Assembly: GCA_043799675.1 (NCBI GenBank)
Contig: JAZDNN010000005.1
Location: 1 to 19,479, forward strand
Length of the DNA stretch: 19,479 bases
Direction of reading: 5' to 3'
From: Candidatus Aenigmatarchaeota archaeon
GTDB lineage: Archaea; Aenigmatarchaeota; Aenigmatarchaeia; Aenigmatarchaeales; JACQIB01
Shown: piece after piece, positions 1 to 19,479 of the stretch
Layout: every line of letters starts with the position of its first letter
How positions within the stretch are numbered: the first letter of the stretch is position 1
Translations under genes and position numbers: made by a program
The notes under the pieces: model-generated
Told to the model about the DNA's origin: nothing
The model's database searches: none
What the model saw: the letters and a program-made list of their open reading frames with translations, nothing else

Positions 1-219
1 ATAGCGGACGCCCAGGTCACCAAGATCAAATTGGGCTCCGATGTGAAGGGATGCACCGCCTGTATCGGCGGATGCGGCGGCAGTTATCCGAGCTGGGCAA
101 CATCAATCTCTCTCAGCAGCCCGACCGACTCTGCCTATGCACGTGGGGCAAGCTGTGCCGGCAGTCTGACCCAGAGGGCCGCACCGGTGAACTTCGATAT
201 CTGCTGCGGACTTCCGTGA
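1..219 (+). CDS. 3' part of a hypothetical Cys-rich protein (5' end outside window)
   Basis: Frame 1 is open from base 1 (IADAQVTKIKLGSDVKGCTAC...FDICCGLP*). The IxDxxVTxxKL motif resembles fibre-like repeats. The stop lies 12 nt before the next start. Confidence 0.6.
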   Translation: MADAQVTKIKLGSDVKGCTACIGGCGGSYPSWATSISLSSPTDSAYARGASCAGSLTQRAAPVNFDICCGLP

Positions 220-231
220 ACGGTGTTTTCA

Positions 232-1554
232 ATGCCCGTTAAAAAAAGAAGGGCGGCCGTGCGCAAGAAGGCCGCAACGAAAATTGTCAAAATAAATGCT
301 TACCATCCGGGCTCCCATGGGAAGGGGGCAAGGACATGGGGAACAGCCGGAACACCGCAGGCTTTGCGGTTGCATCCGCGCGTGCAACACGGAATTCTCT
401 GGGCGGTTTTTGTTTCAGCAACAATCATCGGGGCGATCGCCTTCATAGATGCGGCATACCTCTCCTCGGTCCCGTATGCGGTCATGGGAAGCACGGGATA
501 CGGGATGCAGCTGGCGGCCGCCGGAAGCGGGATGGCGACCAGCACGAGTTACAGGCTGGGCATGAGCTTCGGCGAGGCGGCGGCGGGACAGGCGACCAGC
601 ACCGGATATTCGGTGGTACTGGGTTCCATGGCCTATCTGGGCGGGGATTCGGATGCCCCGAAATGCACACTGAGCCAGAGCACCGGAACACCTGCCTTGG
701 GGGCAGCAGTAATCCTTACCGCAGCCTGCACGGACGATGTCGGGCTCAGTAAGATAGAGCTCGCGACGGATGAAAACGGGAACATGACCAGGACGGGCCT
801 GTACGGTTCGCCGGCCGCAGCCAGCGGGACCTCATTTTCCACGGATTTCAGGTGGCTCAATCCGGCAACGCCTGTCGGCAGGACCGTCTCATGGAAGGTG
901 TTTGCGACCGACACCAGCTACAACGAAGGCGGCAGCAGCACGCTTGCATTCACGGTCGGTGCGGAACCTGACACCGTCAAACCGCGGATAGGGAGCATCA
1001 TAATCAATCCGCCGTCACCATCGGTCGGAACTTCCACCGGCATTTCCGCCGAGGCCACGGACAATAACGGACTGGCAGCAGCCACGCTGACGGTCAACGG
1101 GATTGCGACCTCGGCGGTCTCACTCAGCGGCAAGGCGGCAAACCCGCAGTTCACCTGGACACCGGCGCAGACGGGCACCTACAGACTCAAGATATCCGTC
1201 ACGGACGGGGCGGGCAACACCGCCGACAGCAATGAAGCAATCGTCGGGGTCGGCGTCCCAGTCGTGCAATGCACATCCGCAAAGCCTGCCGACACCGAAG
1301 GCCCCTGCACGGATGACGGTAACGGGAAGCAACAGAAGAGCGTGACCACCTGGAGCTGCAACACGGAGAACGGGCAGTGGAAGTCCACGCTCAGCCTGCA
1401 GGACTGCGCGACGGGCGGGAACCAGTCGGCGGATTTCACGGCAATCGGGTTGGTTGCGGCAGCCGTTGCGGCCGGAGCGGGGTACTACATACTCAAGATA
1501 CGGAAGAAGGGCGGTCCGGAACTCCCTTCGGCGCCGGCACCGGAACCGGCCTGA
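232..1554 (+). CDS. Membrane-anchored surface protein with two Ig-like repeats, a 4-Cys module and a C-terminal TM helix
   Basis: ATG at 232 follows a GGTG SD-like motif (ORF track starts at 223). Basic N-terminus and TM (GILWAVFVSATIIGAIAFI), beta-rich repeats ending ATDTSYN and VTDGAGN, C-terminal TM followed by KIRKK and a Pro-rich tail. Confidence 0.75.
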   Translation: MPVKKRRAAVRKKAATKIVKINAYHPGSHGKGARTWGTAGTPQALRLHPRVQHGILWAVFVSATIIGAIAFIDAAYLSSVPYAVMGSTGYGMQLAAAGSGMATSTSYRLGMSFGEAAAGQATSTGYSVVLGSMAYLGGDSDAPKCTLSQSTGTPALGAAVILTAACTDDVGLSKIELATDENGNMTRTGLYGSPAAASGTSFSTDFRWLNPATPVGRTVSWKVFATDTSYNEGGSSTLAFTVGAEPDTVKPRIGSIIINPPSPSVGTSTGISAEATDNNGLAAATLTVNGIATSAVSLSGKAANPQFTWTPAQTGTYRLKISVTDGAGNTADSNEAIVGVGVPVVQCTSAKPADTEGPCTDDGNGKQQKSVTTWSCNTENGQWKSTLSLQDCATGGNQSADFTAIGLVAAAVAAGAGYYILKIRKKGGPELPSAPAPEPA

Positions 1555-1593
1555 ATTGCGCTCCTATTTAGCCGAGTGCCAGGATTTTTATGG

Positions 1594-1923
1594 ATGCGCG
1601 TTTTTGCCGGATTGTCCATAGTCATGTTCTTGCTGATCCTCCCTTCGTGCACGTTTGCAGCGGACATGACAACATGCGACGGAATACAGCCTGCGCCTTC
1701 GGAATGGACCAACTGCACGATTGACGGAAGCCAGGACCGGGTCGTGTATGCATGCGACGCTGACATCGGAATGTACCGGACGGAGACAGAGTCGCGGGCG
1801 TGCGATTCGGGCTTCATCAGGCTCTCTATCACACAATTCAGTCTGGCATTCCTGCTGCTGTTCGCGGGGGCGGCAGGGCTCGCCGTCTGGAAGAAACGTA
1901 TAAATATGCGGCTGGACAAGTGA
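1594..1923 (+). CDS. Small exported, membrane-anchored protein (signal peptide, 4-Cys module, TM)
   Basis: ATG at 1594 is 24 nt after TATTTA (1565-1570). Hydrophobic N-terminus, four Cys in the mature part, C-terminal TM followed by WKKR. Confidence 0.65.
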   Translation: MRVFAGLSIVMFLLILPSCTFAADMTTCDGIQPAPSEWTNCTIDGSQDRVVYACDADIGMYRTETESRACDSGFIRLSITQFSLAFLLLFAGAAGLAVWKKRINMRLDK

Positions 1924-1928
1924 ACGGT

Positions 1929-2261
1929 ATGGCAAAGAGGAAGCTGAAGGTACAGGTCACGAGCTTCAGGCACTACGGTTACAGGCCGGTCCTCGGCTCG
2001 TTTCTGGTCCTGCTGATAGTTGGCGCATTCGGCATACTGCCTCAAGTAGGCGTTGCAAACGCCGCGACATTGAACATAGCGTTAGGCATAGGTGACCAAT
2101 CCACAACATCGTTTACCAGCGGACTGATGCTGCTCAGCGTGCTGCTGGTAATCATAGTGGCGTTCGTGCTGCTATGGTTCACCAAGAAGCGGGAGTTCGA
2201 CAAGATAGCCGACACGCCGATGCCTTTGCGACGGATGAAGTCAAATCCGTGGCACCTTTAA
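1929..2261 (+). CDS. Hypothetical two-TM membrane protein (110 aa)
   Basis: ATG at 1929 (MAKRKLK) follows TATAAATA at 1899-1906. Two hydrophobic segments with basic flanks. The ORF-track start at 1800 would overlap the previous gene. Confidence 0.65.
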   Translation: MAKRKLKVQVTSFRHYGYRPVLGSFLVLLIVGAFGILPQVGVANAATLNIALGIGDQSTTSFTSGLMLLSVLLVIIVAFVLLWFTKKREFDKIADTPMPLRRMKSNPWHL

Positions 2262-2383
2262 ATATCGGCCAGCCCTACTGCACTAGTTGAGCAAAAGCAG
2301 CCGCGGGCTGCAGGTGACAGTAAAGCAAGTCCGCGAAGCGGACCAAAAGATGATTCGCAGCCAAAGGCTGCAAGTGATATGAA

Positions 2384-2893
2384 ATGGTATCAAAAGCGGC
2401 AATCGATTACGTGAAGACACAGACGGCGGCAGGTTTCAAACCGAATGCAATCAAGAAGGCGATGAAGAAGGCCGGCTGGAAACCGGAAGACATAGAGGCG
2501 GCCATGGATGCGGCATCACCGGATTACCAGAAGCCGGCCCGCGAAACCAAGGAAGAAGAGACTGAGACCCCGAAAGGCAAGAGCGAAAACCGACAACCGG
2601 TCGAGCTGCCGGGGTTCGAGATCGAGGCGGACGTCTACTCGGCGGCGATGGGGATAGGCAGGATACTGCCGGTCCTGGACGAGAACGACATGATCAAGAC
2701 GCTGAACGGTCTCCACAAGATAGCGGACAAAAGGGGCTTCAACAAGTTCGCGGGCCTGATTGAGACGCTCGAGCTGACCGTTGAAGGCAAGGACAAGGAC
2801 ACCATGCTAATCGAGATAGCACGGGTCGGTCCGAGGATAAGGGAAATTTTCGAGGAAGAGCTGAAAAGGGCGAAGCAGCAAGCGAAGAAATGA
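2384..2893 (+). CDS. Hypothetical cytoplasmic protein (169 aa) with an N-terminal YxxxxxxxGxxxxxIKxxxxxxGWxxxxI helical motif
   Basis: Clean ORF with GTGA SD-like motif upstream and charged helical composition. N-terminal motif resembles a small domain I associate with DPANN/CPR proteins. Confidence 0.7.
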   Translation: MVSKAAIDYVKTQTAAGFKPNAIKKAMKKAGWKPEDIEAAMDAASPDYQKPARETKEEETETPKGKSENRQPVELPGFEIEADVYSAAMGIGRILPVLDENDMIKTLNGLHKIADKRGFNKFAGLIETLELTVEGKDKDTMLIEIARVGPRIREIFEEELKRAKQQAKK

Positions 2894-2941
2894 GCCAAAC
2901 ATTTCTGGCAGCTATTTATAACCGTCTTGCACAACTTTATC

Positions 2942-5900
2942 GTGCGCCACCATCTGGCCGTCCTACCGTGTTTTCTATTGCTGGCTGCCGTATACGGAGC
3001 CACACTGGCCGCCGCGGCCCCGGATAACAGTGCTCCAACGCCCCTGAGCATCTCCCTGGCCCCGGTTTTCTCGGTGAAATGCGTGCCTCTGGTCTACAAC
3101 GGCGACCCGAAGGACAAACTGGACGTGGTGTTCGTCCCATTTGGCTACGGCGGAGACATCGAATCATTCAGGACCGATGTGACCGAAGCAATATCCAAAG
3201 GACTTTACGAGGTTGAGCCATTCAAGAGCGAAAAGGAGAAAATCAATTTTTATTACATAAATTCCGATGAACTGATCATTCCTCCCGGAATGTCCGGGAA
3301 CGAAATATTCGATGACAACAAACTCTATGGAGATGCAATCAACCTCGCGTCCAACTGCCCCGTAGACAAGATGATTTTATTAAGCAGCAGAATCAGTGTA
3401 GGCGTGGCAGAGGATTTCGGCGCCATGGCCGGACTTGATTTTACGTTTCTTAAATCCGTTGTTGGTCTGAGCGATGAAAAAATAAGGAGCCATCTGAACT
3501 GGGTAATCCTCCACGAATTCGGCCATAGTTTCGGCCGCCTCGAAGACGAATATTGGATTGGCAATATTGGGCATTATTCCTACAAAAGGGTAAATCTGGA
3601 CGTGATAAACAGTTCAGTTGCGTGCCCAAAATGGTGTTCCGGACCGCCCAACATAGACATGAACGATCCGTGCACAAAAGCCGGTTCACGGGGAGAATGC
3701 TCCTTTCAGCGTTGCATGTGGTTCGACGACAAGACCGTATACGGGAGCAACTGTTTTCCGAGAGATGTGAATATAGGGACAGGTTGCCAGGAAGGGACAG
3801 TCTGTATAATCAGGCGGCCCAGTGAAAAGAGCGGCGAGAACATGGGCATACCTTCCGTGTGGCGTGTGATGGAGAAGCAAGACAGCTCGGGTATATTTGA
3901 TTACGGAACATTCGAAACGTCGGCAATCAGAGAGAAGCTGGAACCTTTCAATACGTTACACCTGTCATCAGTCAGCGCCGTGAAAAAGGGTGACGGGGTG
4001 CAGATGATATCGATGTGGCAGGACGAGAACATAATTATGAGCGCCACGCTGTTCACATGCCACGGCCCCCTGGGCGAATGCGGACAATCTTTTGGGCAGT
4101 TTGCCGAGTCACCAATCAGCGTTCTCAAACAGAGCGGGCAACAGACGATTACCGCGACCATCGACACGAAAGCCTTCATGGAAGGCGAGACAATCGTATC
4201 ATACATCAAGGTGTGCAATGACAAGAACCTTTGCACAACGACTGGCACCCAGTCGTTCACAATAATGGACGGCAAAGGTCCGGACATCGGTGCAGTATCC
4301 ATGTCCGGCACGCCTGCAAAGTATTCTATTGTCAAGCTGAGCGCGACAGGCATAAAGGACCCGAGCGGGCTCGGAAAGGCCGTCCTCCTCATCAACGGGG
4401 AAGAGAAAATCTCCCATGACATACCGGATGCCGGCGGCATCAATTTCGATTTCACCGTACCATCGGAGCTTGAAGGCAAAACGGTCGACTGGGCCATCAA
4501 GGCATACGATACCCTTGGTAATCAGAACGAAAAAGGCGGCTCGTTCTTCGTGCCCGATAAGACTTCGCCGTCCATGTACATTGCCCTTGACAAGGATGCT
4601 GTAAGGGTCAGCTATACGTTCAAGCTGACCATCAGGGCGCAGGACAATACCAGGCTCAAGGACATTACACTGTACGTGAACGGTGCGAATGTGAAGAACT
4701 GGAATTACGCCCAAGATGAGGCCGTTACACCGGGAAGGTTGCATGAGGAAATTTACACCCTGACAGCCGACCAAAGCCAGTACCAAAAAACCGTACCAAT
4801 TAGGGTGGTGGCCACTGATGAAGCCGGCAATCTGCCGACGGAACGGGGCACCAGCTACACCGTTACTGCCCCGACCTGTGCGGACAGCCTCGGTCCGACA
4901 ATCATCGAAACAAAAGGACCGCCGACCATCAAACCCGGCGAAAAAGCCGTCCTCACGGCAAAATTCACGGACAAAGTTGATCAGTACGGCTGCGGCGGAC
5001 TGACATATGCGAACCTTGAGGTCGCTGGCGAGGACGGTAAGTTCTTTCTGGCAGGTCTGGCCTTCTTCAGCAATGCGGTAGACAAACAGACCGGTGCCCA
5101 GAGTAAGATAACGGCCGCGACCGCAAGCTTCGACTATTTCACACGGGACTACAGCAAACCGCGGCAACAGCTTCTGATACTGCCGGCACTCATATCACAG
5201 CGGCTGGGCACCTTGGGGACGGATTTCAATGTAAACAACATCGCGACAGTCTGGACCCCTACAATCGGCGGTGCCACGACTCCGATAAATCCGACCGGAA
5301 AGGAAGCACAACCTCCCGTCTATATACCGGTCGGCGCTGCCGGCACCCAGATGAAATGGCGGATAACCGCGTTCGATGAAAACGGCAACAAGCAGATGAC
5401 CGGTGACCAGACAACGGCAATAACGGATGATATCGCCCCTGTGACGATGGGCGAGCCAGGTGCATGGAGCGTCTCCAAAGAGCTCAGGCTTACGACCGGC
5501 GACCTTACTGCCAGCGGTGTTCAGTACGTCACAACGGAAAGAGGCGTACTCCCGATAAAACTCATGAAGACGCTGGCGAGCGGCGCACAGGCCGAGCTTG
5601 ACGTGAACGGCACGCGCGCCACACTCATGCGGGAGGAGGTCATGAAAGTCGGCGGAACAGGTTTCCAGTTCGTGAGCGGCACGCAAGGCACCGGCGGAAA
5701 AGACACCGCCACCGTCAACGTGCTCAATCCGGTATCACGGGTAAAAACGGACGGAAGCGTCCTGTTCACGAGCTGCTGGCAGGACTGGGGCATACTCACG
5801 AAGGAGGAACTGCAACTTGATACCGGCAACGGCTTTGCCACAGCAACGGTTAAAACGGGCGCAAACCCATCCTTCGAGTTCGCGCCTGCAGGTCAGAAAG

Positions 5901-7012
5901 TGTGCCGCAGCTGGACGTGGACACCGTGGGGAGTGACTTCGGGCACCGATGTCAGGTGGAGGGTTGAAGCCACCGACAGGACGGGAAACAAGGCCCGAGC
6001 ACCGACCAACGGCCTCTTCACCGTGGGCTCGAAACCGCCCCAATTGATCAGCAAGAGCTGGGAGCCACTCAATCCCGTGGCAGGGCAGAAGGTGATAATA
6101 ACGGCACAGTTGACTGATGACAACGGGCTGGCGTCGGCCAGTATAGAAAGCGATGAGACCGGAGCCTTCGAGGAAAAGGATTCGGCACCGTTAAGCGGCA
6201 CTTTGGCGACGGTAAATCTGACGTGGCGTGCACCCGCAGTGAAGGAGAGCATTGCAGTAAACTGGCGACTTGTAGCAACGGACATCGATGGGAACAGGGC
6301 CGTGCTCGATCCTATATTTAACATCCAGCCTGACACAGAGCCGCCCGACATAATAACACAAATAATCGAAGAATCCGCGGCCGGCACCGCAATTACTATT
6401 GGCGCCGCAGTCAGCGATAACGGCAGGATTGGCACGGTCAGCTTTGAGGTCGATGAAGGCACGGGCTATTACGTCAAAGAAAGCAGGCAAGTAGGTCTCT
6501 CATCAACCATGGTCGTTTTCGACTGGAACGACCCAGGCCTTCCGGCCGGAACTACAATCAAATGGCGCATCACCGCGACCGACATATCGGGCAACAACGC
6601 AACCTCACCGGAACAATCCTTCATCTTAAAAGCAGGAGGAAATGTTACGGGAACGGAAGAAGAATTACCCCTGCCCGGCGAGGAATCCAATGAATGCGAC
6701 ACGACGATACGCCCACGGAGCAACATCGGTCCGTGCATCGAAGTGAGCCCTGGCGTGAATCAACAGACCGTAACCACATCCACCTGCGACACCACCGACG
6801 GCGCATGGAAACCGAAAATGGTGCAGGAACCATGCAATCTGCCGACAGGATCGCTGCCAATGGACATGACAATCATAAGGACGATCATCGTTATAGGCAT
6901 AGCGGGTGGAGCTGCTTACTATATCATGCGCGTTAAGAAAAAAAGAACACCAACCAAAGCACCGGCACCGCCTCCGACCCCGTCCCCGACCGGAAAGAAG
7001 CACTCAAAATAG
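2942..7012 (+). CDS. Large surface-anchored M64 (IgA peptidase-like) zinc metallopeptidase with multiple Ig-like repeats
   Basis: Signal peptide; LDVVFVPFGY...EPFKSEKEKINFY and HEFGHSFGRLEDEY match M64 signatures. Repeats end in AxDxxGN, followed by a 4-Cys module, TM and Lys/Pro tail. GTG at 2942 chosen because TATTTATAA lies at 2913-2921. Confidence 0.8.
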   Translation: MRHHLAVLPCFLLLAAVYGATLAAAAPDNSAPTPLSISLAPVFSVKCVPLVYNGDPKDKLDVVFVPFGYGGDIESFRTDVTEAISKGLYEVEPFKSEKEKINFYYINSDELIIPPGMSGNEIFDDNKLYGDAINLASNCPVDKMILLSSRISVGVAEDFGAMAGLDFTFLKSVVGLSDEKIRSHLNWVILHEFGHSFGRLEDEYWIGNIGHYSYKRVNLDVINSSVACPKWCSGPPNIDMNDPCTKAGSRGECSFQRCMWFDDKTVYGSNCFPRDVNIGTGCQEGTVCIIRRPSEKSGENMGIPSVWRVMEKQDSSGIFDYGTFETSAIREKLEPFNTLHLSSVSAVKKGDGVQMISMWQDENIIMSATLFTCHGPLGECGQSFGQFAESPISVLKQSGQQTITATIDTKAFMEGETIVSYIKVCNDKNLCTTTGTQSFTIMDGKGPDIGAVSMSGTPAKYSIVKLSATGIKDPSGLGKAVLLINGEEKISHDIPDAGGINFDFTVPSELEGKTVDWAIKAYDTLGNQNEKGGSFFVPDKTSPSMYIALDKDAVRVSYTFKLTIRAQDNTRLKDITLYVNGANVKNWNYAQDEAVTPGRLHEEIYTLTADQSQYQKTVPIRVVATDEAGNLPTERGTSYTVTAPTCADSLGPTIIETKGPPTIKPGEKAVLTAKFTDKVDQYGCGGLTYANLEVAGEDGKFFLAGLAFFSNAVDKQTGAQSKITAATASFDYFTRDYSKPRQQLLILPALISQRLGTLGTDFNVNNIATVWTPTIGGATTPINPTGKEAQPPVYIPVGAAGTQMKWRITAFDENGNKQMTGDQTTAITDDIAPVTMGEPGAWSVSKELRLTTGDLTASGVQYVTTERGVLPIKLMKTLASGAQAELDVNGTRATLMREEVMKVGGTGFQFVSGTQGTGGKDTATVNVLNPVSRVKTDGSVLFTSCWQDWGILTKEELQLDTGNGFATATVKTGANPSFEFAPAGQKVCRSWTWTPWGVTSGTDVRWRVEATDRTGNKARAPTNGLFTVGSKPPQLISKSWEPLNPVAGQKVIITAQLTDDNGLASASIESDETGAFEEKDSAPLSGTLATVNLTWRAPAVKESIAVNWRLVATDIDGNRAVLDPIFNIQPDTEPPDIITQIIEESAAGTAITIGAAVSDNGRIGTVSFEVDEGTGYYVKESRQVGLSSTMVVFDWNDPGLPAGTTIKWRITATDISGNNATSPEQSFILKAGGNVTGTEEELPLPGEESNECDTTIRPRSNIGPCIEVSPGVNQQTVTTSTCDTTDGAWKPKMVQEPCNLPTGSLPMDMTIIRTIIVIGIAGGAAYYIMRVKKKRTPTKAPAPPPTPSPTGKKHSK

Positions 7013-7065
7013 ACTCCTGGCTGCCCTCTTCTGTGAAATAAAAATCGCGACTACAATGATAACCC

Positions 7066-8268
7066 GTGCCAAAACCCCTGATTGTCGGCTTCGACCCCGG
7101 ACTGACCGGCGCGATAGCCATGCTGGATTTGGAAGGTAACCTTGCGGCGGTCAGCAGCAGGAAGAACTGGCCGCTGGCGGAGATAATCGGGGAAATCGGG
7201 AAAACGGGCAGGCCGCTGCTGATTTCGACCGACAAGGCAAACACGCCCGTTACCGTGAAAAAGCTGGCCTCGGCATTTTCCGCGAAGCTCTGGGCACCGG
7301 ACCACGACCTGGGAATAGAAGAGAAAAAGGAACTGGTCGACGGGACGGAAGGCAGGGAAAGATGCAGCCAGCACGAGCGGGACGCCATGGCGGCCGCGCT
7401 GGCGGCATACAAGAGCATGGCCTCCGGCTTCTCCAAAGTCGAGGATACGCTGCGCCTGCTCGGACTGGAGGAAAAGGGAGAAGATATCAAGCAGCTCCTA
7501 CTAACAAAGAGAGCGAAGAACCTGACGGAAGCGGTCGATATGATATCTGAAAAAAAGCCCGAGGAACCGGAAAGGGTGGAAATCAGGACGACGCCGTCGG
7601 GGCAGCTGCGCACCGACGACCTCATCAGGAAAATCAGGAGCCTGCAGAACACCGTCGAGGTGCAGAAGGCCTACATCGACAGGCTCGAGCAGAAATTCAA
7701 GGAGCTGGAGAAGAGCAGGCAGCAGATGATTGACGAGCGGGTAAGGCAGACGACCGAGGCAAAGAAAGCGGCACTCAGGGACAAGGAACTCGGCCTTCGG
7801 GAACAGATGATTTCCGGACTGAGGCAGCAGCTGGCGGCCTCGGAAAGGGAAAAGGAAAGGGCGCAGCAGGCGATTGAACGGAAAGCGGAGCTCGAGCAGC
7901 TGATTGCGGAAGGAAGGGTCCCCATGGTCCCGGTGAAGGGATGGAGCAAGGAGGCCCTGGCCGAAGCCGACAGGTTCTACGGACTGAAGGACAGGCTCAT
8001 CTGGATATCGGACTTCAAGGAGAGCAATGCCGCCCCGAAATACTGCGTAGCGCTGGGAATCAAGGGGGTTATAGGGGAGCTGGATGAGAAAACGGCCGAA
8101 AGGCTGAGGCAGACGGGCATCCTGGCTGTCACCGGCCTGAAACCGGAAGGGGCCGAGTGGTGGGTCTGGGCGGAAAAGAAGGATTTTGAGGGTGCATTAC
8201 GCTCCACAGAGCGCAAAGGGTTCGTCAATTGGCTTTCAGGATATCGTCAGAGAGCGGAGTCGGAATGA
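7066..8268 (+). CDS. DUF460 domain-containing protein (RNase H-like N-terminus plus coiled coil)
   Basis: IVGFDPGLTGAIAMLDLEG, ISTDKxxxPxTVKKLAxxF and HERDAMAAA motifs, followed by a long coiled coil. Confidence 0.85.
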   Translation: MPKPLIVGFDPGLTGAIAMLDLEGNLAAVSSRKNWPLAEIIGEIGKTGRPLLISTDKANTPVTVKKLASAFSAKLWAPDHDLGIEEKKELVDGTEGRERCSQHERDAMAAALAAYKSMASGFSKVEDTLRLLGLEEKGEDIKQLLLTKRAKNLTEAVDMISEKKPEEPERVEIRTTPSGQLRTDDLIRKIRSLQNTVEVQKAYIDRLEQKFKELEKSRQQMIDERVRQTTEAKKAALRDKELGLREQMISGLRQQLAASEREKERAQQAIERKAELEQLIAEGRVPMVPVKGWSKEALAEADRFYGLKDRLIWISDFKESNAAPKYCVALGIKGVIGELDEKTAERLRQTGILAVTGLKPEGAEWWVWAEKKDFEGALRSTERKGFVNWLSGYRQRAESE

Positions 8269-8329
8269 GGTTTATATCCTTTGCCGAGAGAGGTGGCAGA
8301 GATATAAACCGACATTACAAGTGCATGCT

Positions 8330-9262
8330 ATGCGAACCGGAAAAGTGGAACGTTACATCCATGACAAGCTCGAACGCGAGGGAGCACTGCTTCTCAGCCT
8401 GATAGACCCTGACAAGCAGCCGTTCGAGAAAGGGGCGGCCGTGGCTGAAGCAAGCGCGGAAGCCGGGGCGGACATCATCCTGGTCGGAGGGAGCATAGGC
8501 GCCCAGGGGATGTTGCTGGACAAGACCACCAAGATGATACGGGAATGCGTCAACGTCCCCATCGTTCTTTTCCCGGGCAATGTAGGGACGATAACACCGT
8601 ATGCCGACGCGCTCTATTTCATGTACGTGATGAACAGCCGGGAAGTGTACTGGCTGTCGACCGTCCAGATACAAGGGGCTCCGGTGGTCAAGCGGATGGG
8701 CATCGAACCGATTCCGACCGGCTATATTATATTGGAACCCGGAAAGGCCGTCGGCTGGGTGTCGAACGCGAACCTGATTCCGCATAACAGGGGCGACCTT
8801 GCTGCAGCTACCGCGCTTGCAGCGGAATACATGGGCGCGCGCATCATCGTTACCGATTCGGGCTCCGGGGCGGAGCAGCCGGCCCCTCCCGCCCTGGTCA
8901 AGGCGGTCAGGAGCGTCACAACGGTGCCTTACTTCTATGCCGGCGGCTGCAGGACGCCCGAGCAGGCCACCGGGATAATCAACGCAGGTGCTGACGGCAT
9001 ACAGATAGGGACCGCATTCGAGATGGAGAACGACGACAAGCTTCAGGAAAAGGTCACAAACATGGTCAAGGCGATAAAGGCCGCCGGAAGAGAAAGGGTG
9101 CAGAACGGGAAGCCGCCGGAGAAACCCGACCTGCCGATGTTCCGCATACCGCGCAGGATATTCAGGATGCCGGCGATACACAAGCCGGATTTCAAGTGGA
9201 AGTTCAGGCTCCACAAGGACGGCAAAAAGGGAGACTGCGACTGCGAAGAGGAAATAAAATAA
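8330..9262 (+). CDS. Geranylgeranylglyceryl-phosphate synthase (GGGP/HepGP synthase family, group II-like)
   Basis: LIDPDK, ILVGGS, PIVLFPG, ADALYF, GYIILEPG, SGSGA and GTAFE motifs. ATG at 8330 follows GATATAAA (8301-8308). Confidence 0.92.
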   Translation: MRTGKVERYIHDKLEREGALLLSLIDPDKQPFEKGAAVAEASAEAGADIILVGGSIGAQGMLLDKTTKMIRECVNVPIVLFPGNVGTITPYADALYFMYVMNSREVYWLSTVQIQGAPVVKRMGIEPIPTGYIILEPGKAVGWVSNANLIPHNRGDLAAATALAAEYMGARIIVTDSGSGAEQPAPPALVKAVRSVTTVPYFYAGGCRTPEQATGIINAGADGIQIGTAFEMENDDKLQEKVTNMVKAIKAAGRERVQNGKPPEKPDLPMFRIPRRIFRMPAIHKPDFKWKFRLHKDGKKGDCDCEEEIK

Positions 9263-9298
9263 AATTTCCCCGTTAACGTTGTCCGACAGGCAATTTTT

Positions 9299-10096
9299 TC
9301 AGAGCAGCAATAACAGCAGCAATGCGAAAAAGAACACCGGAGTATAGCACACGCCGGTACGGATAATCACCGTTCTTTGCGCATGCCTTATCCTGGAAAT
9401 CTCGGCTGCCGTGAGGCCGCGCAGCTCCCGTTTCCAGAGCTTGAGCCCGGGCAGATCCTCGCCGAGCATGTCACCGGGCTTCAGCCCGCCTGAGGGCACC
9501 TTACGGTTGAATGCCTCCTCCGAGACACGCGAGAGGACCCAGAGCGGGGTCATTATCAAAAGCAGGGTCGCGAGCATCACCGAAAGCGGGTAGGTGCCGG
9601 TCCCGAGGATGATTGCCGCCGCGGCAGCGAACACGAAGAACATCCTGCCGCTAGCTGAAAGGCCTGCCAGGAACTTCCGCGAAAGGTGCCTGTTCCTTGC
9701 AACCGCCAGAAAGATGTAGGCGACAGACCAGGCGATGCCTATCACGAACACGGTGAAAAAGTAGACCATCGAAAAGGGCAGCCAACCGAGATTGGAAGAA
9801 ACGGCCCACACCGGAACCAGCGAACCTACCGCGGTGAGCATCGCACCGTCGCCGCCGCCCCACGCACCGACCTTGTACATGAAAATACCGAACAGGCCGA
9901 AGGTCGCGGTCACCAATACGGATGAAACAAACAGCTCCTGCAGGCCGAACAGCTGCCACTCAAGGAAGTTCAGGACCAAACCGGCCCCTATCATGCCGAA
10001 CAGCAGCCTGTCCGGAACGTCGGTGGTCTTCAAGTCCCAGTAGCCGCCTATCGCGCTGCCAATCAAAGCGACCGCAAGCCTGAGCAATTCGAGCAC
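9299..10096 (-). CDS. A24-family type IV prepilin/prearchaellin peptidase
   Basis: Polytopic membrane protein with catalytic Asp motifs WDLKTTDVPD and WGGGDG, and a C-terminal LKPGD...G.xxP segment typical of archaeal A24 enzymes. Confidence 0.88.
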   Translation of the reverse strand: MLELLRLAVALIGSAIGGYWDLKTTDVPDRLLFGMIGAGLVLNFLEWQLFGLQELFVSSVLVTATFGLFGIFMYKVGAWGGGDGAMLTAVGSLVPVWAVSSNLGWLPFSMVYFFTVFVIGIAWSVAYIFLAVARNRHLSRKFLAGLSASGRMFFVFAAAAAIILGTGTYPLSVMLATLLLIMTPLWVLSRVSEEAFNRKVPSGGLKPGDMLGEDLPGLKLWKRELRGLTAAEISRIRHAQRTVIIRTGVCYTPVFFFALLLLLLL

Positions 10097-10125
10097 AGAG
10101 AACGTTGCGCCGCCCGCTTTAAAAC

Positions 10126-10761
10126 CTAATTGCCTTTCCTGCCTTCCTGTAACATCAACTCGCCTTCGAACACTTTCTTGCCGTGCCTGCCGAAGGAAAT
10201 ATTCCCGTCCTCGTCCACGCCGAAATAATTCGACATCGCCTTGAAATCCTTTCCGTAGACCCTGGTCACTTCATCATCGAACGGCTTGCCGGGCCCGATT
10301 CTTTTCATGTAATCGAGCAGTTCCGGCTTCTCCGGCCCGGCAATGAACCTGACGAAAGCCCTGAAAGCGTCGTACTGCACCTCATCCAGGCCGTCAGAGA
10401 CATGGCGGGATTTCCGCGAATCAATCGGGACCCTTTCGTCCAGGCCGCGTGCATCGGCATTGACCGGGCGGCGGTGGAGCTCCGGAATGGTCCTGAGAGA
10501 GGCATCTTCTGAGAAAGGATGGCCCCTGTCATACAGCATGTCGAACAGGTTCTTCCCGCGCTCGCTGAAGTACCATGTTCCGCCGTGCGGCGTGAAATAT
10601 GCCGGCATGCTGTCGAGCTCCTTTGCATACCGCTTCAAAAGGCCCGCGTCCAGGTCCTCGTCCGGCCTGCATCCCCTGAGATAACCGCCGATGTTCCCGT
10701 TGACATTGTCCGCAAAGCCTGTCAGGATTTCAATCTGTGCAGCGTCCTTGTGTTTTGTCAT
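10126..10761 (-). CDS. Hypothetical protein (211 aa); C-terminal half weakly resembles a peptidase MA-like fold
   Basis: Fills the gap between the A24 peptidase and trmI, with a TATA box 23 nt upstream. No HExxH motif. Confidence 0.6.
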   Translation of the reverse strand: MTKHKDAAQIEILTGFADNVNGNIGGYLRGCRPDEDLDAGLLKRYAKELDSMPAYFTPHGGTWYFSERGKNLFDMLYDRGHPFSEDASLRTIPELHRRPVNADARGLDERVPIDSRKSRHVSDGLDEVQYDAFRAFVRFIAGPEKPELLDYMKRIGPGKPFDDEVTRVYGKDFKAMSNYFGVDEDGNISFGRHGKKVFEGELMLQEGRKGN

Positions 10762-10783
10762 TCAATCAGACTGCGGCAAACGG

Positions 10784-10792
10784 ATTTATAAT
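10784..10792. promoter_or_regulatory. Putative bidirectional TATA box (ATTTATAAT)
   Basis: Most TATA-like element in a 52-bp divergent intergenic gap, 22-23 nt from each start codon. Confidence 0.55.
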
Positions 10793-10813
10793 CGATGCGG
10801 GACGAGGACTGTC

Positions 10814-11563
10814 ATGGGAATAAGGCGGGGCCAAAGAATCACGCTGCTGGGACCGCGGAGATACCTGATAGAAGCAAAGGACTCCATGGACAGCAAGTTC
10901 GGCAGGCTGGAGCTTGAAAAACTCATAGGAAAGCCGATGGGCACCGTTCTGAAAGCCGGCAAGAACAGTTTCACAGCCGTGGAACCAACATTGCTGGACT
11001 TCCTTGCCAAGAAGGCGAAGAGGGGACCTGCGGTGGTGCTGCCGAAGGATGCTGCGGCAATCCTTGCGCACACAGGGGCGGGAAAAGGGTGGAAAGTGCT
11101 GGACGCGGGCACGGGCTCCTGCTGGCTCGCGCTTTTCCTTGCCAACGTCGGCTGCGATGTCACCAGCTATGAAATCAGGAAGGACTTCTTCGAGCTGGCG
11201 AAGAAGAACGTCCAGATGAGCGGACTCAAGGTCAAGCTGAAAAACAAGGACGCCGCCAAGGGATTTTCCGAACGGAACGTTGACCTGGTGACACTGGACA
11301 TGAAAAACCCTGAGAAGGCGATTCCTCATGCTTACAAGTCCCTCAAGGCGGGCGGATGGCTGGCGGTGTTCAGCATGCACATCGAAGAGGTGGGCAACGT
11401 TGCCAAGGCGATAGGCAAGCTGAATTTCACCGAACCGCACATCGTCGAAATCCTGGAGAGAAGCTGGCAGGCCGATGTTTACGGAAAGAACACATTCACA
11501 CGGCCCCGCACGCATATGCTGGCACATACGGGATGGCTCACGTTCGCGAGAAAACTGCAATAA
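10814..11563 (+). CDS. trmI: tRNA (adenine-N1, m1A58) methyltransferase, TrmI/GCD14 family
   Basis: KRGPAVVLPKDAAAI, VLDAGTGS (SAM motif I), SYEIRKDFF, VDLVTLDMKNP and the terminal RP...HTGWLTFARK motif. Confidence 0.9.
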   Translation: MGIRRGQRITLLGPRRYLIEAKDSMDSKFGRLELEKLIGKPMGTVLKAGKNSFTAVEPTLLDFLAKKAKRGPAVVLPKDAAAILAHTGAGKGWKVLDAGTGSCWLALFLANVGCDVTSYEIRKDFFELAKKNVQMSGLKVKLKNKDAAKGFSERNVDLVTLDMKNPEKAIPHAYKSLKAGGWLAVFSMHIEEVGNVAKAIGKLNFTEPHIVEILERSWQADVYGKNTFTRPRTHMLAHTGWLTFARKLQ

Positions 11564-11595
11564 ATACTTTTGCCGCCATCGATATGAGGGTCTGA

Positions 11596-12129
11596 TTGAA
11601 GGACATAAGGGTAACGCCGATAAGGAACGGAACGGTCATTGACCACCTGCCGGCCGGAAGCGCGCTGTACGTCCTACGAATTCTCGGATACTATAGAAAC
11701 GACAATCCGATGAGCAAGACAACGTCCGTCCTCATGCATGCACCGAGCAGGAAAACCGTCTGGAAGGACCTCGTAAAAGTGGAGGACCTCGAGCTGGTTG
11801 AAAAGGAACGCCAGAAGATAGCGCTCGTCGCGTGGACATACAGGCCAAGACAGATGCCGACGGTGAACATAATAAGGAACTACACGGTTGCCGAAAAGAC
11901 CATACTGGAAGTGGCGGAACGCTACGGGGGACTGGTCTGCTGCCAGAACGGGCTGGAAGAAGGGGGAAAAAGCGGCTGCATCAGCAACAACGAAAGATGG
12001 ATGGAGGGCACCAATCTGGAACTGCGCAACGACAGGTTCTTCTGCTACTACTGCGGCCGCGAACAGGAACCGGAAAGACTGCGTGAGAACCTGATTAGGA
12101 GCCCTGCCGCCGGCAGGAAGGTCTGTTAG
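11596..12129 (+). CDS. pyrI: Aspartate carbamoyltransferase regulatory chain
   Basis: VTPIRNGTVIDHLPAG, KDLVKVE and TVNIIRNYTVAEK motifs; zinc ligands C..N....CISN and CYYC. TTG start after GAGGG. Confidence 0.88.
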   Translation: MKDIRVTPIRNGTVIDHLPAGSALYVLRILGYYRNDNPMSKTTSVLMHAPSRKTVWKDLVKVEDLELVEKERQKIALVAWTYRPRQMPTVNIIRNYTVAEKTILEVAERYGGLVCCQNGLEEGGKSGCISNNERWMEGTNLELRNDRFFCYYCGREQEPERLRENLIRSPAAGRKVC

Positions 12130-12134
12130 AAACC

Positions 12135-12148
12135 TGGTGGGCTCGCTG
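12135..12148 (-). repeat. 14-bp direct repeat of the tRNA-Pro 3' end (CAGCGAGCCCACCA)
   Basis: TGGTGGGCTCGCTG at 12135-12148 is identical to 12260-12273. Confidence 0.9.
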
Positions 12149-12259
12149 CCCCTAGGGAACCTAGGTTCCAGGTGGACTACTGTCCACCGGACGGTGGAAG
12201 GTAAACTTCCACCTGTCCCTTAAGGGATTATTCCTCCTAAAATGGCTGCGGCTATTTCA
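12147..12259. repeat. Palindromic intergenic repeat, copy 1 (64-bp core plus 49-bp insertion)
   Basis: Aligns with 12694-12757 at 59/64 positions (manual count) once the insertion is removed. Confidence 0.85.
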
Positions 12260-12276
12260 TGGTGGGCTCGCTGTGA

Positions 12277-12330
12277 TACTCATAGCACCGCCGCGCTGGC
12301 GGCAAGAGCGCTTTTGGCACTCCGTGCTCA
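12277..12330 (-). other. 54-nt tRNA intron at position 59/60 (T loop)
   Basis: BHB motif: central helix TTCA/TGAG, bulges AA|T and TA|T, outer helix is the T stem. Confidence 0.85.
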
Positions 12331-12355
12331 TTTGAACACAGGCCTCAAGGTCCCG

Positions 12356-12389
12356 CTAAGGCACAGCCGACCACGGGTCGGCCAAGAGC
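12356..12389 (-). other. 34-nt tRNA intron at position 33/34 (anticodon loop)
   Basis: BHB motif: central helix GAGG/CCTT, bulges TT|G and AG|C, outer helix TCC/GGG. Internal hairpin GCCGACC-CGT-GGTCGGC. Confidence 0.8.
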
Positions 12390-12446
12390 AACCTCGGATC
12401 CTACCAAGCTAGACTACGAGCCCAAAATAGAACGTGTCCGACTTCT

Positions 12447-12466
12447 TAAATGGCTGCGCTATTTCA
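12447..12466. repeat. Partial third copy of the repeat (TAAATGGCTGCGCTATTTCA)
   Basis: Matches the right end of copies 1 and 2 with small indels. Overlaps the stop codon of the 67-aa ORF and a TTTAAG TATA-like box about 25 nt upstream of the tRNA. Confidence 0.7.
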
Positions 12467-12662
12467 CCCTGAACTTCGCATGCCAGAGTACGGTCACGCC
12501 AAGCACTATCACGATACCGACCATCAGGATGCTCGGACTTGCCGGCATCGCAACCGCAGCGGCGGTCGGACCGCCGGTCCCGATAGCAGACAAAAGATAT
12601 ACCGCGGCAAGCACCAGGGCCACCGCGACCAGGACGGATGCCGTTCCACTGACCGTTTCCAT
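12459..12662 (-). CDS. Small two-TM membrane protein (67 aa)
   Basis: Two hydrophobic helices and a basic C-terminus; TTTAAAAA about 23 nt upstream of the ATG. Confidence 0.65.
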   Translation of the reverse strand: METVSGTASVLVAVALVLAAVYLLSAIGTGGPTAAAVAMPASPSILMVGIVIVLGVTVLWHAKFRVK

Positions 12663-12693
12663 GAGAACAATACTACAGACAACTTTTTAAACT

Positions 12694-12757
12694 TGCCCCT
12701 AGGGAACCTAGGTTCCCTTCTGGGTTCATTCCTCCTAAATTGGCTGCGGCTATTTCA
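12694..12757. repeat. Palindromic intergenic repeat, copy 2 (64 bp)
   Basis: Contains the perfect 18-bp palindrome AGGGAACCTAGGTTCCCT (12701-12718) overlapping CCCTAGGG. Confidence 0.85.
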
Positions 12758-12764
12758 GAAACCG

Positions 12765-13562
12765 TTACACGCCGACCTCTATGACTGCGCCGATGGACAC
12801 GGCCGCGACGGCAATGGCCATCAAGAACAGGCTGTCCCTCAGAAGGAGATTCAGCTCGGGGGAGCCCCATTTCTCGCGGGCCATTCCGATGGACAGGATT
12901 CCGCCGGCTATCCCGGCCAAGAAGTAGGCGACCAGCTCCGCTATCGCATGGGGAAGTATTCCGCCGGTGGTGAGGAGCAACTGCTGGTACATGCCGGAGC
13001 GGGCGAAGTTGGCGAAATAAATCGCGAGTATGGACGCGTTCCAGCTCATGATGAACACGGCACCGGTCCCGAAGATGAACGACAGGAGGAAAGCGAAAGA
13101 CATCACCTTCACGTTGTTCATCAGGACGACCTCGAGCAGTCCCGGATGTACTGCCGAGCCGCTGGCGAGCGACTGCACCGCATTTATGTCCTCCATCTGG
13201 GGGGCAAACACCGCATCGACAAAGTTCGCCGGGGCAATGATTGCCACGAGGAAGATTGCCAGGAAGCTGCCGAGGAACAGGAGGCTGAAAAGAAGCAATG
13301 TTTCCCTGTGCCTGAGGAAGAACCCTGCGGTCATCTTCTTCTCGGCGCATTCGTCGACCTCCTCCTCGTCCACCTCGAATATCCTGTAAATCAGCGGGGC
13401 CATGCCGACGGCAACGAGCAAAGGTGTGATTATTCCCGCGTACTTCGGGAAGACGAAATAGGAAGTGAAGATCGCGGCGGCGGTGACTATCGCGCTGACC
13501 AGAAGCATCTCAAGCGGCCTGTTCTCTATGCTCTTCTCGGGAAACAGGGACTCAAGCACCAT
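12765..13562 (-). CDS. Stage II sporulation protein M / DUF95-family membrane protein
   Basis: Polytopic; NNVKV, WNASILA, GILPHAIAELVAYFLAG and terminal AVIEV motifs. Confidence 0.85.
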   Translation of the reverse strand: MVLESLFPEKSIENRPLEMLLVSAIVTAAAIFTSYFVFPKYAGIITPLLVAVGMAPLIYRIFEVDEEEVDECAEKKMTAGFFLRHRETLLLFSLLFLGSFLAIFLVAIIAPANFVDAVFAPQMEDINAVQSLASGSAVHPGLLEVVLMNNVKVMSFAFLLSFIFGTGAVFIMSWNASILAIYFANFARSGMYQQLLLTTGGILPHAIAELVAYFLAGIAGGILSIGMAREKWGSPELNLLLRDSLFLMAIAVAAVSIGAVIEVGV

Positions 13563-13570
13563 GACCCAAA

Positions 13571-16500
13571 TCAGCTTTCCGGGGATTTAAGCTTCTTCTT
13601 CGGAGGCATCGGTTTCGTGCCTGCAGCCGGTGAAACTTTCTTCGTTGGATTTGCTTTGATTGCCTTTTCAGCAACGGATTTTTTCGTTGTTGCCTTTGCG
13701 GGCATTTTGTTCACAACCCTCTTTGCAGGCTTCGGTACCGCCTTGGACACTGCAATCTTCTTCGGGGAAGGCGGAGGCAACACTTTCGCCTGAGGCACGG
13801 AGACCTTTGCCGCAGGCTTCGGGGTCTGGGTTTTTACCTTGGCCGCGCGCCTGAAAGAGCCGCGGCGCCACAGGAAGAACAGAACCACGGCTGCCACTAC
13901 TGCGACTGAAATGAACAGGACTATCTGGTCACCAGAAAGCTCGAACGGCGGTATGCAGTCCTCCTCGGCAATCTTCGGCACGCATACGTAATCCGTGCCC
14001 TGGTTGCATTCGTAGGAGGTGCGGATGTGCTTCGCATCCAGGCAGTCGGAAAACGCGTCCTGCTGGCAATCGCAGCACGGCCTCTCGACCGCCGACTGCA
14101 CGCAGGTGAAACCGTTGGACGGGCCGCACGTCCACAACGTCTCGTTGAGCATGCCTGCCACGCATGCCCCTTTTATTGAGGCGGGGCAGGAACACGCGGT
14201 CCCGCCGCCGATTACAAAGATTGAGAACCCGTTGAGTGCCGCCTCATGCAGGGTCTCGCCGCCGGTACTGTTCACGACCGTCACTGACAAGGATTCCCAC
14301 CTCTTGTCCCCGGAATTCCAGCGGTACAGGGAGGCCTTCGAAAGGTTCGCGCTGTCCAGCCAGGAATTCTTGACCGAGAACCGGAGAGTCGCATCGGCGA
14401 CGTCGGGGACGGTCGAGGTGATGTTGAGCCAGATGTACACGTTCTCGGACGGGTTGCCCAGTCCCATCAACGGAATCGTGCTGTTCCGTATGGTGACCTG
14501 CGTATATCCCTGCGTCTTCGAGCCGAAAATCAGGTCAAGCCGCCGCACCAGGCCGGAATCGGTGCAGGTCCTCGAACTGTTTGCCTCGGTGGCAGGCAGG
14601 CTGAATTCCACACCGCTGTTCAGAGGTATGGCGTTGCAACCGCTTACCGCGCCCCCGCCGCCCCCGCCTCCGCCGGTGATGGGGGTGACGCTCGTGCACG
14701 GGGTCGCCGTGAAACTGCTGTTCGAGCTTTCCATCAGGTCGCCCCAGCTGCTGTTCCAGTAGACCTTCCATCCTATCGCGCGGTTTATCATGGACGCGTT
14801 CCACCAGCTGAAATCGGTATAATCGGCGCCTTCAGTTATGGCCGCCGGGCTGCCATAGGTACCGTCAGTATAATTTCTCCATGCCCCGGTCTCGTTGGTG
14901 GACAAGAAGACCGTCGACTGGTTCATTGCGGTATCCTCCCAGGTCACCCTCAGCCTCAGCGTGCCGCAGACGCCGGATGCGACCGGGGTGGCGTTGGCAC
15001 ACGGAACCGCAGTAAAAGAAGCGACTTCCGTGCAGTTGACGTTACCCAGGCTCTCGTTGGCACACCCCTTCCAAAATACCTTGTGTCCCCTGACCGACTG
15101 GTTCCACCATGTGAAATCGGTATGGTCGGCGCCTTCAGTTATGGGCACCGGGCTGCCGTAGGTGCCATCAGTATAGTTCTTCCATGCACCCGTCTCGTTC
15201 GTGCCGAGCCAGGCATATGAAATGTTCACCACGGAACTGTTCCAGAAAATGGTCAGGGTCACGTTGCTGCACTTCCCGTATGACATGCCGCCCCCGAGCC
15301 CGGTGACAATGGATTCCGTGCAGGGAATGGCTTGGAACGTGGCGTTCGTGGTGGAAGTCCAGCGCCCTGCGGTATCGTTCGCCCACGCGAGCCAGTTTAT
15401 CCACTTGTTCTCCATGCTCGCGTTCCACCAGGTGAAATTGGACCACAGCTGGTTGCCTTCAATCGGCCATGGCGAATTGTAACTTCCGTCCGTGTAGTTC
15501 CTGTGGATATCGGTCTCATTGGTGGAAAGCACGACATGGGTGATATTGCAGGTTCCGTCCAGCCAGTGCACCGCAAGGTTGACGTTCGGGTCGCAACCCG
15601 GGCCGGAGCCGCCCCCTGTCTTATTATGAAAATAATCGGATTCGGGATCAATAATATCCCAGTTACCGTTAACACTGCCGCTGTTGGGTATAATGTCGGT
15701 GAGCGGCGGATCACATGTTATGTTATAGGTATGTGACCCGCGGTCCAGCAATGTTCCGTTAAAATACAAAGAAGTGTAATTGCTCATGCCGACTATGAGG
15801 TTGGAATCCTTATCGACGCCGTCAATGTATAGGGTGCAGTTCGTGAAACCTCCGTACGGAAGGTTCGAGCCACCTGGGATAGCTTCGGCCCACGGATTGC
15901 CGTCGACATAAAAACTCATTTCGTCGTTGTCGGTGCAACCACCCTTATAGGGGAGTGTTATTGTTGCGTTGACGCAGAACTGGTTGTTCGCAGGAGCATA
16001 AACAGCAAAGCCTGCCTCGTAGTAAAAAGGCACAGAAACGCCGTTCCATCCCTCCCAGTAAACTGAGCGGCTGTTGTAACACATTATGTTGTTCTGGACT
16101 TCCGCGAGTATGTTCGGCCCCGTAATAACGTTGGTGTAGACCGCATAACCCGAGTTGTTGGTGATGGTATTGAAAGTCATGTAGAACTCCCCGTACGGAT
16201 TGAGGTCCCTTATTCCGTCGTCCCGGTTCTTGTGAACGTAGTTGCCGGTAACGTTCCCGTCGGTCAGGTTGGAATCAACTATAATGATTCCATAATCGTT
16301 ATTGTAAACGTCGTTGTCCGAAATCGAGACGCCGTTTCCGGACTGCGGTGTCTTTAAAACTGCACCTGTTCCGTTAACAACTATTCCGTTCCCGTCGCTG
16401 TTCCACACGGAGTTGTTCCTTATCACCGTATTGGTCACGTTGCAGAGGTATATTCCGTCGCCCGAGCTGCCGTCCACATAACTGTCGACTATGTCGTTCC

Positions 16501-17053
16501 CTGAGGAAGAATTGATTATTATGCCGTCATATCCGTCGATTATCCGGCTGCTCCCGTTAACGGAGACGATGGCACCCTCCCCTATGTAAATGCCCGATTT
16601 ACCGTGACCACCGTCAAAGCCCGCACCGCTGACGGTCGCGCCGGTCATGGTCAGATTTGACACGGCAGAGCCGCCGGACGAGACGCCGCTGACATTGAAC
16701 GTGAACGCATTTTCACCTACCTTACTTATGCTGGAACCGGCACCCATTATCAGTTTCCCGCCGTTCCTGACAATCACCCCGCAGGAGCCGGATGGGACGC
16801 AGTTGAACGTCACGTCGCAGTTGCCTAAATCGAGCGTGGCATCGTCGATGATAATGTTGTCGCCGTTCATGTTAATCGGCATGTCATCGCTGCAGGTGCA
16901 TGTCCCTCCGGGTATCAAAGCGTCTATCACCCAGTCACCGCTTGTATGGTCGCATTCTGAAGGACTCATGAAATGACCGCTCGTTTGCGGCTGCATCACT
17001 GAGATGACAAGCATGACAGCGGCCACTGCAAGGGCCAGCAGGAGGTACTTCAT
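13571..17053 (-). CDS. Large surface glycoprotein: right-handed beta-helix (NosD-like) repeats, three Ig-like repeats, PGF-pre-PGF-like domain, Cys-rich modules, TM, Lys-rich tail
   Basis: Signal peptide; GIxI...NxVxxN beta-helix repeats; three TNETx...NYTDGxYxSP repeats; poly-Gly linker; ATLRFSVKNSWL...GFSIFVI motif; many NxS/T sequons. Confidence 0.85.
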   Translation of the reverse strand: MKYLLLALAVAAVMLVISVMQPQTSGHFMSPSECDHTSGDWVIDALIPGGTCTCSDDMPINMNGDNIIIDDATLDLGNCDVTFNCVPSGSCGVIVRNGGKLIMGAGSSISKVGENAFTFNVSGVSSGGSAVSNLTMTGATVSGAGFDGGHGKSGIYIGEGAIVSVNGSSRIIDGYDGIIINSSSGNDIVDSYVDGSSGDGIYLCNVTNTVIRNNSVWNSDGNGIVVNGTGAVLKTPQSGNGVSISDNDVYNNDYGIIIVDSNLTDGNVTGNYVHKNRDDGIRDLNPYGEFYMTFNTITNNSGYAVYTNVITGPNILAEVQNNIMCYNSRSVYWEGWNGVSVPFYYEAGFAVYAPANNQFCVNATITLPYKGGCTDNDEMSFYVDGNPWAEAIPGGSNLPYGGFTNCTLYIDGVDKDSNLIVGMSNYTSLYFNGTLLDRGSHTYNITCDPPLTDIIPNSGSVNGNWDIIDPESDYFHNKTGGGSGPGCDPNVNLAVHWLDGTCNITHVVLSTNETDIHRNYTDGSYNSPWPIEGNQLWSNFTWWNASMENKWINWLAWANDTAGRWTSTTNATFQAIPCTESIVTGLGGGMSYGKCSNVTLTIFWNSSVVNISYAWLGTNETGAWKNYTDGTYGSPVPITEGADHTDFTWWNQSVRGHKVFWKGCANESLGNVNCTEVASFTAVPCANATPVASGVCGTLRLRVTWEDTAMNQSTVFLSTNETGAWRNYTDGTYGSPAAITEGADYTDFSWWNASMINRAIGWKVYWNSSWGDLMESSNSSFTATPCTSVTPITGGGGGGGGAVSGCNAIPLNSGVEFSLPATEANSSRTCTDSGLVRRLDLIFGSKTQGYTQVTIRNSTIPLMGLGNPSENVYIWLNITSTVPDVADATLRFSVKNSWLDSANLSKASLYRWNSGDKRWESLSVTVVNSTGGETLHEAALNGFSIFVIGGGTACSCPASIKGACVAGMLNETLWTCGPSNGFTCVQSAVERPCCDCQQDAFSDCLDAKHIRTSYECNQGTDYVCVPKIAEEDCIPPFELSGDQIVLFISVAVVAAVVLFFLWRRGSFRRAAKVKTQTPKPAAKVSVPQAKVLPPPSPKKIAVSKAVPKPAKRVVNKMPAKATTKKSVAEKAIKANPTKKVSPAAGTKPMPPKKKLKSPES

Positions 17054-17074
17054 ACATCTTGTTCCGCAGTAGCG

Positions 17075-17081
17075 TATTTAT
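17075..17081. promoter_or_regulatory. Putative bidirectional TATA box (TATTTAT)
   Basis: Centred in a 50-bp divergent gap, 22-23 nt from the starts at 17053 and 17104. Confidence 0.5.
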
Positions 17082-17103
17082 CCTTTGCACCAGATTATCA
17101 GGC

Positions 17104-17439
17104 ATGCCAGAGGCTTCTGAAAAGCCGCGAAAAAGGCTTCCCGCAATCGAGAAGAGTATAACCGACATCAGCGCGGACAGGGACGTCAGGGTGAGGATAC
17201 TGGGAACCTTGCTGGATTCCAGCGACAACACGATCCTGATTGATGACGGGACCGGAAAAGCGGAAGTCAGCTTCGACGACGGCAACGGGATTGACGGGCT
17301 GCAGAAAGGGCAGCTGGTCAGGATAATTGCGAGGGTCCTTCCCCTCATAGACGGCTATGCCCTGCGGGGGGAAGCGGTCCAGCGGCTGGAGGGGTTCGAT
17401 ATTCAGTTATATAAGAAAGCGAAGCAATTAGGGTTGTAA
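17104..17439 (+). CDS. Small single-OB-fold protein, RPA small subunit-like (archaeal RepA family)
   Basis: RxPAxEKxIxDI, VRILG, IDDGTG and VRIIARV motifs. ATG at 17104; ends 1 nt before PCNA. Confidence 0.8.
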   Translation: MPEASEKPRKRLPAIEKSITDISADRDVRVRILGTLLDSSDNTILIDDGTGKAEVSFDDGNGIDGLQKGQLVRIIARVLPLIDGYALRGEAVQRLEGFDIQLYKKAKQLGL

Positions 17440-17440
17440 C

Positions 17441-18193
17441 ATGTTCTCAGCAACAATCACCGACCAGAAGGTGCTCCGGGACAGCATAGATACGATCTCC
17501 TCGCTGATAGACGAGGGAATACTGAGGATAAAGCCGGACGGACTCGAGCTGATTGCGGCGGACAGGGCCATGGTGGCGATGGTGGACTGGAAGCTCTCAT
17601 CCACGGCGTTCGAGAGCTGGAACTGCGACAAGCCGCATTCGATAGGATTGAACCTCCTCAATCTGCTCACGGTCCTCAAAAGAGCAGGGACGGACGACAA
17701 GGTGACGCTCAAGCTGAACGAGGCGGAGAACCGGTTCGAAGTGACTCTTACAGGGGATTCGGTCAGGAAGTTCGCGGTGCCTTTGCTTGAGCTGGGCGGG
17801 GAGGAGACGCCGAACGTCTCGGCTTTTGAGTTCTCGGCCAACGCGGAAGTGAGTGCGGACGTGCTGGCGGCCGGCATTGATGATGCGGCCGTCATAGCGG
17901 ACAGCGTCACGGTCGAGCTGGAACCGTCAAGCCTGAAGATGTGGGCGGAGGGGGACAGCAGCAAGACCGAACTGAAGCTGGAGAAGGGAAGCATAGCGCT
18001 CACCAGTGTCAACGCATCAAGCTCGGCAAAGGCGAGATACCCGCTGGATTACATGAAAAAGGCGCTGAAGGCTGCCAGGCTGACTTCGCGGGCGAGCCTC
18101 AGGCTGAGCAACGATTACCCGATGAGGCTGGATTTCAACAGCGACAAGGTCAAACTGGGTTTCATCATAGCCCCGAGAGTGGCGGAAGAGTAA
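17441..18193 (+). CDS. pcn: DNA polymerase sliding clamp (PCNA)
   Basis: 250 aa; DTISSLIDEG, AADRAMVAMVD, ARYPLDYM, DYPMRL and terminal FIIAPRV motifs. Confidence 0.95.
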   Translation: MFSATITDQKVLRDSIDTISSLIDEGILRIKPDGLELIAADRAMVAMVDWKLSSTAFESWNCDKPHSIGLNLLNLLTVLKRAGTDDKVTLKLNEAENRFEVTLTGDSVRKFAVPLLELGGEETPNVSAFEFSANAEVSADVLAAGIDDAAVIADSVTVELEPSSLKMWAEGDSSKTELKLEKGSIALTSVNASSSAKARYPLDYMKKALKAARLTSRASLRLSNDYPMRLDFNSDKVKLGFIIAPRVAEE

Positions 18194-18412
18194 ATGCAGA
18201 GAAGGGTTCTGGGCAGCATAACGGCGGAAAATCACCCTAAAGGCAAATATGCGTTCCAAAGGTGTCAACAGGGCCTGGCACAATACAATGCGATTGCCGG
18301 CTCAGACGACCGGTCAAGGGCGCCCTTTTTCATATCCGAATCGGACTACATCGCCCTCGGCAGGCCGGCGGCAATCAATGTAACGACCAAGGTCGAAGTT
18401 ATCGGGCGCTGA
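18194..18412 (+). CDS. Hypothetical protein (72 aa)
   Basis: ATG directly abuts the PCNA stop (TAAATG). Confidence 0.55.
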   Translation: MQRRVLGSITAENHPKGKYAFQRCQQGLAQYNAIAGSDDRSRAPFFISESDYIALGRPAAINVTTKVEVIGR

Positions 18413-18446
18413 TCAGACTTTTATCCCGACAAACCGAACACTCTGC

Positions 18447-18752
18447 ATGCTGGAGATAGCGCTGGGCGTGGGTCTGGGCATACTGACGGTTGCCGCCTAC
18501 ATGCTCGTGGTCAAGAGGAAGCTCAAGGAAAGGCCCAGCCCGACCTATGAAAGGGTTGTCGGCGACCTGACCAGGCAAAATCCGGCGATGGGACGGTTCG
18601 CGCAGGAGCATTACAAGGATTACATCGAAAAATCCAGGCTGATTGACAGCATAGCGGGAACTCCGGGATACGAGGACCACGTGAAAATATTCGAAGGCAT
18701 CATCAAGTCCTACTACGGGCTGCACAGGCCCGACCGGGCACCGAAGAAATGA
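18447..18752 (+). CDS. Membrane-anchored hypothetical protein, paralog 1
   Basis: N-terminal TM MLEIALGVGLGILTV; TTTTAT about 24 nt upstream. Confidence 0.7.
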   Translation: MLEIALGVGLGILTVAAYMLVVKRKLKERPSPTYERVVGDLTRQNPAMGRFAQEHYKDYIEKSRLIDSIAGTPGYEDHVKIFEGIIKSYYGLHRPDRAPKK

Positions 18753-18848
18753 ACGGCAAAGGCCATCTTATTTATACGCGCAAAGACCAAAATTGAAGTC
18801 ATCGGGCGCTGATTGAATTATTTATGTGGGGAATATCCAATGCTGTAC

Positions 18849-19382
18849 ATGGAAGACATAGCCCTGGGGTTCGGTGCCGGTATCATAACCGTACTGGTAT
18901 TTTTGGAGATCGCCGCCGCAGCCAAGAGAATGAACATACTGGCGTTCAGGCAGATACAGGACACGCCGACGAGCGAGTTCTTCAACACCGCATTCAAGGA
19001 AGAGGATTTCAACCATTTCGTGGGGGAGCACTTCGGTGGCACCAGGAACTACTCCCACCTGCTAGCTTCGCTTGAAAAGAAAAGGGAATACGACCCGCAG
19101 CATTACATGAAATATGTGCGGGCGATAACCGACGGGGCGATTGCCAATCATTGCATCAGGTGCTCCGGAATCCCCCCTTCCCCAAAGGCCCCGGGTTACA
19201 CCGAATCAGTGTTAAAGAACACCTCAACTCCCTTGTTATTGATTCCGGCAAAGACGCGTCTTCCGCTGAAAGCCGACCTTACGCGGAAAATAGCTCTCCC
19301 GCCGAAACCACCTGCCGCACGGAAGCATTCCAAGCCGAAACACGCCTTAAGGGCCAAGAGCGGCAAGCACAAGCGGAAGTAA
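18849..19382 (+). CDS. Membrane-anchored hypothetical protein, paralog 2, with a basic C-terminal tail
   Basis: N-terminal MEDIALGFGAGIITV aligns with its neighbours, supporting ATG 18849 (alternative 18840); TATTTAT upstream. Confidence 0.7.
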   Translation: MEDIALGFGAGIITVLVFLEIAAAAKRMNILAFRQIQDTPTSEFFNTAFKEEDFNHFVGEHFGGTRNYSHLLASLEKKREYDPQHYMKYVRAITDGAIANHCIRCSGIPPSPKAPGYTESVLKNTSTPLLLIPAKTRLPLKADLTRKIALPPKPPAARKHSKPKHALRAKSGKHKRK

Positions 19383-19415
19383 AATCTTTATATTCGTGGG
19401 CAAGGAATCCTGTTC

Positions 19416-19479
19416 ATGCTTGAGATAGCGCTCGGATTCGGCGCCGGGATGTTGTTCGTGCTGGCCGTCTACACGGCCG
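19416..19479 (+). CDS. Membrane-anchored hypothetical protein, paralog 3 (truncated by window end)
   Basis: Reads MLEIALGFGAGMLFVLAVYTA; TTTATAT about 23 nt upstream. Not in the ORF track. Confidence 0.7.
   Translation, partial: MLEIALGFGAGMLFVLAVYTA

Follow-up and report, generated by a model that had tools for sequence, protein, structure and literature searches.

Why does the 3' end of a tRNA-Pro gene stand a second time, without its gene, a short distance behind the intact gene, and what is the DNA that separates the two copies? Direct repeats of tRNA 3' ends are the classical signature of site-specific integration. To our knowledge, hardly any of the mobile and repetitive DNA in DPANN archaea has been charted, and such DNA is believed to have been lost from their genomes. 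The locus analyzed here belongs to a DPANN-type archaeon whose assembly (hereafter G000) comprises 748,753 bases in 45 contigs with ~54% G+C and is 83.41% complete. The window, i.e., the whole stretch of DNA that was analyzed (19,479 nt), is the entire contig C11 of this assembly and contains the archaeal genes for PCNA, a PcrB-type GGGP synthase, PyrI and a TrmI/GCD14-like methyltransferase. The features around the tRNA gene are listed in Table 1.

Table 1. Features of the tRNA-Pro locus in the window and the evidence on which each is based
Feature	Positions	Strand	Evidence and remarks
pyrI-like gene	11596..12129	+	PF01948, E = 7e-21; convergent with tRNA-Pro
Distal, orphan copy of the tRNA tail (core probably 12 nt, 12135-12146)	12135..12148	-	Exact match
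Element copy B, long form, probably 113 nt, starting directly after CCA	12147..12259	-	blastn and nhmmer, alignment, fold
49-nt two-hairpin block nested in copy B	12167..12215	-	Alignment columns 62-110, hairpins in fold
Proximal copy of the 14-mer (tRNA positions 63-76)	12260..12273	-	Exact match and cloverleaf position
tRNA-Pro(CGG) gene, CCA encoded, 164 nt	12260..12423	-	ARAGORN on coordinate-joined exons
Exons of tRNA-Pro	12423-12390, 12355-12330, 12275-12260	-	
Anticodon-loop intron of tRNA-Pro, ~34 nt	12389-12356	-	Boundary ambiguous by 1 nt
T-loop intron of tRNA-Pro, 54 nt	12329-12276	-	Bulge-helix-bulge, 4/4 central pairs, 5-bp outer helix
Partial copy of the element 5' module, directly upstream of tRNA-Pro	12440..12463	-	Agrees with copy B in 20/23 aligned columns
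Small hydrophobic ORF, 67 aa, between copy A and tRNA-Pro	12459..12662	-	Translation
Element copy A, short form, 64 nt	12694..12757	-	Family alignment; without flanking duplication
SpoIIM-like membrane protein gene, ancestral upstream neighbor of tRNA-Pro(CGG)	12765..13562	-	PF01944

In the raw window, ARAGORN reported no tRNA and Rfam no family, because the tRNA-Pro gene carries two introns. When these were cut out by coordinates, ARAGORN recognized a tRNA-Pro (cgg) of 76 nt with an encoded CCA. Introns are present in nearly all tRNA genes of G000. The T-loop intron of tRNA-Pro is a member of a family with 76–94% identity that is found at this T-loop position in at least six further tRNA genes (C16:19071-19148, C13:24594-24656, C38:5330-5408, C12:2141-2176, C16:11656-11721 and C6:2309-2360); judged by eye, ~19 of the 39 tRNA candidates of G000 have a T-loop intron. 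All candidates that were kept encode CCA, which the finder demands; CCA is also encoded by the tRNA-Pro genes of relatives. In the candidates, the distance between a TATA-like box and tRNA position 1 is near-constant at ~27–30 nt, which suggests that tRNA leaders in G000 are very short or absent; the genome encodes the RNase P protein subunit Pop5. In a same-family genome (L213; G002:C4, ~407890-407980), a tRNA-Pro(UGG) gene shares a 16-nt tail with the tRNA-Pro of the window; it is convergent to a SpoIIM-like gene, and its CCA end lies a few bases past the stop codon of that gene.

The last 14 nt of the tRNA gene, CAGCGAGCCCACCA, comprise the end of the T stem, the 3' acceptor strand, A73 and CCA, and recur exactly on the same strand. 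The second copy is separated by 5 nt from the stop codon with which the convergent pyrI-like gene ends. With up to one mismatch allowed, the window contained two matches compared with 0.01 expected, and two or more matches were found in 0/200 dinucleotide shuffles. The DNA between the tail copies is highly structured (128 nt, –58.8 kcal/mol, z = –6.3), and 0/200 shuffles folded as well. This insert consists of one complete repeat unit, from the left end to the right end of its family, and of nothing else. The earlier description of the locus, made from sequence only (hereafter the sequence-only reading), was thus right that the tail recurs exactly and that a hairpin-rich repeat alone lies between the copies. 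It had taken the element as 111 bp and the duplication as 14 bp; the duplication is present, but its outer two bases (CA) also terminate copy A, which adjoins no tRNA, and therefore the duplicated target is probably 12 nt (tRNA positions 65–76) and the element 113 nt. A comparison of the two ends of the 113-nt insert found only TG in common and no terminal inverted repeats. As a separate candidate, a 3'-terminal intron was rejected: removal of 125 nt gave at most 2/4 central pairs in any bulge-helix-bulge register, compared with 4/4 for the T-loop intron used as a control.

We determined the distribution of the repeat using blastn and an nhmmer profile and recovered from G000 10 full-length copies of the short form, 3 of the long form, 2 with internal deletions and 1 partial 5' piece; there are accordingly ~15 dispersed non-coding copies on 9 contigs of the 0.75-Mb genome. 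The short form is ~60 nt, and the long form of 113 nt corresponds to the short form with a 49-nt two-hairpin block nested in the 5' arm of its palindrome. This block, whose ends form an 8-nt inverted repeat, distinguishes the three long-form copies (copy B of the window, one copy on C3 and a degenerate copy on C4) from the short form, which lacks it. The block may represent an even smaller, separate element, and the family searches found no solo copy of it. Each block (window 12167-12215; C3; C4:19495-19575) contains two similar hairpins. The core hairpin of the family, consisting of 7 bp plus 3 bp, is paired in 98.3% of 120 cells; in two related copies, both partners of two pairs have changed, and 5/12 copies contain G.U pairs, which can form only on the element strand. 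The family alignments display no terminal inverted repeats at the element ends.

The family was absent from 40 relatives searched and from 370 other genomes of the phylum, where the sole match was 18 nt long and at chance level; this absence indicates that the family is lineage-specific, young and expanding. Three true family matches were obtained among 11 stretches from a metagenome collection, and none was obtained from phage, plasmid and viral-contig collections. In the literature searched, we found no description of this hairpin family or of recurrent tRNA-tail duplications in DPANN archaea. On these comparisons, the insert is a new, lineage-specific repeat.

Copies of the family occupy tiny intergenic spacers, usually behind a same-strand gene. 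For example, the right end of the element directly adjoins the stop codons of convergent genes encoding arginyl-tRNA synthetase and the thermosome, and its left end contains the stop codons of RNase III-like and dCTP-deaminase-like genes. A duplicated tRNA tail accompanies one copy, and two others flank tRNA-Tyr; the remaining copies have protein genes on both sides. The proposal of a tiny non-autonomous, tRNA-targeting element therefore survives in part: the element is repeated and bracketed by an apparent target duplication, but it is not specific to tRNA genes. At C29:9263-9460, the element and a ~27-nt spacer form a tandem array with a period of 83–84 nt and ~2.3 units, the first unit being more diverged.

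Relatives were used to determine the ancestral state of the locus. In four order-level relatives (G010, G017, G026 and G028), tRNA-Pro(CGG) lies directly behind the SpoIIM-like gene on the same strand, and the downstream DNA is ordinary, containing neither the element nor a tail copy; tail copies were likewise seen at none (0/5) of five other tRNA-Pro-like genes of relatives. The shared synteny argues that the tRNA gene's position is old and that copies A and B, on these sequence comparisons, are additions of the G000 lineage. The same synteny ruled out that copy A, the small ORF, the tRNA, copy B and the tail had moved together as a 623-bp block flanked by a GGTTTC duplication (12758-12764/12128-12134). 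Synteny of the pyrI-like gene was uninformative, with a match in only 1/40 relatives. Copy A is located between the stop codon of the SpoIIM-like gene and the promoter of the small ORF. This ORF matched no family in a Pfam search, and homology to a small ORF behind the SpoIIM-like gene of another genome (G003) was not shown (BLASTP E = 2.4).

Empty-site alleles, which the sequence-only reading had proposed to look for, were not seen among the metagenome-run contigs of relatives. A 3210-nt contig from run X2 matches the tRNA only (12260-12419) and continues into unlike DNA; it may come from a more distant relative whose site is empty. The junction between tRNA and element at 12259/12260 is spanned by contigs of relatives with ~90–97% identity, which stem from three independent metagenome runs. 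One of these contigs, from run X2 (window 12213-12277), joins the 5' end of the element to a tRNA-Pro tail whose T-arm is intron-less, so that the junction exists beside an intron-less version of the gene or beside another tRNA-Pro.

These contigs bear on the possibility that a chimeric join during metagenome assembly produced the distal tail and its junction. In each metagenome run, contigs of relatives account for only 0.05–0.11 of the stretch, and none of these contigs covers 12135-12153 or joins across the element; moreover, the assembly has 45 contigs. An artifact is nonetheless highly improbable: usual assembly k-mers exceed the 14-nt repeat in length, three runs confirmed the proximal junction, the same architecture occurs on four other contigs, and the flank past the orphan tail continues into an intact pyrI-like gene.

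We then considered whether the repeat is the scar of site-specific integration, namely, attL/attR of a decayed integrase island or a casposon at the tRNA-Pro 3' end. The direct repeat of the tRNA 3' end is present, and the casposon of Aciduliprofundum boonei targets tRNA-Pro with a 15-bp duplication (PMC5137440). The casposon duplication, however, overlaps the tRNA by 5 bp only (PMC5137440), whereas the duplication described here lies wholly inside the tRNA. No leftover cargo accompanies the insert, and the island scar that had been suggested earlier is unlikely because the insert is one whole repeat unit. The flanking repeats also differ among family copies, which a fixed attP core could not produce, and phage, plasmid and viral collections gave no match.

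The absence of integrase, transposase and terminal inverted repeats noted in the sequence-only reading extends to the whole assembly for the families searched. Cas1 (PF01867) gave 0 matches in G000 (83.41% complete), compared with matches in 7/14 genomes for the positive control, and tyrosine recombinase (PF00589) gave 0 matches in the incomplete G000, compared with 14/14 genomes for its control. There were 0 matches to the Y1 (HUH) transposase (PF01797) in G000, and DDE transposase (DDE_Tnp_1) and TnpB had no match in the 83%-complete assembly. One reverse transcriptase was found (RVT_1 match, C16:60554-61198). With neither terminal inverted repeats nor Cas1 or tyrosine recombinase found in G000, the suggested link to casposons or integrases lost its footing, and an integration scar is very unlikely.

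To examine whether other tRNA genes carry the same arrangement, we used a tRNA finder based on acceptor pairing, NCCA and the T-loop motif, which yielded 39 filtered candidates. The tail of the tRNA itself was copied exactly within 200 nt downstream over at least 8 nt in 6/39 and over at least 9 nt in 4/39 candidates. When each tail was compared with the downstream region of another tRNA, the corresponding counts were 12/1460 and 3/1460, and when it was compared with its own upstream region, they were 0/39 and 0/39. The copies were 14, 12, 9, 9, 8 and 8 nt long. A genome-wide local-repeat scan added a fifth clear case on C20 (11 nt, 139-nt insert). Overall, the last 9–14 bases are repeated 40–139 nt downstream in 5 of ~40 tRNA genes, four of them around unrelated inserts, and other tRNAs thus do display this arrangement. 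Hairpins, one or two per insert, are formed by the DNA inserted at C16 (40 nt), C43 (52 nt) and C4 (53 nt). Among five same-family genomes, a 9-nt tail copy was found at 1/34 tRNA candidates. A T-loop insertion is present in 5/5 tRNAs with tail copies, and the conserved intron family in 4/5.

Several other patterns were observed beside these tail copies. That the inserts behind the other tRNAs form a repeat family was rejected, as no further copy exists in G000. A scan of genome contigs for doubled tails (two 11-mers, 25–55 nt apart) returned at least 119 stretches; ARAGORN found no tRNA ending at the tail in the 60 that were checked, which were tandem repeats, mostly bacterial. For example, loci L089-L168, from many genomes, mostly of Actinomycetota and other bacteria, contain ~15–25-nt tandem repeats with the 11-mer TCGGCGCACCA and are unrelated to tRNA genes. 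In G000, promoter-proximal units at C37:150-400 and C22:3300-3400 (both minus strand) start, ~10 nt downstream of a TATA-like box, with a 12-nt motif that ends in GCCA and precedes CCGGC, and the motif appears again 52–75 nt further; these units look like tails without a tRNA and match no tRNA tail among the listed candidates. At C23:10042-10070 and C38:6437-6465, a conserved trailer stands behind each of two tRNA genes that share their acceptor end. The trailer contains an inverted tail copy, in which 7 nt are complementary to the last tRNA bases including CCA, so that the tail can pair with the trailer.

These observations can also be read at the RNA level. The hairpins could serve as a terminator, a stabilizer or a small RNA, and the second ACCA tail as a decoy, as a substrate of a CCA- or tRNA-binding enzyme or as an alternative 3' end; a read-through RNA ending in the second ACCA is possible from the layout of the locus. 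The conservation of the hairpin (98.3% of cells, two double-sided pair changes and strand-specific G.U pairs), the usual position of the copies behind a same-strand gene, the tail copies at five tRNAs, mostly after one or two hairpins, and the tRNA-type TATA-like box in the element are consistent with such a function. Nevertheless, we consider it doubtful. The tails vary in length (9–14 nt) and distance (40–139 nt), the insert offers no partner strand for the tail, and the compensatory changes occur in two related copies and may represent a single event. Furthermore, tail copies are rare in relatives (0/9 genes for tRNA-Pro and 1/34 tRNAs in the same-family genomes), and therefore the feature is not conserved.

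For 14 full copies (12 in G000 and 2 metagenomic), we compared the left flank with the right flank by local alignment, with the maximum of 172 cross-controls as the threshold. Flanking direct repeats exceeded all 172 cross-controls in 5/14 full copies, with lengths of 14, 26, 29 (twice) and 35 nt, and flanking duplications are thus not confined to the copy in the window. The 14-nt repeat is that of copy B. The 26-nt repeat belongs to a metagenomic copy (L019) and includes the last 12 nt of the upstream gene and the first 14 nt of the element itself; the two 29-nt repeats belong to copies in the C29 tandem array; and the 35-nt repeat, which is imperfect, belongs to a copy beside tRNA-Tyr and includes the first 6 nt of the tRNA together with its promoter. 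Each flanking duplication contains the end of the adjacent gene, and the repeats of the five positive copies differ in sequence from each other. No flanking duplication was found in 9/14 full copies. These duplications are too long and too variable for a classical transposase.

The 5' module of the element resembles the tRNA promoters of G000, and this resemblance raises the question of a local origin. Under such an origin, a tandem duplicate of the tRNA-Pro unit would have had its body replaced by, or decayed into, hairpins, leaving the promoter module and the last 12–14 nt, and the family would comprise tRNA-gene-derived, SINE-like descendants. Copy B opens after CCA with a module that is matched by the partial 5' module upstream of tRNA-Pro (20/23 columns; 0/2000 shuffles reached its score), and it ends with the tail of tRNA-Pro itself. 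Both the TATA-like box of tRNA-Pro and the stop codon of the small ORF fall within the partial module. By eye, the element's own TATA-like box agrees with the tRNA-Tyr promoter at 11/12 positions; at both tRNA-Pro and tRNA-Tyr the box precedes tRNA position 1 by 27 nt, and in the long form the same spacing separates the box from the start of the nested block.

Nevertheless, a local origin is unlikely. The core scores 21 against mature tRNA-Pro (p = 0.005), yet six other pre-tRNAs outscore the precursor of tRNA-Pro itself, which ranks 7th of 39. Other copies have the same left and right ends and no tail, which an element with defined ends explains more easily, and partial 5' modules occur elsewhere too (L020). 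The narrower proposal that the core derives from the anticodon arm of tRNA-Pro was rejected, as other tRNAs score equally or higher despite the p value of 0.005.

Taken together, we favor, with moderate confidence, an insertion into the last 12 bp of tRNA-Pro(CGG), with a target duplication that kept the gene intact. A copy of the lineage-specific, non-coding hairpin repeat would have entered these 12 bp via a staggered break or a template switch. Repair of the break would then have copied the 12 bp, CCA included, to both sides of the insert; the gene-proximal copy would keep the tRNA whole, and the distal copy would be left as an orphan tail without a gene. The agent might be an enzyme encoded in the unassembled 17% of G000 or in another genome, or the insert might have arisen by repair-templated copying from another element copy. 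We infer an insertion rather than a deletion, a break-and-fill-in and an orphan tail without function. Break-repair copying (template switching) or a target-primed process would fit better than cut-and-paste transposition because of the variable duplication lengths, the partial 5' copies, the internally deleted copies and the unrelated hairpin inserts at other tails.

Some observations count against an insertion of this kind. The nine copies without a duplication and the range of lengths from 12/14 to 35 bp are unlike the output of one transposase, and the L019 duplication, which takes in the first 14 nt of the element, is a poor fit to a simple target duplication. The partial 5' module upstream of tRNA-Pro also fits a local origin. 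The other four tRNA inserts are unique sequences, so the tail-copy process may not be a property of the hairpin element.

A broader proposal, which we regard as rather improbable, is that short hairpin DNA is inserted at exact 3' gene ends by an undescribed route for which tRNA CCA ends are hot spots. The gene end would be regenerated by variable 9–35-bp duplications, orphan tails would be left behind, and the repeat family would be the most successful passenger of the route. The element would then be a promoter-bearing unit without terminal inverted repeats or transposase that spreads either by target-primed reverse transcription, as an archaeal analogue of SINEs using the single reverse transcriptase of G000, or by repair-templated copying, and the long form next to tRNA-Pro could yield a tRNA-sized RNA ending in the acceptor tail of the tRNA.

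A young repeat family is now defined in a DPANN genome, and the hallmarks of known transposon-derived repeats are missing from it. The tRNA gene ends of G000 repeatedly gain short hairpin inserts, and the gene is kept intact through duplication of its tail. This recurrent gene-end duplication around short hairpin inserts is the part that deserves further attention. An enzymatic or RNA-mediated process, if that is what it is, would give minimal genomes a new way to gain sequence and would also supply promoter-carrying modules. If, instead, only a repair scar is involved, orphan tRNA tails of 9–14 nt beside intron-rich tRNA genes need not mark integrated islands. Standard tRNA finders miss both intron-rich tRNA genes and tail scars.

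Finally, we compared the hairpin family with known systems. MITEs and REP-like elements are short, non-coding, multi-copy, intergenic, hairpin-forming and lineage-specific, and some are flanked by a duplicated target. The hairpin family is likewise short, non-coding, multi-copy, intergenic, lineage-specific and partly flanked by duplications, and like REP elements it has a conserved extragenic palindrome. It differs in having no terminal inverted repeats, in its duplications of 0 or 12–35 bp, which are not short and fixed, and in its tRNA-type TATA-like box, and the partner DDE, Y1/RAYT and TnpB genes were not found. In Pyrobaculum calidifontis, a MITE-like C/D-box sRNA element is described as having conserved flanking inverted repeats and C and D boxes and as lying 322 nt from genes on average (PMC6009581). 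The hairpin family has no inverted termini, and its copies are wedged against stop codons and tRNA ends. By eye on the alignment, it also lacks C/D boxes (the left end reads TGAWAT, and no CTGA lies near the right end), and Rfam gave no match.

The casposon of A. boonei at tRNA-Pro is large, has terminal inverted repeats and encodes Cas1 (PMC5137440). It resembles the case described here in using the tRNA-Pro 3' end region as a target and in the size of the duplication (15 bp compared with 12–14 bp), whereas the hairpin element is 113 nt long, has no inverted termini, occurs where Cas1 was not found and has its duplication wholly inside the tRNA. Islands and proviruses integrated at tRNA genes display a displaced tRNA 3' fragment (attR) and a fixed attP core. 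The locus shares with them an intact tRNA gene whose 3' end is directly repeated downstream; it differs in that no integrase was found, there is no cargo and the repeats vary between family copies, and the last of these differences argues that the repeats derive from the targets rather than from a fixed attP core.

Eukaryotic SINEs are non-autonomous, tRNA-promoter-bearing retroposons with variable target duplications. The hairpin family differs from them in that it has no A-rich or defined 3' tail, its core is no closer to tRNA-Pro than to other tRNAs and an archaeal TATA box, which would be located upstream of the transcript, would be left out of any copy. It shares with SINEs its non-autonomous nature, its variable duplications, its tRNA-like promoter module and, in the same genome, a single reverse transcriptase gene.

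Follow-up and report, generated by a model that had tools for sequence, protein, structure and literature searches.

Genes and repeat copies at the locus

The window analysed here is a 19,479-nt stretch of a Candidatus Aenigmatarchaeota contig (JAZDNN010000005.1). On its minus strand a SpoIIM-family gene, a small ORF and a tRNA-Pro gene lie together with copies of a repeat that we call R. The features relevant to this study are listed in minus-strand order, followed by two on the plus strand.

12765..13562, minus strand: SpoIIM-family membrane protein gene (Pfam PF01944, E 2.7e-12)
12757-12694, minus strand: R_a, short copy of R, 64 nt (covariance-model match, E 1.3e-19)
12459..12662, minus strand: small hydrophobic ORF of 67 aa, no Pfam family
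12466-12441, minus strand: head-only copy of R, TGAAATAGC-GCAGCCATTTAAGAAGT, ~26 nt (repeat search)
12423-12260, minus strand: tRNA-Pro(CGG) with two introns (ARAGORN after in-silico intron removal, 76 nt)
12389-12356, minus strand: anticodon-loop intron of tRNA-Pro, 34 nt
12329-12276, minus strand: T-loop intron of tRNA-Pro, 54 nt
12273-12260, minus strand: direct repeat copy 1, CAGCGAGCCCACCA, the final 14 nt of tRNA-Pro
12259-12147, minus strand: R_b, long copy of R, 113 nt (covariance-model match, E 1.2e-10)
12215-12167, minus strand: nested insert within R_b, 49 nt, two hairpins
12148-12135, minus strand: direct repeat copy 2, CAGCGAGCCCACCA, directly after R_b
11596..12129, plus strand: convergent PyrI-like gene (PF01948, E 7.3e-21), stop 5 nt from direct repeat copy 2
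7540..7557, plus strand: empty site ATGATATCTGAAAAAAAG in ORF 7066-8268; locus L050 has an in-frame R at the matching place

Orthologues of SpoIIM are present in 10 of the 12 relatives searched. The initial annotation had proposed a check of the 67-aa gene in relatives, and homologues are indeed found: in G003 one follows spoIIM with no R between, and another is present at locus L042. Judged by sequence comparison, the 67-aa ORF is a conserved gene and not part of R.

ARAGORN and Rfam gave no tRNA on the unedited window, and Rfam returned 0 matches over the whole window on both strands at E up to 1. Intron-free homologues of the tRNA adjoin spoIIM in G010 and G002. The tRNA-Pro of L042 has no anticodon-loop intron, and its T-loop intron is unrelated to that in the window.

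R_a occupies the space between the SpoIIM stop, 7 nt away, and the 67-aa ORF's TATA box. Its sequence is as initially described. Its head consists of TGAAAT and a mini-hairpin (GC-CGCA-GC), followed by the linker AATTTAGGAGGAAT and the main hairpin CCC..AAGGGAAC-CTAG-GTTCCCT..GGGG. The first base of R_b directly follows the CCA of tRNA-Pro. R_b is a short form carrying a 49-nt nested insert in the 5' arm of its main hairpin, and once this insert is taken out the 59/64 identity reported for the two copies is right. The copy after the CCA is real, as the initial annotation had it, but the stretch written there as N14 is 63 nt, owing to the insert. A repeat search recovered the two copies as a 44-nt pair with 89% identity (12216-12259 / 12714-12757) and a 23-nt pair with 100% identity (12147-12169 / 12694-12716), along with a 17-nt family (D7) with three copies at 12234, 12442 and 12732.

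The nested insert forms the hairpins GGTGGAAG/CTTCCACC and GGTGGAC/GTCCACC. It is missing from the orthologue L042, where a short form occupies the place of R_b. C3, C4a and the metagenome locus L040 carry the same insert at the same position, with compensatory changes. We considered the insert as a bulge-helix-bulge (BHB) intron of R and rejected this, having found no fitting helix by eye. The head-only copy on the stop codon of the 67-aa gene is also real; its extent is ~26 nt (12466-12441) and not the ~20 bp (12447-12466) first given. It contributes the TAG stop of the ORF and a TATA-like box ~27 nt before tRNA-Pro. The 44 nt upstream of tRNA-Pro differ at one position from L042, where the adjoining ORF is only ~75% identical.

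From sequence, the 14-nt repeat after R_b reads as a putative target-site duplication of the tRNA-Pro 3' end. L042 has an identical copy 2 followed by unrelated sequence; the tRNA-Pro 3' end shows the same 14-nt duplication in two diverged strains, with different R subfamilies. Splicing of R_b together with one 14-nt repeat was rejected: the repeat has no 4-nt self-complementary stretch and symmetric BHB cuts are therefore impossible. The sequence GGTTTCT, found before R_a and after the second 14-nt repeat, is missing in L042 and was treated as coincidence.

Conserved structure of R

Across the family, R opens with a 5' junction motif of the TGAWAT type. A mini-hairpin whose loop is GAA, AAA or CGCA comes next, then a conserved, purine-rich linker and a main hairpin of 9-12 bp, giving a short form of ~60 nt and a long form of ~110 nt. 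The element ends with TGAWAT... and ...GGGC, and it has no terminal inverted repeats beyond TGA...TCA. TGAWAT is present in 10 of 26 copies, compared with 0.7% of random 16-mers.

The main hairpin covaries over the 26 sequences. Both sides change in 6 of its 12 pairs (19 cells), 0 of 500 shuffles reached the observed value, and slid controls were lower. Copies in G002 and G006 keep the hairpin with a different stem sequence. We consider it unlikely that the host selects for R as a structural module, of RNA or DNA, at the 3' ends of genes, with a putative RNA role and with spread or persistence through its usefulness; candidate roles would be a two-way hairpin that stops or stabilises convergent transcripts, or a site for an RNA-binding protein. 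The covariation favours such a module, as do the compensatory changes by which the orthologous copies C3 and L043 differ and the conservation of the purine-rich linker across genera. Speaking against it, the short copy folds with z = -0.78, no better than shuffles. The strand test shows no visible strand preference (G.U pairs against A.C mismatches, 11 to 7). For R_b taken together with the repeat downstream of it, the folding score is z = -5.96. As RNA, the mini-hairpin folds weakly (MFE 0 to -8.1 kcal/mol, 19 of the 26 copies folded).

R is dispersed through the genome and in relatives

With a covariance model (R1), 12 copies were recovered in full (E up to 3.3e-8) and 2 weakly, spread over 8 contigs of this genome (G000, a 0.75-Mb assembly, 83% complete), and BLAST added a degenerate long form at C4:19470. 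Eleven further copies were found in metagenome contigs. Unlinked copies can be nearly identical: 59/61 core positions agree between R_a and a copy on C14, and other pairs share 57/61, 56/61 and 55/61.

These copies bear on whether those in the window arose by simple local duplication or are a chance resemblance, a reading to which we give practically no credence. It is refuted by the dispersal over 8 contigs and 11 metagenome contigs and by shuffling: three matches to the head 17-mer with at most 2 mismatches occur in the window, while 0 of 200 shuffles gave any. The initial annotation had named a restriction to local copies as the outcome that would overturn its proposal; the copy number in the genome and its relatives contradicts that outcome and supports an undescribed, dispersed repeat at gene 3' ends.

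Within the order, R was found in 4 of 42 genomes, with 13 matches in G000 (one of them weak and truncated) and 1-3 in each of the other three. At the G000 sites matching the 11 metagenome copies, 5 are filled and 6 are without R. Among these six, one is a clean empty site between two convergent stops, and another corresponds to the in-frame copy inside a gene at L050. L050 and ORF 7066-8268 are 55% identical (tblastn), and the extra L050 segment reads through R without a stop.

Contigs from 4 sequencing runs carry R pieces in other sequence contexts, and a 318-nt contig among them has the same arrangement of tRNA and R_b head; none of these contigs joins across an empty site. The best-matching DNA sequencing run shared 0.12 of the words, and no RNA run appeared among the matches. 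Relatives occur in wetland and sediment habitats. Two pattern scans of public genome contigs, a collection that may omit near relatives, gave 0 matches, as did the head-and-linker pattern in viral contigs. Repeats on giant-virus-like contigs match only the hairpin part of the model (positions 42-64, ~25 bits) and were not counted as R. Full-text literature searches turned up no description of such elements in DPANN archaea.

Copies abut gene ends and some are flanked by duplications

At least 12 of the 15 copies abut a gene or tRNA end. The tail lies 0-1 nt from a convergent stop in five of the 15 (thermosome, aIF-1A, ArgRS, Alba and a 772-aa ORF), and in seven a co-directional gene or tRNA ends on the head or at most 8 nt away from it (SpoIIM, tRNA-Pro, Rpp30, an RNase III-like gene, a dCTP-deaminase-like gene and two unnamed ORFs). 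The Rpp30 reading frame runs 13 codons into an R copy.

The exact placement at 3' ends, where R often fills the entire spacer between convergent genes, again favours selection by the host, and so does the thermosome locus, at which the R body is identical between strains while the flanks are 76% identical. Archaeal intrinsic terminators use a T-run, and R has none of that kind. R also occurs in both orientations relative to the upstream gene, in frame within a coding region (L050) and in tRNA T-loops, where a 3'-end signal would be senseless. Its patchy occurrence, with 6 of the 11 metagenome loci lacking R in G000 and R-bearing genomes confined to 4 of the 42, likewise argues against a host-selected module.

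Exact direct repeats of at least 11 nt surround 5 of the 21 copies examined (14, 17, 29, 11 and 14 nt), and further flanking repeats are found at L042 (14 nt) and L045 (13-27 nt). Duplications of 13-14 nt are seen in 4 events. Around most young copies, R_a and C14a among them, there is no flanking duplication, so that one cut-and-fill mechanism does not account for every copy.

Taken with the near-identical unlinked copies and the filled and empty sites, we think it somewhat probable that R is a family of small non-autonomous mobile structured DNA elements. An activity of the host, or one acting in trans, would copy R to new sites, and R would persist where harm is small: just past stop codons, in a protein linker region or in a tRNA gene. 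Past stop codons, its own TGA or TAG and the tail-side TCA or CTA could replace a lost stop, and in tRNA genes the splicing endonuclease would remove it. In the window, R_a would have entered between the stop of spoIIM and the small ORF's promoter, and R_b at the tRNA-Pro 3' end with duplication of 14 nt, the 49-nt nested insert coming later; the solo head may now be part of the tRNA-Pro promoter region. Exchange among copies by gene conversion could look like recent transposition, and it could also explain the different R subfamilies at orthologous sites. L048 set against C32 shows a tract with recoded flanks, a pattern that by itself would favour conversion or replacement. The identical R body at the thermosome locus and the unchanged second 14-nt repeat of L042 could reflect selection for function and not selfish persistence.

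Mobile-element genes and comparison with known systems

The initial annotation had called for a check of linkage to a TnpA/RAYT, TnpB or recombinase gene, and none was found in the 83%-complete G000. There were 0 matches to Y1/RAYT (PF01797; the control responded in 6 of 14 control genomes), TnpB (PF07282; positive controls responded), Cas1 and tyrosine integrase/recombinase (PF00589), and DDE_Tnp_1 was also absent from this assembly. Reverse transcriptase (PF00078) was rejected as the mobiliser because its occurrence shows no association with R: it is present in 9 of the 42 genomes of the order and in 1 of the 4 that bear R (G000).

R resembles bacterial REP/BIME elements, which are likewise short extragenic palindromes repeated many times at the 3' ends of genes and in convergent spacers, in either orientation. 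It differs in being archaeal, in its conserved non-palindromic head and linker, in its presence in tRNA introns and in that no RAYT was found. We regard it as very unlikely that R is REP/BIME-like in origin or derived from IS200/IS605 and mobilised by an HUH (Y1/RAYT) enzyme, which the sub-terminal hairpin of an extragenic palindromic repeat at gene ends would suit. No TnpA or TnpB was found in G000, which argues against an IS200/IS605-derived miniature element. HUH single-strand transposition is not known to leave duplications of 13-29 nt at the flanks, and those around R are in this respect not HUH-like. The REP criterion in PMC3733652 is a GTAG or CGTC tetranucleotide at one palindrome end; in the alignment of R copies there is no such tag beside the palindrome, which is flanked by CCC...GGG. 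What remains of the REP/BIME or HUH proposal of the initial annotation is the REP/BIME-like behaviour at gene 3' ends.

It is also very unlikely that R is a site-specific recombination site bounding gene cassettes in the manner of integron attC. The order gene-repeat-gene-repeat-tRNA-repeat in the window suggested it, and in two places R in a relative stands where G000 carries a small ORF (86 aa in one case, 136 aa in the other). The copies are nevertheless single and scattered over 8 contigs, next to housekeeping genes. The search of G000 gave no tyrosine recombinase, and G003 conserves the small ORF downstream of spoIIM but has no repeat there. R does not bound the one gene indel examined next to a copy, C29b: the 516-aa gene absent in L046 was tried as an R-bounded cassette and rejected, as R does not flank it. 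The proposal of a cassette recombination site is accordingly unsupported. Integron attC sites have RYYYAAC and GTTRRRY core sites, and the 3' arm of R (GTTCCCT) misfits GTTRRRY; R copies are also single or paired, and there is no PF00589 match. The statement that R is not attC thus agrees with our data.

The same is true of two further exclusions made at the outset. R is like a MITE in being short, non-autonomous and multi-copy, with insertion polymorphism between strains; unlike a classical MITE it lacks terminal inverted repeats and a fixed short duplication (duplications are absent or 11-29 nt), and G000 has no parent insertion sequence. Unlike a CRISPR array, R is irregularly spaced (208-498 nt in the window) with genes between the copies, and no Cas1 was found.

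Rickettsia palindromic elements are small structured repeats tolerated in frame in protein genes and also found in RNA genes, with no known transposase. R is likewise a small structured repeat, with a tolerated in-frame copy and a presence in RNA genes. It is unlike them in that only one in-frame copy was seen (L050), most copies lie just past stop codons, and R is removed from tRNAs, presumably by splicing. Casposons have a Cas1-family integrase, terminal inverted repeats and a 14-15-bp target duplication, and reportedly integrate at the tRNA-Pro 3' end with a duplication of that size. R shares the 14-nt duplication at the tRNA-Pro 3' end (window and L042) and has two other duplications of 13-14 nt. 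Unlike casposons, R is ~60 nt and not kilobases long and has no terminal inverted repeats, no Cas1 gene was found in G000, and many copies have no duplication.

Relatives carry R as a tRNA intron

In G021 (locus L011), deletion of R yields tRNA-Ile(GAT), with R as a T-loop intron. In G002 (locus L019), a 72-nt R separates TTCAAA from the T-stem's 3' half, and its removal gives a sequence called as a tRNA whose isotype is unsettled. At its predicted cut this 72-nt T-loop intron starts with TGAAAT, as do free copies in G000. R_a and R_b, unlike the L011 and L019 copies, lie outside the mature tRNA.

A strict BHB motif occurs near R borders in 10 of 27 copies and at 124 of 400 random places, with no enrichment; the strict scan also missed the anticodon-loop intron of tRNA-Pro itself, relaxed motifs being beyond its reach. 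By eye, L019 can be arranged into a T-stem, a TTCA/TGAA helix and two 3-nt bulges, but it lacks the inner helix. The RNA processing signal suggested in the initial annotation is therefore upheld in part: homologous copies are T-loop introns in relatives, but as a signal of the three window genes it is unsupported, strict BHB motifs not being enriched at R borders.

Transposing families of BHB tRNA introns in Thermoproteales (Fujishima et al. 2010) are summarised in PMC4090602 and in bioRxiv 10.64898/2026.10.13.758758. As in those accounts, one R family is found in introns of different tRNAs at non-canonical positions (tRNA-Ile in G021, and G002), which implies DNA-level spread of intron sequences. 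In contrast to the Thermoproteales introns, most R copies are outside tRNA genes, a placement on which the summary passages are silent; some have 13-29-nt duplications, one is in frame in a gene, and strict BHB is not enriched. The review passages describe the transposition mechanism of archaeal tRNA introns as unknown (PMC4090602).

More tentatively, and with rather low probability, R may be an archaeal tRNA intron caught moving, a two-hairpin module that passes between T-loops, from which splicing removes it, and ordinary DNA at the ends of genes. It could travel via the excised, possibly circularised, intron RNA or its single-stranded copy. This fits the TGAAAT found at both the predicted cut of L019 and the starts of free G000 copies, the fact that the only many-copy genome (G000) also has a reverse transcriptase, and the hit on the tRNA-Pro 3' end in two diverged strains with the same 14-nt duplication. 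If true, it would provide a concrete, testable route to intron gain in Archaea.

R bears on how archaeal tRNA introns arrive and may show how such introns spread. R is seen in three states: free at gene ends with duplicated target sequence, in frame within a gene, and in the T-loop as a complete intron. These states, together with the filled and empty alleles in related strains, make the direction and mechanism of spread testable. R also matters for annotation, because it rewrites gene ends; ARAGORN, with introns allowed, calls only 10 tRNAs in G000.

Copies of the element in the window

Three minus-strand copies of one structured repeat lie on the window contig (C11 of genome G000; other contigs of this genome are likewise numbered C, and individual loci L).

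Copies of the element in the window
12757-12694, minus strand: short copy (C11a), 64 nt, beginning 7 nt past the stop of a SpoIIM-family gene (PF01944)
12466-12441, minus strand: head-only copy, recognized by sequence reading and as part of a 17-nt repeat family
12259-12147, minus strand: long copy (C11b), 113 nt, beginning immediately 3' of ...CCCACCA

The initial annotation had described two full copies and a head-only one, in agreement with a repeat search (pairs of 44 nt at 89% and of 23 nt at 100%, plus a 17-nt family, n = 3) and with the head 17-mer, which has three matches in the window at ≤2 mismatches as compared to none in 200 shuffles. The reported identity of 59/64 holds once a 49-nt insert in the long copy (12215-12167), which had passed unremarked, is set aside. 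The TAG stop of a 67-aa ORF comes from the head-only copy, and the protein ends in ...KFRVK in the window as compared to ...RKF in the homologue of relative G003, which is without the element.

Dispersal in the genome and the order

Local duplication alone, the outcome that would have undone the initial proposal, fails to explain these copies. In the G000 assembly (748,753 nt, 45 contigs, 83% complete), BLAST identified copies on C3, C4, C14, C16, C29, C32 and C35 besides C11. A covariance model built on 10 short copies gave 26 matches at E ≤1. Twelve of these, at E up to 3.3e-8, are full-length and on the strand of the element; the matches at C16:80556 and C4:38286 are weak or truncated, and the other 12 are on the reverse strand or comprise the hairpin alone. 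A further, degenerate long copy came from BLAST (C4:19470). Near-identical copies reside at unlinked loci (C11a/C14a 59/61, C29c/C4b 57/61, C29a/C29b 56/61, C14b/C16a 55/61). A second model, built on 26 sequences and searched in 42 genomes of the order, found the family in four of them, with 13 matches in G000 (one weak truncated copy included), three each in G002 and G006, and one in G021.

Structure of the element

The element consists, in order, of a junction motif TGAWAT, a mini-hairpin, a linker and a main hairpin. The TGAWAT junction is present in 10 of 26 aligned copies versus 0.7% of random 16-mers, and a stop triplet followed by WAT in 15 of 26 versus 1.3%. The mini-hairpin, NNGC-(GAA/AAA/CGCA)-GCNN, shows compensatory stem variants by eye (GC/GC, GT/AC, GGT/ACC, GCC/GGC versus GGC/GCC, up to GCTGC/GCAGC) and contributes little energy in RNA folding; GCGAAGC is a hyper-stable DNA mini-hairpin. 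The conserved linker is AATTTAGGAGGAAT, and the main hairpin is CCC-NNN-AAGGGAAC-CTAG-GTTCCCTT-N-GGG. Six of its 12 pairs vary on both sides (19 cells, 26 sequences), a count that no shuffle out of 500 reached and that is lower in slid registers. G002 and G006 have AGGGC/GCCCT as the stem in place of GGAAC/GTTCC, with the flanks retained.

Long forms (C11b, C3 and C4a in G000, and metagenome locus L040) carry a nested two-hairpin insert 3' of AAGGGA, and in G006 the matching relative position holds a 55-nt insert that differs from it. At the orthologous tRNA-Pro (L042) and Alba (L043) loci, the relative has the short form and G000 the long form.

Giant-virus-like contigs in a viral collection (L076-L098), which carry TFIIB-like, DnaJ-like and PCNA-like ORFs, contain GGAGGGATTATAAGGGAAC-loop-GTTCCCTTA as a recurring intergenic motif. 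Its 9-bp stem is identical to that of the main hairpin, the model match covers the hairpin part only (~25 bits), and the likeness could reflect either relatedness or convergence.

Position relative to genes

The genes beside element copies are ordinary housekeeping genes. In five of 15 copies the tail comes within 0-1 nt of a reverse-complement stop belonging to a convergent gene (thermosome, aIF-1A, ArgRS, Alba and a 772-aa ORF), and in seven of 15 the head falls on, or ≤8 nt from, a co-directional gene or tRNA end (SpoIIM, tRNA-Pro, Rpp30, RNase III-like, dCTP-deaminase-like and two unnamed ORFs). With C4a and C4c included, whose tails are 6-7 nt away from the end of a tRNA or ORF, 12/15 copies abut the end of a gene or tRNA on one or both sides. 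The RNase P Rpp30 frame (C32:11754-12455; L005 2255-2956) enters its adjoining copy for 13 codons and ends at a TAA inside it, and the Pop5 gene starts 14 nt 3' of this copy.

Orientation of the element relative to the upstream gene varies. This mixed orientation, the copies within a gene and within tRNAs, and the patchy distribution among genomes argue against the main rival explanation, a hairpin module selected by the host at 3' ends, which strong conservation at some loci favors and which we consider unlikely.

Signs of mobility

The element is mobile, structured and selective in its sites, and the best-supported reading is that it is probably a non-autonomous mobile mini-element, which would persist where harm is small. 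Among the 21 copies examined, five have exact flanking direct repeats of at least 11 nt: C11b (14 nt), C29c (17 nt), C29a (29 nt), C4b (11 nt, offset 20 nt) and L017 of G002 (14 nt). L010 of G006 has a split repeat (8 + 7 nt), L042 a 14-nt repeat identical to that of the window, and L045 one of 13 nt, or 27 nt with the head counted. The remaining copies examined lack flanking repeats, the young copies C11a and C14a among them.

A metagenome scan yielded 12 loci, all family members except L044. The matching G000 site is filled for five of the 11 (L042, L043, L046, L047, L049) and without the element for six (L039, L040, L041, L045, L048, L050). Informative among the latter are L040, L048 and L050. 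The G000 site corresponding to the long-form copy of L040 is CTGAAAT/TCAG, between two convergent stops. L050 has an in-frame copy within a homologue of window ORF 7066-8268, where the window site is ATGATATCTGAAAAAAAG. L048 and C32 are 99% identical on both sides of the site, and in L048 the element stands where G000 (C32:1968-2269; L071 ~569-870) has ~300 nt that include, in the opposite strand, an 86-aa ORF. The upstream gene has its last five codons synonymously recoded, which points to replacement by recombination.

In L039, with flanks 73-82% identical, the element occupies the place where G000 (C35:36353-36776; L072) carries an ORF of 136 aa without an assigned family.

Mobilization by an HUH enzyme had been one of the initial suggestions. 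No gene for Y1/RAYT, TnpB, Cas1, a tyrosine integrase or DDE_Tnp_1 is present in the 83%-complete assembly. The assembly contains one reverse transcriptase; such a gene is present in 9 of the 42 genomes of the order, and only one of the four element-bearing genomes has one.

Link to tRNA introns

One copy in G021 interrupts a tRNA T-loop, and its deletion in silico yields tRNA-Ile(GAT). G002 has a tRNA with further interruptions in which a 72-nt element separates GGGGGTTCAAA from TCCCTCAGGGCTCACCA; ARAGORN called a tRNA after removal, with the isotype unsettled. There, by eye, pairing is possible between TTCA of the T-loop and a TGAA near the 3' border of the element, flanked by two 3-nt bulges, and the inner helix is missing. 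A related copy adjoins a tRNA 3' end in G052, and C4a and C4b lie on either side of a tRNA in G000. The element forms part of an intron when in a T-loop and is probably not a self-contained intron, because the strict bulge-helix-bulge splice motif is not enriched outside tRNAs (10/27 copies versus 124/400 random places). Full-text literature searches yielded no account of such elements for DPANN archaea; the nearest phenomenon described there is intron transposition in Thermoproteales.

The tRNA-Pro locus and its orthologue

ARAGORN and Rfam report no tRNA in the window, although one is genuinely present there. Removing a 34-nt anticodon-loop intron and a 54-nt T-loop intron yields tRNA-Pro(CGG), and intron-free homologues adjoin spoIIM in G010 and G002. 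The 34-nt intron (12356-12389, minus) sits at a non-canonical position, after the second loop nucleotide and before the third (TT/.../CGGGA). With introns allowed, the ARAGORN count for the entire G000 genome is only 10 tRNAs.

Between the window and L042 the small ORF is ~75% identical; the 44 nt 5' of the tRNA, head-only copy included, contain one difference, which argues that this stretch is a constrained promoter or leader, probably including a recruited solo head. L042 is missing the anticodon-loop intron, its T-loop intron is unrelated in sequence, and its element 3' of the CCA is a short form of a different subfamily. The two loci have identical versions of both CAGCGAGCCCACCA copies, and the DNA past them is unrelated. 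Given the subfamily difference and the identical repeats, two insertions, each giving the same 14-nt duplication, may have occurred at one site; alternatively, constraint may act on the second of the repeats and the element may have been converted.

GGTTTCT occurs immediately 5' of the short copy (12758-12764, minus) and immediately 3' of the second 14-nt repeat (12129-12134, minus) and is missing from L042; we treat this as a coincidence, though an unexplained one. The T-loop intron of tRNA-Pro (12276-12329, minus) is itself a repeat, with BLAST matches (85-94%, 36-59 nt) at C16:19094-19148, C13:24598-24656, C12:2141-2176, C38 and C41. C31:16737-16813 matches exon parts of the tRNA-Pro, with 35 nt 100% identical to the first exon, and the absence of an intron-sized gap between the matches suggests a second tRNA gene of ~77 nt. 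Elsewhere in the window, direct repeats at 14789-15441 (period 303-321 nt, 76-86% identity; one 108-nt pair at 84%) fall within a 1160-aa ORF (13571-17053, minus), which suggests internal protein repeats.
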